Source: Prorocentrum cordatum (lineage: Eukaryota). From it: a stretch of 64,000 nucleotides of DNA. Positions 1-64,000 of the stretch are shown here, one piece after another. Each line of letters opens with the position of its first letter. Within the stretch, counting starts at the first letter, position 1. The notes beneath the pieces are model-generated. The model was not told where the DNA came from, searched no databases, and worked only from the letters and a program-made list of their open reading frames with translations. A program made the position numbers and the translations under genes. Where the stretch lies: NCBI GenBank assembly GCA_963575745.1, contig CAUYUJ010000003.1, forward strand, positions 744,001-808,000. Direction: 5' to 3'.

Positions 1-790
1 GACCTTACGCGGTGGCTTGCGCGGGCCGCTGGCGCGGGCCGCCACGTTGTAAGCGAGGGCGCCTACGCGCGACTTTATGCGGGCTGCTTACGCGCCAATG
101 TCGGTTCTTCTGCCGCTCATGTGAAGAACGGTCTGCATTCCGTTTACGGCAAGACAGTTGCATACACACAGTTCAGCACATGCGGGAGAGAAGGGTTGCA
201 GCAGCGCTCCCCCACCTCCGCAGCAATCTGCCTCTGAGGCCCCACACAGGGCCGTGCTAGCAGCACGCATTTTGCACTGTACACGCGTTGAGTCCAGGAC
301 AAAAGTCACAGGAGGGCAGTGAAGGAGAGAGGGGTTAACTCTGGATGGGGCATCCATCAAGATGGGAGGATGATTGACCTTCCGACGGAGCTTGCCCATT
401 CCCCCCCCCTCTCCCTCCTCCTCCTCCTCCTCCTCCTCCTCCTCCTCCTCCTCCTCCTCCTTATGCTCCTCCTCTTCCTCCTCCTCCTCCTCTACCTCCT
501 TCCCCTCCACATCCTCGCACACTCCACCTCTAACCGTTCTGACAGCACGTGCCCAACTACTCCCGCGGATCCAAGAGGGGGTGATTATTGCCACATCCAG
601 AGTAACGAAAGGGGGAGGATTCACTCACGGGGAGAAAGCGTGAATTTGAACGACAAAAAGAAACGAGTCTAACGTAGGATGACATAACGACCTTACGCCG
701 TGGCTTGCGCAGGCCGCAAGCCCGGCACACTGCGTGGAGAAGAGGGCGCTCACCGGCGGCCCTACGCGGGAAGCTTACGCGCCAACGTCA
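1..790. repeat. Diverged direct repeat of about 100 bp (1-105 and 689-790) enclosing a (CCT)n tract at about 410-500
   Basis: GACCTTACGC(G/C)GTGGCTTGCGC(G/A)GGCCGC and ...GCTTACGCGCCAA(T/C)GTC occur at both sites. Confidence 0.6.
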
Positions 791-1022
791 CGCGCAGACG
801 GCCCCCTGCTCTTCCCTCGCCCACTGGGACTTCCCTACACATCGCAGACAGATCGGCGTTAGACCCCCGACGGCAGCAGCAGTTGCTCGCGGGCGGGGTG
901 GGGCACCCAGCCCCCCGGGCCCCCATTGGCGACGAAGGGACCCTTGGGAGTCGGTGTGCCACCCCCCCCTGCGCCAGTCTCCCCCTGTCGGCGCCCATGC
1001 GAGGGGGGCTCAGCGCATCAGC

Positions 1023-2447
1023 TCACGCGGCTGCTTTCCACGGCGCCCCCCAACACGGGCCGGCGTCAGCGTCGGAGGTGCAATAGGGCCGTGAGGAGAT
1101 CGCTCGGCGGCGTGGCCGAGACCAGCTGCACGCAGCAGATGCCGTGCCCCCCCACCGTCCACAACTCCCCTCCCTCGTCCGGCCCGAGAAGGGCAGCGTG
1201 AACGAGGCGGTGGCGCCATGGAGGTATGACAGCGCCAGGGGGCTGAGCGCCATTCCCAAGTTCTGCATGGCCGTCGTGAGCCCCATGGCGGTCCCGTGGG
1301 CTGTGGGCGGGGTGACCAAGGGAATGCACGGCCAGATCACGCTGCCAAAGAGACTCAGGGCCATGCCAATGACCACGTAGAATGCCGTGACCGACCAGCA
1401 CTGATAGCAGGCAGGATAGACCAGCAAGCCAGCGTTGCACGCGATGAAGGTAAGTGTCCCAAGCACCATGATCATTGGCCTCTGGCCCCAACGGTCAGCG
1501 GAGAGGCCCGCGATAGGTGAGGCGAAGGCGGACACAAGATTCGGCAACGACGTGATGAAGTCGGCCTGCTTCTCATCGAAGCCGAAGCGGCCCTGCAGAT
1601 ACGGAGTGCTGGTCACCTGCAGGAACGGGAACGCCGCCACATACACAGAGACGCAGGTCAGCGCGACGAGCCAGAAGAGCCTGCCGAAGCTCAGGCAATC
1701 GGACAAATTGACGACCTCCTCGCCAGACGCCGCCTGGCCTGCTGGGGTGACGAGGGTCCTGGCACTGATCCGCCGCTCGCCCAGCCAGTCGAGCCACACG
1801 GTGCATACCGCGGCTCCGAACGAGAGAAGGCAAATGAACAAGCCGCAGAGGCTCGCTTCCGTCACCGAGCCTGCGCTGACGAGCTGAGGCTGCGTGTTGA
1901 AGACGGCGACCGATCCAAGCCTCGAGACCGCGATGTTCACCGCCATTGCGAATGCGAGCTCTTTCCCGGCAAACCATCTGGAAATGATAGTGAGGCTGGC
2001 CACGTTCTGGCTCTCGCCACCGAACCCGAAGACCAGCCGCCCCATCACGAGCAGGGCGATCGATCGCTGCCACAGCCCGACGGTGAAGATCAGGGACCCG
2101 AGTGTAACCAAGCCCGTGAAAGCCAGGGTCGAGGCGCGCACCCCCACTCTGTCGATCAGGAGGCCGCCGAAGAGCGGAAGGACCACGTTTGGCCAGGAGT
2201 AGACCGAGGACAGCAGACCGAAGGTGGTGTCCGTCATTCCCGTTCGGGCTATTATCGCCGCCTGTGTCGCCGAGGTCTGATCGAAGAAGTAGAAATTGCC
2301 GAACATGAACGAAGCCGTGGAACACAATATGCAGAACCGGATTCTGGAGGAGCCCGGCTGACCAACAAACGACACCGAGGCTTCACCATTCGAGCTGTCC
2401 CTGCTCTTGGCTCGGGGAATAAGTGAATCCCCGCCGAAAGCCGACAT
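1023..2447 (-). CDS. Major facilitator superfamily transporter, MFSD1-like. One long exon; homology ends at about 1185 and the last TM helix is probably on an unlocated exon
   Basis: 481-aa ORF with about 11 hydrophobic helices. Contains FGNFYFFDQ, LSSVYSWPNVVLPLFGGLLIDRVGVR (motif A), GRLVFGFGGES, RWFAGKELAFAM and GTAMGLTTAMQNLG. First ATG at 2447. Sequence after LPFS (1185) is not MFS-like. Confidence 0.85.
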   Translation of the reverse strand: MSAFGGDSLIPRAKSRDSSNGEASVSFVGQPGSSRIRFCILCSTASFMFGNFYFFDQTSATQAAIIARTGMTDTTFGLLSSVYSWPNVVLPLFGGLLIDRVGVRASTLAFTGLVTLGSLIFTVGLWQRSIALLVMGRLVFGFGGESQNVASLTIISRWFAGKELAFAMAVNIAVSRLGSVAVFNTQPQLVSAGSVTEASLCGLFICLLSFGAAVCTVWLDWLGERRISARTLVTPAGQAASGEEVVNLSDCLSFGRLFWLVALTCVSVYVAAFPFLQVTSTPYLQGRFGFDEKQADFITSLPNLVSAFASPIAGLSADRWGQRPMIMVLGTLTFIACNAGLLVYPACYQCWSVTAFYVVIGMALSLFGSVIWPCIPLVTPPTAHGTAMGLTTAMQNLGMALSPLALSYLHGATASFTLPFSGRTREGSCGRWGGTASAACSWSRPRRRAISSRPYCTSDADAGPCWGAPWKAAA

Positions 2448-2562
2448 CCCCTCGGATGCGCGACTCACCCATGTGCAAGTGACACTCTATGTAAAATGCC
2501 TGAACCGTGATGGAGCACGCGCCCGTGCATATGGAATATGGTTGAAAGAGTGTCTGTTACAT

Positions 2563-3330
2563 AGGTATGTATGTATGCATGCATGCATGTGTGTATGTAT
2601 GTATATATACATACGGGTATGCATGTATGCATGAATTCGTGTGTGAATGTATGTATGCATGCATGCACGTATGTATGTATGTATGTATGTATGTATGTAT
2701 GTATGTGTATGTATGTGTGTATGTATGTATGTATGTATGTTTGTATGTATGTATGTATATATGTATTTATGTATGTATGTGTGTATGTGTTAATGCATAT
2801 ATGTATGTATATATGTGTAGTTGCATATGTATGTGTGTATGTATGTATGTCTGGATGTATGGGTGTATGGATGTATGGGTGTATGGATGTATATGTATGT
2901 ATATGGATGTATGTGTATGTATGTATGTTTATAGGTATGGGTGTATGTAGATATGTGTGTATGGATGGATGGGTGGATGTCTGGATGTGTATATGTATGT
3001 TTGCAGGATTGCTTGTATGTCTGTATGCCTGTATGCATGTGTGTATGTAGGTATGTGTGTATGTAGGTATGTGTGTATGTGTGTATGTATGTATGTATGT
3101 ATGCATGTTTGTATGTATGTATGTATGTATGTATGGATGTATGTATGTATGTATGGTTGCATGGCTGCGTGTATGTATGTATGTATGCACGTATGTATAA
3201 ATGTGTGTATGTTTGCATGTATGTATGTATGCATGTATGTATGAATGTATGTATGCACGTATGCACGTAAGTGTGTTTATGTATGTAAGCATATCTGTAT
3301 GTCTGAATGTATGTATGTGTATCGGTATGT
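2563..3330. repeat. Degenerate (TATG)n microsatellite
   Basis: Long imperfect gtat/tatg run. Confidence 0.95.
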
Positions 3331-4886
3331 TGACGTGCTTGGACTTGGACTGAGGTAAACCTTCGCTTTTAGGGGTGGAAACATTTGAAGACTCAACTAT
3401 TTTTCCCACCATGTGCGCGGCCAGCCGGCACGACCTCTTCATGCGTATGCGCGCAACGAACAGCTGGTCTAACAGACACATCACACACACCCGAGGAGTA
3501 ATCAAACCAGTCGGGGATGTACTATCAAAATGTCAGCGGGGCCCGAGCTGTAGAACGAGTGCATGACAAGTGCTTGTAAATCGAGTGCATGTGGGCAAAC
3601 TGCCATGGGTACCATGCTCACTAATGGTCGCTGATGCGTGCGCTGGGTGACCCCAAAGCCGAGGCTGACGAGTCAAATGTGTATGCTGACTAAAAAAGTA
3701 CTGGCTACAGACCTGGCCATTTGCACACTGTGTGAGAAAGCAGAAACGCATAGCTCAGGAAGCCAAAAGGATTGCTGAGTACGCAGGGGACGAGCATGGA
3801 AAAATATGATGGATTACCAAGAGTGCCGAGATGAACAAACGAGCAGCATGAAGGGTGAGATAGGCATGACCGCAACGGAACGATACTGGAGCAAGGCGCG
3901 CGCAGCCAATTTCCAGCTACCCCTCCGCACCACCGCCGCGGTGGTGCCAAGCTGCCCAGCTGGACGCCGAAGGCGTCATTGGCAAACGCACCGCGCCGAA
4001 GCGCGGCGACTCCGGAGCCCTCACAGAAACGACTACGCGTAGTCGCGGGAGGGCTCGCTTCTCCGCCGAGCGCGCGCGGGCCCTGCCACCGCTCCGCAGC
4101 ACCTACGGCAAGGTTCCTGTCCTGCCGACTTCGGCGCTGGCCTCTGACACCGCGGAGATCGTTCAACCTCGCACGCTCGGCCGTTTCCGAAACGTCAGAT
4201 CGTTCACCACCGACCGAGTTTCTGGGCCGCCGCCGGCGCTCAACGTCGAACGCAGGCGGCGAGGCCGCCGCCGGTCGGCACGACGGGAGCCTGCCGCACC
4301 AGACAGGCCCGGCTGTCACTGCCACGCGCGGAGGCGCGCCCACTTGGGGAGCGGCCCCGCCCGGGGCGCGCACTGGCGAGGTCTTCGAGGCGAGTCCAGC
4401 CGTGGTGCCAGGACTTCGAGGCGGGTCCTAGCCGTGGCGGCGCGTAGCGGTTATGGCTGGAGGGGGAAGGAACGGCGCAGCATGAAACTGTCGGAGCTGC
4501 TTGCGGCTGTCCCGGATCTGCCCACTAGGGCCACCCAGATTAGACAAGCGCGCTGCACGACTCACAAGGGAACTGCTCGCAAATGACGAGGCAGAAAAAA
4601 GGCGTACGCGTAAAACTTCCGACGGCCCGCAAGAAACGCCGACACAATGTGCTTATGCCACTTCTTGTTTATCGAAGGCGGTCATCGTGCTACCACAAGC
4701 AACGCTGAACAAAGCAACGAGGGAGCGTTTCTGGCCACGGCGAGCCTCGGCCGCGCATAGGCTCCCAGACCTAGCATCTAAGGAGCGGCCCGAAAACCAG
4801 ATCCCCTCCTGAGCCCAAGGACTGTATGTTCATGCCGTCTTCTGTTGCTCGAATATTGTCCTTCTTGGACCTCCGCTGCCACGCGC

Positions 4887-5051
4887 TCAGCGGCGCGCCA
4901 GCGCGCGGCGGGCGGCCTGCAATACGCGCTCCACGCGCTCCACGTCGGGCGGGTCCGCGTCCGAGGGGGCGCCGGAGCTCTCCGCCGCGGCGAGCTGACC
5001 CGGGCGAGCGGGGGCACCGCCGCCGGGCGAGCGGTGGCGCGCCTCGACGGC
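4887..5051 (-). CDS. Putative terminal exon of an unknown host gene (AVEARHRSPG...RVLQAARRALARR*)
   Basis: AAG|G acceptor at 5052/5051. 165 nt, 55 codons ending in TGA at 4887. GC3-rich and in phase with the 5393-5464 exon. Confidence 0.55.
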   Translation of the reverse strand, partial: AVEARHRSPGGGAPARPGQLAAAESSGAPSDADPPDVERVERVLQAARRALARR

Positions 5052-5289
5052 CTTGACGGCGACCGACGCCCGACGACCACGACCACAACCACGGGCCACG
5101 GGCCACGGGCCACGGCGGGCGGGCGACGCCGGGCGACCACGGCCACGACCACGGCCACGGCCACGACGACGACCGCGACCACGACCACCACCACGACCAC
5201 AATTGCGACTACGACCATGACCACGGCCACGACCACGGCCACGGCGGGCGACGGCGGGCGACGGCGGACGATGACGTTGACGACGAAGC

Positions 5290-5355
<66 letters not shown>

Positions 5356-5392
5356 CAGCGGCGGCGGCGGCGGCGGCGACGCCGACGGCCGC
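5052..5392. repeat. (GAC/GGC/CAC)n trinucleotide tract filling a predicted GC-AG intron
   Basis: gacgacgac and ggccac runs; on the minus strand the interval starts with GC and ends with AG. Confidence 0.75.
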
Positions 5393-5464
5393 CTGGCACT
5401 GACGGCGGAGCTCCTGCGCGCGCTTCAGGTCTCGCAGGCTGCGCTTCGGGGGCGGCCCAGCCTC
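5393..5464 (-). CDS. Putative penultimate exon of the same unknown gene (EAGPPPKRSLRDLKRAQELRRQCQ)
   Basis: CAG|G acceptor, 72 nt, CAG|GC donor; phase-0 join to 5051. Confidence 0.55.
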
Positions 5465-5864
5465 CTGGCCGGTTGAGCCCCGTAGGACCCGCCGTTTGCG
5501 CGATTACAACAAAACATATGACCAAGAAGACGACAACTTAAGAAACCTGGGCCAGCTTTCCAGAACTTTTGCTGTACACAAGCCTGGACCAAATGTTAGT
5601 GTCAACGCTGGAAGGGCGCACGCGCTCAAGATACTGAGCCAGCGTTCCGGCAAGTTGGTTAAGAAACAATGGCCCAGCTTTTCGGGAGAAGATGTTTGTG
5701 TCAAATGCTCGACTGTACAACCAGCTGTTTTCTTCCCAACCATCCTGTTCTGTTGAGTCGTTTTGAAAAGACAGCGCCCCGCGTTCCTTCTTTTCCTTCT
5801 TCATCCCTCTCCTCCCTCCCATCCCCGCTTCTGCCCTGCATACGCCCTCATCTCATCACCATCA

Positions 5865-8170
5865 CATGCGTACCCGAACCCAGTTTGGCACACCCCTGAC
5901 ACGCTTCGTGGTCCCATGGGAAGCTCCACCGAAGTCCCCAGCGGCAGGGTCCGCATGGCGTACCAGCACCCGATTCGGCACACCCCTCACACGCTTCGTG
6001 ACGCCATAGGGAGCTCCACCGAAGGCACCAGCGGCAAGGTCCGCATGGCGTACGCGCGCTCGATTTAGGCACACCCCTCACGCGTTTCGTGGCTCCAGAG
6101 GAAGCTCCACAGGAGGCACCAGCGGCAGGGTCTGCATGCCGCACCCGCACCCTATCCGGCACACCCCGCACACGTTTCGCGGCCCGATGGGAGCTACACC
6201 GAAGGCAACAGCGGCAGGGCCCGCATGGCACACTCGCGCCCGATTCTGCTCACCCTTCATACGTCTCGTGTTTCCGAAGGGAGCTCCACCGAAAGGCCCC
6301 AGCGGCAGGGTCCGCATGGCGTGCCCGCATCCGATTCGGCAAACCCCTCACACGTTGTGTGGCCCCATAAAAGGCTTTATCAAAGGCCCCATTGGCAGGG
6401 TCCCCATGCCGCACTCGCCCCTATTTCGGCACTCCCGTCACTCCTCACCCCATGTTTCTTTTCAGTGACCTCGCGATACCTGAAGCCCCAGATGGCTGGA
6501 CCCTTGGCCCGGATAAGTTTCATGTTATCCTGGTAACCTTCCGCGGCCCCGCTGGCCCGCCACTGAAATCTCCGTGGGGCCGCGGAAGCATACCAGGTAA
6601 GCCAGAAGAGCATGAGCACATACCGCCAATGTGTTTCACACTGAACAATATGAAAACGCCATGAGCACCATTGACTCTCGCAATTTCCCGACCATCCTGT
6701 GGTGTTCGGTCCTCGCTTTGGAAAGACAGCGCCCCGCGTCCTCCTTCTCCTCCTCCTCCTCATCTTCATCCTCGTCTTCCCTTTCATGTTTCCTCCCCTA
6801 CATACCTTTAAATTCCTCTGGTCAACCAGCTGGGCACACCCCTCACACGATCCGTGTACCTCTCCACCGAACGACGTTCGGATGCGTCCCCCCCACCCAT
6901 TTCGGCACATCCCTCCCATACTTCGTGGCCCCATAGGGCAGAGTCCGCATGGCGTACCCGCGCCCGATTCGGCACACCCCGCACACCCATCGACGTTCGC
7001 ACCGAAGGCCCACTGCAGGCCCCAGTGGCGGCGTTCGCAGCGCTTCGTGGTCCCACAAGTAGATCAGCCGAAGGCCCCGGTGGCGACGTCCGCATGCGCC
7101 CCTCCACTCAGTACAGTGCTTCGTGGCCCCACAAGGAGCTCCACCGAAGGCCCCGGTGGCGACATTCGCACGCGTCCGCCCCACCCGTTGCAGCGGCTCG
7201 TGGCCCCCATGAGGAGCTCCAGCGGAGGCCCCAGAGGCGACGTCCGCATGCGCCCGCCCCACCCAATACAACGCTTTGTGGCCCCATAGGGAGCTCCACC
7301 GGAGGCCCTGGCGGCGACGTTCACATGCGTCCGCCCCAACCCACCACCGCAAGCCCCCGTGGATGCGTTCGCATGCGTCCGCCCCACACAGTACAACGCT
7401 TCGTGGCCCCATGGGGAGCTCCACCGATGGCCGGAGTGGCGACGTTCGCATGCGTCCGCCCCACACATTAAAACTTTTCGCGCCCCTATCAAGAGCAGAA
7501 CACCCCAGCAGCAACGTTCGCATGCGTCCGTCCCGCCCAATACAGCGCTTCGTGGCCCCACCAGGAGCTCCACCGAAAGGCCAGTGGCGACATTTGCATG
7601 TGTCAGCCCTGCCCAATATAGCGTTTCGTCGCCCCGTAGGGAATTCGACCGAAGCCCCTTGGCGACGTTCGCTTCGTTGGCCCATGCGGCGCTCCACCGA
7701 AGGCCCGACCCACTTGCGACGTCCGCATGCGTCCGCCTTGCCCAGTACAGCGCTTCGTGGCCCCATAGGGAGATCCACCGAGGCCCCTATTGCAACGTTC
7801 GCATGCGCCCGCTTCACCCACTACAGCGCTTCGTGCCCCCCTAGGAGCTCCACCAAAGGCCCCGATGACGACCTCGCATGCGTTCGCTCCACCAAATACA
7901 ATGCTACGTGGCCCCACGGGGAGCTCCACCGAACGCCCCGGTGGCGACGTTCGAATGCGTCCCCAGCTCATTTCGGCACACCCCATCACGCGCTTCGTGG
8001 CGTCATACGGAGCTCCACCGAAGGCCCCAGTGGCGACGTTCGCATGCGTCCCCCCTCCTCATTTCGGCACACCAAATACAACGACTTGTGGCCCCACAGG
8101 GAGCTCCACCGAAGGCCCCAATGACGACCCGCCCCATGTCGGAACAACCGTCACACCCTTCGTGGCCCGA
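5865..8170 (+). repeat. Satellite with a 77-90 bp unit (core GAGCTCCACCGAAGGCCCCAG...CGCATG), interrupted at about 6450-6830
   Basis: Core recurs at 5921, 6011, 6102, 6191 and 6281 (90-bp period) and at about 7136, 7214 and 7291 (about 77 bp). More forward units at about 9680-9990. Confidence 0.9.
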
Positions 8171-8439
8171 TAGGGGTGTATATCGGAGGTGAGAGGGCGA
8201 GATCGAAGTGGAACGGAGGTCCCCCTACCGGGAAATCGGTTTCGGTTTCGTGTTCGCGCGTGCCGTGCGTGCGGGCGAGGCGAAGCTGCGTGGGCGGGCG
8301 AGAAATAAGTCTCCTGTAGCTGAGGCGCGGCCGGACCAAAAGTCTCCCTTCCGGCAACCGGTGCCCCGCGGTGTCCCGCCGGTGTCCCGCTCGGGGGCCG
8401 GTGGCGCGCGGTGTCCCGCCGGTGTCCCGCCGGTGTCCC

Positions 8440-8490
8440 GATGATGATGGTGATGATGCTGATGATGCTGATGATGTTGATGATGTTGAC

Positions 8491-8545
<55 letters not shown>

Positions 8546-9222
8546 GTGATGGTGTCCCGATGATGATGGTGATGATGATGATGTTGACGATGTCGATGAT
8601 AATGATGATGATGGTGATGATGATGATGGTGCCGATGATGGTGATGTTGATGATGATGTTGCTGGTGGTGAGTATGATGATGGTGCCCCGATGATGATGA
8701 CCATGATGTTGATGAGCGTGATGATGTAGATGATGATCATATGATTTGATGATGATAATGAACATGATGATGACGGTGTCCCGATGATGATAATGATGAG
8801 GTTGTTAATGGTGCTGTTGATGATGATGGTGATGGTCATGATGGTGTCCCGATGATGATGATGAGAATGATAATGGTGATGACGATGATGGTGTCCCGAT
8901 GATGATGATGTTGATGATGAGGGTGATGGTGAGGTGCTGATAATTTTGATGGTCGTGGCCCAATGATGGTGATGATGATGCTGCTGTTAGTGATGATGAG
9001 GGTTTCCAGATGATGTTGATGATGATGGTGATGATGGTGATGATGACGATGGTGACGATGGTGATGGTGTTCCGATGATGATGTTGGTGATGATGTTGTT
9101 GATCATGATGATTATGGTGTCCCGGTGATGATGATGATCTTGATGATGTTGTTCCTGATCATGATGATGAGATGATGATGATGATGATGGTGGCCTTCTG
9201 GTGATGATGGTGATAGTGCCCC

Positions 9223-9256
<34 letters not shown>

Positions 9257-9600
9257 GTGATGCTGGTGACGACGATGGTGCCCCAACGATGATGATGACG
9301 ATGATGATGTTGATGATGATGTTGATGATGATGGTGATGAGGTGATGATGATGATGATGGTGTCCCTATGATGCTGATGATGATAACATTGATTGTGAGA
9401 TCGATGATGGTATCGACAATGAGATCGATAGTTAGACCGGATGTGAGATCGATTGTGAGATCGATAGTCAGATCGTTTGTGAGATCGATCGAATGAAACA
9501 GATCGAGTGGGATCGATTGTGAGATCGATCGAGTAAGGTCGATCGAGCAAGACGGATGGTGACATCGATAGTTAGATCGATGGTGAGACCGATCGAGTGA
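8440..9600. repeat. (GAT)n microsatellite punctuated by GGTGTCCCGATG, grading into GATCGATTGTGA repeats
   Basis: Direct inspection. Confidence 0.9.
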
Positions 9601-10214
9601 GACGTTGGTTCCTCCCCCCTGAACCCCCTTATCACCCGAAGGGTGGCCGTATAGGTGTGTGTGTGTATATATATACTATACGGCCCTTGTGGCAGCGCCC
9701 GCAAAGCGACCACGCCCCACTCTAATATACCCCTCACAATTTTCGTGGCCCCTAAGGGACCTCCACCGAAAGGCCACAGTGGCGACATTCGCTTGCGGCC
9801 GCCCCACATGTTCGGGCACACCGCCCGACGGCCCAAATGACGGCCCCATTACACGACCGTGGCCTCACTTCGGGGGGCCACTCCTAAAGTCCAAGTACAG
9901 CGCCCGCACGGTGGCACCGCCTCATATCGGCACACCCTTTACACGCCCCGTGGTCCAATGAGGAAAACCACCGAAGGCGACACCCACAACGGCGATACCT
10001 ACATCTGCATATGATTGGGCCGTTCGCCAGGATAATTGTTATGGCGCGGACTCCCACGCCTGAAAGCCTTGTGTAGCAGCCGTTACAACAAGGAGTCCTT
10101 GTGTGGCGACCTTCCAAAACTACTTCAAGTGCGGGGCATCTGCGATGGCCGCCACGCGTAATTATCTGGATCCGAGCGATCCCCACCGAAACCTTCGGCG
10201 TTTTGTCCCGAAGG

Positions 10215-10945
10215 TGTTATGTCATGCCGTGCTATGCTGTGTTTCGCTATGATTTAGCATCGTATGCCGCGCTCTGTCATGTTATGCTGTGTCATGGTAT
10301 GTGATATAGTGTGTTGTGATGATGTGGTATGCGGCGGTTCGTTGTGCCATGTTATACTATGTGCTGATACGCAGTGTCATGGTATGATATGTTATGTTGT
10401 TGTATGTTCTAGATGCCCTTATATGCCATAACATACGGTGGTATGATGTGTTACGTTATGACATAGTATGTCATGACATGCAATGATGTGGAATGGTATG
10501 TGGTGGCCTGGTCGGCTCTGCGTTGAGTTGTTATGGCGTACTTGCTCTGCCAAGGTATGGAATGACATGTGCTGCGATGCTGTGTCATGGTGTGGTTGGT
10601 TATGTCATGCTACAGTACGGGGTGCTCTGTTATGCCATGGTGTGTTATGAGGTGTTATGGTATGTTTTGTTATGTGTGCTCTGATATGTCACATCGTGCG
10701 CTGGTACGGTCATATGTCATGATATGTGATTATGTGGCACGTTGTGCTATGGTTTGTTAATTTCTGCGTTGATTTCGTGTGGCATGCTTGATTTGTCATA
10801 GTATGGAATGATATGTGCTGTGATGATGTGCAATGGTATACACTGCTCTGTCATGGTGTGTTGTGTTACGAAATGGTATGTCATGATATGGTATCCCATG
10901 CTCGGATCTGCTCTGTTCGGTGGTGTGGTGTTATGCTCTGCTCTG
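10215..10945. repeat. Degenerate pentamer satellite (GTTAT/GTCAT/GCTAT)
   Basis: Direct inspection. Confidence 0.8.
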
Positions 10946-10949
10946 TGGG

Positions 10950-11215
10950 GACCAGGGGATCTGGCGGCCGCGGCATGCAGAGTGGGCGAGTCGGCGCGGG
11001 GGGTGGAACCACCAGGGATTATCGGGGGACCAGGAGATCTGGCGGCCGCAGTATGCAGAATGGGCGAGTCGACGCGGGGGGCGGGACCACCAAGGATTAT
11101 TGGGATCCTGGGGATCTGGCGGCCGCGGTATGCAGGGCCGCGGGGGGGTGGCTGGACCACCAAGGATTCTCGGGAGCCTGGGGATCTGGCGGTCGCGGTA
11201 TGCAGGGCCGGCGGT
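10950..11215. repeat. Minisatellite, about 70-78 bp x 4 (GGATCTGGCGGCCGC...ACCACCAAGGATT)
   Basis: GATCTGGCGG recurs at about 10958, 11035, 11113 and 11183. Confidence 0.85.
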
Positions 11216-12697
11216 CCAGGAAGTCTGTCCTTCAATTCTAACGACCCCAACCTGCCGATCGGGGAAACCATGTTTTTGACATTCTTTACACACGGATTCC
11301 AGTTGTTGCGATCGTGCAGACGGCTAACAATTGTGGAGGACCTGCAGCGGCCCCCAACATTGAAGTCATATTCTAGCAGCCTGTACAAATGGATCATTGT
11401 GCGGCGGTCTTGCACCAGATATCTTTTTGTGCCGGCTGCTACAAAAATGATCTTCATGGTGGCGAGTTTGGGAAGGTCACCACAAAACTATTCCCTGTTG
11501 TAAGGGCTGCTATAAGAGGATGTCAAATATGGGGAATGCTGCACCATAAAGATAACGGGAGTCAGAGGTGTTCCCAGCTTGTTTCATCGCGTCCCATGTG
11601 GTGACACATGTGTTTATGGTGTTTCCTGTGTTTGTTCCTGTTGTCCTGGTAAACTTTAGCAGCCCCACGGAGGCGAGGATATCCCAGGAGACAGTGGCAA
11701 CGATGCCGAGGAGAACCATCAAGAGCAGGAGGAAAAGGAAGAGGGAGGACATTCGACGAGTCTACATAAAGAGAGACCTCTCCTGGCGATGGATCCAATC
11801 ATAAGCAATTGTGAGTACCGTCGTCGTGAGTATCGCCTGCGGTGGATCTCCATATGCGGCCACGAAGCGCGTGAAAGGTGTGCCTAACTGTGGCGGGGCC
11901 GCCATGCGGGCGCTGCCACTGGGGCCGTCAGGCATCGCGAGGAAAATGAGATTAAGGAGGGGGGCCAGCAACAGGGGCCATTTGGGCCTTCGGTGGAGCA
12001 CCGTATGAGGCCACGACACGTGTGAGAGGTTCGCCGAAATAAAGGGTGAAACCTCATGTGGGCGCTGCGGCTGGGGCCTCAAGGGGAGGCCCCACTGGGG
12101 CCACGAAACGTGTCGGGGGGTCGCGGGAATGGATGGTGGAATCGCATGTGGGCGCTGCAACAAAGGCCTTCGGTGGAGCTCCCGATGGGGCCTCGAACCG
12201 TGCAATCGGTCTGCCAAATTGGGGGGTGGAACCGCGTGTGGGCGCTGCCACTGGGGCCTTCGGTGGAGCTCCCCATGGGGCCATGGAACGTGCGAGGCAC
12301 CGCAGTGGGGGTGAAACTGCTTGCGGGCGCTGTCACTGGGTCCTTCGGAGGAGCTCCCTATGGGGCCACGACGCGCGTCAGGGTTGCACCGGCATTGGGG
12401 TGGAACTGCATGCGCTCGCTGCCACTGGATCATTCGGTGGAGCTCCCTATGGGGCCACGGAACATGTGAGGGGAATGCCGACATGGGAGTGGAACTGTAT
12501 GCGGGCTCTGCCACTGGATCATTCGGTGGAGCTCCCTAGGGGGCCACGAAGCGAGTGAGGGATGCGCCGACATGGGGGTGGAACTGCATGCAGGCGCTGC
12601 CACTGGGGCCTTAACTGCATGCAGGCGCTGCCACTGGGGCCTTCGGTGGAGCTCCCTATGAGGCCACGAAGCGCGCGATGGGTGCATCGGAATGAGG

Positions 12698-14580
12698 GAG
12701 GGTGCGCCGCTGGATCTCCCCCAAGGGGGGGGTTAGAACCCCCCCCCCCTTTCCCGATCCGTCGTCGGGGCACCCCCCCCGTCCCCCCCTGCCCCGATCC
12801 GTCGACGTGGAACAACACCACCCCCCCTCCCCCCCCCCCTTTCCCCCGATCCGACCGTCGAGGACCGACCCCCCCCCCTCCCCCCCCCCTTTTAAAAGGG
12901 CGGGGGGGGTCCGACCCCCCCCTCCCCCCCTTTCGCCACGCCGACCCCTGACTCCGGAACCCAACCCCCGCCAGCCCTACCCCTAGTCCTTACCCTAACC
13001 CAAACGCTTAATCCGAACCCCAACCACGAACCCCAGCCCCAAAGAGTACTCACTACTCAGTACTCACTACCCACTATTGACTTCTCGCTATTCGCTATGC
13101 ACTTCTCAATACCCCCTACCCACTACTCACGACTCACTACTCACTATCCACTACTGACTACCCACCACCCACTACTCGCTACGCGCTACTCCCTACTCAC
13201 TACTCCCTCCTCCCTACCCACTACTCACTACTCACTCCTCACTACCCACTACTCAATACTCACTAGTCACTAGGCACTACTCACTACTCCCTACGCACTA
13301 CTCACTAATCACTACTCATTACCAACTACCCACGATCCACTACTCACAACTTACAACGAGCTACTTATTGCCCACAAATCACTACTCTCTACCCACTACT
13401 CGCTACTCGCTACTCCCTACTCCCTACTCCCTACACAGTACTCAGTACTCAGTACACGCTACTCCCATACTCCCTACCCAATACTCACTACGCCCTTCCC
13501 GCTACTCACTGTTCACTACTTGCTACTTACTACTCCCTACTCACTAGTCACTATATAGTCTCTGGTCACTAGTCACAACTCACTAGTCACTAGTCACTAG
13601 TCACTTCCCGCTACCCACTACTCACCAATCGCTACGCACTACCTACTATTCGCTACCCACGTCTTACTATTCACTGCTCACTACTCCCTACTCCCTACTC
13701 CCTACTCACTACTCGCTACTCCCTGCTCGTTACTCACTAATCACTACCCACTACTCACTACCGACTACTCTCTACTCACTACTCACTACTCACTACGCCC
13801 TACTCGCTCCTCACTACTCACTACTCGCTACTCCCTACTCGATACCCACTACTCGCTACCCACTGCCACTACCCACTACTCTCTATTCATCATTACTCAC
13901 TACTCACTACTCACTACGCACTACGTACTACTCAGAACTCACTACTCAATACTCACTACTCACTACTCGCTACTCACTACTCACTACTCACTATTCACTA
14001 CTCACCACCCACTACTCACTACTCGCTACTCACTACTCACTACGCACTACGCACTACCCACTACTCACTACTCACTCATCACTACTCGCCACCCACTACT
14101 CATTACCCACTTCTCACTACCCACTACTCATTACTCCCTACCCCCTACTCAGTACTCACTACTCGCTACACGCTACTCACTACTCACTACTCGCCACTCA
14201 CTACTCACTCATCAGTACACACTACTCACTATTCACTACTCACAACTCCCCACTCCCTACTCCCTACTCCCTATTCGCCACTCACTACCACTTTCTCACT
14301 ACCCAATGCTCACTACTCTACCCACTAACTCACTACTCGCTACGCACCACTCCCTACTTCCAACCCCGTAATCCCTAAACGAGGGGGGGGGGGGTCCGAC
14401 CCCCCCCCCCCCCCCTTTCCATCGCCAAGGGGGGATGGGGGGGGGGGGTCCCGGACCGCCCCCCCCCCTTCAAGGAGGGGGGGGGGGGTTTCGGGACCCC
14501 CCCCCCCTGAAAAGGGGGAGGGGGGGGGTCTGGACCCCCCATCCATTCGTGTATTCAGGGAGATCCACTGGCGCACTTTC
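12698..14580. mobile_element. Non-autonomous TIR DNA transposon (Mutator-like on the basis of a 9-bp TSD) carrying a (CTACTCA)n satellite
   Basis: Left end GAGGGTGCGCCGCTGGATCTCCC versus reverse-complemented right end GAAAGTGCGCCAGTGGATCTCCC (19/23). Exact TSD GGAATGAGG at 12689-12697 and 14581-14589. No ORF. Confidence 0.8.
13045..14360. repeat. Degenerate heptamer satellite (CTACTCA)n
   Basis: Direct inspection. Confidence 0.95.
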
Positions 14581-15319
14581 GGAATGAGGGTGGAACTGCA
14601 TGCGGGCGCTGCCACTGGATCATTCGGTGGAGCTCCCTATGGGGCCTCGAAGCGTGTGAGGGGTGTGCCGAAACGGGACCGGAAACCGCATGCGGGCGCT
14701 GCCCCTGGGGCCTTCGGTGGGGCTCCCTATGGAGCCACGAAACGTGTGATGGGTGTGCCGAAACGGGAGTGGAACTGCATGCAGGCGCTGCCCCTAGGGC
14801 CTTCGGTGGAGCTCCCTATGGCGCCACGAAACGTGCGAAGGGGTGTGCCGACATGGTTGACTGGTGCGGAGGCCAGAGGCAGGGATGGGACGAGGGAAGA
14901 GAGGGACGAGGAAGGAGAGAAGACGCATGGTCCTGTCGCGCCAAAACGAGGACCCAGCACCACAATATTGTTGGGAAAAGACTAAATGATGAGAGGAATG
15001 CAGAAGGGCTAGGAGAACGATGAGAAGGTTGAATGAACTGATGAAGACAAGTGTCATGAATGAATCAACCATAGCGCGCCATTCAGAATGGAATCTCTCA
15101 AACAGCCCTGGCGTAATCATGCAAACAGCGGGTCGCACGGGGGAGACCGCGGGGAGGAAACAGAGGGGGCACCGTGGCGGAAAAGGCCCAAATGGGGGAG
15201 GAGAACGAGGACGACGAAAAAGGACGGGACGGGACGGGCGCCCATACGGACCTACTGCAAAAGGCCCCGCTCATTTGGGCCCGACGGTGAGGGCCGTAGC
15301 CCATCTTGGCAAGCCCACA

Positions 15320-15510
15320 ATTGGTACGGAAACAGTGGGCACGATGCCCAACAGCAAATGTTTTCCGACACCGACAGCGGCCGCTGTTGGGCTGCCGCCT
15401 TTCTGTCTAAAAGAACAACTTCCACAGTGACGCCGACAGCGAGCCCTGTTCAACATGGTCAGGAACTGCCGTTAGTCTTCGTACCCATTTCTTCCGTACC
15501 CGTTTCGACC
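15320..15510. mobile_element. MITE-like element of about 190 bp; same family as 26146-26350 and 35421-35955
   Basis: GGTACGGAAACAGTGGGCACGATGCCCAACAGCA at the left and an inverted CGTACCCATTTCTTCCGTACC at the right. Interior CGGCCGCTGTTGGGC is shared with the 26.2 kb copy. Confidence 0.6.
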
Positions 15511-17499
15511 CCCCAGACCATAGAAAAGCTAACTGGTCGTTGACCAGGCTACCCAGGACAAGTGTCGTGGTAACAATTCGACGACAGATGCCAGGAGGCG
15601 GATAAGAGGGAGGGGGAGGGGGACGAATAGACCCTCAGGAAGAGGCAGGCCCTGGAGGAGCAGGAGGAGGGCGAGGTCGACGCTGTTGGGGGCATCACGG
15701 GGCGTCGTCGAGGCCCTGGAGCCGGCCCAAGAGGCCAAAAGGGCGGGCCTGGGGCGCTTTGATGTTCTGTGTCTTCGCCAGGTCTTGGGGTCTTCGCGGG
15801 GCGCAATGGAAACCCTGGGGCCCTGGTGCGATGTGATATTCTCGCCTTTTCGGCCGCAAGAACGTCAAAATTGCCCGAGGAGCCCCGAAGACCGGCCCAA
15901 GATGGCCATAGAGGCCTCCAAGAGTGGCTCACGAGGCCCCCAAGACGGCCCCAACACTGGCAAACAAACATGCGCCACCACCGCGCCGCTGGAAGTCAAC
16001 CCCGCCAACCTCTCCAACGTGATCCCAAGAGCCGCAGGAGGACCAAGACGGACCCGAGTGTGCCCAAGAAGGCGCCCCAAGAGCCCCCAAAATGCCACCA
16101 AGGCTTTCGGCACACGACCCCAGGTGTGGAGGTACGATGGGTCCCAGGCCATGGGATTTCCGCCCTCGCATCAAAGCCCCCACAGCCCCTTGCCCCCGTG
16201 TCCCCTTGTGCCTCTTGTGCCCAACCTTTTCTATTGCAGGGTCGGCGGAACCAGCCGCAAGGCTCCTGCTACACGAGGAGCGGGAGGAGGGGAGGGGGAG
16301 CGATGGGGAGGAGGGGGAGGAGGTTGGAGGGGGGAGGAGGGTATGGGGAGGTTGGATGGGAGAGGGAGGGAGGGGGAGGGAGGGGGAGGAGGGGAGAGGG
16401 AGGCTGGAGGGGGCATGGAGGAGGAGCGGGCCCTCGGAAGGAGGGAGGGCGAGGATGACGAATAGGAGGAGGGGACGGCGACGAGGGGGGGGAAGGTGGC
16501 AAGGAACCGGGGAGGCAGGGGAGTAGGAGGAGGCGGGGGAGGGGGACGAGGAGCATGAGGAAGATGATTTCTGTGACGTGGAGGGCGGGGACACCCCACC
16601 CACCCCGCTCCTCCTCGTCCTCCCCCCTCCCCGCTTGTCCTTGCTCTCTCCCAGGCCTTCCTCCTCGTCCTCCTCCCCACTCTCTGTCTCTCTCTCTCTC
16701 TCTCTCCGCCCCTGCCCCCTCCCCTCCTCCGTCCCTCCCCTCCTCGCCGCACCGCCAGACGTGTCGGCAGGGCGGGCCGGGCGTACCGCCCGAGACGTCC
16801 CCAGCGCCTGCGGCCCAGAAACTTGACTGGTTCAGCAGCTACACCGGCGGGGGTCACCGTGCTCACAGTGTGGTTTCTCGCCCGGGTACCGCGCAGCCTC
16901 GTCTGAAACGTGCCCGGCAACGACAAGAACGGAGGGCGGCTGGCTCTCAAAAACTGGCCTCTCGCCTTGGCGCCGCGAGCATCCGCTTCCCCCCAACATG
17001 GAAAAGGATGGAGAGCATCTCCTGCTCAAAACGGGAATGTCGCTTATAACTCCTCAAACTTTCAAGGCCAGGAGTTTGAGCCTATGCGATACAAATGGAT
17101 GCTTCTCTTGTTTGTTGCTTCTCTCTCTCTCTCTTTCTCTAGTGCGTTGTCTTTTATTTGTTTCTCTCTCTCTCTCTCTCTATCTCTCCACCCCTGACTT
17201 TGCATTGAACTAACTGGCCCTACCTCTTCCCGTGCGTCGAAATAGAAGTGCGCAGGCAACCATTATGTGTTAACGGGGCCCTCAGCTGAAAGGCATGACC
17301 ATGTGCGTTCGACTTTTAAGGGGGCGATGTCTGCAGCGGATACGAATGGGTTCTGGAACTTATCAGGAGGGACATTGAGAGAGAGGGTGAATCGCAACAT
17401 CGCTGAGGCATGCTGGGAGTGGTGCGGTCCTCGTCCTCACCCAACCCGATGACACGTCTACTCCACGATCATAGTTTCACCCCCCACCTCCTCCTTCCA

Positions 17500-20146
17500 T
17501 TGGGTAACTCAATGTAATTTGCTTCATTTTCTCCAACGTCCCCAGGCGACGGGAGATCATCAACGCATGTTCTTGGAACGTCGAGTGTTTAACAGACGCG
17601 ATAGTACAACACATTTGCATGTACATGGAGGCGAATTCGATCGATGTCACTGTCCTGCAAGAGACCCGGCGGATGAACACCGATACGTTTGGGTGGGAAC
17701 GATATTTCCTTGGAGATGTTGTTTCGGGCGCGAGGCGCAAATCCCAGTAGATGCCCCAAATCGCGACATGCTGATGGAGCTCTGTTCTGGCCGCGGCTAC
17801 GCGGTGGCGAACACGTTCATGGCCAACGACATCGATAAGCGGGTCACGTTCTGCGAGCCACATTCGCACCAAACGGCAGAGATTTCGGAGAAGAACTTTG
17901 CTATGCTGGATTTGGTGCTTGCTCCACTTGCTGCTTTGGACGGGGTGCTCGCTGTGCAGAGCGACAGGCTCACGGGCTTCTCGTCGCACCACTTCCCAGT
18001 GCACGCACGGCTTGCTTTCCCCAGAGGCAGCCCGAGAAGTCTCGGCGCACACACAGCCGCCTAATCTTGCTTTATTGGAACAGCCAGACGTCAAGAGAGC
18101 TTCTTCTCCACCCGCTGACGGAGAAGCATTACGACGGCAATGGCGCCTCCTCGGGCAACAACGGTTGGAACAAGTTTCAGGTCAACGTCCTGGACACCAT
18201 GGCTCGCTTGCCGCGGCGCCGCGGACAAAACACAGGCCGTGGATCAGCGAGGAACACCCTGAAGCTCATCAACCAACGCTCAGAATTGCGATCTCGTGGA
18301 GACTGGAGGGCGAGAAGACAATTGCCAAAGATATCAAAAAGTCGGCACGCCGAGACCGGGCGTCTTGGCTTCAGAATCTTGCCGCCGACGGCTCCTGGGA
18401 TTCGCTTCGCCAGGCTGAGACGAGGGAGGCGCACCCAGCAGACGCGATTGCAACGCCATACTGGGAAGCAGTTAGCACTGAAGAACGAGCAGGGGCATTC
18501 GCTGATTTCTTGGAGCAAATACAGTGGAAAGTTCGCCACGTGACCGCTTTGCCAGAGTTTTCCGAGCATGCCCAGCCGCAGTTGGACATTGTCGAGACTG
18601 ATTTCACGCACAAGGAACTGCGAAGGGCCATCGTGCGCATGTCACCTGGCCAGAGCGTGAAAGAGAACGACATCCCCATTGAAATCTACAAAATGTTGGC
18701 TTCGGCGGATGGCCACTGTCTACAACCTCTTTTGGACGTCATGAATGCGTGTTTGTCTTCAGAAACAATTCCAGACGACTGGGTGGCGGCGCGGGTGTCC
18801 ATGATCTTCAAGAAGAAGGGCCTTCTTGCATGGACAACTACAGGCCGATTTGCTTAACGTCAGTTGCTTACTGGCTGTTCGCTAGCATGTTGAAGCAGCG
18901 CTTCCTAGATGCTGGGCTGGACAGCCGCATCTGGCCATCGCAATACGGTTTTCGTTCCAAGCGCTGCACAGAGGACGCCATCTTCATAGCCAGGAGACAC
19001 CTTGAACTCGCACACGCACAGCGCTACGGGTCGGTATCTTTCCTGGCACTTGACTGGCGGAAGGCTTTCGACAGCGTGCACACTGAGCGCCTGCTGCATG
19101 CGCTCGCGCGTTTCGGGATCACGCCCAAGCGCGTGCGCATCATCCGCTACATCATGACGAACAGGCGTTTCTTTGTGGAGGATTTCGGTATCAAGTCGGA
19201 CGAGCGGCCGCAGCGGTCGGGGGTATCGCAGGGATGCACATTAAGCCCTTTGCTGTTCATCACATTAATGACGGCCTTAATGCAGGATGCAGTCGCCATG
19301 CTTCTGGAGCCAGCGGCACAGGCATATCGACAGAAGCGACTAGCCGATATTGCTTTCGCAGACGACACGCTGCTGTTGGGCGCGGCAGCAGAACATGTCC
19401 AGCAGTTCGCAGAGGCAGTAGAGCGGGCGGGCGCATGCGCCTCGAGCTGAGCATTTCGACAATTCCAGCTGTTACAGGCGAACTCATGCAAACCGGTCGT
19501 CTTCCGGGGGAAGGCCATACCGAGTGAGGACAGTATCGTGTATCTCGGCTCTTCGTTGTCGGCAGATGGCAAAATGGGCCGAGAGCTTGGCCGCCAGATT
19601 GGGGCGGCAGCTGCAGAATTCTGGGTGCTCCAGAAAAGTTTGGAAGCATTCCTCTCTGCCGCTCAGACGGCGCTTGCAGGTGTACAGTCCCTGGTCGAAT
19701 CCAAGCTGCTGTACGCGCTGCCAGCAGGATGCTTCACGAAGGCGGAACTCCGCAGACTCGATGGATTCCAAGCCAAATGCTTAAGACGTGTCTTACACAT
19801 TCAGCCATCTTTCGTTTCCAAGGATATCCAACGCCACTGTATTACAACGCGCGGGCTTCGAGCAGCCTCCGTGCAAGTGCGACGCAGACAGCTACTGTTA
19901 TTGGGCCGTGTCTTACGCGAGCCGGAGCATTCGGACATGCGAGAGGTCACGTTCATGCCGGGCCTCCCTTTCCTCCCCGCCACCGACAGGTACGTCCGCC
20001 GAGTTGGGGCACCCAGGAAAGAATGGGTTCGAAGTGTTCTGCCCGACGCAATCCGCTTGGCCGGGGACAGTTTCCGACTTCAAGATGCAGTGAGTGACGC
20101 CTCCATGTGGCGCCAAAGAGTGCGCTATGTATGTTTGCATAATTGA
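17500..20146 (+). mobile_element. Decayed RTE-like non-LTR retrotransposon ORF2 (APE endonuclease + RT), multiply frameshifted
   Basis: EN: GGEFD, NRDMLMELC...VANTF, LDLVL...SSHHFPV. RT: NYRPICLTS, QYGFRSKR, LDWRKAFDSV, GVSQGCTLSPLLF, AFADDTLL, YLGSSLS. C-terminal RRVGAPRKEW. Confidence 0.93.
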
Positions 20147-21284
20147 TCTGCCAGTATGCACGCCCATGGGCTGCCACAGCCTACAGCACGAACGGACGAA
20201 CGAGCCTCGTCCTTCCCCTCCCCTCGCCCCCATCCTCAACCTTCCCACTCCTCCGCCAGAAATGAAACTTGGCTGGCTTTGTGGAAGAGAGGAGTGATGA
20301 GGAAACGTTGAACCAAAAGGAGCATGGTAGATATCTTCACCATCTTCGCAAATCCGGCTTCATCGGGGATGGGTGGGAGCCCAGCCCCCCCCCTGCCAGC
20401 CCCCCCCCTAACTCCACGCCGCACTTCGCCGAACCCTTCAAGTTCCGCCCCTCCTTGGCCACCGCGATCTCCGCCTTCAGGGGGATGGGGGGGGGCGGGG
20501 GCAACGAGTAGGAGGAGCAAGAGGACTCCAAACACCAACGCCCTGGGGTCCCGACCCTGCCTCACCTTGGAAGCAAAAGGCCCAACGATCGCAGCGGCCG
20601 CCCCTGCAAATGCAAAACATCAAACGGAGCATGTGCGCAGACTGCTTTAGCATACGAGCAATGCATGCGTGGATGTGTTCGGTTTCCGCAAGCGGATCAT
20701 TCAGAACCCCCCCATTCGGAGAAACGGGTGTGTTAACGGGACATGCCGTTCTGAAGCATGCGCAGCACCCGGCTAGAACAGATGGGGTCGATTTCGGGGT
20801 GGCAAGCCAGAGGCGATGATCCACGCTTCTACCCCAAAGGAGCTCTCCTTCATAAGCATGCGACAGCCCCCGACAAAACCATGGCGTTCACCAGTCTTGT
20901 CTTGACGACGTTTGCTCAGCCTGGCTTAGCTGTTCTCTTGACGGGGTCCCCCCCCCGCAAAGTGCAAGGACAAAAGTGAATCCGAATCGAGTCCGCTATC
21001 GCGTTTGCAGCGGTTGGTGTACGCAGGGCCTGCGTGTCCGTTGACCACTCTATATCCAACATAATAACGGGCCCCCCCCCCCCCCCAAACTCCTCGACCC
21101 CTCGAACCCCAAATTGGTTAGATGTTTGGTCGTTCCCCTTGTACTCTCAACCAGAAAACGACGCCAAATCAAGGGTTCGGGCGTGGGCCCCCGTGGCACG
21201 TCCTCCAAGGCAGTCAGAGGACCTCCAAATCCCCGCGGGGGCTGAAAAGGATGGAAGAGGAGGAGAGGGAGGAGGAGGGAAATC

Positions 21285-21633
21285 AACAACACTCGCCACA
21301 AGAATCCAGTGTCCGGCAAAAGTGGAACAGGATGGTGATGTTCACGTACCGGTATCATCGCACATGAATTGTATGTCAGACGTGCTTTCTGTGATCCGTG
21401 AAGCTATCAGTAACTGTATGCAAGAGATTAAAAGAAAGGAGGGATGGCGACGACACCGACGACGATTCGCAGCCGTTGCCCTCGCGCGTCGGCGGGCCCG
21501 CGGTGCCCGCAAGAGGCGCTCATCCAATGCACTCTAGATAGCTGCGGGCGGCGGCGGCAAGGAGCGAGCAGGGACAGAATAGTAACAACTCCACCAGCGG
21601 CGGGACGCGTAGGTCCGCGTTTCGAACCCACCC
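21285..21633 (-). repeat. Putative 3' LTR
   Basis: Shares ATGGTGATGTT...CCCTCGCGCGTCGGCGGGCCCGCGGTGCCCGCAAGAGGCGCTC...TTCGAA(C/T)CCACCC with 33320-33668. Confidence 0.75.
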
Positions 21634-22889
21634 CAGCATGGGGAAGATTGGGAACTCGCTGACGTCTGAAGAATCGCGTTCCGGGGCGGCTTCCTGGGAA
21701 CATGATTTGTTGAGGTGTCGCTGGGCGCCTCCGGAGGCTTCGGGGCCTGGCGCGCTTCCGACAGGTAGCGCTGCTTGGGGCTCTCGTTTTTTAACTTCCT
21801 GGCGAGCGTTTAGGAAACATGGTTTGGGCAGATGGCGGCAATCCGAGAGTCATGTTCCCGGGGGGCTGTCCAGGGGCGTGATTTGTTCGGCTCTCTTAAG
21901 AAGGGGGGCTTCTGGGGGTTTGCCGAGAGGCCCCTTTCGGCCATGTCGGCATGACCATTGGCAACACGGCTGGGGCGGCGGCGGAAAGCTGTCTGGGAAA
22001 TACGATTTACCGAAGTTTCTTGGGGGCCCACAGGAGGCTCCCCTGGGGGCCCCTTGGGGGTCTATTGGGGTTTCTGGGGGTCCTCCTGGGAGCCTCGCGG
22101 GGTTTCTTGGGAGCCTTTTCCCCAAGAGCGCGCTCACGGAGCGCATCTTTGCAGGGCGTTCCAATGACTGCGAGCATCGCATGCAGGGTTCCTGTCCCGG
22201 ATGGCCTCGACGGCGGGGCCCCGTCATCGCCGCCCCCCCGGCTGAGCCGGTAGCAAAGGGATTCGGGGGCTCACCGCCACCTGCAGGCTGTTGGGAACTG
22301 CCAGCAGGCCCCCGTCCCGTCGGGGCTACACTCGCCCCAGCACTCTGCCCCGCGCCGTCAGTGTGATTTCCATCCGTGGGAACGTCAGCTACGTCGACGT
22401 CTCCGACGGCGCTGGCTGAGATCATTCTGAGGGAAATATATTTGGCGAGACTGTCGGCTGCATTCCCGGCTGAACCGGTTACAAAACTCAACGTATTATT
22501 GCTTATCCTTTTTGAACCGTCATTGGATGAGGTAGCAGGGTCGACCACGAGAACTAAGTATGCATATATGTTCTTCCTTTTCTCGGGGTCCTCGGCTCGA
22601 CTCTTCCACCTGGGGGCGCGCTGAGGTAGCTCCTGTCAAAGAGGAACCGCATGCGTGGACCTAACGCGTTTGCCCATGCAGACGCCCCCTCAAAAAAGGT
22701 CACAAACAAGCGCAGTGCAAGTGAGGGGCGGCCCAGCAGATCAGCAGGAGCGAGGGAGTCGCGGCCGCCCGGGGGTGGCCAGCTTTGCGGGCTGATAGTC
22801 GCTACGACTGCAAGCCCATGGGCCAAGACGACAACGGCGGAGCATGCATGTCGCGAGCGTGGTGACACGCTGCAACAAGTCTGCCAGGC

Positions 22890-23560
22890 ACGCACAATAA
22901 CAATCGGCATCTGTTTCACGAAGGCATCAGTCAGATTTTCCGACTGCTCACAATTCTTACCCCTAGCTTCAACATGATCGCGCGCTCCATCGCTACATGT
23001 TTGCAATCCTTTCGCAACGCCACCAGATGTAGACGCAACTGTCCAAGGCTTCTTCATGGCATTCCCTTGCGCGTCTCCTAGTCCATACGCGAACCCGTGC
23101 AATCTGCGCGCGCGACATTGATTAGCACGCAGAACGTCTCGCACTTGCGGGTCCCGCCAGTGCTGATATGCCGAAGGACATTGTATGCAAACTCCCCCAT
23201 CCCTCCTGCAACGCCACAGTAGCAATATCACGGGCATTCCAAAAAAGTTGTCAGAAGACGGCGTTAATTCTTCTCAGGCGCCTCAATGGTATGTGATCTC
23301 CTTGTCGGCAGTGCACGGGTTCGTTCACGCATTGCCACGGTTGCCCTCCAGCGCGTGGAATAAATGCCCAAGGGGAAAAATACGTTTGCCCTTCAACGCC
23401 TTGATATTACAGAATGCTTCTTTCCCCTGAATCGGTTGTCATGTCTTCCTCCTTTTACTGCGCTGCGAGTGGCAACTGCGTTGTTGTCGTAGTAGTTGAT
23501 GAGATTACCAAGATTGCAATGTTCGCTACGACAGAATTTCGCGACGGGTGCGAAGTTTGC
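22890..23560 (-). pseudogene. C5 cytosine DNA methyltransferase-like domain remnant inside the Copia element
   Basis: Ordered remnants AKFCRSEHCNLG (motif I-like), KEEDMTTDSG, NA*TNPCTAD (PC, motif IV-like, about 23313-23318), GGVCIQCP...W (motif VI position), HGFAYGL...KKPW (motif VIII position), C...DH...RG...SENLT (IX/X position). Contains stops and frameshifts. Confidence 0.6.
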
Positions 23561-23994
23561 TTGTCGGGCCCTGTTTTGACACCATAGCATCACTTGATTC
23601 GCCCGCAGCTGAGATGAACAGAAGCAGTCGCATCGTCGGCCTCCGTTGCCGCGGCGCCACTAGATAAACAAGTAGCTGCTGGCGTGGAAAAGGCTAACTT
23701 GCCAGTGACTCCCCCCCCCCCCCCCCTTCCCGACGCGCATAAGTTCGTTTTCCTTGCTGGGCACATGGGCGCTACTTCGCGCTGCCGCCACGGGGCCGAC
23801 AGCTGGCTTGAGAATTCCCCCGGGTGTCAGGGAAGTCTGTCATCGAACGCCAGTGTGACCTATTGATGGTAGCCTTTGGTCTCCTAGAAATTGGGCGAAC
23901 AATGTGAACCAAGTCGCACAAGCGCCTGACTCCATGCAAGTGCATCAGTGAATCTCCTGGTTCCAACGACACCTGCATATTTTTGGGCGCGGTC

Positions 23995-24400
23995 ATATTG
24001 AAGACGCACGGTGCCTCTGCTGAGCTGTTCTGAGTTCTGAAAAGGCTGCGGCATCAATTGGATGCACGCGAAGGAGATTCATCAATTTCTGTGAGTCCCC
24101 TGCATCGCTCACTCTGCATACCGCGTGATTGTCCTCCAAGGAAAAACATGTTGCGGCCCGCTGCAGCTGCATTTCCCGCGATGGCAAAGATGTCAACAGT
24201 TGCGTTCGCAGAGCCAGGCAGACAGCCACAAGCTTAGCCTCCAACGTGCCGTGGGACACACAAGTCTGGCTTCGGGGGGCCATGCTCTGAGATGCTCTAG
24301 CTGGCCCTCGTGCAAAGCCCCCAAATGATCTGGCACTCGTCTTTCTATGGGCACGCGCGTCACGCGCCAGATCTGCGTCGGAATACAAACTGATCTGTAC
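23995..24400 (-). pseudogene. Copia RNase H remnant
   Basis: LYSDADLARD...RKTS, QTCVSHGTLEAKLVA, EDNHAV, KLMNLLRVH. Confidence 0.85.
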
Positions 24401-24999
24401 TGTCCACAAGTCGTCCCCGACCCGTGAAACTACGCGGTAATGAAGCGTCGCTTTGGTGTAGAATCTCAGTCTGAACGGGCCGACGTCCCACTGTTTCATC
24501 AATTTTGTCACGCAACTCGCAGCATGGCCAACGGCTCGTAACAAGACAAACCCCGCCATTCGAGCCCCATGCAACATGTTCATCAACATTGTCGCCGCAA
24601 TTTGTTGTAACATTCCAGGAGGTTCGGGCTGCTGCGACATCGCGTGCGATGGCACCACGCGCAAATAGGGGGCCGCGACTTCTTTGTCGTGAGGACCAGC
24701 GGTGACGGGAACGCTGAGTGCCTTCGCCGACGCCTCCTCAGTCGGCGGGGCAATTTTGCCTCGGGGACCCCCTTGTCCGTCCCCGAGGCCAGCCAACTCC
24801 GGTCCGCAATGCGCCCCCGCCGACGGGCAAGTTTGGAGGCCAGCGCCCTTCAATTGGGCGTCGAGAAGGATGCAAGACTCAAAGAAATCCGCCACATCAT
24901 TCTCAGTGGCCTGCACCTCCGCGGTTTGTTTGGGCATCTATGGCTCGGGCGGATGTCGGGCATCTTTATGGAATCCCGCGCCATCGCTACCTCCCCCGT

Positions 25000-25900
25000 T
25001 AGAGTCGCCCCACGAATCGTCGACAGAGTCTTCTTCTGTTTTGGCGGCGGCGGATCAAGGAAAGCGGGTGGCCCCCCGCGCAATTCCACGGTTATCCTAC
25101 AGAGCTTGCGTCCACAACCCAAGCATCGACCAACCCTCGAAGGAGGATCAATCTCAATGCCGTTGGAGCAGCCGGTTGGCGGTTCTCGCATCATTCCCCA
25201 CCCTGCGTCCATGTTTTTCCGAAGGGCAAGAAATATTGGAATAGTCAACATTTTAAATCAATGGCAATTTCATTTATTGGTGGCACTAACAGCTGCGTCA
25301 AGGGCTACGTTTGGTGAAAACATGTGACATGATATGATTATCGCAACGCTGCGCCCAGTAACACAATATTCAGGATGACCACAGGGTGGGGCATCAACGG
25401 GAAGACAAGTTTCTTTATGTGCGACCACTAATCTGGCCATTCTTCTCCCGGCAAGGACTATCCAAGTGGGGGTCTTTCCCAGCTTGGGCTGTGCATATGC
25501 CTGTTTGGTGTCAGCCAGTTGTATTTCATGGCCTTCGCGCAATCCGCGCGCGTCGGCCACCTTGCTTGCGCGCGTTGTGGCAGGACTACTTGCGTGTTCC
25601 TGGACGAGCGCGACACCTCTATTGTAATCTCGAGCGTCAGACTTTTTTGTTTACTTACGACCCTTGGGACCCCCAGGCAATTCAGACTTCTTTTCTCAAT
25701 CAGGATCGCGAAGAGTCGACCGACATGCGCAGTCTTGCCCGGTAAATTCCCGAGCGCGCCATTGTAACATTGAGCTTGACCTTCGCCCCGAGTTCCGATG
25801 GCTGAGTCTGTCGCACTCAGCCCGGAGAGCCTCGTGGGCTTCTGGATCCACTGCTGCCTCGGACTGCGCAACCGAGCGTGCGACTGCCGCACTAATCAGC
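25000..25900 (-). pseudogene. Copia reverse transcriptase remnant
   Basis: VARSVAQSEAAVDPEAHEALRAECDRL, AHVGRLFAILIEKRS, ADTKQAYAQPKL...PTWIVL, GHPE (matches the AxLQ and LYGHP-type motifs). Confidence 0.8.
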
Positions 25901-26145
25901 GATGGCCGAGGATCAGCCAGCACCCCGACTGAATCCGCCGACGGCTCGCCCCTGTCAAACGCTTGATTCGTGCATGTAAAAGGGAAGTGGCAGCACTGCA
26001 GAATCATCCTCTCCTTCTCCCTGTAGGGCTGTCCATGAGAAAATGGTCGCTGGAATGGCACACTGGGCGCGCCGCGCCGCCGCGCGGCCCCGGCCCGTGG
26101 CCGGGCGGCCCCGTTTCGGGGGGGGAGGTTCCCAAGGGCGATGAT

Positions 26146-26350
26146 TTGGACGCCCGGAATGGGCCCGGAAACAACGGGCGCAATGCCCGACGGCAAATGT
26201 TGCCCCGAACCAACGGCGGCCGCTGTTGGGCAGGCGACCTTCTGTCTCTAATGGGCGCAGGCCACGGCGGCGCGGACAGCGAATCCTGTTCAAAATGATT
26301 AGAAACTGCTGTTGGGCATTGTGCCCAGGCCCTCCGCGCCCATGTCGTTC
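26146..26350. mobile_element. MITE-like element nested in the Copia pol region
   Basis: GGGCGCAATGCCCGACGGCA and inverted TGCTGTTGGGCATTGTGCCC; interior similar to 15320-15510. Confidence 0.6.
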
Positions 26351-27559
26351 GCGCAGAGATGATCACCCCGGATGGAACCTGGAACGTCGCCGCCCCGGAG
26401 GGTCGCTTCCCCGCGCCACGTCTGCCGCCGCCAAATCTTCTCATCATCTGATTCAGTGTCGGAATCCAATTACAGCTCCACAATCGCCACGCGGCACGAA
26501 CTGCTGTCGGGCAGAAGTTCTCCAGCTACAGCAATGCTGCCCTTGGCGTCGTGCGCTGCTCTCCCAACTTTGATCCCCATGCATCGCACAAGTGCCAGAC
26601 ATGGCCCCTGGTCTTTAATTGCGAAGAGTCATATTTTTATGTTGTACTTCTCTACGGCGCGGCTGCGTTCTCCAATGGGGCCCTTGGCCATGCGAAACCA
26701 GATGCTGGGATGCGCGCCGGGATTCGTTGATCTATTGATCTTCTTCAGACATTGACAACCGCGATGCGGGTCCTCAACGCGCTTTACGGTGATGGGGTCA
26801 CAGTTCGGGTCGCAATAAAGAACCGCGCGCGGTGCATGTCCTTCGTTTTCCAGTGAGCGGTAAACTTCTGGGACGGTATATCCGACGAGCATCCAAAGAC
26901 ATGTTGTTTCTCTGCAAACTATTCCATGGTGTCCAGATTCTGAATGGCGCGAGCCAATGGCCCCCTTGCTCTCGGGCCCCCCCCCCCCCCCGGAACCGCG
27001 ACGCCCATGTGAAACATGCGAATGTCTGTCCATTTTGTGCTCGATAAAGCGAAGACCAAGCTTCCCTCCCATTTCGGCTGGACCGCCCCGTTGATGATCG
27101 GATCCATCTGCCACCGAAAGCCCTTCAGTCGGTCGCGAACCCCCCGGGCCCTCGTCATCAGATTGGTCTGCTGAGTCGGAACCGACAGCGGCATCGTCTC
27201 TCTCGCGCGTCGCAGAGTGGGGCGCCGGCGGAATGATATGTTCAAATTACTCATAAACATCAGTTGGCGCACGCGCAGCTGGTCTGCATGTCCGCGGCCG
27301 GTTGAGCTCCACTGGAAGAGTCACCAGCTGCGTCTCTGGGCGGCGCTGCCACCGTTGCAATTTGAGCGATGGCCTTCTCGCGCGCGTCTTTCGTTGGAAA
27401 CTCAGGTTCTCGGTTATCCGCAGTTGCATCGAGAGAAATGCTGTATACCTGCTCAGATTTCTCAATGACCGGCCGAGTGCCATCAGGCCTGCGCCCAATC
27501 ACCATGTCAAGACCTTCGAGTGATCCCACAGGAGCAGCATAACTCTGTTCCAACGACTC

Positions 27560-29080
27560 CCCCCGCCTTGCGCACACATCCCAGAAATATAACTGGAATC
27601 ACATCGTGGCCCGTCTTGGCCATTCGGCATCGAGGTTCCCGTGGTGGCATGTAGCGAACACCGAAAGGAATGAGAGCAGCTGAAAAGGATGATCCGAAGC
27701 GTGCTTGAAAACTGGATGCCCCTTCCTTGTCCTGCCTACCATCGTACAAAAGACAATAATGCCGCGCGGCATGCGTCCATAATGGCGGCGGTGGAAACGC
27801 GCGAGTGCCCACCTGGGGGATCCCGTTCGACGTTTCGGCAACTGCTGCAAGTTTCTCGTTGCCAGGGACGGCGGCGGCGCGCGCGCAGCGAAGTCCCCGG
27901 CGCGCGCGCAAGCTCGCGAGCACCATCCGCGAAACGATCCGCCAAGAAATTGCACGCGCGGGCCGTCGGCTGGCCATGGGCGCCGCGCGCGGCAGGGCAA
28001 TGTGGGAACCGATCGCGACATGTCGCGCGCGCAGTCTACCCATCGAGTCCCTGCGATAGCTGATCAGCTGAAAACCAGCGATCCATGGTGGTGAGATGTC
28101 CGAAGCAAGGAGGGCCAGAGCATGGTCTGGCAACTTCTAGCCTTTTATCATGGCCCGGGATCCTGCGATGCCGCAAGCGAAATGCCTCTGCCATTTTGCG
28201 TGCCTCACAGAAAAGAATTCTGAGGGGGATCTGCCATAGGATGATGGGCGGAGACTGCGTCTTTCTCTGGGCGCTCAGCAAACGACTTCTCGGCGCCTAC
28301 CTCTTCTGGTTCGGCCGGTGGTTCAGCGACGTCGACCAAATCTTCGTCGGCGGGGCCGGTGACCTCGCCCGCGTCGGGCTCGCCGGGGGCGGGGGTGGAA
28401 TCAAAGCGCCCATCTTGGGAGTCATGGGGCAGATTCCCCGAGACAGCCCCCCCCCCCCCGCGGGCCGCTCGCATTCCCCGATCCGAAGACCCCCGACGGA
28501 GTTGGCGGCAACGGGTGAGCCGCAATGGCACCTGCTGCACTATATGTCCGCACATGTTTGCCCGAGACCAGAGGCGAGCAAAAAAAATAAGCGGTGGCAT
28601 CCACAGGTTCCGCGTCCAACGGGGGCGAATAGTCCGACTGGATCGGTCGGCCGTCTAGATAACTGCGAGTGGCAATCACCTCTTTCGCATGCAGGCCCAT
28701 GGTTGTGCGGGTCTGGGCAGAGCTTGCAGGGGGGCCTCCAGCCGCCCCCGCATCATCCAGAAAAAGCCGCGGCGCCCGGCACCGCGCGCGCCTCCCTAGA
28801 GCATCCGCCCCCAAGGCGACTGCGCATCTCCAGCGGCCTAAAACCTCCCCTGAGTGCGAGATGCGATATCATTCCATCGACGGTCAAATTGACTCATCTT
28901 GTCCGGAGTAAATATAGGTTTTGGCACGCAAGCCAATAACGACTAAACCCGCGATCCATGCAACGTTACCAAATTGAAAACACGCCCGGACGTCGGGCAT
29001 GACGGGCGCTTTGAACTGACCGTCTTGAAATGTACGACATGCCGCGCTAAGTGGACCTAAGGCCCTACTGGAGCCTCTGG
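27560..29080 (-). pseudogene. Copia integrase remnant, split by an insertion at about 28040-28850
   Basis: PLSAACRTFQ (Zn-finger position), FGN...GLVVIG, GTRA...PPLWTHAARHYC, RFG...LIPFG, VIFLG. Confidence 0.65.
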
Positions 29081-29949
29081 CAGAATTCAGAATAATACAT
29101 GGAAGCGGCTTCCACATCTTACCCGTAGCATTTGCACTTTCAACAAATCTCCCAGCGACGAGATTGAAACTGTAGCACGCGCCTACTTTAATTCGCATTG
29201 AACCCAAACTGACACGATCATTCCATCGGTCTCCGACGGCTGCGTTGCCTTCGGATTCGTTCTCCGATCCCGACCATAATCTCCAAACCTCGCTCTCGAG
29301 TTCCGAGGCCTTCGAGATGGTCTTAACCGACGGTGTCATGACCTTCAGAACCATGCAGGATTGCATGTCCTTTGTCTGGAAATTACCATCTGCCCTGACT
29401 AGAAGATGGGGGAACTTTCCCCCCTTATCTGGCCTTTCTTACGGTAGCGGTGGGATTTCTCGTAAGATGGTGAGCACGCGTTGTGAGGCCACGCGTTGCG
29501 GAAAGTGTCATCTTCGCGCAACTCTGCCTTGGGGTTGCGCCATGCGTTGTCTCGATGGCAGCCCTTGGTAAAACGGTATTATTCTCTCTGTGCCACGTCT
29601 GACACAGTGACAGGTGCTGCGTCCACCTTGTCCCTGGCATGTTCCACGTAAAACGCGGGCTCTAAATTGACGACGCCATTGGGAAAGTGATCCGTACCCG
29701 CGTCAGTTGACAATTCGGACCATGTGCAAAATGTTAAAGGTGCTGGGCAAACATCATGCCTGCTCAACGTCATGATTACAATCGGCCTCTTGTTACTATA
29801 CCGTCGACTTAATCGACAAACGAGCGCTGGGGCGCAGATCGCACATCATGCAAATATCGCAGCCATCACCATCAAGTTAAAATGTCGGTGGTCAGCGCGT
29901 CCCCAGGGAACGAATGGCTGAGCCACTGTCCAACAGTAGCCAACGCCAT

Positions 29950-30860
29950 GGATGTCCTGGCGCGTTGGCGCGGAAACGCACCAAGCACCGAGAGGGCAAT
30001 TCTTCTTTTCGATCCAATTCCAGCAGGGAGCACTGCCTTTGCCTTTTCCACTCCCTTTGCTGCAGGTACTTCTCAGACTACCCTTGTCACTGCGAACTAG
30101 CCGCGGAACTTCTTTTGGCTGCGTTAGCCGCAACTGACCCGGCCTGTTTCTGACTTCGCCCATGCTGCTGCTACCGCGCTTTCTTTGCAGCTTCCTCCAA
30201 TTTGTCGCGTCGCAGCATCTCGTCGGGAGTCAATTTCCTACGCTGTCGATCACAGGGCGGGCCACGCGGATGACCTCGGCATTTGCCGCTCGAGAAAGCA
30301 TGGCCAGCCATATTCTCTTGCAGCCATTGTACAGGGCCCCCCGGCAAACTCCCCGCGTCTCTGGGCCCCGGGGTAGCGGGCCTATCTCTGAGGCCTGCCC
30401 CCCTGCCCTCGTCATCTTTATCTACCTTGGGCATCGCAGCCGGCTGGGCCGGTTGCGGGGGGGGGGGCGGCTGCCTTGGGCCACTTGCAATTGAACGGGC
30501 GCCCCTACTCCTCATCTGGGCATCGCGCGCCTTGCAGAACACACAGGCAAGCGACTTCAATCTTCGCCCGCCCGTCTGCGACCGCAGCTGTGGATTTCCC
30601 CGACGACTTCTTTGGGTCGGCGGGGCCTGGGGCGGCAGACTTGCTCTCGTGCTTTCCTCTTCGGTTCTGCGGTTGGGAATCTTCCTCCGACAGTCCAAAT
30701 GAATATCATGCCGTTCCTTCTCCGTGCATTGCCGCTGTTGGCGCAGCAACCGTTCATGTGTTCTGACATCCGCTCCTACCTTGGCATTGCTCAGTCATGG
30801 AAGGCCTGCGCCATCTGCATCTTCGAAAAGATCTTCACCTCATCATATAAATGATCATGG
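29950..30860 (-). pseudogene. Gag remnant with a CCCH-type zinc finger
   Basis: KGSGKGKGSAPCWNWIEKKNCPLGAWC (C-x8-C-x5-C), located upstream of pol. Confidence 0.55.
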
Positions 30861-30932
30861 GTCGCCGCGGCCATCTCTGGGGGTGGCTTGGGGCCTCCGC
30901 GAAGGTCGCGGCAAAGAGACATCCGCCCGCTG

Positions 30933-30970
<38 letters not shown>

Positions 30971-33319
30971 TCATATATTTAACATACGAATCCCCATCAA
31001 GTTTGCCCCTGGCCACGACAATTTTGAACGCATCCCGCGCCGCCGCGCCCCCGCCGTGCTCTGCGCGGACGGGCGGCAAATGACTGATCGCACGCGCCAT
31101 CTCTCGCCCGGTAAACAAACGGACCCATCATGCGCATCGCGCCCCATTTGCGACATCCGCGCAACGGGGTGCGCCCGCCGCGGTGGGGGATGATTCGCCT
31201 GCCCCATCTGGGACAACTTCTCCGTCGCATCCACAACAATCAACATATCCATCCGTTCGCACTTCCCTCGGTGTCGCGGAACACCGGGGTCTTTATCGGA
31301 GCCGTTGCTTGAGCGATCCAAGGCATTGCCCCTCTGCATCAGGGGGTGTCAATGATATTGGCCGCGTCGCATGGATCTGCCATTCGGCAGGCCCCGTGGC
31401 ACTGTGTATTGGCATCCGCTTGATTTCCGATGCCCCCCTCATCTGCCCCCAGAAACCCTGGGGATATGTGATGGGCCCATGCCGTCTTTACCATCACCCC
31501 CTCCAAATCCACCGGCGCGAGGTGGCCCGCCTGCTCCGCCATCTCCGCCCCCGACTGAGTCGCGAGCGTTCGGCGCCGGGACAGGCGGCCCATCTGGGGC
31601 CCCCAAATGGTTCGAGGAACTGAAGGGGCAGAGGCTCGCCGAGGAAGCGTCGCCCCAACCGTTCGAGGGCGCGCCAACAACTGTCATGCAATTCAGATGT
31701 GATCTCCGACTCAGCATGAGCCCCCCTTGTTTTGCTTTCTCGGAATATCATCGCCATTGCCGTGCATTCGCAAGGAAGTCCTTCTGTTGCTGAGCGAGCC
31801 TGGCTGCGAGCGCCCGTATCTCCCACTGCCGAGAGCGCCGATGCCCCTCCTCCGGACGTTTCTGGGCAGTTTCCGCCACGGCTTCCGTCGTGTCGCGAAC
31901 GAATTGCCTCGCCGTTTGGTAATGGGGCCGATGCGGCTGTCGCAACATGGCTTGGAACATCAAATGCGCGTTATCCCCTTTCCCGTCTTAACAGCAATGA
32001 TGCATTTGCACGTCTCCCGAGGCAGCGGCGACGCGCGGTCGCGGCTCTCTCTCCAAGGCCCGATGCGTTGAGCTTCCTGGCATCAAGGGCTAAGCCTCGA
32101 ACGCTAATCCGCTCGACCCACCGCCCCCGGGAAGGTAAGCGCCGACTCGGGTCTCCTCGGAAATCACGTGGATGTTTGCGTTCATTTTCATTGTTTGAAG
32201 AGTGGCGGTGCGCTCTCGAAGGTCCGCTTGCTGCGCGACTGCTACGGCCTCTTCATTCGCGCGGCGAACCAGGGCAGCTGCTTGCAACGCTTTCTCTTGC
32301 ATCGCGTCTTCCGCCGATCGATGAGAACTCTTCGCCTCTATCTCCAACTTCTGCAGATGTGATTTCCCTCGCTGAAGTTTCCCCCGCAGTTCTGTTTCCC
32401 TTTTCTACCATCTCTTGTTCCGCAAATTACTACAACTCCTCATTGTGCCATTCAACCTCGATCAGAGACAGCTGAGCTGCCCTCGACGCTGCCTGCCGGC
32501 CCAGATGGGCTTGCTGCGCGGCCCGCAGAAGGTCTCTTTCTCATGCTTAAGCTTCCGGAATCGTCCTTCGCGAAGTCTCGTTCCAGTGGCCAAGCCGGTC
32601 GAAAACGCGGACTCTGGGGGATCTCGCATTCCCGGGACAAGCATTTTCCGCTGATGGGTAACATCGCGGTCCTCGGGCCAGACATATCACTGTGAACGAA
32701 AGGCCCCCAGAAGATGACGCCTGGGATCCTGGGCTGCTCCTTGACCACGCGCGCATTCTAGCTGCTAGTGGCGAAAGGCACACAAGTTTCCGGATGGCGT
32801 TACGTCGAGACAACATTGCAATCGGGATGCGCCCTGGGATTTATCGCGTAGCCGGGCAATCCTGATCGCCAAGCAAACTTTGCGCCACCCTGAAATTCGG
32901 ATTTGGAAAATGATGCCCCATGCTTGCTTCTTCAGGTACTTCGGGACGCTTTGCCTCAGGCGTCTCTCCTGCGTTGTGTCTTGCGTGGTCCGTCTGCGCC
33001 AGAATCAACGCATTTTTATGTATGATGGGCCAAATCTCCGAACTCCGATCATCTTCTTCCATGATAGCTGAAAGCGCATGGTCCTCATCATCTTCCCAAC
33101 CCATGAATTGAACCAGCGCTGAACCGCCGTCTTCAAGTGTAGCAAAAAGGGTCATCCGTGAAAGAACCATGGGAACGACTGACGGCTTATGACACAAAAC
33201 ATCATTTAGCGGAATGTTCGGCGGCTCTCTTTTGCGGTCTCAAATTTGAACAAGCGCATGGATACCATTTGTATTTGTCATTTGCATGTCAGATACAACA
33301 TTCGAGCTTTCGGCTGATA

Positions 33320-33668
33320 GCCAGCCACTTGCTAAAGGAATACGGCGCCCGGCAACAATGGGATATCATGGTGATGTTAAAGTGCCGGTCTCATCGCCCA
33401 TGATGGGTACATCAGACATGTGTTCTGCGATCCGTTCACCTATGAGTAACAATATACGAAAAAACTGAATAAACGAGGAGGGATGACGACGACACCGACG
33501 ACGACTCGCAGCCTTTACCCTCGCGCGTCGGCGGGCCCGCGGTGCCCGCAAGAGGCGCTCCTCCAATGCAGCCTAGATCACTGCGGCGGCCGCAGGGAAC
33601 GAACAGGGAGAGAAGAGTAACAACGCCCCCCGCGGCGGGACGTGTAGGCCCACGCTTCGAATCCACCC
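33320..33668 (-). repeat. Putative 5' LTR (may extend to about 33190)
   Basis: Direct repeat of 21285-21633; begins with TG on the minus strand. Confidence 0.75.
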
Positions 33669-35420
33669 AAAAGAGTACGTGCGCATTGACCCCCCCCCCG
33701 GCGCCAACCCCCAATTTTTTTTACAGCGCCAGGGGAGGGGTGCCGATAATCCCGCAAGATCTTCCTAAGGGAGGGCGAAAAAGACCGACGAGTCCCCCTG
33801 TAGATTCCCCACGAGCGACCGCAAGGAGGCAATAGGAGGAGGAGGAGGAGGAGGAGGAGGAGGAGGAGGAGGAGGAGGAAGATGAGGAACACAGAGAAGG
33901 AGACGAGGATGGAGGAGGTGGAAGGGAGGAAAGGGAGGAGGAGGAGTGAGGAAGGGGGGAGGAAGACCGATCTCCAGATAGTCACGTGCGACTGCTTTGG
34001 AACCCATGGAACCTCAACTTGTGGGCACCCCGCCCCCATCGCCCCCAACCAGGGAGGCTCCTCACTCCCCCGGTCGCACGCCCGCATGCGGTGGCGGTTG
34101 GGCGTGGGCTCTTGGCAGGACCGTCGCTGCATGCTGCTATGGCTCAGACCGCCGTCCTACTCCCTCCTCCGCCTCCTCACCGTCCTCCTCCCCCTATCAA
34201 CCTCATGTTCATCATCATCCCCTTCCTCCTCCTCCTCCTCCTCCTCCTCCTCCTCCTCCTCCTCCTCCTCCTCCACCTCCCCCTCCTCCTCCCCCATGCT
34301 GCATACAGTCAAGCTACTTACTACCAGTAAGGAATGACGCCCCTTTTTGGCCCCAGAAGCCCCTGGGTGCACGGGGAGCGTTGGAGGAACAACAAAGGAA
34401 GGACCTTAATGAACAGCGAGCCGAGTCCGAGTCTGAATTGCCCCGTATTTCAACATCTTGACTGTCGCTGGAGAGAGCCCACATCCGAGCAGTGACAAGC
34501 CTTCTTGAACGCCTCGTGGTCTTTTACTCGATAAATGTGGCCGTCGAGCTCAAACTCCAATACGCCCTGCGAGCCAGTCTCCGTGATCAGCAGAGCTGCC
34601 TTGGGCTCAACCTGGAAGGACTCAGAATTCTAGACTGAGTTACTGTTGAGAACCAGCTAACAGAAACATGGATCCTCCGTCTTGACTGCAGCATTCAGGC
34701 ATCCAGTCAGCCAGCGCATGGAGGGAACGCGAGCCAATAGGTCCAGCGACGTGTGGCTGGGAAACACTCGCTGCGGGCAGAAGTGAAAAAGCCAGGGGTA
34801 GTTCATTCCAACTACGAGGAGCTGGCATGGTACAGATGGAAGGCATGCAGTCTGGACGCACTAGATTGGGTTGGTGACCAGTGCCTTCAATGTCGTTGGT
34901 CGAAACTCACGCGCAGATTTCTGGCGGTTCCCTGGTGCTAGAGATCCGCGCAAGCTTCCGACTGCCAAGCTAGCTCTCCGATGGGCAGAACCACCTGCGC
35001 CACTACCCATCACCCAATCAGGACACGTCACTGAATGTTCTGTCATCGACCCCACCCAGAAGAAGCAACGCAACTCCCTCTCACCCTAAGCCCGGCAGGA
35101 TCCTCCACACCGCCCCGAGATGTGCTCCAGACTGCCAGACAAAAAACACTGAAAACATTGACCCTCGATCCTGGAACGTCGACGAAGTCGAGAGCTGCAT
35201 GACTTCTGAACCCTTGGAAGTCGTTTGGTTGGTCAAGGCGACAAAGAATTCTGTGAAAAAATACGCGTATGGACGCTCTAGCGTCCCACAGGTTGGGAAG
35301 CTGGGACGACTGCACACCGAACTCCTTGGCCGACCAAACGGCCTGGTGTATACTTCAAGCCACTCCCAAGCCCGCTGTGGCAGCAGCCCTGGGAGAGAAC
35401 CTTTCCCCCCTCTGCCTTCC

Positions 35421-35955
35421 ATTTTTACGTCCATGATGGCGACAGAAAGTATGGGTACGATGCCCAACACCAGTGACTGCTTCTGTGGAGCAAGAAGTGC
35501 TGTCCTTCAAGGCCCATCAGACAACAAGTCGAATCACTATAAAAGCGGTTCTTGATTGGTTGGAGAACAAATCCTGTCAAATGGACTGGGACTACTACGA
35601 AATGATTAGATGTGTTGCCTGTTAGTCCTCGGAGGGCAGCAAATCTCGTTCGAGATGGCCTAGTGGAACCAAACATTGCATGAACGATAACTTGCGGAGG
35701 TCCGCGCGGATTTCTCAGATCGGCGCTAGGACCCCTTTCCTGACGCGCGGAGCGCGCCAGAGGCGGCGCCAGAGGCGCCGTCAAAGGCGCTGCCAGAGAC
35801 GCCGCCAGGGGTCCCTAACGCCGATCCGAGAAACACGCTCAGACATCTGGACAATTTGCTTGCGTTCGTGCAATTTCGTTGATCCTCGATGAGCAGGCAC
35901 TGCTGTTGGGCATCATACCCGTACTTTCCGTTCCCATTCCGGGCGCGCCGAAATT
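35421..35955. mobile_element. MITE-like element of about 535 bp with imperfect TIRs of about 60 bp
   Basis: GAAAGTATGGGTACGATGCCCAACACCAGTGACTGCT versus reverse-complemented right end GAAAGTACGGGTATGATGCCCAACAGCAGTGCCTGCT. Confidence 0.75.
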
Positions 35956-35989
35956 TCACACCAGGAGGGGCACCGAAGGCACTGGCTCG

Positions 35990-36231
35990 CCGCTGGCGGC
36001 CGACCCCTTGTCCTCGAGCTTCGCCTCCGCGGCCCGCTCCGCCTTGGCGGGCGGCAAGGGCGCCATATCCGCGTCAGGGTCGTTCCCGCGGCGCACCTTC
36101 TCGCGCGTGGTGGCGGTGTCCCAGTCGTCGATATTCCCCTTGCGACGGCGCACGGGAGTGTACATTGGCGCGGCCTCCATCTGCCTTGCGGCGCGAAGCG
36201 GCGGGGCAGGCTTGGTGGGGAGCTTGAGCGC
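35990..36231 (-). CDS. Candidate host exon (ALKLPTKPAPPLRAARQMEAAPMYTPVRRRKGNIDDWDTATTREKV...); donor site uncertain
   Basis: TAG|G acceptor at 36232/36231, open GC3-rich frame, non-repetitive. Confidence 0.4.
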
Positions 36232-38455
36232 CTAGATACCTGCGCGGAAGCGTTGCACCCGCACTGTTTCAGCTGCCGTGACCATTGACATGTAAAAACT
36301 GGTTGTCTGAAAATGAAACTCGACGAGAGTTTCGACATACTTCTCTAACACACACAAGTTGGCCTGCCCCAAAGAGTCGACGCAGAGCGCCGCGAAGAAG
36401 GATTTCGGACGACGCAAAGGGGTTAGGCAAGCTGATTTGACAACTTCACGGCATTACTAACGTGCGTTGTTGTAGGAAGTTGGACGGGCACGTGGGCTGT
36501 TCAGTGGTGCCAGCCGGCGAATAGCCTGATTGCCTCACCTCAACTTATACGGAACCCACAGAGGACGTACGCGCCCAGCTATGTACATGAACACAGCTCC
36601 TTGATCCGCGCGACTGGCCGCGTGATACAAACATTTGCGTAATGCGTACCCTCGAAACCAACGTGGATTCATGTACGTGTACGTCCTTCTTTCGCTCCTG
36701 AGCTTAGGCGTGCAAGTTTGTGAAACGAGGCTACCTCCTGGTCAACATGCCTGATGCAACTGTCAGGCATGCTGGCCAGGAGATCGTGCTAAGTTTGGGT
36801 TCCATTTCCTGGCAATGTACTGGCAGGCCAGATCATGCTTGCGTATGTAGACCGGGCGCATGCGGCCGCTAGGCGTGCGAGAGAGCATGCAAAGAGTTTG
36901 AGATACTGCGAAAACGCAGTCAGAGTTTTAGGTATGGTAGTTTTGGACATTCCTGACCGGTTTGGCAGAGCAGGGGCCTTCAAAAGGAACAAGGGGACCC
37001 GAGTGCTAAATATGTGCCCCGCGCCGTTTGATCGCGACGCGCCCAAGTGGACGACGACAACACCACGGCAAACCCACGGCAAACCCTGCGTCCCGCGCCC
37101 CAGATAGACGAGGGCGGCACCGCGGCAAACCCCACGTAAACCCACCGCGTCCCCGGCGGAGTTTGCCCTGGTGGCCGCGGCGCCCTCCCCAAAACGGAAG
37201 GCCGCGCGTCGGAACAAACAGCGCGGCGACAGATCGGACCACCGCATTGCTAGCTTCTGCCTGTCGGAGCCGAATCCGACCGCACGGCCGCTTCCGACTG
37301 CACGCAAGAGTGACCCCAGGCAAGAGTGGCCTCGGGTGCGCGGCCTCAGGGCCGAATCCAAGCGCGCGGGCCGGTGCCGGGGCCACCCCCGTGAGCCCGC
37401 ACCAGAGGTCACTCCGGCGACAGGCCACTCCTGCGCGGGGCCGACGCTTCCCGCCCCCCTCTGGGAGAGCCCGCGGGCGCAGCTGTCCGCGGAGCACGGC
37501 CCCGTCGGGCCCACCCCTGGGCAGACTCTTGGGGCACGGCCGGGGGGGCAGAGGACGGAGACGGGCGGAGGCCGAGGCAAAGGAAGAGTTGTCAGCAGCC
37601 CCGCTGGAGACCGCTGGTTGTTTTTCGGCGATGCAGTCGAGGTGCTACCAGGAGGAACGCCAAATCAGGAACGGATCCCCTTTTTGGCCCCAGGAGGGCC
37701 TGGGTGCCGGAGGAGGGCTAGAGGAACAACCACGGAAGGATCTAAGGAACAACGGACCCCTTGCCGAACCCAAAGCGGCCCTTGTCTCAGCGCCTTGACT
37801 GTAAGCCAGACTCTCTGGTGGTTTGGGTGGGAGGTGACGGCCGATAACCTAACCTCTTCGTTCTGGACTGCCACGCATGTCCGCGCGCTCCAATACTGCA
37901 TGCCCTTTCGGACCTGCGCAACAGACAGGGTCGGGGGGGGAGGGGAGGGAGGACAGACCGACGAATCGGTTTATCGCTGGTTCCTTTGACAACCAACCTC
38001 AAGAGACGTCAGCAGCCCCGCTGCTCACATAACATTACGCGAGCATGGGGACGATACAGAGACGGCAACGTTCAACAGGAGAAGAAAACCTGATCGGACA
38101 AGAACTGGGAGCGCCGCTTGAGTCCAATAACCTTCTTGGGCGACGAAGAATAAAGGAAGGTATGGGCGACGGGGAGGCGATGACGAGGACGACGTGGAAA
38201 ACGAGAGGACAGCGAGGAGGAGCATGAGGACAGCGAGGAGAAAGAGAAGCACAATGACGAAGAAAACGAAGGCGAGTACGAGGAATGCGGAGGACGGTGA
38301 CGACGACGACCGCGACGACGACGACGACGACGACGGAGGACAGTAAGAGGCAATTGGTGAAGGACGATGAATCAGGAGAGGGCCCTGGTGACCCTATCAG
38401 GCTAACTTGGGGGCTCCTGGCGCCGCGCGGGGTTGTCTTGGAGCCTGTTGGGGGC

Positions 38456-40134
38456 GTTTTTTTTTTGTTGCCGTTTTTTTTTTTTTTTTTTTTTTGTTTA
38501 TAATATTTTTATTCTTATTATTATTATTATTCCTAAGGCTACTGACACACAAGGTCGAACAAAAAACAAAACAAATTTGCTCCCAACGTGGCTGCTTGAC
38601 AATTTCATAATGACGCCATGTCGTAACGGCGCGCCCGTGCCACCTAGCTGCGACGGCGCGTGCGGGAATGCTGTGCATGACCAGCGCAACTCAGTTCAAA
38701 GAGGCTTGGCCCTGAACGTTTGGGGACTGTAGTAAGCTTTCCTGGTTGAGGAAAGTCCCTATGTCTATGTGTCCTTCAATGCTGATGCAACACTAGGGTA
38801 CCGCCGACTAAGCAGTCGAATCCTTGCGTGGAAAAGACTGCGCAACAGTGCCAGCACCCCCGACCCTAGCATTATTATGTGCATACACAATAGAGTCGCA
38901 GAGGCAAGCACTAAGCAAGCACATTCTGGGGGGGAGGGGGCGAAGGAGGATCATAGAAAGCATCCAGGTAAAATCCTTGTGATAGTAAGCCCGAGGAAGG
39001 TCATCACCCAGCCAACGAAGAATGAGCTGACGGAAATCATCGCAATATTTGTAGTGCACCATGTCATCCACCGCCCCCCTGTTGATGTTCTCTTGGTCGT
39101 GGCAGGATTGGCACCGAAAGATGCATGACTTCGGGACATCGTGAAACCGAGCAGCAGTATTAACTCCACGACAGCAAACACGAAGCACACCAAACCAAAG
39201 TGCGGCGACGATTTCGCAATGACAGCCTTGACCTGTTGTACCAGAGTAGTGACCATGCCAGGAGTGGTCTGTGGGAGCCAGTTGTGAAGGCGCGTGTAAA
39301 TGTCGTCCAAGGGGGAGTCACCGGACCAGTGATGAACATACAGTTGTTTATAAAGCTTAGCTTGGAGGTGAACTGCATCAGCGGGTATGCCAATAACATC
39401 AGAAGGTTGTTGACGAGCCATGGAAAGAACTTGGGTGAGGAACGACCGCTGGAACCAGCAAGCTGGGTTGGTGTGTACATGTCGGAAAGGGATGCATTCG
39501 TCGTGCATGGTAGCGGCCTGGAGGTCCATTTGGGCTTGCCGAAGTTGGGGTACCTTCCTGAGTACCCGCAGCTGGGATGCTTTGGCCAAGGGATGTCCTT
39601 GTACTCCAATGTCATCCCGAGTAGCCTCATATTGGTAAGCATGCTATAGGAGAAGGCGTTCCTCGGGGCGGCAGGAAGAAGTTGCAGAGCAGCCTCATAA
39701 GCACGTTCAACGGCAGGGGAGACAGGAAGAAATTGAAGAAGAAATTGAAGTACTGAGACACACATCACTTGGAAGGTATGGACGATGATGGTATATCCAA
39801 GCCCCATGTTCCGAAGCTCGCGCACTCGTAGGGTGAATTTCTTCAGGGCCTTGTTCCATCCGGTGTCGCCGGCGGTGGGACCAATGACCATGCCCAAGTA
39901 TTTGACCGCAGTAACAATAATGACCCGCTCAAGACCATTACCGAGGGCGTCCAGGTGAGCCTGAACATCATGAAGGTCAACTTCACCACAGAGTAGGAGG
40001 TGGCATTTCCCGAAGTTTAACTTGAGGCCGCAGGCGCTGTCCAGGATGAGGAGGGCCGATCAGATGGTGCCAATGGACAAGAAAACGTCAGCCATGCCGA
40101 AGAGGCAGTCGTCCGCGTAAGCCAGTGGACGTTC
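38456..40134 (-). mobile_element. 5'-truncated L1/Tx1-like LINE with an (AAT)n/poly(A) tail and 15-bp TSD
   Basis: AYADD at about 40107-40121, GLKLNFGKC, KYLGMVIG, C-terminal C..C...DDMVHYKYC. T-rich tail at 38456-38531 on the + strand. Exact TSD GAGCCTGTTGGGGGC at 38441-38455 and 40135-40149. Confidence 0.92.
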
Positions 40135-40139
40135 GAGCC

Positions 40140-40480
40140 TGTTGGGGGCTTCTTGGGGGCCTCTTGGGTCCTCTTGTGGGCTTCTGGGGTCTTCTTGGGC
40201 TGTCTGGGCGCGTCGTAAAGTTCTTTGGGGGTTTTCTTGGGCCGTCTCGGCGCCATCTTGGGCCGTCTTGGGGTTTTCTTGGGCCGTTTGGGGGCCTCCT
40301 GGGGCACTCTCAAGAGTCTCTTGGGACCCTCTTGGCCCGTCCTGGGCCGTCTTGGGGCTCTTGTGAGCTGTCTGGGTGCCTCCTGGAGCGCTCTTGGGGG
40401 TCCCTTGGGACCCTCTTGGGGCGCTCTTGGGCGCTCTTGGGGCCCTCGGGGGCGTATTTTGGGCCTCCTTTGGGCCGTTC
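40140..40480. repeat. Degenerate 10-11 bp (CTCTTGGGGGC)n minisatellite; related tracts at about 15860-16110 (reverse) and 22015-22115
   Basis: Direct inspection. Confidence 0.8.
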
Positions 40481-40629
40481 GAAAGGTCTCCGGGAGCGAT
40501 TCCCAGACGACGTCGATTCGGAGTCCCCTCCCGTCCGTTTTGTCGAGGATGTCTCGAACGAAACGGCCATGTTTCAGAAACCTGACTGGACAAGAACGGG
40601 AAGTGCAGCTCTGTCCACGAAACTTGTCA

Positions 40630-43600
40630 GACCGCAGGCGAGGCGAGCTGGAAGAGGCCCGCGCTGCGGCGGAGGTGGCCCAGGCTGCTGAGCTGCCGCG
40701 CTCCGCGCGCATGTGCAGGGAGGCCAACGCTACGGGCAAGGCGGAGAAGCGCCTCGGCAGGGCCCGCAAGGCCCTCGAGGCCAAGCGGGAGGCGCGCGAG
40801 GAGCTCGTCGAGCAGCTCGCCGCCCTCGACGCCGAGCTGGAGGACAAGGAGGCTTTCCGCGGCTTGGAGGCCGAGAGCCAGGCAGCAGCGGAGGGCGAGC
40901 GGCTGCGCAAGGCAGCGGAGCTCCCCGAACGCAGCCATGTGCCTGGGCTCCTCACGCAGCTCCGAGGCCTGCAGGCAGCGCGTCGTGGCAACTTCGAGTG
41001 CGCGTGGTCGGAGATCGAGAAGCAGATGTCGGCAGTGGCGGCGCAGCTCGCTCTGGGCAGCGCACCGCCGTCGCGCGACTCCTGGGCGGAGAGCTGCCCC
41101 ATCGATGACGAGCTGGGCATCCGCAACGACGATGCTCCCCTCGCCTCAGCCGCAGACAAGACCAAGATCCGACGGGTTTGGCCAGCCCAGCCTGCGGCCA
41201 TGCGAGGCCAGGGCGAGCGGTTCAGGGCAGCCGCGGGGCCGTGGCCTTGCGTCTCGGAGGCGGCCAGGCGCCCCGTGTCAGACGCTGAGAGGGCTCCTGC
41301 GCGGCCTGCTCCTGCAGGCGAGGGCGGCGGCGGCAGTGCAGCGGGATCCGCAGCAGTGGGGCCGCCAGGCCTCTGACCTCGAGGTCGGCCAGGTGCGCTC
41401 CCTCCCAGGGCCGAGGTGCGGCTGCCAGGTGGGCCTGCCCCTCGGCCAGTCGGGCCCGCGAGGCGACAGCGCCCTGGCCGGCTGGGAGAGCACGACTGGG
41501 GTTGGCCAGGTGGCCCACCCCGCAGGGCAGAGGGGCTCGGGCCAGGTGGGCCCGCCCCGAGGCCAGCCAGACCCGCGAGGCAGCAGCGCCCTGGTCGGAA
41601 GCCGCAGCCCGAGGAGAGGCGGCCATGTGGGCCACCCCACAGGGCTGAGGGGATGCGGCCAGGAGGGCCCGCCCCGAGGACAGTCGGACCCGCGAGGCGA
41701 GTGGCCGACAGCGCGCAGCCCTGCATAAGCCCACTGGTGCGGCCAGGAACGCAGATGCGGCCACCTGGCGACCAGGAAGAGGGTAGGTGCGGTGGGATTC
41801 AGCCCCACGTCGTCGCAGCACCTACGCTCGGCGGTGGCCGGGAGGCGCAGCAGGGCGGGCCGAGCCAGCTGGCAGGAGGAGCACGGCGAGTGGCGGCTGC
41901 TGACGCCATCATCTGGGGCCGGGTGTGCGACCTCGACCCGACGGCGCAGGCGCCAACGGTCGCTTTCGCCGAGGCCCTCGCCAGCGGCCTCGTCGTGTTG
42001 GGCTGCAACGGCAGCGGATGGCGACGCTCCTTGGAGGTGCTGGAGGGCTACGCGCGCCTGGTTGGTGCCTGGCCGCACGTCGTGACCCTCCAGGAGACCA
42101 GGCTCCTGGCGACGAGCAAGATAGCATCCGCATTTGGCACCGCTGGAGCCCTGGGCCCTCATGGCTACATTGCACGGCCTTCCACCACACCGCCAAGGCC
42201 ACGGTGGGCACTGGGGCCAGCTGCACCTCGGGGGAGTCTCCGTCCTGGTGCGCAAGGATTTGACAGCGAGGGAGGTGCCTTGAACGGTGCCAGCAGGCCG
42301 CTCTCACCGATTGCTGGGAGTGGAGGTGATGATGCCGTCAGGCCTAGAGCTCATGGTCGCCTCGGCCTACTTCGAGCACATCATCGGGCCATGGGCAGGC
42401 AACCTCGATCTGCTGCGAGCGGTGGCACAGCTCACCATGGCAGCTGGGTGTACGCCGTGGCTGCTGCAGGCGGACTTCAACATGGAACCAGCGACCTTGC
42501 AGGAGCTCAGCTGGCCAGAATGTCACCGCGCAGTGGCCATCGCGCCTTGGGTCCCGACTTGCTTTGCGGCAAAGCAGGAGAAGACCTTTGACTGGTTCGT
42601 GGCGTCGCAGGACCTCGCGTACGCGGCGAGTACCTGTCGTCCTGCGCCAGGCCTGGCGCTTCACCCTCACACGTCTGTGGAGCTCACCCTCCAGGACCTG
42701 CGGCCAGACGCGTTGGTCCAGGTCCTGAAGAACCCTCGGCCTTTTCCGCATCGGGACATCAATGCCTGCGAGGCCCATGAAGATGCGAGGGTCGAGGTCT
42801 TCCGTCGAGTGGGCCGAGCGGGGAAGTGGCAGCGAGGTCCCCTCGAGTGGTGCTGGCAGCCAGGGGAGCGGCCTCGCAGCCTCGAGCTTGGCCTGCGGCA
42901 GTGGATGGCAGCAGCGGAAAGGGCGCTGATCGGTACCCACGACATCGACGAGCAGCAGTGAGGCCAGCACTGCGGCCGAGGAGGAGGGCCCGTCATGGTC
43001 CTCAAGCCGATGAGCGCCCTGACGAGACGCAGACACCGGGTGCTCCATGCCGCGGTCACTTACGAGCTGCGCTGCTTGAACGATCTTGCGCAGCAGCGGA
43101 TCAAGGCGGAGGTGGCGGAGAAGTACCATGCGTCGCACGAGGGATGGTACAGCACCGAAGCTCACAGGCGCTGCAAGCGCCTGGTCATCGAGCTGGAGGC
43201 TGCGGCCAGCAGCGGGCACGGCTTCGATATCGGTGGCGACTAGGAGGAGCTGATCCACGACCCGTGCGCGAAGGGCGTCGCCGAGGCAGTCATCGTGCTA
43301 CGTGGGCGGCTTGCAGCGGCTCATCGCCATGATGCCAGCAGGCCGCAGGCGGAGTGGAGGGAGTGGGCTGAGGTGGCGGTCCAGCGAGGCGGGCGTCTGG
43401 AGCACCGCTTCGCCCGCGCCACCGCCCCTCCTGCCGTCCATGATGACCCTGACTCTGGACGGCCGCTGGCAGGGACGGCCTCCTTGCTGCGGCTCAGGCA
43501 GGAGCGGCAGCGCCCATGGCTCCAGGACGGTTTCCTCGGCGGCAGGGGCGTCCAGACGTGGGGCGTGAGAGAAGCTGTCCTACCCCCCCTGTCACTGGAG

Positions 43601-46600
43601 GGCCTGACGCTGTCGCTACCCCCCCCAGTGCGGGCTGGGCGCGGACCAGTTCCACCCGCGCCAGATCCTCCTGCTGCCGACGGCGCTGCAGGAGTGGCTG
43701 CTGGACCTCATGCAGGAGTTTGAGGGCGCCCCCCTGCCAGGTCTGGTCGGCTGTTACCATGATGGCGTTCATTCCGAAGCCCTCAGGCGGCCTCAGGCCG
43801 ATCGCGCTGCTGCAGCGGATGCTTCGCTTGTGGGGCCGCCTGCGCCAGCCTGTGTGCAGCCAGGGGAGGAGCCCACAACTTCCTTTCTTTTGGGAACGCG
43901 GAGTCTGTGGATGTGAGCTTGCAGGCAGGACGCAGGACGCACAACACGGCCGCGTCACGCGCCCAAGGACAGGGGATGGCAACTGCGTCCCTGTTCGTCG
44001 ACATCGACATCTCGAAGTTCTACGAGAATGCGCGGCATGACGTGCTCTGGGAGGTGGCGGTGCAACATACTTTCAACCTGACGCTGTTGAGGGGGCTACT
44101 GGCCAGCTACCAGAGCCCGCGCTGTGTGGCCATGGCAGAGCTGTGCACGGTGGCGTTCACCACCAGCGGCGCGATCCTGGCCGGCTGCGCGTGCGCCACT
44201 GCACTGGCCAACTTGCCCATGCTGGGCCCGCCCCTGGCGATGACGGTTGGCCGCCCCCTCATCTGCCCCAGGAATGCGGTCGACGACGTGCCCCTGCAGG
44301 CCATCGGCACCGAGCGCCTGGCGGTGCAGCAGCTCAGCGAGGCGGGGGCCCAGCTGGTCTCCATGCTCATGGCGCAGCACCTGCCCGTCAACGCGGCCAA
44401 GACCCACCTTCTGGCCAGCACCCCAACAGTGGCGGGAGGGCTGAAGGAGAGGTGGCAGCTTCACGTCTGGTCCTTCAGCCAGGAGCTGCAGGCCAGGAAC
44501 TTCGGCATTGACGCCTGCATGGCGCGCAGAAGGGTTGCCGAGAGCGCGGCCAGGGCTCGGCAATCCCTCAGAAGTGGCCGCAGGATGCAGAGCATGAAGG
44601 CAGCGGGGGTTCGTGTCGACGCTGTCTTCGAGACTGGGCCCTCGTCCAGCTTCCTCTGGGGGAGGGCGGTCGTCGGCATCCCAGTCGGCGACCTGCGCAG
44701 CATGCGCATTGCTGCATGCAGGAGTGCGGGGCGCCTGCACAACGGTGAGCCCCTGGGGCCGCGGCTGTGCGCGGCGGAGGCGCTGCGTGGCAGGGATCTG
44801 GGCCCCGAGGCGGTGGCGGCGGGCAGGGCCGCGTCGATGGCGGCGGCAGTCCTGCAGAGCGGCGCTATCTCGCAGCCCACGTTTGTGGCGGAGGTGGACC
44901 GCGCGGCCACCCGCCAGCGTGCGGCGACGGCCCCTTATGCCCTCGGGTGCACTGCCGCTCGCCCGTCGACGCCCTCATTCTCACGCTCGGACGCATCGGC
45001 TGGGGCGTGCGCGGGACGGACCTGGTCGCGGACTTCGGAGGCGTCCTAGGCCTGACCTCTCTCGGGCCCAAGGACCTCATGACCGAGGCAGAGAAAGGAG
45101 CGCGGAGGGCCTCTGACAGGCGGGAACTTGGCCGCCTGGCCAATGGCGGGCGGCATTGCCACCTTCTCTTCTGGGACGCCATCTGCGAGCTGATCGGGCC
45201 CCGCGGCTCCCTCGGCCACAGAGAGAAGGCGGGCTTCGTTTCGGTCTTCACGAACGCCCGCTGGCCCCAGCAACGCCTCCTGGCGGCCAAGGAGCGCGAC
45301 CACGGGTGCTGCCTCCTCTGCGGTGCGGAGAGCGGCACGCTCTTCCATCGCCTGTTCGAGTGCCCAGCGCTGGAGGCGGCCGGGAGGGACAGCTGCTCCG
45401 TGCGTTTGAGGCGTTGTGCTCAGAGAGTGGGGCAGCTTGGGGAGGCGGCCGCGGAGGACGTCGCTGGCTGCTGGCTGCCTGCCCCCATGCTTCGCCTACC
45501 TGGTCTGGGCAGTGGCATGGAGAGTCGCTGGTTTCACACGCCTGATGATGGATTCCTGCGTGGGCGGCTGTTCCTGGACGGGTCGGCGCCCGAGCCGACA
45601 CACGCTGGTCGCGCCAAGCTGGATGGGCGATCTGACAGGTCAGCGAGGACGGCACCTTGGAGGCTGCCTCCTATGGCACGGTGAGGGCCGACCTGTGCCC
45701 GCAGCAGACGGCCAAGAACGCCGAGGACTTCGCCAGCTGGATGCTGACTGAGGTCGCGGGGTCTGGGCGGCACATCCTGCACGTCGATTGCGCATCCACG
45801 GTCCCTTGCCTGAGGCGAGGGCGCCGGTGCGCCACTGGCATTGGTCGACCTGGCACCCACCTCTGGAGCAGGTTCTTCGCTGTCTCTGGGCCCGAGGACT
45901 ACGAGGTTCGCAGAGTACCAGCTCACCTGGCGCGGGCGCAGGTGCAGAAGGGGCGTGTCTCAGAGCAGGAGTGGGGTGGCAACAGGTCTGCGGACATCTA
46001 CGCCAAGCTCGGGCCCTCGCTGCATGCTGTCCCGCGGGAGGTGCTGGTCCACTTCAAGGCTTTCGCGCCGATCGTGGCGGAGCTGGCGCGGCGGATCGCC
46101 CAGGTCTCCATCCTGGTGCAGCAGGGCGGCCTACGCAACGCGCAGGGCTTGCCTGAGGGGCTGGAGAGGAGGAGGCCTGTGGTGACGTTCGACGGCGACC
46201 CGAGCTTCCACCCTGCGGAGGTGGCCGTCCCTGGGTTGGCGCCCAAGCGTAAGCGCTCCATGGCTTGGGTGCGGGGCCGCTCATCGTGCTGGGCCACTGC
46301 CTGCGCTACGCTGTGGCCGACGGCGCGGACGATGGGCCCACGGCGGAGCGCCTGATCAGCTGCAGCCGCTGCGGCGCCTACGCTGGCATCGACGGAGGGC
46401 CCAAGCTGCATGAGGAGTGCTTGGGCTGCCCTCCCAAGGGGCCTAAGGGCAAGGGCGGTCGCGACCAGCTCAGCCTTTGGGATCGGGGGCTGCACCCAAG
46501 CGGCCGCAGAGGGAAGAAGAAAGCCGTCAGGATGCTGCGCCAGATGGGCGTCACCAGTGAGCTGAGGGGCGGCATCCTGGCCTGGTTCGGCGCGCTGCCC

Positions 46601-46900
46601 GAGGAGGCGGGACCCGCGGCGGCCGACGCGCCCGCTGGCCGCGAGGGGGACGGGGGAGGGACGGCCACCTCCCGCGCGTCGAGCTCGTCACCAGCGGGTG
46701 GGCTGCGGGCGGCCGCCCCCCCAGTGCGCCGTCCAGCGGCGGCAGCGGCTCCCATGGGGACGGCCGAGGCCGCCATCAGCCGCCCAGAGGCCATGCTAGC
46801 GGTCGGCCTGGACGAGAGCGGCCTGGCCGACTGGGCGCAGGAGGTCGCGGCGGCGGAGGAGCGCAAGCGGAGACGCCTCGTGGGCCCCCCGGAATGAGCT
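40630..46900 (+). mobile_element. Large decayed LINE: coiled-coil ORF1 (5' truncated), APE endonuclease, RT, CCHC finger, RNase H and C-terminal Cys/His domain
   Basis: EN: GCNGSGW...LQETRL, QADFNMEP, FDWFV...HPH. RT: FIPKPSGGLRPIALL, DISKFYE, ILAGC, NAVDD. CLLCG...TLFHRLFEC. RNase H: FLDGS, AED, HVDC, VPAH...GNRSADIYAK. LGH...CSRCGAY. Confidence 0.9.
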
Positions 46901-47059
46901 GAGGGGTGGAGAGCGTGTGGCGGCGGTTGGCCGCCCATGCGAGGACTCTGCGCTGCCTGCCTGTCGAGGCAGCAGCACTTCCAGCGGGCCTCCGCAGAGC
47001 CAAAAGGTCATGCGAGGCGCTGACGCGCCCCCTCCGCCCCCCAAGCGTGTGGCCCAGTG

Positions 47060-47250
47060 GGGCAGACCACAGCAATATAGCAGACCACCGCAGCACGGCA
47101 GACCACAGCAGCATAACAGACCACAGCAGCACGGCAGAAGACCAGCACGGCAGACCAGCACGGCAGACCACAGGAGCATAGCAAACCACGGCAGCACGGC
47201 ACACCAGCAGAGCAGACCAACACGGCAGACCAGCACGGCAGACCAGCACG
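47060..47250 (-). repeat. (AGCACGGCAGACCAC)n minisatellite, reverse complement of the family at 51-55 kb
   Basis: Direct inspection. Confidence 0.8.
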
Positions 47251-47299
47251 AGCTTCGTACGTACATAGATAGCATCGAAAACACCTCATCCGAAGCTGC

Positions 47300-50200
47300 A
47301 TTTGTTCGAGGATGTCTGCAGCGAGAGCCTCGTTTTGAAAAAAAACGAAGAATTCGCGAGCAACTTCAACACACCATTTTACTGAGGATATCTGCAGCCA
47401 GAGCCGCACTCTTTGGGAACATCGTCGCAGGGCGGATCCTCCCGCGTGCGCGGTGTGGGAGGATTTCTCAGGCGAAACGCTTGTTTTTGCAAAAGACAAT
47501 GCTGGTTAATTCGTAGTGTGGTGAGGATCTCCTGAGCGAAGTTGTCGTTCCCGGTCGCCTTGAAGGCGCTCTTGGGGTCAGATCGAGGCTAGTATTCGGC
47601 TCTTCGGGGCCGTCTCTATGCCATAAGCAATGATTCCCATGAGATGCTCGACACATATCTTTGTTGGGAATGCCCCGAGCGAAATCGTCAATTAAAGGCC
47701 GATGTCGGTCGTCTTGAAGCCTTTTCGAAAGCGATTACAAGACAATGTTAGACCAACCTATTTCAAAACGGTGATATCGCGTTTGTCATTTAATTGAACA
47801 TGCCCCTAGCATTTTCGGCAGTGCTCTTGGAGTCATGGTGGGGTCCTTTGGGTGATTGTTTGTCAGCTTGCAGCATTTCAAAAAACGATATCAAGACGAT
47901 GTTGAGGCCATACCGTTTTTTGAGGGCGTCCCCAACGAAAGGGGGCCTAGACTGCCGTGCTGGTCGTGTTGGTCTGCCGTGCTCCAAAGCATGCTCTTAA
48001 GATGCCCTTCGCGAAAACGTTGTTTGACCATAAGGGGAACTAAGCCACCCCTGTCGACGTCTTCCTTGTTCGAGGATGTCTCAGGCGAAACGCTCGTATC
48101 TACGCACATCGAAAATCATCGACCTTATCGTTTGGAGGATGTCTCATGCGAAACGCTCGATGTTGTGAAAGACGATGTTGCGAACATCTCAATTGTGTGA
48201 GGATGTCTCAGGCGAAATGCTCATGTGGGAAACCTTTCCTGACATGAACGGGCAGCGCGTGAAACCGAAAAGCGTGGCAAGAACATGCAACAGCATCGAG
48301 AGCGACTTTGGCATAGGCGCTCTTCCCGAGCATCCACAGGGGGTATCAGGTGGAGTTCACTACCCGCACAAATTCAGGCAGATGAGAGACACTCCGTATC
48401 CTGGCCATGATGCTCGGGGAAGGGGGTCCTGGAGCCCAGGTGCTCTTCGTCGTCGTCGTCGTCCTCCTCCTCCTTCTCCTCCTCATCCTCCAACCGAGTC
48501 AAGAAAAAATCGAGCCCGCCAAAAACAGTCACCAAACGCCTCGGGTGACTGTTTTGTTGCGGGCGCCTTTGTGGCCAACCGGGGAAAGCTGAACTCGCGC
48601 GGGGAGTGAACTCCACCTGCTCTGGGCGATGGAGGGGCGGATCCCCGCGGGTGGTCAGGACCAAGAACAGGTGGAGTTCACTTTCCGCTTGAGTTCAGCG
48701 ACACGCGCGAACTGACATGGGCAGCAAGCTCAACCTGGCACACCTCGCGGTCAATCGGGGAGGGCTGACCTCGAACTGGGAATGAACTTCACCTGCTGTG
48801 GCTGTAGTGCAGGCGCTTTCCCCGAACATCCACTGTGATATCAGTTGGAGTTTACGTCCGCGCAAGTTCAGGCGAAGCCCCAGAATGTTGAATAACACAA
48901 TAGTTCCTTCCATCTGTTCAAAGCCCAGCCCTACAGACCCTAACCCTACATACCCGAACCTGCATCGGCATGTCCAACATGACCTGATTGTTTCGAGGAC
49001 CCGTTCGAAGGCATGTGTAGGGGGATGTCTCGAGCGAAACGCTGATTTTTGAACGACAGTGTTGAAACCCATGTGTTTTTTCAATAATTTCGCTTATGGG
49101 GCCATCTTGGAGCGAATCCGAAAGCGCTCTGATTGGATGCCTGAAAAAAGCTCGTGGCGCATCCCATTGTTTCAAGGATGTCTCCAGCGAAGCTGCATTT
49201 TGAAGGTCCGAAAACTAGAACAACGATTTCAACACCCCCGGTTTCCGTCTCGGGCGAAGCGCTCAGTGTTAGTATGAGACGTCTTACGATAAGAGCACCC
49301 GCGAAACGCCCATTACTGAGAACCTTTACCGGCATGAACAGGAAGCGCGTGAAAGCGACGAGCTCTGCAAGAGCGTGCAACATCATCACTATAAAATGCT
49401 ATCGCATCTCAACACGATCCGCCTCCAGACCCCACAACCCCACTCAAGATCCCCTATGTCAGGTCGAGTTTAGTTTCCGCGCAAATTCAGAAACAACGCA
49501 CCTTCCACTGGCGCACCTTGGCAGTATGAATCTCCAGACCCCCTTATCTCACCACTCGCGTTCGCCTATGTCAGGTAGAATTTACTTTCCGCGCGAGTTC
49601 AGACGAAGCGCACCCCCCGCTGGCACATCTCGGCATTATCCGTCTCCAAACCCTCAGCCTCCCCACTCGCGCTCCCCAAGTCGGCTTTGCTACGCGCGCG
49701 AGTTCAGACGAGGCACACCCCCCGCTGGTGCATCTCGGCATTATCTGTGTCCAGGCCCCCCACCTCCCCACTCGCGCCCCCCCATGCGAGGTGGAATTTA
49801 CTTTCCGCGCGAGTTCAGACGAGGCGCGCCCCCCGTTGGCGCATCTCGGCATTATCCGCCTTTGGACCCTCAACCTCCCAACTCACGTTCCCACATGTCA
49901 GGTCGAGATTTCTTTCCGCACGAGCTCAGGCGAGGCGCATCTCCCGCTGGCGCATCTCAGCATTATCCGTCTCCAGACCCGCAACGTCCCCCACTCGCGT
50001 TCACCCATGTCAGGTCGAGTTTGCTTTCCTCGCGAGTTCAGACGAGGCGCACCTCCCGCTGGCGCATCTACGATGACGACGACGATGACGATGACGACGA
50101 CGACGACGACTGCGATGATGACGACGACGATGACGATGACGACGACAGTGACGACGACGACAATAACGAGGAGGAGGACGACGACAACGACGATGACGAT

Positions 50201-50760
50201 GATAATGACAACGACAACGGCAACAACAACGACGACGATGCAAGGTTGATGATGGATCGAGCAAACAATATACGTGCTAGCAAAATGGTTGGGTTGTTTT
50301 CCAATAGTTTGCCTCGTGGGCCGTCTTGGGGGTCCTCCAAAAAAACGCCTCCAATATATGTCGCAAGACAGCTTATGACACATCGCATTGTTTTGAGGAT
50401 GTCTCAGGCGGGAGCCTCGTTTTTGAGAATACGACTAATTCGCAAGCTCCCTGGGCATCTCCATTTTCAGAGGGTGTCTCGGGAGAGAGCTACATGTTTA
50501 ACATAAGAGGTCTAATCACAGCTCTTTCGGCACCTATGGGTTCGAGGATGTCTCAGGCGGAACACATAGTTTTGGAGATCGGCGACTTTCGCTAGAAATT
50601 TCAATATCTCCACTTCGCGAGGATGTCTGTAACGAGAGCATCAGTCGTAACAGAAAGAGCCCTACAATAGATCTTCCGAGATCTCCATGTTGTAAAGATG
50701 TCTCAGGCCAAATCACCATTCTGGATAACCTGGCCGGACAAGAACGGGAAGCGTCGCTTG
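47300..50760 (+). repeat. Clusters of the ~20-bp motif GAGGATGTCTCAGGCGAAA at 63-76 bp spacing with variable intervening sequence
   Basis: Copies at about 47308, 47384, 47459, 47523, 48072, 48135, 48199, 49021, 49175, 50395, 50470, 50544, 50619 and 50695. Confidence 0.8.
49440..50070. repeat. Tandem repeat, about 110 bp x 5-6 (CGCGAGTTCAGACGAGGCGCA...GGCGCATCTCGGCATTATC)
   Basis: CCACTCGCG-type anchor near 49551, 49662, 49769, 49880 and 49991. Confidence 0.85.
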
Positions 50761-51084
50761 TGTCCACTAGGTATGTGAAATATGCTCGCGTGTTGGTCTA
50801 CCGCGCAGATGTGTCGTGGCGTGCGTGCCTTTGCGCGTGCGCGTGCGTGCGTGGAGTCTGCGCATGTGTGTCTGTGCGTGGTGGTCTGCGGCACTGCTGT
50901 GTTATGCCGCGCTGCTATGCCGAGTTCTTGCGGTCTGCGTTAACGTATGTTGCCTTTCTCTGTGTGTGCGTGTGTGTGTGTGCGTGTGTGTAAGCGTCTA
51001 TGTGTGCGCGTGCGTGTGCGTGTGCGTGTGCCTGTGTGCGTGCGCCTATGTGCGTGTGAGTGTGGGTGCGGCTGTGCGAATAGG

Positions 51085-51564
51085 ATGTTCTGTGAGTTCT
51101 GCCGTGTTCCTGCGTGTTCTGCCGTGCTCCTGTGTGTTCTGCCGTGCCCCTGTGTATTATGCCATGGTCCTGCTCTGCCGTGCTCCTACGTGTTGTGTCA
51201 TGTTCCTGTGTGTTCTGCCGTGTTCCTGTGCGTTCTGCCGTGATGCTGCTTGCTCTGCCGTGCTCCTATGTGTTTTGTGTGTTCTGCCGCGCTCCTGTGT
51301 TTTGCCATGCTCCTGTGTGGTCTGCCGTGCTCCTGTGTACTCTGTGTGTTCTGCCGTGCTCCTCGAAATCCTGCGTGTTCTGCCGTGCTCATATGTGCGC
51401 TGCCGTGCTGCTGCGTGTTCTGCCGTCAATTCCGCCGTGCACCTGTGCGTTATGCCGTGCTCCTGTGTGTACTGCTGCGCCCCTGCATGTTCTGCCGCGC
51501 TCCTGCTTGTTCTGTCGTGTTCCTATGCGTGTTGTGTGTATGTTCTGCCGTGCTCATGCGTGTT
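51085..51564 (+). repeat. (GTGTTCTGCCGTGCTCCT)n minisatellite, resuming at 54586-54950 after the inserted retroelement
   Basis: Same unit on both sides of the insertion. Confidence 0.9.
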
Positions 51565-54500
51565 AAAGTTGAAATTAAAGTTAAAGACGGGGCCTTCAAG
51601 GCACAGGGAAAGGAAAACGGGGACAGGGCCAGGCGGGACCAACGTTCCCGAGAGACGCCGAGCCCCAAGCAAGCGAGCCACGCGCGCCTACTCACACGGG
51701 AGCAACAGGCGCGGGCGGACAGGCGGGAAGGCCTTCACTCACTCCCCGACGACTCCGAGCCGCGGCGCGCCAGGCGGCGGCGGACCCTACGGCTCACCAG
51801 GCCGCCGCCAGGCGCGGCGCCCGCGGCTGCGCGCTCCCCCTCGGCGGCCTCACCTGCGCCGAGGGCGCCAGCACTCGGGCCTGGCCGCTGTTGGGGAAGG
51901 CTGGCAGCCGCCGCCTCCGCTGCCCGCGCTGCCGCGGGAGCCGCTGGGCCGCTGCCCGAACTGCTGGCCGCGGCTGAGGCTCCGCCTGCAGGCTCCGCCC
52001 CCATGCCGAGCCACCCCAGGTAGCGCTCCTGGGCGCGTCCTGGCACTGGCCCTTGCGAGCGCAAGGCAGGGGTGCCCTCTGCTCTCACTCTCTGCTTGTC
52101 CGCTCGAGGCCTGCCACCAGGATGGGGCCCTCGCTCCCACGGGCTGCGCTGGTTCCTGCCCGACTTGTTGGTCAGGTAGCTGAGCCCTGGGCACTGCACC
52201 TTCAGGCGAGACTTGCCTCCTGCGTGGCTGCCCAGCACCCTGTAGGCGCCACACTTGGCGCACGCCACGATCTCCTGGGTGTCCCCACCTTCGCCCGCGC
52301 AGGCATAGCTGAGCACGTGCCCCAGGATGCTGAAGGCGACAGCGGTGGCCGAGAGGGCGGCCGTGCTGCTCCCCGTCGAGCGGCTGTCCTCCAGGCGTGG
52401 CCGCGTGGCTGGAGCGCCGCCGCCGAGGGCCTCACCAGCCTGCGGGGGCTCCGCTGCCGCCGCGGACTGCACCTGGCCGATCCCGCCAGCAGGAGGGAAC
52501 CCTTCGCTGCTCAAGGCCGAGCCATCGACGTACTGCTTGCCGTAGTGTCTGCCAACACCAACAGGCGGTCGACTCCACCAGCTACGCATCGCCACGAATG
52601 CGTTGGGAATGGAGGCACCTCGCGCGTGCCGCACCTTCACGTACCGCTCGACTCCTGGCCTGGGCAGCAGCCCGATGGCGCCCCCGAACAACTGCCAAAG
52701 CAAGAGGGGCCTGCAGTAGAGGTTCCGCCTCTCATGGCGGTAGAAGGCCTGCAGAGCACACGTGCTTGCCACCGAGCTCATCGCCCGCGGCTCGAGGGAC
52801 ATGGGATCGAACTCGTCACCGAGGTCCATGACCATGCACCACTCCGGCTCGAGGCACCAGACGACGCTCCACTGGGTTCGCACCACCGCGCCGACGGGCG
52901 AGGCACGGCGCGCACCTGTGGCGGCTGTAGCGCACCTGGCTGCTGTCGCCTCCCGTCCCTGAGCTCGCGCCCTGAGTGGCTGCTCGGTAGGCTGCTGCGG
53001 ATCCGCAATCCTGGCCATCGTCTCGGGATGCCCAGGTACGCCTGCTCTGCCCATGGAGTCGCTCCACTCGCTAGTGCCGAACTCAAGGGCACCAACCACG
53101 TTCTCCTCGGCGCACAGGAGGATGAGGACACAGCTGGGCCCTGCAGCGCGCTCCTGGCCCCTGGGCGGGTCGAGGACGCCCATGTCGTGGAGCTCTACCA
53201 AGTCGCTCTCGACGACCTCGGTGCCGCTCTCGTGCAGCCGCAGGCCCGCCGCACAGGCCTCGCTAGGCGCTCGCTGGCCCTGGCTGCGCCCCTCCGACGC
53301 GGCCCCCAGCGGACCTGCGAGCAGGATGAGAAGCCAGAGGAGCCAAGTCCGCTGCCTCTGCAGCCAGCTCCCGCTTGCATGCCTGGGCCACCGTCGGCCA
53401 CTCGCCCAGCGCCTTGCCGCGCCGCTCGGCTCGGCCTCGCTCCGCTGCTGGCTGAGGCTGCCAGGGGCCGCCGCCGTCCGCGAGATCGCCATCGTCGCTG
53501 CTGATCTCCTCCATGGGGCAGGACTCGGCCCACGGCGCGCGCTTGGGGGCCACTGGGGCCCCCTCGAGCTGCGCCCGCACTGCCTCCATCTGGGCGCGAA
53601 TGGCTGCCCGAGCCACCTCGAAGTTGCTGGAGCCCCATGCCTCTGGCAACTTTTCCAGCTAACCCTGGCACCTGGCTGGCTCCTGTCCACTCGGCTGCGC
53701 GCTGGCGGCGCAGCGCCTCAGCCTCCTCACGGGCTGCCTCCTCTAGCACCTGGAGCGCACGGGTCGCCTCCTCCACCTCCGCGTCGAGCTCCGCGAGCTC
53801 CTCCTGGGCCTTCTGGAGCTGGGCCTCGACGAGGTCGCGCGCCTCCTGCTTCTGCTCGAGCTCCAGGCGGGCTGCCCGGAGCCGCTTCTCACCCTTGCTG
53901 ATGGCGTTCGCCTCCCTGTGGGGCCGCGTCGCCCATGGCAGGGGAGAGGCCTTCTGCTCCGCTGCTGCCTTTTGGGCCCTGACCAACTCGGCACGCTTCG
54001 CCTCCAGCTGGCTGGCCACGACGTCGGTGAAGCAGCCGTCCACTCCGTCGGGCGGCTCGGCCTGCAGCGCCTCGAGCTGCTCGACTGCCGCCTGGAGCCT
54101 CTCGATCGCCGTGGCGCCTCCACCGCTGGGCGTCCCACTCGCTGCCGACGCCGAGGTCTGCGACTTGGTGGAGGCTGCCCGCGAGGCCGCGCCGCGGGCC
54201 TGCCTCTGGGCACGGCGCCCACGTGGCTGATCCACCCAGCCGTCCTTGTCCGCCTTGGGCCTCGCCTTGGCTGGGGGCGTCCCCATCGCCCAAGGCGGGG
54301 CCGCATACCCGCAGCCAAGGCACGAGGTGCGCCAATCCCAGTTCCATCCGCCGCAGCTGCACATCCAGTAGGACTTGCTGCACCTGCTGCTGCCACCGCC
54401 GCGCGGGGACCTCGCCATGGCCACTGCCGCGCTGGCCGAAGGGCTGCGCCTCCGCGCCGCGAAAGCAGGGAGCACAAACACGAAATGCACTGGCCCAAAG

Positions 54501-54585
54501 CGCGGAGACCCTCGCGCTCAGAGCGCCGCGAACGACTCGCGGTCGTCGGGTTCTCCATGGCCTTGAGCCAAAATGGCTACGGATT
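51565..54585 (-). mobile_element. Non-autonomous LINE derivative (ORF1 with RanBP2-like zinc finger and coiled coil, RNase H-like remnant, C-terminal Cys/His domain, no EN or RT) capped by a dinoflagellate spliced leader
   Basis: WMCSCGGWNWDWRTSCLGC. NFE...QM...WAESCP and LGH...CAKCGAY are shared with the 40.6-46.9 kb LINE. (TTTAAC)-like 3' tail. Candidate TSD GTGCTCATG(C/T)GTGTT at 51550-51564 and 54586-54600. Confidence 0.82.
54562..54583 (-). other. Complete genomic copy of the dinoflagellate spliced leader (DinoSL)
   Basis: Reverse complement TCCGTAGCCATTTTGGCTCAAG, 22/22 match to DCCGTAGCCATTTTGGCTCAAG. It is followed by GCCATGG, not by a GT SL-RNA intron. Confidence 0.97.
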
Positions 54586-54954
54586 GTGCTCATGTGTGTT
54601 CTGCCATGCTCCTGCGTGTTCTGCCGCGCTCCTGCTTGTTATGCCGTGTTCTGCCGTGCCCCTCCTGCTCCTGTGGTGTGCCGTGCTTCTGTGTGCTCTG
54701 CCGTGCTCCTGTGTGTGTTCTGCCCTGTTCCTGTGTGGTCTGTGCGTTCTGCCGTGCACCTGCGTGTTCTGCCGTGCTCCTGTGTGTTCTGCCGTGTTAC
54801 TATGTTTTCTGTGTGTTCTGCCGTGCCCCTCGTGCTCATGTGTGTTCTGCCGTGCTCCTGTGTTCTGCTGTGCTCCTGTTTGTTATGTTTTGCTCCTGGT
54901 TGTTCTTTGGGTTCTGCCGTGCTTCTGCGTGTTGGGCTGCCGTGATCCTGCCAA

Positions 54955-57400
54955 TGTTCTGAAGATGTCTCTGGCCAAAAGCTCAGTTGGAACATGCATG
55001 GTCTTAAATCAGCCTTCTCAACATCGTATTGTTTCGAGAATGTCTCAGGCGACATCCCCATGGACATACGTGTGTTACATTCGCTGTTTTCATTGTCTGG
55101 TAGATGTCTCAGGCAAAATGCTTGTGTTTGTGAAAGGCGGTGTTGCGAACAACTCGTGTGTTTTGGATGCATCGGGCGAAATACGCATTTTGAGGAATTT
55201 CGAGGGCGCTCCTGGAGTCATATTTTGGCTCGGTTGGGGCTCGTTGGGGCTCGTTCGGGGCCGTTTCGATGCCATCAAAAACGATGTCAATGCGATGTTA
55301 CACACATCTCGTTTTTGAGGATGTCCCTTGCGAAATCGTCATGGTTAGAAGCCTGGCTTGGGCCATCTGGAAGCCTTTTCAAGAGCGATCCCAAGACGAT
55401 GTTAGAACAGCAGGTTTGAAAACGATGCTTTGGTATACTTTCATTTGTTTGAGGATGTCCCTCGCGAAATCGTCATGTTCGGCAGTCATCAGGGCACTCT
55501 TGGAGCCATATTGGGAGCATATTTGGGCTGTTATTTCTTCATCGTGAAAGCACTTCGCCCCGGGGCCATGAGCGACAACTGCAGGGACCAGGTCTGCGAG
55601 CGAAATAACAGTGCGGCCGACACAGCCACCGGCGCCAGGCGCAGGTGTGACGCTGCCATGTCTTCATCGTTGGGCTGTAATTTCTTCATCGTGAAAGCAC
55701 TTCAAAAATGGTGTCGACACGATGTTGAGAACATCGCATTTTTTTGAGGACGTCCCCAGCGAAATGCAAATTGTCTACCGTGCTCTTTTTTCTGGTCCGC
55801 CGTCCTGCCTCTCATTTTCTGAAGACCTCCCTCGCGGAAACGTAGTTTTCAACATAAGAGGTAGTAATGCACCTCCGTCTACACCTCATTTGGGTTAGGG
55901 TGTCTTAGGCGAAATGCAAATTTTCACAGATGCATGAATTTCGCGGCGATCAGCGTTTCGAGGATGTCTCGAGCGAAACGCTTGTTTCTGTTAAAGGCGG
56001 TGTCGCGGAGATGTCATTTGTGTGAGGATGTCTCAAACGAAATCGCTAGTTTGAGGAACCTGTCTTGACATGAACGGGAAGCGCGTGGAATCGATGAACT
56101 TGGGAAAAACTTGCACCAACATCAAGGTCGCATGTCGCGTAGGCGCTCTTACTGACCGTCCAAAGGGGGCGCCAATTGGAATTCGCGACCCGCGCAAATT
56201 CAGACGTGCCGTTTACCCGACCTTTAAAAACAGGTATCCCATGGAGTTCGCTGCCCGCGCACATTCAGACGTGCCGATGACCCGAACGTTCAAAAAAAAG
56301 ATACCACATGGAGTTCGCTGCCCGCGCGAGATCAGACGTGGCGAGGAGAAGGAAGGGCAGGAGGTGGGATGAGAACGACGAGGGGGAGGTTCAGGAGGAG
56401 GACGAAGACGATGAGCAGGAGGAGAAGGAGGGAGAGGAGGAGGAAGAGGAGGAGAAGAACGTGAAATCGAAGAGCTTGGCAAGAAAGTGCACCAACATCA
56501 AGGCCGCACGTCGCGTAGGCGCTCTTCCCGAGCGTCCACAAGGGGTGCCAAATGGCGTTCATTTCCCGCGCAATTTCAGACGTGCCGCTTGCCCCGAGCG
56601 TCCACAAAAAAGGGTACCACATGGAGTTCACTACCCGCAAAAATTCCGCCGTGCCACACCTCCCGAACGTCAATAACAAGTACCAAGCGGAGTTCGCGTC
56701 TCGCGCAAGTTCAGACGTGCCGCGTACCCGAACGCCCACAAAAAAACGTACCAGGTGGCGGTCGCTACCCGCGCGAGCTCAAACGTGGCGAGGAGGAGGA
56801 ACTGCAGGAGGTGAGGTGGGAAGGAGTAGCAGGAGGAGCAAGAGGAGGACGAATAGGCTGAGCAGGAGGAGGAAGAGGGGGAGAAGGAGGAGGAAGAGGA
56901 ATAGAAAAGAGATACAAGGAGAATGACGAGGAATAGGAGGAGGAACATAAGATGAAAAACGAGGACGAGGAGGAAATCTGATGGTATCGAGGACCCGTCC
57001 GAAGGCAATGTTTGGAGGATGTCTCAGGCGAAACGCTCTGATTTTAACAAATCGGTTGAACGCTCATGGGTGTTTCAATCATTTCGCCATGCTCGGCCAT
57101 CTTGGAAGTCATCCGAAATCGCTCTGACAAGATACATAAAACAGCCGTTGCACATCCCACTTGTTCGAATCTGTATCAGGCGAAACGGCCTTCGCCGAAG
57201 ATTCGGCACCTACGCCGTTGATGTCTTCATCCTCGTTTCCCGAGGATGTCTCAGGGGAAACGCACATTCTTAGCATAATGCATCTTGAACGATGGCCTCC
57301 AACATCCCGATTGTGTCAGGATGTCTCATGCGAAATAGCCATTCTGGGTAAGCCTTTTCTCGACATGAACGGGAGGCGATTGAAACCGAACAGCTTAGCA
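54955..57400 (+). repeat. Further GAGGATGTCTC-motif clusters, plus tandem units of about 60 bp (GAGTTCGCTGCCCGCGC...TCAGACGTG) at about 56170-56790
   Basis: Motif at about 54961, 55036, 55101, 55317, 55451, 55746, 55896, 55960, 56024, 57015, 57242 and 57317. Confidence 0.78.
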
Positions 57401-57435
57401 AGGAGGAGGAGGAACAGGAGGGGAAACAAATGCGT

Positions 57436-59345
57436 CATATATATATATATAAGAAAGCAGATTGCTTTGCGACGCGTGGCCGCGCATCACCTTCCTGACG
57501 CCAAAGCGTGTGCAAGGCCTCCTGGCTACCAGCTGCCCTCCTGGCCAGGTCATAAACATTGCGTTCCCAACAGCTCCTCGGTCGGCCTCGTTTGCGGCGA
57601 CCACTCCGCCAGCGCAGATCGAAACTCGCCGGCGCGTGCGCACACACCGTCTCACAACGCTGTCCTCTGGGAGCTGGGCGACTTTGCCCATGAGCACGAC
57701 TTGGCGGTAAGCCACATGGGAACTAAGCTTTTGGTTCTTGCGAGTCTGAAGCACGGTAGCATTGGTAACGTGACTATACTATGAATGTGGGATGCCCGAC
57801 AGTTTGCGCAGGCATCGCGCTGGAAAAGAATCCAACTTTTTACACTCTGGTTTCTTCAAACAGAGCGTGCGCATGCAATACATTGATTTGAACACTACGC
57901 ATGCGTCAAAGAACGTAACATGTTTCTTCAAAGGGACTTTGTTGTGCTCCGATACCTGGCAAAATTCTTCAAAGTCCTGGTCAACTCAGGCCCACCTCCT
58001 CCGCCAAGGCAGAGTAAACCTCCAAAGTCCGTCGTGTTTTCTTTTTGAAGTATTGCCTGACCATCCGGCCGTCGGATGTGGGGCTGGCAGGCGTAGCGGA
58101 ATAATTTCAACTTTGCTCCAGTTTTAAGATAAGCCGTAGTGCTCCCCCGCGTCCCTCGCGCACATCATCAACTGCGAGACAGATGCTTCCTCGGCGCCAA
58201 TGAGAAGTGCGTCGCCCGCGTAGATGAACTCGTCGAAAGGTATGTCGTCATGTCGATGGAGGCCTAGCGTCTGGAAATGTCGCGTCGCGTCGTGCATCAG
58301 CACGCTCATCACGATCGAAAATAAGAACGGAGACAACGGGCAACCCTGAGAGATGCCGAAGGCCTTGGGCCACGGGCAAGAAGTCTCACCATAATCACGG
58401 ACGCAGAAAGTCCTGTTCTCGTAGATCCCTTTTCACGGCAGAGGCGAAGCGTGCTGGAACCCCAGAGCATCTTAATGCCTGAAGAAGTCTCTTGGGTGAC
58501 ACGCTGTCGAAGGCCTTGGCCCAATCAGGGGCGAGCAGGAGCAAGCCTCCGGAGGCCATGTCCCTGGCGTCCTCGATTAGCCGCCTGGCGACGAATAGTG
58601 TTTCCGTGTTCGCCGCCCAGACCGGAATCCAAACTGCGTGCCCCAGATGCGGCCTTCGGCGCCAGCGCGCTTCAAGCGGGAAAGCAAAATCATGGCGTAG
58701 AGCTTGTAACCGATGGGCAAGAGACATATTGGTCTGTAGTTTGCGCAGTCAGCGCTGTCGCACTTTTTGAAAATGGCCGTCACCACTACTTCGTGCCACG
58801 CCTCAGGAACAGATGTCTGTCCAGCATTTGTCGCAAAACAACACAGCCCATTCACATGCCGGTGTGCCTGTATGGCAAATTGCTTTCCGAAATTCGGCGG
58901 GTACGCCGTCCTTCCCGGCGGCGCGCCCTCTCCTCAGCGCGCGCGCTGCCGCGCAGACCTCGGGCTCCGTGATCGCGCCATCCGCGACGGGCAACGAAAG
59001 TCCCAGCGGCTCCGAACTGTCCATCGCAGTTACTGGCCGGAAGGCCCACTGGACTGTGGCGAAGTATTCGGCCAATGTCTGCGCCCGTTCGTCACTATCA
59101 ACTGCTCTGCCCCGTACGTCGCGCAACCACCCTTGAGTCGCACCACGCGGTCTTCGAAGCTTCCGCACCTGCTCCCAATCACCGGTCTCCAGCTGTTTGT
59201 CGAGCCAATTGCTTCTGTCGGTCTTGATGGAAACGTTAATTCTGCCATGTAGTCGCTTCTCGAGATCAGCGCCCCCCTGCCGCCTGGCCTCGTTCCACTG
59301 GGTGATCAGCTCCACAGTGGCGCCCCAGAACCAAACAAAAACGCT
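57436..59345 (-). mobile_element. 5'-truncated, decayed RTE-like LINE with a (TA)n 3' end; related to 17500-20146
   Basis: AAGKDGVPAEF, NYRPICLLPIGYKLYA, QFGFRSGR, DWAKAFDSVS, GISQGCPLSPFLF, IYAGDALLIG. Confidence 0.92.
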
Positions 59346-60469
59346 CTCCAGACCCAGATCCCCGACGTCATGATTTTTCCATGGCGTCGACCCGCTGAGG
59401 TCTAGACTCATTCCCCGGGATCGGTTTTTCATTCTGAGTCGTTCTTTGTCGATCTCGAGGCCCAGCGAGGGCCCCTGGAGGCCGAAAAATCAAAAAAAAA
59501 AAAACTCCCGCCGCGAAAATTGTTCGTGACGCTTCGAGGGGGGCTGGGGAGGATGAACGACTGGCCGCCCCGGCTTCTTCCTGGGCGTCAGAGGTCAGGG
59601 TCTGGAACCCTATTTGGCGGCGTGCACTAGGGGGTAGGGGGAGGGGGGGGATACGCTTCTTAGAAGAAGGCTGCTTCTTAGAAGGCGCCGCCCCTACATC
59701 TACAGACAAGGCCCGCGCCTTCTAAGGAGCAGCCTCCGTCTAAGAAGCTGAAGGCACCCAGGGACGCACAAACAAGTAGATACCAATCCCAGGATTGCCT
59801 ATAGTTTCCAATATGTTTTGGAGTGTCGTCTTCCCCTCCATTTGTCAAATTTTGCATGTTGTCGGGGGATCGACGCTTATGTGTGTCTGTGCTTATTTTC
59901 CGCCTGAGGAACCTGCCCCGCTCCCCCTGACCCCATCTGCGCGCCGCCGACCGCCGAAAAAGCCCAGCGCAGATCCAGGAAAATCCCCGCGGAGGGATGG
60001 AGGAGGAGGAGGGAGGGAGGAGGGCGGAGGAGGAGGATGAGGCTCCGAAAATTTAGGCTTACGCAGTTATTTGCTAGCCGCTCTCTGCGTAGCACTGGTA
60101 GCCGCTGCCCCGTTGGAGGTCGGACAAAGACGTGGCACAAAGGGCCCCTCTGGCGTGAGAGAGCACGGCGGGAGGTTACTCGACTTCGGCCTTCAATGGG
60201 GCCCTCGCCCAGCCATCAGACTGTGAAAACAGCTTGGGATAAAACGTCGGCGCCCTCCTCCTCCTCCTCCTCCTCCTCCTCCCTGCGCTTCCTCCTCCTC
60301 CTCATCCTCCTGTTCTCCCCCCTCCATTCATTTTCCTTCTACATCATTTCCCCCTGTCGCACCTCGAGGCAAGTTCTTAGGGCGGGCCAAGCGTTTCGCT
60401 TGAGGCCTCCTCACCATTTATGACTCTGAAGCTTAAACCAAGGCAACAGATTCACATATGGAGGGCGGA

Positions 60470-60960
60470 TGGTTTTCAAAACGTAGCTCTCGCGTCAGCG
60501 CCGCGCACCTTCGGATTAAAAAATTGCCAGAGCTTCACGGATTGAAAACGGCTCCGTTTCAAAATGTGGCTCTCATTTTAGCGCCGCGCAAATTCGGTTA
60601 AACATTTGCAAGAGCTTTACGAATCGAAAGCGAGTGGTTTTCAAAAAGTGGCTCTCGTTTTGGCGCCGCGCGCATTCGTTCTAAACATGTGCAAGAGCTT
60701 CACGGATTGAGGGTGGCTCCTTTTCAAAATGTGGCTCTCGCCTCAGCGCCGCGCACCTTCGGTTTAAGAATTTGCCAGAATTTCGCGGATCGAAGACGGT
60801 TCCTTTTCAAAATGTGGATCTCATTTGGGCGCCGCGCAAATTCGGTTTAAACGTTTGCAAGAGCTTCACGGATTGAGTGAGGGCGTTTTTTTCAAAATGT
60901 GGCTCTCGCCTTACTTAGGGCCGCGCACACTGATTCAAAGCATTGCGAATGTTTAACGGA
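60470..60960. repeat. Tandem repeat, about 83 bp x 6 (TTTCAAAATGTGGCTCTC...GCGCCGCGCA...AGAGCTTCACGGATTGA)
   Basis: Anchor near 60473, 60556, 60638, 60721, 60804 and 60889. Confidence 0.9.
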
Positions 60961-61440
60961 TTCCCATGATCGGCGTACCAGAAATTGTGTTTTGGAAGGA
61001 TTCAGGATTACGCGGGCGCAACAGCTATGTTGACTCGCGGTGCTGAAGTCCCAGAATTGGTGCTCTGGCACGATTCCAGATCGTCAGGACGCAGCAGTCA
61101 GGTTGATCCGTGGCGTGGAAATCCACAGAACCAGGTTTCGGCATGCTTCAAGGTCTTGAAACGGGTGTCTTCCAACGAGGCAGTTCCCTCAATGGAACTG
61201 AACCGTTGTAGGAGGGAGCTTGGAGGGAGGCTTAATTCCAACACCGTTGATGACTCTTGGGTTTACACTGGTCCTCGTCCTTCTCCTCCTCCTCATGCTC
61301 TTCACCCCCCTTCTTCCTCCTCCTCCTCCTCCTCCGCCTCATGCTCTTCACTACCCCTCTTCCTACTCTCCCCTCTTTCCCTCCTCCTCATCCTCCTCCT
61401 GCTCCTCCTCCTCCTCGTCCTCCTCCTCCTCCTCCTCCTC

Positions 61441-61471
<31 letters not shown>

Positions 61472-62489
61472 ACCTCCTCCTCCTCCTCCTCCTCCTCCTC
61501 CTCCTCCTCGTGTTCCCCCTCGTGTTCCCCCTCTTCCAGTTCTCCCTCTTCCTCATACTCCCCCTAGACGACAAAAGCACCGATCCCGAAGCACAGGATA
61601 CACAGGCACAAAGTGGCCAGCCCAGGCATCCTGGAAACTCTGCATACCAAAATGCCGGCATCCCCAAATAGGGAGCACCGCACCTCTTGCTCCCGCCGGC
61701 GCCCGTTAGCCCCCCGCCCGCTCCATTTCTGCCGACCCTCCAGCAGCTTCCGCCAAGGGCGAGATGCCAACTTCTCGATCCCTCGACGGCGAGGCCCATC
61801 GCGTGGGGCTGTCGCACGCCCTCCTGCCGCCAGGGCGGGGCGCGCTCGGGGGTCCTCGTCGTTGGCCACCGCGACGAGCTCCCTGGTCGTACCACCTCTG
61901 CTGCGCCCCGCAGGGATACAGTCGAGCTACCGCATTCACGGGACGCTAAATGCGGCGGGGGCGGTCGTCAAGGAACGTCCAGGAGTCTTCAGACTCTGGG
62001 GGATTCCCTGAAGGCGACAAAGATACCCATGGCCAATCCACGAGTGGAGCTCCACCGGCTTCCAGAGCCTGGATTCCTGGTCCAAAGGTTCCTTCCTCCA
62101 GTGCCCAAACCGTAAGGAACGAGAACCAATTTTGGGCCCAGGCAGCGCCTGGGTGTAAGACAAACGCTAGAGTAGTTACGGGCCTGTTTGTTTCAGCGTT
62201 TTTACTGTACTCGCTTCTGGCTGTCCAGGCCGTGGCCCGTCCATGACGCAGGCGCAAGATCTGCACACCGCGCACCTCTCACCACGATCACTTCTCACTG
62301 CTTCTGCGTCTGGCTGCCCCTGGCCCTGAGATTGATGCGGCGAGCCCTGGGCCGACTGAGCCAGAGACTGGGTAAGCGCATTGCCGACCCGGAAAACCTC
62401 AGCGTTTACAGGTGACTGGTTTGACCGAGCTCCTCACTCACGCCCACCCTGTAAGATCGGTCAGTATCGAATCGAATCGGGAAATGGGA

Positions 62490-62880
62490 CCGAGTCCCGG
62501 CCTGCGTCGGATCGGGGGCGCAAGCTCGATCCGCCTGAATCTCCATCCGCCCGGCTCGATTCGCCCGGCTCGATTCGCCTAGGCTCAGTTCGCCGACTCT
62601 CGACTCGCCCGGCTCCGCCCGCCCGACCCGACTTGGCCGTTAGGGTCCGTCTGCCCGACTCAATCCGCCCGCTCGGGTCCGCCCGCCCGACGCGACTCGC
62701 CTGTTAGGGCTCGCGCGCGTTAACTCGATGACGCGCCCTACTTTAATGTCCCGCCCGCCCGACCCGCGCCGACGTTAGGGTGCACCCCCGCCCGACCCAC
62801 CCCGCCCGTTAGGGTCCGCCCGCCCGACCCGATCCGCCCGCTAGGGTTCGCGCGTGCTACCTCGATGATGCGCCCTAACC
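62490..62880. repeat. GC-rich minisatellite with interspersed GTTAGGG and CCCGCCCGAC motifs
   Basis: TTAGGG at about 62640, 62704, 62775 and 62809. Confidence 0.7.
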
Positions 62881-64000
62881 TCAGTAAGTCTTTAGTTTTG
62901 AGCCCCCCCCCTTCTCTCGGCGGTGAATGGGACTGGTCCTAGAACCTCCTCGTCGAGGCAGAGATTATTTTCCCACAATTGTTGGGCGGGCTGGATAATG
63001 TTGGGGGGTCTTTCTCCCAAGGAATAATGCCCCACCCAAATGGTGGAAACGGAATCGCGCAGCAGCGCAGCTGGATGTCGCCCCTTGTTTCTGGCCTTCA
63101 TGTGCCTGGTTCAAGAAGGTGGAGCTTGAGAACATAGCAAACGCTAATACGACTTCAGTGCGATTTATCTAGAAGCGCGGGCGCATGCCACTGCAATTCG
63201 AAGGAAGGACTGGAGAACAACACTCGGGAAAGCAAGCACTGATTGGTAGGCCACTCCAGAGGCCCAGGGTCCCAATCCTGTGAGACCTCGAATTTAGCTC
63301 ATGCCCTCCTCGCCTGAGAAGTGGCTCCACTCATAGCTGGACTGAGCTGAACTGTCATGGGTTTACACCGCGCACACACACACAGAGGCACAGCAAGTCA
63401 CGCGCGGAATAAGTACAGGGGTGCAGCACTACCTCCGCCGCTGCTGGGGCCTTCGGACTGCGAACAAGGGCTCAAATGAAAAACGAACTGATTCCACAAT
63501 CAGTGTAATCCAACCGTCGCCGTGCACAACGCACTTTTTACGTCAGCCGCGGTGCACCTCGGCGCAAAGCATCAACAAGTCTCCGGACGGAGCCCATTCC
63601 GCCGTGCGAACGGCCGTTGCGGCGTGCAGGTCGGAGTGTTGAGGGGGGCGGGAGGAGGGAAGCTGACGAATTCGGTGGGAAGGCATTTAATCGAGTTCTC
63701 TGCGCAAAGACGCCCACGCGACTGCGAAATGGTGGGGCTGGAACATAGAAGGCGCGTATGTGAAGGGACACGCGGGGGAAAACATACAGGGAGCGCGGCG
63801 ACAGCACCACGCTACGTGATCCTCCATCCCTCTCCTCCCACGACTCCTGCTCCCAACCTTGAGGTTGGCAGATATGAACGTCGCTGCAAAAACGCATTCG
63901 GAAACACAGCCGGTCCCGCACGACTCTCGAAGTGAGTGCCGATAAAGATTGAGGCGCAAGGGAGACGTCGAGGACACCTGCTAACGGGGATAGATTGACG

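Follow-up and report, generated by a model that had tools for sequence, protein, structure and literature searches.

Within a window of 64,000 nucleotides from Prorocentrum cordatum, the whole stretch of DNA analysed here, the minus strand from 30500 to 22400 carries in three frames the pol of a heavily decayed retroelement. After the RNase H of this degraded, Copia-like pol, at 22902-23545 on the same strand, lies what decay has left of a domain some 215 residues long, which we named XD. The parts of the element are listed in Table 1, together with the metagenome loci that carry XD.

Table 1. Features of the decayed element in the window and arrangement of XD in metagenome loci (positions are those of the window unless a locus is named)
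Feature	Position	Strand	Basis or extent
Candidate 3' LTR remnant	21290-21633	-	79.5% identical to 33326-33668 over 347 columns
XD, C-terminal half	22902-23210	-	hmmsearch with 20-sequence profile, E=8.5e-28, profile positions 102-205
XD, middle part, second frame	23200-23496	-	hmmsearch, E=7.9e-4, profile positions 15-105
XD, motif 1, third frame	23504-23545	-	profile positions 4-14; weak alone (E 0.097 with one target)
Pol tail and RNase H-XD linker	23546-24034	-	between tblastn matches; pol tail 'FTDALAWSQALVRLGSHCSPNF*' by eye only
RNase H, degraded	24035-24685	-	tblastn, P0095 residues 1547-1759, 34% identity, E=4.4e-25
RT, degraded	25114-25911	-	tblastn, P0095 residues 1210-1477, 31% identity, E=1.6e-20
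High-copy repeat nested between integrase and RT remnants	25808-26775		contig depth, run X1
Integrase, C-terminal part	27561-27791	-	tblastn, P0095 residues 885-964, 29% identity, E=0.002
Candidate 5' LTR remnant	33326-33668	-	repeat partner of 21290-21633
RNase H, then XD	L010, L011, L019, L020, L022, L027, L029, L039, L040, L042		10 of 34 loci
XD, then RT	L013, L014, L017, L021		4 of 34 loci; integrase upstream in L014 and L021
XD, then protease	L032, L035		2 of 34 loci
XD only, short contigs	remaining loci		18 of 34 loci
Open ORF with XD in frame	L019, 4508-13138		2877 aa
Open ORF with XD in frame	L014, 871-9006		2712 aa
Open ORF with XD in frame	L039, 606-7079		2158 aa
Open ORF with XD in frame	L021, 920-6760		1947 aa

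The two candidate LTR remnants (344 bp) form the only direct repeat pair around the element. An earlier note on this DNA, made from the sequence alone, had spoken of a 3' LTR downstream of the domain; a direct repeat pair does flank the element, and its downstream copy is no more than a candidate for that LTR. On the minus strand the candidate 5' LTR is directly followed by TGGCTATCAGCC (33312-33323), which resembles a tRNA primer-binding site of the usual Copia kind. No polypurine tract, target-site duplication or similarity beyond the 344-bp pair was found at the element ends, and ARAGORN called no tRNA where the repeat ends in a string that resembles a tRNA T-arm. Inspection by eye also noted a protease-like 'LLLDSGS' near 29950, and the pol tail and linker that separate RNase H from XD contain a G run (minus strand, about 23703-23727).

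Copy number was estimated from the depth of contigs of sequencing run X1 with at least 80% likeness to the window. The nested high-copy repeat at 25808-26775 reached summed depths of 5760 and 873 in its two bins, against about 2-6 elsewhere in the element, and the gap between integrase and RT is about 900 nt longer in the window than in P0095. XD lies at single-copy depth (2.35-3.03), and the flanking pol remnants are equally low. At this likeness the element including XD is single-copy in run X1, and the run allowed no comparison of family copies at the DNA level. The stretch 21452-22419 is moderately repeated in the same run (depth 45.6 and 76) and takes up part of the 1.27 kb that separates XD from the candidate 3' LTR. 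Runs X2 and X3 have next to no coverage of this stretch of DNA.

The window copy of XD is dead, as the earlier note had stated: it is distributed over three frames, its middle part contains three in-frame stops, and it has lost several residues that do not vary in the family, the Cys and the Glu among them. The C-terminal half has no stop, lies within a 239-aa ORF (22554-23273) and carries the family motifs IEWP..C.YW, HGC.YGL...KKPW, C.G.H.H..C.G and SE.YT. Alignment with L019, P0004 and P0002 showed that the window copy reads IQCP for IEWP, so that the family-invariant Glu is Gln, as well as HGF for HGC and SENLT, with LT in place of YT. The middle part retains the motifs ..T...D.T..G and LW.SIPCTGGSPWQ..N, followed by a long helix; here the family Pro-Cys site (IPCTGGSPWQ) has become Pro-Arg, in IPRAGGQPWQ at 23332-23361. 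Motif 1 reads VAKFCRSEHCNLGN for the family vIEFCCS..S.IG, and its place and order are as in the family. A search with the 20-sequence profile found XD once only in the window, and a tblastn comparison of the ORFs of this region with the window likewise gave no second copy.

The earlier note had read this segment as a cytosine methyltransferase-like domain on the strength of four short strings, all of which are indeed present on the minus strand inside 22890-23560. Three of the four align to invariant or near-invariant motifs of the family recovered by exhaustive search. YGL...KKPW, here YGLGDAQGNAMKKPW starting at 23087, and SExxT, here SENLT starting at 22943, are family motifs; KFC..S..LG is a true family motif too (KFCRSEHCNLG, 23539-23507), quoted with a spacing that is off by one. 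The fourth, the PC of NA*TNPCTAD (23330-23301), has arisen by chance, in a reading frame without alignment to the family. We therefore rejected NPCTAD as the family Pro-Cys; the homologous site is the IPRAGGQPWQ described above, in another frame and a few codons upstream. In the six-frame translation of the window, the PC dipeptide occurs at 2.9 per 1000 residues.

An exhaustive phmmer search of 1.84 billion representative proteins, with the frame-0 read-through of 22554-23990 as query, identified 93 relatives at E<=1e-3. Of these, 11 reached E<=1e-10, and the top one, P0002, matched at E 2.9e-23 with 50% identity. The best-matching part of each lies at about residues 243-414 of the query, save for one protein in which it begins at residue 158; query residues 262-390 correspond to about 23207-22821 of the window. 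The family is about 215 residues long, and its motifs follow one another in the order vIEFCCS..S.IG;.iR.T...D.T..G; LW.SIPCTGGSPWQ..N; IEWP..C.YW; HGC.YGL....G.PIKKPW..AT; C.G.H.H..C.G....SE.YT....H. Pro-Cys and E..P are invariant in the full-length sequences (20/20 and 23/23), in agreement with the conserved Pro-Cys that the earlier proposal called for, and C218, C253 and H260 (P0073 numbering) are invariant as well. Among 30 XD relatives, 18 came from ENA assemblies and eight from the EukProt set of Pyramimonas sp. CCMP1952, with one each from JGI/IMG, GOS, NCBI and Logan. The closest named relatives belong to the Pyramimonas protein set, and nothing in these sources indicates a dinoflagellate.

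Standard profiles do not see this family. XD drew no match from any Pfam family, whether tried with 14 members at E<=1 or with 70 at E<=10; for PF00145 specifically, the counts are 0/14 and 0/70, and P0095 gave none at E<=0.01. Pfam searches of the window ORFs and of six read-through frames of 21634-23990 likewise returned no PF00145 at E<=10, with HTH_26 appearing below threshold only, and the 239-aa ORF had no phmmer match among PDB sequences at E<=10. The silence of Pfam over the window carries little weight for the XD segment, because Pfam also misses the RT and integrase of this decayed copy: neither RVT_2 nor rve was found in the read-through frames of 23800-33400 at E<=0.1. Word-seeded protein searches with the RNase H ORF and the protease-integrase read-through found nothing.

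The place of XD in the element is given by P0095, a 2067-aa Copia polyprotein and cluster mate of the XD relative P0013, in which zf-CCCH, rve, RVT_2 and RNase H are followed by XD at the C-terminus. Its RVT_2 match scores 35.4 bits against a cut-off of 31.6, so that it has the RVT_2-type RT of Ty1/Copia elements, and the RT remnant of the window aligns to it. Besides the matches in Table 1, tblastn aligned XD of P0095 to 23323-23454 (P0095 residues 1875-1915) and 22908-23228 (residues 1940-2048) on the minus strand at E=2.7e-16. P0095 is thus collinear with the window through integrase, RT, RNase H and XD, which identifies the window element as Copia-like with XD after RNase H and confirms that the domain lies after RNase H on the same strand as pol. 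The Ty1/Copia order of protease, integrase, RT and RNase H is present in P0095 and L019; the window shows the last three in this order on the minus strand.

XD is a recurrent part of such elements. Of 82 pattern matches in JGI metagenome contigs, 34 were confirmed as XD loci, and mapping of P0095 onto these loci revealed XD at three different positions relative to the other Pol domains (Table 1). In several of these loci XD is in frame within open pol ORFs of 1947-2877 aa. XD likewise precedes RT in P0021 and P0093. The segment is therefore present in other family members rather than absent from them, as a separate nested insertion would be, and the in-frame fusion to pol that the earlier note left to be checked is seen in P0095 and in the open ORFs of L019, L010, L020 and L022. 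Identity to P0095 in L019, L014, L021 and L039 is 36-41% for XD, 30-35% for integrase and 44-52% for RT.

Nei-Gojobori estimates within XD were obtained for six pairs of loci, four of which have a stop-free XD. In these four, dN/dS is 0.07-0.10, that is, 0.078 for L019/L030 (220 codons, with dS about 1.1, near saturation), 0.097 for L030/L036, 0.069 for L019/L036 and 0.071 for L018/L033. With the frameshifted copy L041 as one partner, the other two pairs gave higher values of 0.13 and 0.36. XD is under strong purifying selection, and it is almost certainly a bona fide accessory domain of Copia pol.

Structure prediction offered a view of what this domain may be. AlphaFold2 gave a first model from a 70-sequence alignment headed by P0073, with a mean pLDDT of 82.9, a pTM of 0.77 and most of the domain above 90, and a second model from the L019 domain with a 23-sequence alignment (pLDDT 87.2, pTM 0.83). 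The two models are not independent, as their alignments overlap. Both show an alpha/beta Rossmann-type domain of class I, for which the nearest solved structures are C5-methyltransferases; the C-terminal helix that turns back is part of this likeness. In the VIA comparison, C5-methyltransferases of every subfamily took the first 19 ranks for one model and the first 11 for the other, with a small Z margin of 2.3 and 1.7 over unrelated SDR Rossmann folds. The Foldseek lists against the PDB were dominated by DNMT1, DNMT3, DNMT2, M.HhaI and MET1 and not by SDRs; the best DNMT rows stood at 1.4e-3 and 1.0e-2 for the two models, and neither reached a PDB match at E<=1e-3. Six matches at E<=1e-3 were found among predicted viral structures. 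These include compact proteins of 210-218 aa named as cytosine DNA methyltransferases: that of Tetraselmis virus 1 has 218 aa and matches at 7e-5, that of Lactococcus phage P087 has 212 aa and matches at 2.9e-4. The viral cytosine methyltransferase matches span E 1e-5 to 8.5e-4. The Foldseek check of the earlier proposal thus favoured it with the DNMT-dominated lists and the viral matches, and did not do so at E<=1e-3 in the PDB. As a lead only, ESM features placed PF00145 as the nearest Pfam-named cluster for both members tried (2/2, score 0.87). Rows for beta-carbonic anhydrases also appeared in Foldseek; these were rejected, with an rmsd of about 16 A in the first model and no place among the best 50 VIA rows.

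C5-methyltransferases carry motif IV, with the catalytic PC, in the loop that follows strand 4, and motif VI, with the Glu of ENV, where strand 5 ends. In the model, the invariant Pro-Cys of XD follows strand 128-132 and the invariant Glu188 ends strand 184-190. The putative equivalence of these residues to motifs IV and VI rests on their place in the predicted secondary structure, and the Glu motif reads E-W/L-P (EWP) and not ENV. Canonical motif I of C5-methyltransferases is FxGxG, the AdoMet-binding loop; XD has instead [E/D]-aromatic-C-C-[S/G]-x-x-S-x-I-G after its first strand and lacks a glycine-rich loop. No QxRxR of motif VIII is conserved in the XD alignments. A normal target-recognition domain, which C5-methyltransferases have between motifs VIII and IX, is also missing, with about 35 residues containing C.G.H.H..C between the last strand and the final helix.

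Profile comparison did not bridge this distance. In hhalign, XD gave 0.2-0.3% probability against Dcm, against P087 gp15 and against an 11-sequence C5-methyltransferase alignment (Dcm, seven phage enzymes and three Dcm relatives), all templates of low diversity; the Dcm-seeded search had returned only relatives at 74-100% identity, which could hardly serve to build a diverse profile. PDB profile searches with two XD alignments yielded only His-tag or designed-protein artefacts. Of the earlier claim of a C5-methyltransferase-like domain, the predicted fold and the conserved Pro-Cys thus speak for it, and a PF00145 match, sought in 70 members at E<=10, was not found. None of the three outcomes that the earlier note had named as refuting it was observed, and the support for it stands at the level of predicted fold only.

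Taken together, we favour the reading, at a probability of roughly 0.6, that XD is an accessory domain of Copia elements that is C5-methyltransferase-like by its predicted fold, with AdoMet-dependent C5 methylation as its most likely function. It seems very improbable that the motifs arose by chance, or that the segment is an unrelated nested insertion outside the element. The quoted PC is a chance dipeptide, the region has no Pfam match and it stands at single-copy depth in run X1; however, the profile match at E=8.5e-28, the collinearity with P0095 and the in-frame XD in open ORFs of up to 2877 aa all argue against this explanation, the neighbouring pol remnants are at equally low depth, and Pfam misses RT and integrase in this copy as well. 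A different chemistry deserves more weight, though we consider it unlikely: XD could be a real Copia domain with a generic Rossmann fold, such as a cysteine- or zinc-dependent nucleotide or nucleic-acid enzyme, whose likeness to C5-methyltransferases is convergent or topological. SDR oxidoreductases come within 1.7-2.3 Z, XD has neither a sequence or profile link to PF00145 nor a glycine-rich AdoMet loop, its many invariant Cys and His residues (C218, C253, H260) suggest metal binding, and beta-carbonic anhydrases are among the Foldseek rows. Against this stand the unbroken run of C5-methyltransferases at the top of both VIA rankings, the predominance of DNMTs over SDRs in the Foldseek lists and the E values of the viral cytosine methyltransferases, while the carbonic anhydrase rows superpose too poorly to count in its favour. 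A Pro-Cys after one strand and a Glu ending the next is also what a C5-methyltransferase would be expected to have.

DNMT3L, which serves DNMT3A, has lost its catalytic residues, and XD might similarly descend from C5-methyltransferases and act within Pol as a nucleic-acid- or partner-binding module that transfers no methyl group. Its non-canonical motif I and the altered or missing ENV, QxRxR and target-recognition domain would fit such a history. Yet Pro-Cys and Glu are invariant in 23/23 diverged sequences at a dN/dS of about 0.07-0.1, and an unused catalytic centre is hard to accept under such conservation; we regard this possibility as slightly less likely again than a generic Rossmann enzyme. 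Descent from C5-methyltransferases itself is, in our judgement, probable, whereas methyl transfer by XD is a more guarded proposal, to which we give a little less than even odds.

On the favoured reading, of a C5-methyltransferase-like accessory domain, XD belongs regularly and in frame to Pol in a lineage of LTR retrotransposons that are Copia-like, of the RVT_2 type, and come from aquatic protists. It follows RNase H in the window element, P0095 and L019 and lies elsewhere between integrase and RT or upstream of protease. The predicted structure is a compact Rossmann domain of the C5-cytosine-methyltransferase type, in which the invariant Pro-Cys would occupy the place of motif IV in the loop after the central strand, and the invariant Glu that of motif VI at the end of the next strand. 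The C-terminal helix is predicted to pack back onto the domain, and the short Cys/His-rich segment may take the place of the target-recognition domain. We infer that such a domain would most likely carry out AdoMet-dependent cytosine C5 methylation of a nucleic acid handled by the element, either cDNA or RNA. In a fuller and still more tentative form, XD may represent an undescribed, minimal lineage of C5-methyltransferases of about 215 residues, with a Cys/His knuckle for the target-recognition domain and an unusual cofactor loop, which would be confined to Copia-like elements of marine and freshwater protists, occupy three Pol positions and actively methylate the cDNA or RNA of the element.

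Retrotransposons with DNMT domains have been described as SymbioLINE-Dnmt and SymbioDIRS-Dnmt3 in Symbiodinium and KnitGypsy-Dnmt3 in Klebsormidium, according to the parts of that paper available here (de Mendoza et al. 2018, PMC5890265). The earlier note had named LINE, DIRS and Gypsy elements of dinoflagellates as background; this holds for the first two in Symbiodinium, and the Gypsy case comes from the charophyte Klebsormidium and not from a dinoflagellate (PMC5890265, same parts). As far as those parts describe them, these elements resemble ours in having a cytosine-methyltransferase-type domain in the coding region, within the Pol polyprotein for DIRS and Gypsy, in the variable place of that domain among the Pol domains, and in purifying selection, with Ka/Ks <0.2 compared with 0.07-0.10 for XD (PMC5890265). 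They differ in that their domains are recognisable DNMTs, either Dnmt3-type or of a Symbiodinium-specific clade, whereas XD has no PF00145 match, and in that two of them methylate CG de novo, whereas XD is known by its predicted fold only (PMC5890265, same parts). XD differs further in its size of about 215 residues, in lacking a normal target-recognition domain and in its Copia host element. The same parts state that Symbiodinium Copia 'lacks any DNMT domain' (PMC5890265). A 2025 paper, in the portion available, speaks of DNMT3 members inside 'LTR Copia and DIRS' elements, with a citation of the 2018 work (PMC12344493). Apart from that one sentence in PMC12344493, a full-text literature search over main texts, in the passages it returned, gave no description of a DNMT-like domain in Copia. 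A methylation-related host domain does occur in the coding region of arthropod Copia elements, as XD does in ours, in the form of a methyl-CpG-binding domain; from the part of that report available, this domain reads methylated DNA, whereas XD has a predicted writer-type fold (PMC6673714).

XD also stands apart from the solved and viral enzymes. It shows no sequence or profile similarity to the C5-methyltransferases M.HhaI, DNMT1, DNMT3A/B, DNMT2 and MET1, and differs from them in its CC[S/G]xxS for FxGxG and EWP for ENV, in that no QxRxR was seen, and in the C.G.H.H..C segment of about 35 residues that replaces their target-recognition domain. The closest likeness is to compact viral proteins, Tetraselmis virus 1 A0A2P0VN45 and Lactococcus phage P087 gp15, which share the size of XD (about 210-220 aa) and have best Foldseek E values of 1.3e-5 to 2.9e-4 with TM by target of 0.50-0.68. 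These are free-standing genes, whereas XD is a domain of Pol. For P087 gp15 itself the PF00145 match, at E 0.022, stays short of the cut-off, and its hhalign probability with XD is 0.2%.

What appears to be new here is the capture by Copia elements of a domain of predicted methyltransferase type that is too divergent for the standard profile and is found at three Pol positions. One interpretation of DNMT capture by LINE, DIRS and Gypsy elements is that it lets the element mark or protect its own cDNA. DNMT surveys use PF00145-type profiles, and in protist genomes Copia is often the LTR superfamily of greatest abundance. If XD is a methyltransferase, surveys of the PF00145 type have under-counted writers, and Copia joins the superfamilies that have captured such enzymes. 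With an active XD, the Copia superfamily would have its first described writer of this kind, and a class of DNMT that is invisible to survey profiles would come to light. An enzyme of about 215 residues that works without a normal target-recognition domain would, moreover, bear on the minimal core of a C5-methyltransferase. Should the likeness of fold prove to be topological only, XD would still be a conserved, unannotated and enzymatic-looking domain of Copia Pol. Since it occurs at three Pol positions and is under strong purifying selection, XD may offer a good system in which to study the role of a methyltransferase-like activity in retrotransposition.

The decayed minus-strand Copia-like element in the window is interrupted and bordered by further repeats (see the table). 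In sequencing run X1, whose contigs with at least 80% likeness gave the summed depths, the repeat nested in this remnant reached depths of 5760 and 873, and part of it (26145-26247) shares 76% identity with 15306-15408. On the other side of XD, the accessory domain of the Copia pol with a predicted C5-methyltransferase-like fold, the interval 21452-22419, which leads to the candidate 3' LTR and may belong to the element, is moderately repeated, with depths of 45.6 and 76 in the same run. A Pfam scan of the two long ORFs in this interval returned no match.

Features in and beside the Copia remnant
Feature	Position	Strand	Context
Very high-copy repeat	25808-26775		Nested, with the integrase remnant and the RT remnant on either side
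LINE-like element	17453-20146	+	Adjoins the Copia remnant; RVT_1 match inside
Long ORF	21850-22635	-	Between XD and candidate 3' LTR
Long ORF	21542-22366	+	Between XD and candidate 3' LTR

The RVT_1 match of the LINE-like element (Pfam, E=9.1e-28) lies in ORF 18683-19450, and a by-eye reading noted an endonuclease-like stretch 5' of this ORF. The single upstream ORF scanned, 15533-16465, had no Pfam match. Additionally, short tandem repeats, whose periods are 14 and 21, form long arrays within 13047-14377 and 14436-14862; ARAGORN called a tRNA-SeC-like sequence at 14436-14510, after which come three 90-bp tandem copies at 14594-14862.

A structural match to XD was found in gp15 of Lactococcus phage P087 (L044:11474-12112), a 212-aa protein annotated as a DNA methyltransferase, which scores below the cut-off against PF00145, the Pfam C5-cytosine methyltransferase family (E 0.022, 14.6 bits). 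The Pfam model may cover compact viral "cytosine methyltransferases" poorly.

The polyprotein context of XD varies among JGI metagenome loci. In two of them, L032 (9341-11014) and L035, XD lies upstream of the protease, which is a third polyprotein position. In L019 (2-13138), the ORF carrying protease, RT, RNase H and XD continues for about 500 residues past XD, to the locus end, and is preceded by a 1501-aa open frame from which one stop separates it; Pfam matched neither this extension nor the preceding frame. Moreover, the XD-bearing Copia-like ORF of L021 (920-6760) has, after RNase H, a weak Pfam match at residues 1694-1829 (E 8.2e-5, 23.2 bits, cut-off 26) to PTS_2-RNA, the RNA 2'-phosphotransferase Tpt1/KptA family. 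This region may represent a second captured enzyme domain.

Follow-up and report, generated by a model that had tools for sequence, protein, structure and literature searches.

Nuclear mRNAs of dinoflagellates acquire a 22-nt spliced leader (DinoSL) by trans-splicing, and in some dinoflagellates SL relics are found in more than 20% of genes. Non-autonomous LINE derivatives with retained termini and lost ORF2 functions include mammalian HAL1 and spliced L1 insertions. In other phyla, LINEs that target SL genes are known (SLACS, CZAR, CRE, NeSL), and template switching of reverse transcriptase (RT) at the 5' end is known from U6/L1 chimeras. The 5' end of R2 RNA is released by an HDV-like ribozyme. 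According to the accessible parts of PMC3185411 and PMC4035085, the 5' end of L1Tc RNA is likewise cut from co-transcripts by an HDV-like ribozyme.

Retrocopies tagged with DinoSL, known as "recycled processed cDNAs" or retrogenes (Slamovits and Keeling 2008, via the accessible parts of PMC7245778, PMC12014239, PMC5585692 and PMC6050394), are among the closest described systems. In those portions of the dinoflagellate literature the machinery of retroposition is called unidentified; the review PMC6050394 favors LTR elements, and in PMC5585692 the source is presumed to be LINEs.

Bounds of the insert and its spliced leader

The window, that is, the whole 64-kb stretch of DNA analysed, contains on its minus strand one insert of about 3 kb, at 51565-54585, which interrupts a 20-bp minisatellite. 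The parts of the insert and its flanks are as follows.

51096..51549, no strand: minisatellite array, downstream flank in the sense of the element; TRF period 20, 21.8 copies at 51096-51524; GCACGGCAGAMC units on the minus strand
51550..51564, no strand: target-site duplication (TSD), 3' copy, GTGCTCATGCGTGTT on the plus strand; 14/15 identical to 54586-54600
51565..51585, minus: 3' tail, TTTAACTTTAATTTCAACTTT in sense, TTTAAC-like, 21 nt, no poly(A)
51586..51734, minus: 3' UTR, from sequence, between the stop codon (51735-51737) and the tail
51735..53300, minus: ORF2 remnant with three kept pieces; endonuclease (EN), RT and RNase H-like part gone (window searched by tblastn with P0016, P0009 and P0015)
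about 52002-52526, minus: ORF2 C-terminal Cys/His domain (tblastn)
about 52596-52901, minus: ORF2 piece that follows RT (tblastn)
about 52992-53162, minus: ORF2 piece between EN and RT (tblastn)
53263..54418, minus: ORF1, which has a RanBP2-like finger (54308-54370) plus a coiled coil and is disrupted near 53660 by a deletion of 8 bp (sequence, homology)
54419..54561, minus: 5' UTR, 143 nt, also translated in gene models P0012, P0013, P0014, P0020 and P0021
54562..54583, minus: intact 22-nt DinoSL, TCCGTAGCCATTTTGGCTCAAG, 22/22 with 0 mismatches, unique in the window, directly joined to the 5' UTR
54584..54585, minus: two extra A between TSD and SL, perhaps untemplated or cap-related
54586..54600, no strand: TSD, 5' copy, GTGCTCATGTGTGTT; 14/15 against 51550-51564
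54601..54922, no strand: minisatellite array, upstream flank in the sense of the element; TRF 54586-54878, period 20, plus 54712-54922

Period-20 arrays flank the insert on both sides (51096-51524 and 54586-54878), in keeping with the interrupted minisatellite of the earlier note, and the 20-bp phase is restored once the insert and one TSD copy are taken out. In a control in which the array was rejoined without the insert, none of the 761 breakpoints had adjacent 15-mers with four or fewer mismatches (the minimum was five), which bears out the claimed 15-bp duplication; its length and 14/15 match stand, but the left copy had been placed one base off. The 15-bp TSD is of the kind produced by target-primed reverse transcription of non-LTR retrotransposons, and the 21-nt TTTAAC-like tail is a simple-repeat 3' end of non-LTR type. 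With up to three mismatches, (TTTAAC)3 occurs in the window only in this tail, and in 0 of 100 shuffles. Eleven contigs of run X1, in which 1048 contigs align at a likeness of at least 80%, cover the tail and carry A at 51571, i.e., TTTAAC in sense; the short tail described earlier is confirmed at 51565-51585. Empty-site-like joints (51561-51564 to 54586-54605) were rejected, their sides being just 21-26 letters long and inside the minisatellite; several of them also had other letters in between, and they were not counted as empty alleles.

The AA and intact leader abutting the TSD were also correctly recognised at the outset. A search with the 21-nt DinoSL core, allowing three mismatches, returned a single match in 64 kb, with 0 mismatches, and none in 100 shuffles. 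There is no second full or relic SL in the window, where a 15-nt relic pattern with up to two mismatches matches only this site. The exon is followed by GCC and not by a GT donor. The unit begins with a DNA-encoded DinoSL, as DinoSL-tagged retrocopies do. The identity of the leader and its exact exon boundary suggest that the source RNA was trans-spliced. An Rfam search of 50500-55500 at E of 1 or less detected no ribozyme, including an HDV-like one at the 5' end, and no SL RNA gene; one lncRNA match was below threshold. SL-gene sequence is not found on either side: the flanks are minisatellite, and the SL lies within the TSDs. Neither SL-coded peptides in P0001-P0023 nor matches in an alternative-frame word search were detected. 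The predicted folds of the UTRs are not notable, with z-scores of -1.47 (3' UTR) and -0.77 (5' UTR). The GC content is 0.70 in the element and 0.67-0.70 in the LINE located at 40.6-46.9 kb; most other 2-kb bins have 0.52-0.63.

Coding remnants and the RT-less lineage

The LINE at 40.6-46.9 kb matches the element in ORF1 (40693-41280, 42-43%) and in the C-terminal Cys/His domain (46280-46591, 34%), in agreement with the homology proposed in the earlier note. No other full LINE lies in the window, and this one belongs to a distant subfamily (34-44% identity), without the TTTAAC tail and with a different 3' end. The absence of EN and RT motifs also held: at E of 0.01 or less, neither RVT_1 nor Exo_endo_phos was found in any of 37 stop-to-stop ORFs (at least 40 aa, six frames), and segments 353-652 (EN) and 714-1059 (RT) of P0016 have no match within the element. 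Segments 1-347, 653-713, 1060-1159 and 1424-1589 of the same protein all match it. Two further ORF2 fragments are kept, the RNase H-like part is gone and ORF1 is broken, none of which appears in the earlier note. The element thus lacks the endonuclease and reverse transcriptase of an autonomous LINE; homology at both coding ends and an internal deletion common to several dispersed copies place it among non-autonomous LINE derivatives.

The enzymatic domains of the putative autonomous relatives were assigned from Pfam matches below the cut-off, one language-model lead and motifs seen by eye. In P0016, weak matches to Exo_endo_phos (E 0.0011), RVT_1 (0.059) and zf-RVT (0.025) follow one another as expected, and RNase_H is weakly matched in P0009 (E 0.11) and P0015 (0.12). 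NCBIfam and PDB, the latter searched by sequence and by profile, gave nothing useful, and the AlphaFold model of the RT frame of the window LINE (mean pLDDT 44.7) was too poor for a fold search. Some paralogues are titled "RanBP2-type domain-containing" in UniRef.

A homology search retrieved 23 relatives, every one of them labelled Prorocentrum cordatum. In a tree of the C-terminal domain, a 100/100 branch separates 11 RT-less rows from 8 fuller rows, and 7 of 11 aligned proteins have a common RNase H-less junction. Members of the RT-less group are 55-93% identical and are annotated as proteins of 730-850 aa. The relatives lie on contigs of many different lengths and are therefore dispersed; the element belongs to a multi-copy lineage. 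Because the gene models of the family stay open over long stretches, they may serve the host. One of them, P0012, covers two adjacent RT-less copies that are sisters in the tree. In JGI metagenome scans, none of the 318 pattern matches to the ORF1 alignment was confirmed, and the pattern of SL plus 5' UTR had no match.

The present copy is dead, because the 8-bp deletion in its ORF1, which shifts the frame into a stop, is private to it: six X1 contigs carry eight extra letters behind 53660, where paralogues read LLMQLEKL. The best-supported private differences (n = 39) are distributed over codon positions as 13/15/11; 26 are non-synonymous and 13 synonymous.

Origin of the leader-tagged copy

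We lean, with slightly better than even confidence, towards reading the locus as a dead full-length cDNA that was copied from the trans-spliced RNA of a non-autonomous LINE lineage and integrated through LINE-type target-primed reverse transcription. The source RNA would have come from an internally deleted lineage, with ORF1, three ORF2 fragments, 3' UTR and hexamer tail, and would have been given the 22-nt leader by trans-splicing. RT and endonuclease of a full-length relative would have copied it from the TTTAAC tail to the very 5' end, with insertion at a nick in the 20-bp minisatellite; the expected product, AA, SL, element and tail between 15-bp TSDs, would have decayed afterwards. The enzymes were probably supplied in trans, because the RT-less lineage is multi-copy and dispersed and has a common RNase H deletion. 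Under this scheme the SL would be a passenger mark of the mature RNA template that need have no function in the element itself, and the simplest source would be a master copy with a natural acceptor AG just before GCCATGG. Of the earlier claim that the locus is a full-length cDNA, the TSD bounds, SL start, LINE origin and loss of EN and RT stand as observations, and trans-splicing and mobilisation in trans are what we infer.

It is rather unlikely, in our estimate, that SL trans-splicing is the regular step by which the 5' end is formed, with a read-through transcript receiving the host SL and being recopied without an internal promoter, the acceptor possibly being the AG that ends the genomic SL. 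A few candidate SL-started copies would speak for such a cycle. Two metagenome contigs (run X2) depart from the element at 54583, the first base of the SL, and not at 54585, and continue into sequence unlike the flank seen here; a 343-nt contig (run X3, 13 differences) ends exactly at 54583. In P0024, the SL, with one changed codon, stands directly before the family 5' UTR in an open frame that continues upstream, which would fit read-through if this record is an RNA. Summed X1 depth is 392 in the 5' UTR bin versus 160-250 in ORF1 and 85-175 at the 3' end, and therefore the 5' end is not depleted, depth not being equal to copy number. However, the two X2 flanks, of metagenome source, agree at just 0.67. 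P0024 has a flank homologous to the one seen here (17/27 residues, hand count), and its element part, at 72%, has a similar divergence, so that P0024 probably arose by duplication of this locus and not as an independent event; the same junction and homologous flank mean that the family spread at least in part by DNA duplication, or else that relatives have the locus in common. Moreover, both this copy and P0024 have one SL and no tandem relic, while in known recycled cDNAs relics accumulate behind the new SL (accessible parts of PMC7245778 and PMC12014239). A single SL is no less compatible with a master copy in which the genomic SL is lacking than with the cycle.

Duplication at the DNA level could also account for more than P0024. 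Here the RT-less copies would be a host gene family, or a single retrocopy that gained its SL once by retroposition, with the ORF1-ORF2-remnant protein domesticated or merely duplicated and later copies arising as segmental or tandem duplicates. The gene model over two adjacent sister copies agrees with this, as do the junction and flank common to P0024 and this locus, the age of the RT-less group (55-93% identity) and its annotation as 730-850-aa proteins; most Symbiodinium retrogenes, moreover, lie less than 10 kb from their parents, according to the accessible part of PMC5585692. We nevertheless hold this account to be improbable: the locus carries a TSD of its own within an array that keeps its phase, copies occur on many contigs, the LINE-type tail is kept and common to 11 contigs, the private changes look neutral and ORF1 is broken, and only with introns can the gene models span changes of frame (P0001 compared with the window). 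Hardly credible is an SL that came from elsewhere than trans-splicing, by insertion into an SL RNA gene or next to one, or by RT template switching onto SL RNA. SL RNA is abundant and nuclear, and both processes have the precedents given above, but the locus has exactly the 22-nt exon and then GCC, with no GT donor or intron, inside the TSDs, with minisatellite on both flanks and no RNA gene found by Rfam.

Returning to retrotransposition of a trans-spliced RNA, we suggest, tentatively and at well under even odds, that the LINE family and its RT-less parasite in Prorocentrum normally get a capped 5' end by SL trans-splicing, with every full-length daughter starting with DinoSL, and that they may nick a preferred position of the 20-bp minisatellite. 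If this is true, the LINE family would be a direct candidate for the machinery by which dinoflagellates retroposed SL-tagged mRNAs en masse. Two further, possibly independent 3' junctions in run X1 (joints 54626 to 51568 and 54626 to 51575, one contig each) and the 5' junction of P0024, itself a probable duplicate of this locus, lie in the minisatellite at phases that agree to about 3 nt. The locus also raises the possibility that LINEs may need no internal promoter where all mRNAs are trans-spliced.

Comparison with described systems

On the favored reading, the locus is a cleanly bounded integration of an SL-bearing RNA with the hallmarks of LINEs, i.e., a TSD and, in place of poly(A), a tail of simple repeats. 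It ties leader-tagged retrocopies to LINE-type insertion and makes the question of their machinery testable. In the literature searched, no LINE copies with DinoSL at their start are explicitly described. Like DinoSL-tagged retrocopies, the element is an intronless unit with a genomic 22-nt leader at its 5' end, pointing to a mature trans-spliced template. Unlike them, its cargo is a LINE derivative, the SL is complete and not a truncated relic, and both ends are fully resolved, the TSD being 15 bp long and the tail made of hexamers in place of poly(A).

Among mobile elements, there is a parallel with NARTc/RIME of trypanosomes which, in the accessible parts of their descriptions, are also internally deleted and multi-copy, need a full-length relative and have a deletion common to the copies. 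In contrast to these, three separate ORF2 pieces are kept here, and a leader added by the host forms the 5' end, in place of an internal promoter like Pr77. If the SL cycle holds, there is also a functional analogy, and only that, to ribozyme-processed LINEs, in that the 5' end would be formed by RNA processing of a read-through transcript; the processing agent, however, would be the host trans-spliceosome, adding 22 nt and a cap, and no ribozyme was found in the Rfam search. Finally, insertion within a tandem repeat is reminiscent of target-specific LINEs, which go into repeats or small-RNA genes (accessible part of PMC4640811). Unlike the SL-gene LINEs SLACS, CZAR, CRE and NeSL, this element has a 20-bp minisatellite as its target, and the candidate endonuclease, from weak Pfam matches, is of APE type.

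Termini and target site of the element

The element is a relative of the LINE with endonuclease (EN) and reverse transcriptase (RT) found at 40.6-46.9 kb (the window LINE) and has the following layout.

Features of the element (minus strand, sense order)
51565-54585, minus strand: the complete element
5' end, ahead of the 5' UTR: minisatellite, then AACACACATGAGCAC, then AA, then the spliced leader (SL) TCCGTAGCCATTTTGGCTCAAG
5' UTR, following TCCGTAGCCATTTTGGCTCAAG: 143 nt
ORF1: ATG at 54418
ORF2 remnant: in a frame other than that of ORF1, stop codon at 51735-51737
3' UTR: 149 nt
3' end, following the 3' UTR: TTTAACTTTAATTTCAACTTT, then AACACGCATGAGCAC, then minisatellite

The 21-nt SL core has a single match in the 64-kb window, with 0 mismatches where up to 3 were allowed, and matched 0/100 shuffles. 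There is no tandem relic or other SL in the window; the 15-nt relic pattern, with up to 2 mismatches, matches the SL site alone. The SL exon is the exact 22 nt joined to the UTR, the next bases being GCC and not a GT donor, and Rfam detects no RNA gene at this site. Likewise, (TTTAAC)3, with up to 3 mismatches, matches only the end of the element.

According to Tandem Repeats Finder, the insert is flanked on each side by an array of period 20 (51096-51524 and 54586-54878). The 15-mers at 51550-51564 and 54586-54600 differ by one base, in line with the candidate 14/15 target-site duplication (TSD) of the earlier note. When the arrays were joined without the insert and with one TSD copy, and the 15 bases on either side were compared at each breakpoint, none of the 761 control breakpoints reached 4 or fewer mismatches (minimum 5), which bears out the proposal. 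The 20-bp phase of the minisatellite is preserved across the rejoined site and, since the array period is 20 rather than 15, the repeat itself does not explain the TSD. Between the two TSD copies lie the SL, the two extra A and the tail; the SL therefore belonged to the inserted cDNA, not to the target.

Several features of the surroundings were also recorded. A related minisatellite of GCACGGCAGACC units occurs 3' of the window LINE (47058-47255 and 47971-47982), its orientation towards the window LINE matching that of the element's own array towards the element, and two contigs from X1, one of the sequencing runs aligned to the element, fuse minisatellite straight to the element tail, at 51568 and 51575. 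Such junctions may reflect target preference or duplicated loci. Upstream of the array, the segment 54923-55600 looks unique but belongs to a repeat dispersed within the window (68-75% identity; other copies at 47598-47810, 47965-48088, 48127-48224 and 55963-56058), composed of a recurring motif of about 30 nt around GAGACATCTTC. The downstream minisatellite is closely followed by (ACG)n, in 56 copies, and by TG-rich arrays (50070-50238 and 50961-51068). An open frame at 39160-40059, minus strand, adjoins the 5' end of the window LINE and by eye resembles a different RT in its C-terminal part; it may be a fragment of another retroelement. G+C content is 0.67-0.70 in both LINE-type inserts (40001-46000 and 52001-54000), versus 0.52-0.63 in most other 2-kb bins.

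Coding content and the RT-less family

A Pfam search of 37 stop-to-stop ORFs of at least 40 aa, in six frames (E≤0.01), detected neither RVT_1 nor Exo_endo_phos in the element, the outcome expected by the earlier note. In the window LINE, the same database finds RVT_1 alone (E 0.0023, below the cut-off), in one of 36 plus-strand ORFs; as Pfam performs weakly on this lineage, a test specific to the lineage was called for. The two homology searches returned 11 and 12 proteins, and each of the 23 is labelled Prorocentrum cordatum. One of them, P0001, is probably a gene model built on the element's own locus, with 100% identity over 1-259 and the frame breaks bridged. Another, P0016 (1690 aa), is a full-length relative, in which ORF1 is followed by segments matching the EN, RT, post-RT, RNase H-like and C-terminal parts of the window LINE, with weak Pfam matches in the same order (Exo_endo_phos, E 0.0011; RVT_1, 0.059; zf-RVT, 0.025); RNase_H is weakly matched in P0009 (0.11) and P0015 (0.12). 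A language-model look-up, to be read as a lead only, placed the nearest neighbours exclusively in RVT_1/Exo_endo_phos clusters (scores 0.90-0.91). Inspection by eye shows RT-like motifs in both the window LINE and P0009, among them a VDD/VVDD core.

The element matches P0016 residues 1-347, 653-713, 1060-1159 and 1424-1589, and has no match to 353-652 (EN), 714-1059 (RT) and about 1176-1423 (RNase H-like). The description as an RT-less LINE derivative is correct; to it can be added two more retained ORF2 fragments and a third loss, the RNase H-like part. The SL, TSD, tail and domain searches confirm the earlier observation of an SL-capped, TSD-bounded, RT-less LINE insert. The first AUG lies 4 nt past the SL in a GCCATGG context, and the ORF1 AUG 143 nt into the RNA; the frame opened by the former (53743-54558, minus strand, 271 aa, arginine-rich, overlapping ORF1) is probably a by-product of high G+C content.

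The RT-less form is an old, diversified, multi-copy lineage, not a one-off deletion, for the following reasons. In alignment A1, 7 of 11 proteins (P0001-P0007; identity to the query 55-93%) share one junction at which the post-RT piece leads directly into the C-terminal part and where P0009 and P0010 have about 180 extra columns; P0008 and P0011 differ. In a tree of the C-terminal domain (19 rows, two of them from P0012; 189 columns; P0008, P0019, P0021, P0022 and P0023 excluded as partial over the segment), a branch with 100/100 support separates 11 RT-less rows from 8 fuller ones, the labels of P0011 (fuller) and P0014 (RT-less) being assigned by judgement from the match pattern. The homologues are on contigs of many differing sizes, indicating dispersed copies. 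Finally, the element is matched at a likeness of at least 80% by 1048 short X1 contigs, of which 127 reach ≥99%, 231 fall at 95-99%, 362 at 90-95% and 328 under 90%. The tail is covered by eleven of these contigs, which read TTTAAC at 51571.

The studied copy is decayed. Six X1 contigs have 8 additional letters behind 53660, where all paralogues read LLMQLEKL; by this comparison, the element carries a private 8-bp deletion that shifts the ORF1 frame and creates a stop. Its private differences from most X1 contigs look neutral: in a small sample (40 of 837 positions, picked by the tool, 39 of them coding), the 39 best-supported coding differences are distributed 13/15/11 by codon position, 26 non-synonymous and 13 synonymous.

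Recurrence and origin of the spliced leader

In X2, a marine metagenome, two contigs track the element as far as the first SL base (54583), beyond which they are unlike its flank; past this point (median 74 letters) their mutual agreement is just 0.67. A 343-nt X3 contig with 13 differences terminates exactly at 54583. An alternative-frame search of 1.84 billion representatives gave two matches. The 123-aa P0024 runs from minisatellite-type residues through an SL-coded stretch, with one residue changed, into the family 5' UTR (72% identity). Its far flank matches window flank 54999-54772 at 17 of the first 27 residues, a divergence close to that of the element part, so it is probably not independent of the element's insertion but a duplicate or orthologue of it; the upstream flank, being a dispersed repeat, says little about orthology. 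P0024 has its 5' junction in the same minisatellite as the element, in phase within about 3 nt, which again may reflect target preference or duplicated loci. P0024 and P0025 are element-family peptides, one spanning the DinoSL-coded stretch, under a green-alga label in EukProt, a data set that may thus be contaminated or mislabelled. Recurrence of the SL at other insertions is weakly supported by the sequences at hand; the interpretation in the earlier note is upheld in part, for a LINE derivative without RT or EN and an SL-led cDNA.

The exact SL exon, followed by GCC rather than GT, the lack of an Rfam RNA gene at the site and the position of the SL within the TSDs all argue for a full-length cDNA of a trans-spliced RNA. 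RNA of the source would have been trans-spliced to the 22-nt SL, copied full length, and inserted by LINE-type target-primed reverse transcription, to which the hexamer tail without poly(A) and the 15-bp TSD point; a related enzyme would have acted in trans. The two additional A were probably added without a template or derive from the cap. The simplest account of a single SL without a relic is a master copy with an acceptor AG ahead of GCCATGG; the terminal AG of a genomic SL may instead be re-used as acceptor, which would likewise leave no trace.

In the literature, DinoSL relics are described as marking retrogenes (PMC12014239, PMC7245778, PMC5890265, PMC3229502, PMC10666404, PMC5585692, PMC12584245, PMC11453091, PMC6050394, PMC8045281, jointly), Symbiodinium LINEs have TSDs and conserved UTRs without poly(A) (PMC5890265), and relic-bearing genes are enriched for the GO class 'RNA-dependent DNA replication' (PMC5585692). 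The retroposition machinery is stated there to be unknown (PMC5585692, PMC6050394), LTR elements being favoured by the review PMC6050394. Within the open-access passages covered, no LINE or LINE derivative is explicitly described as starting with the SL. A genome-wide census of the family would be worthwhile. The element appears to be an SL-tagged retrocopy and a non-autonomous LINE derivative at once: both kinds are known, and here they are combined.
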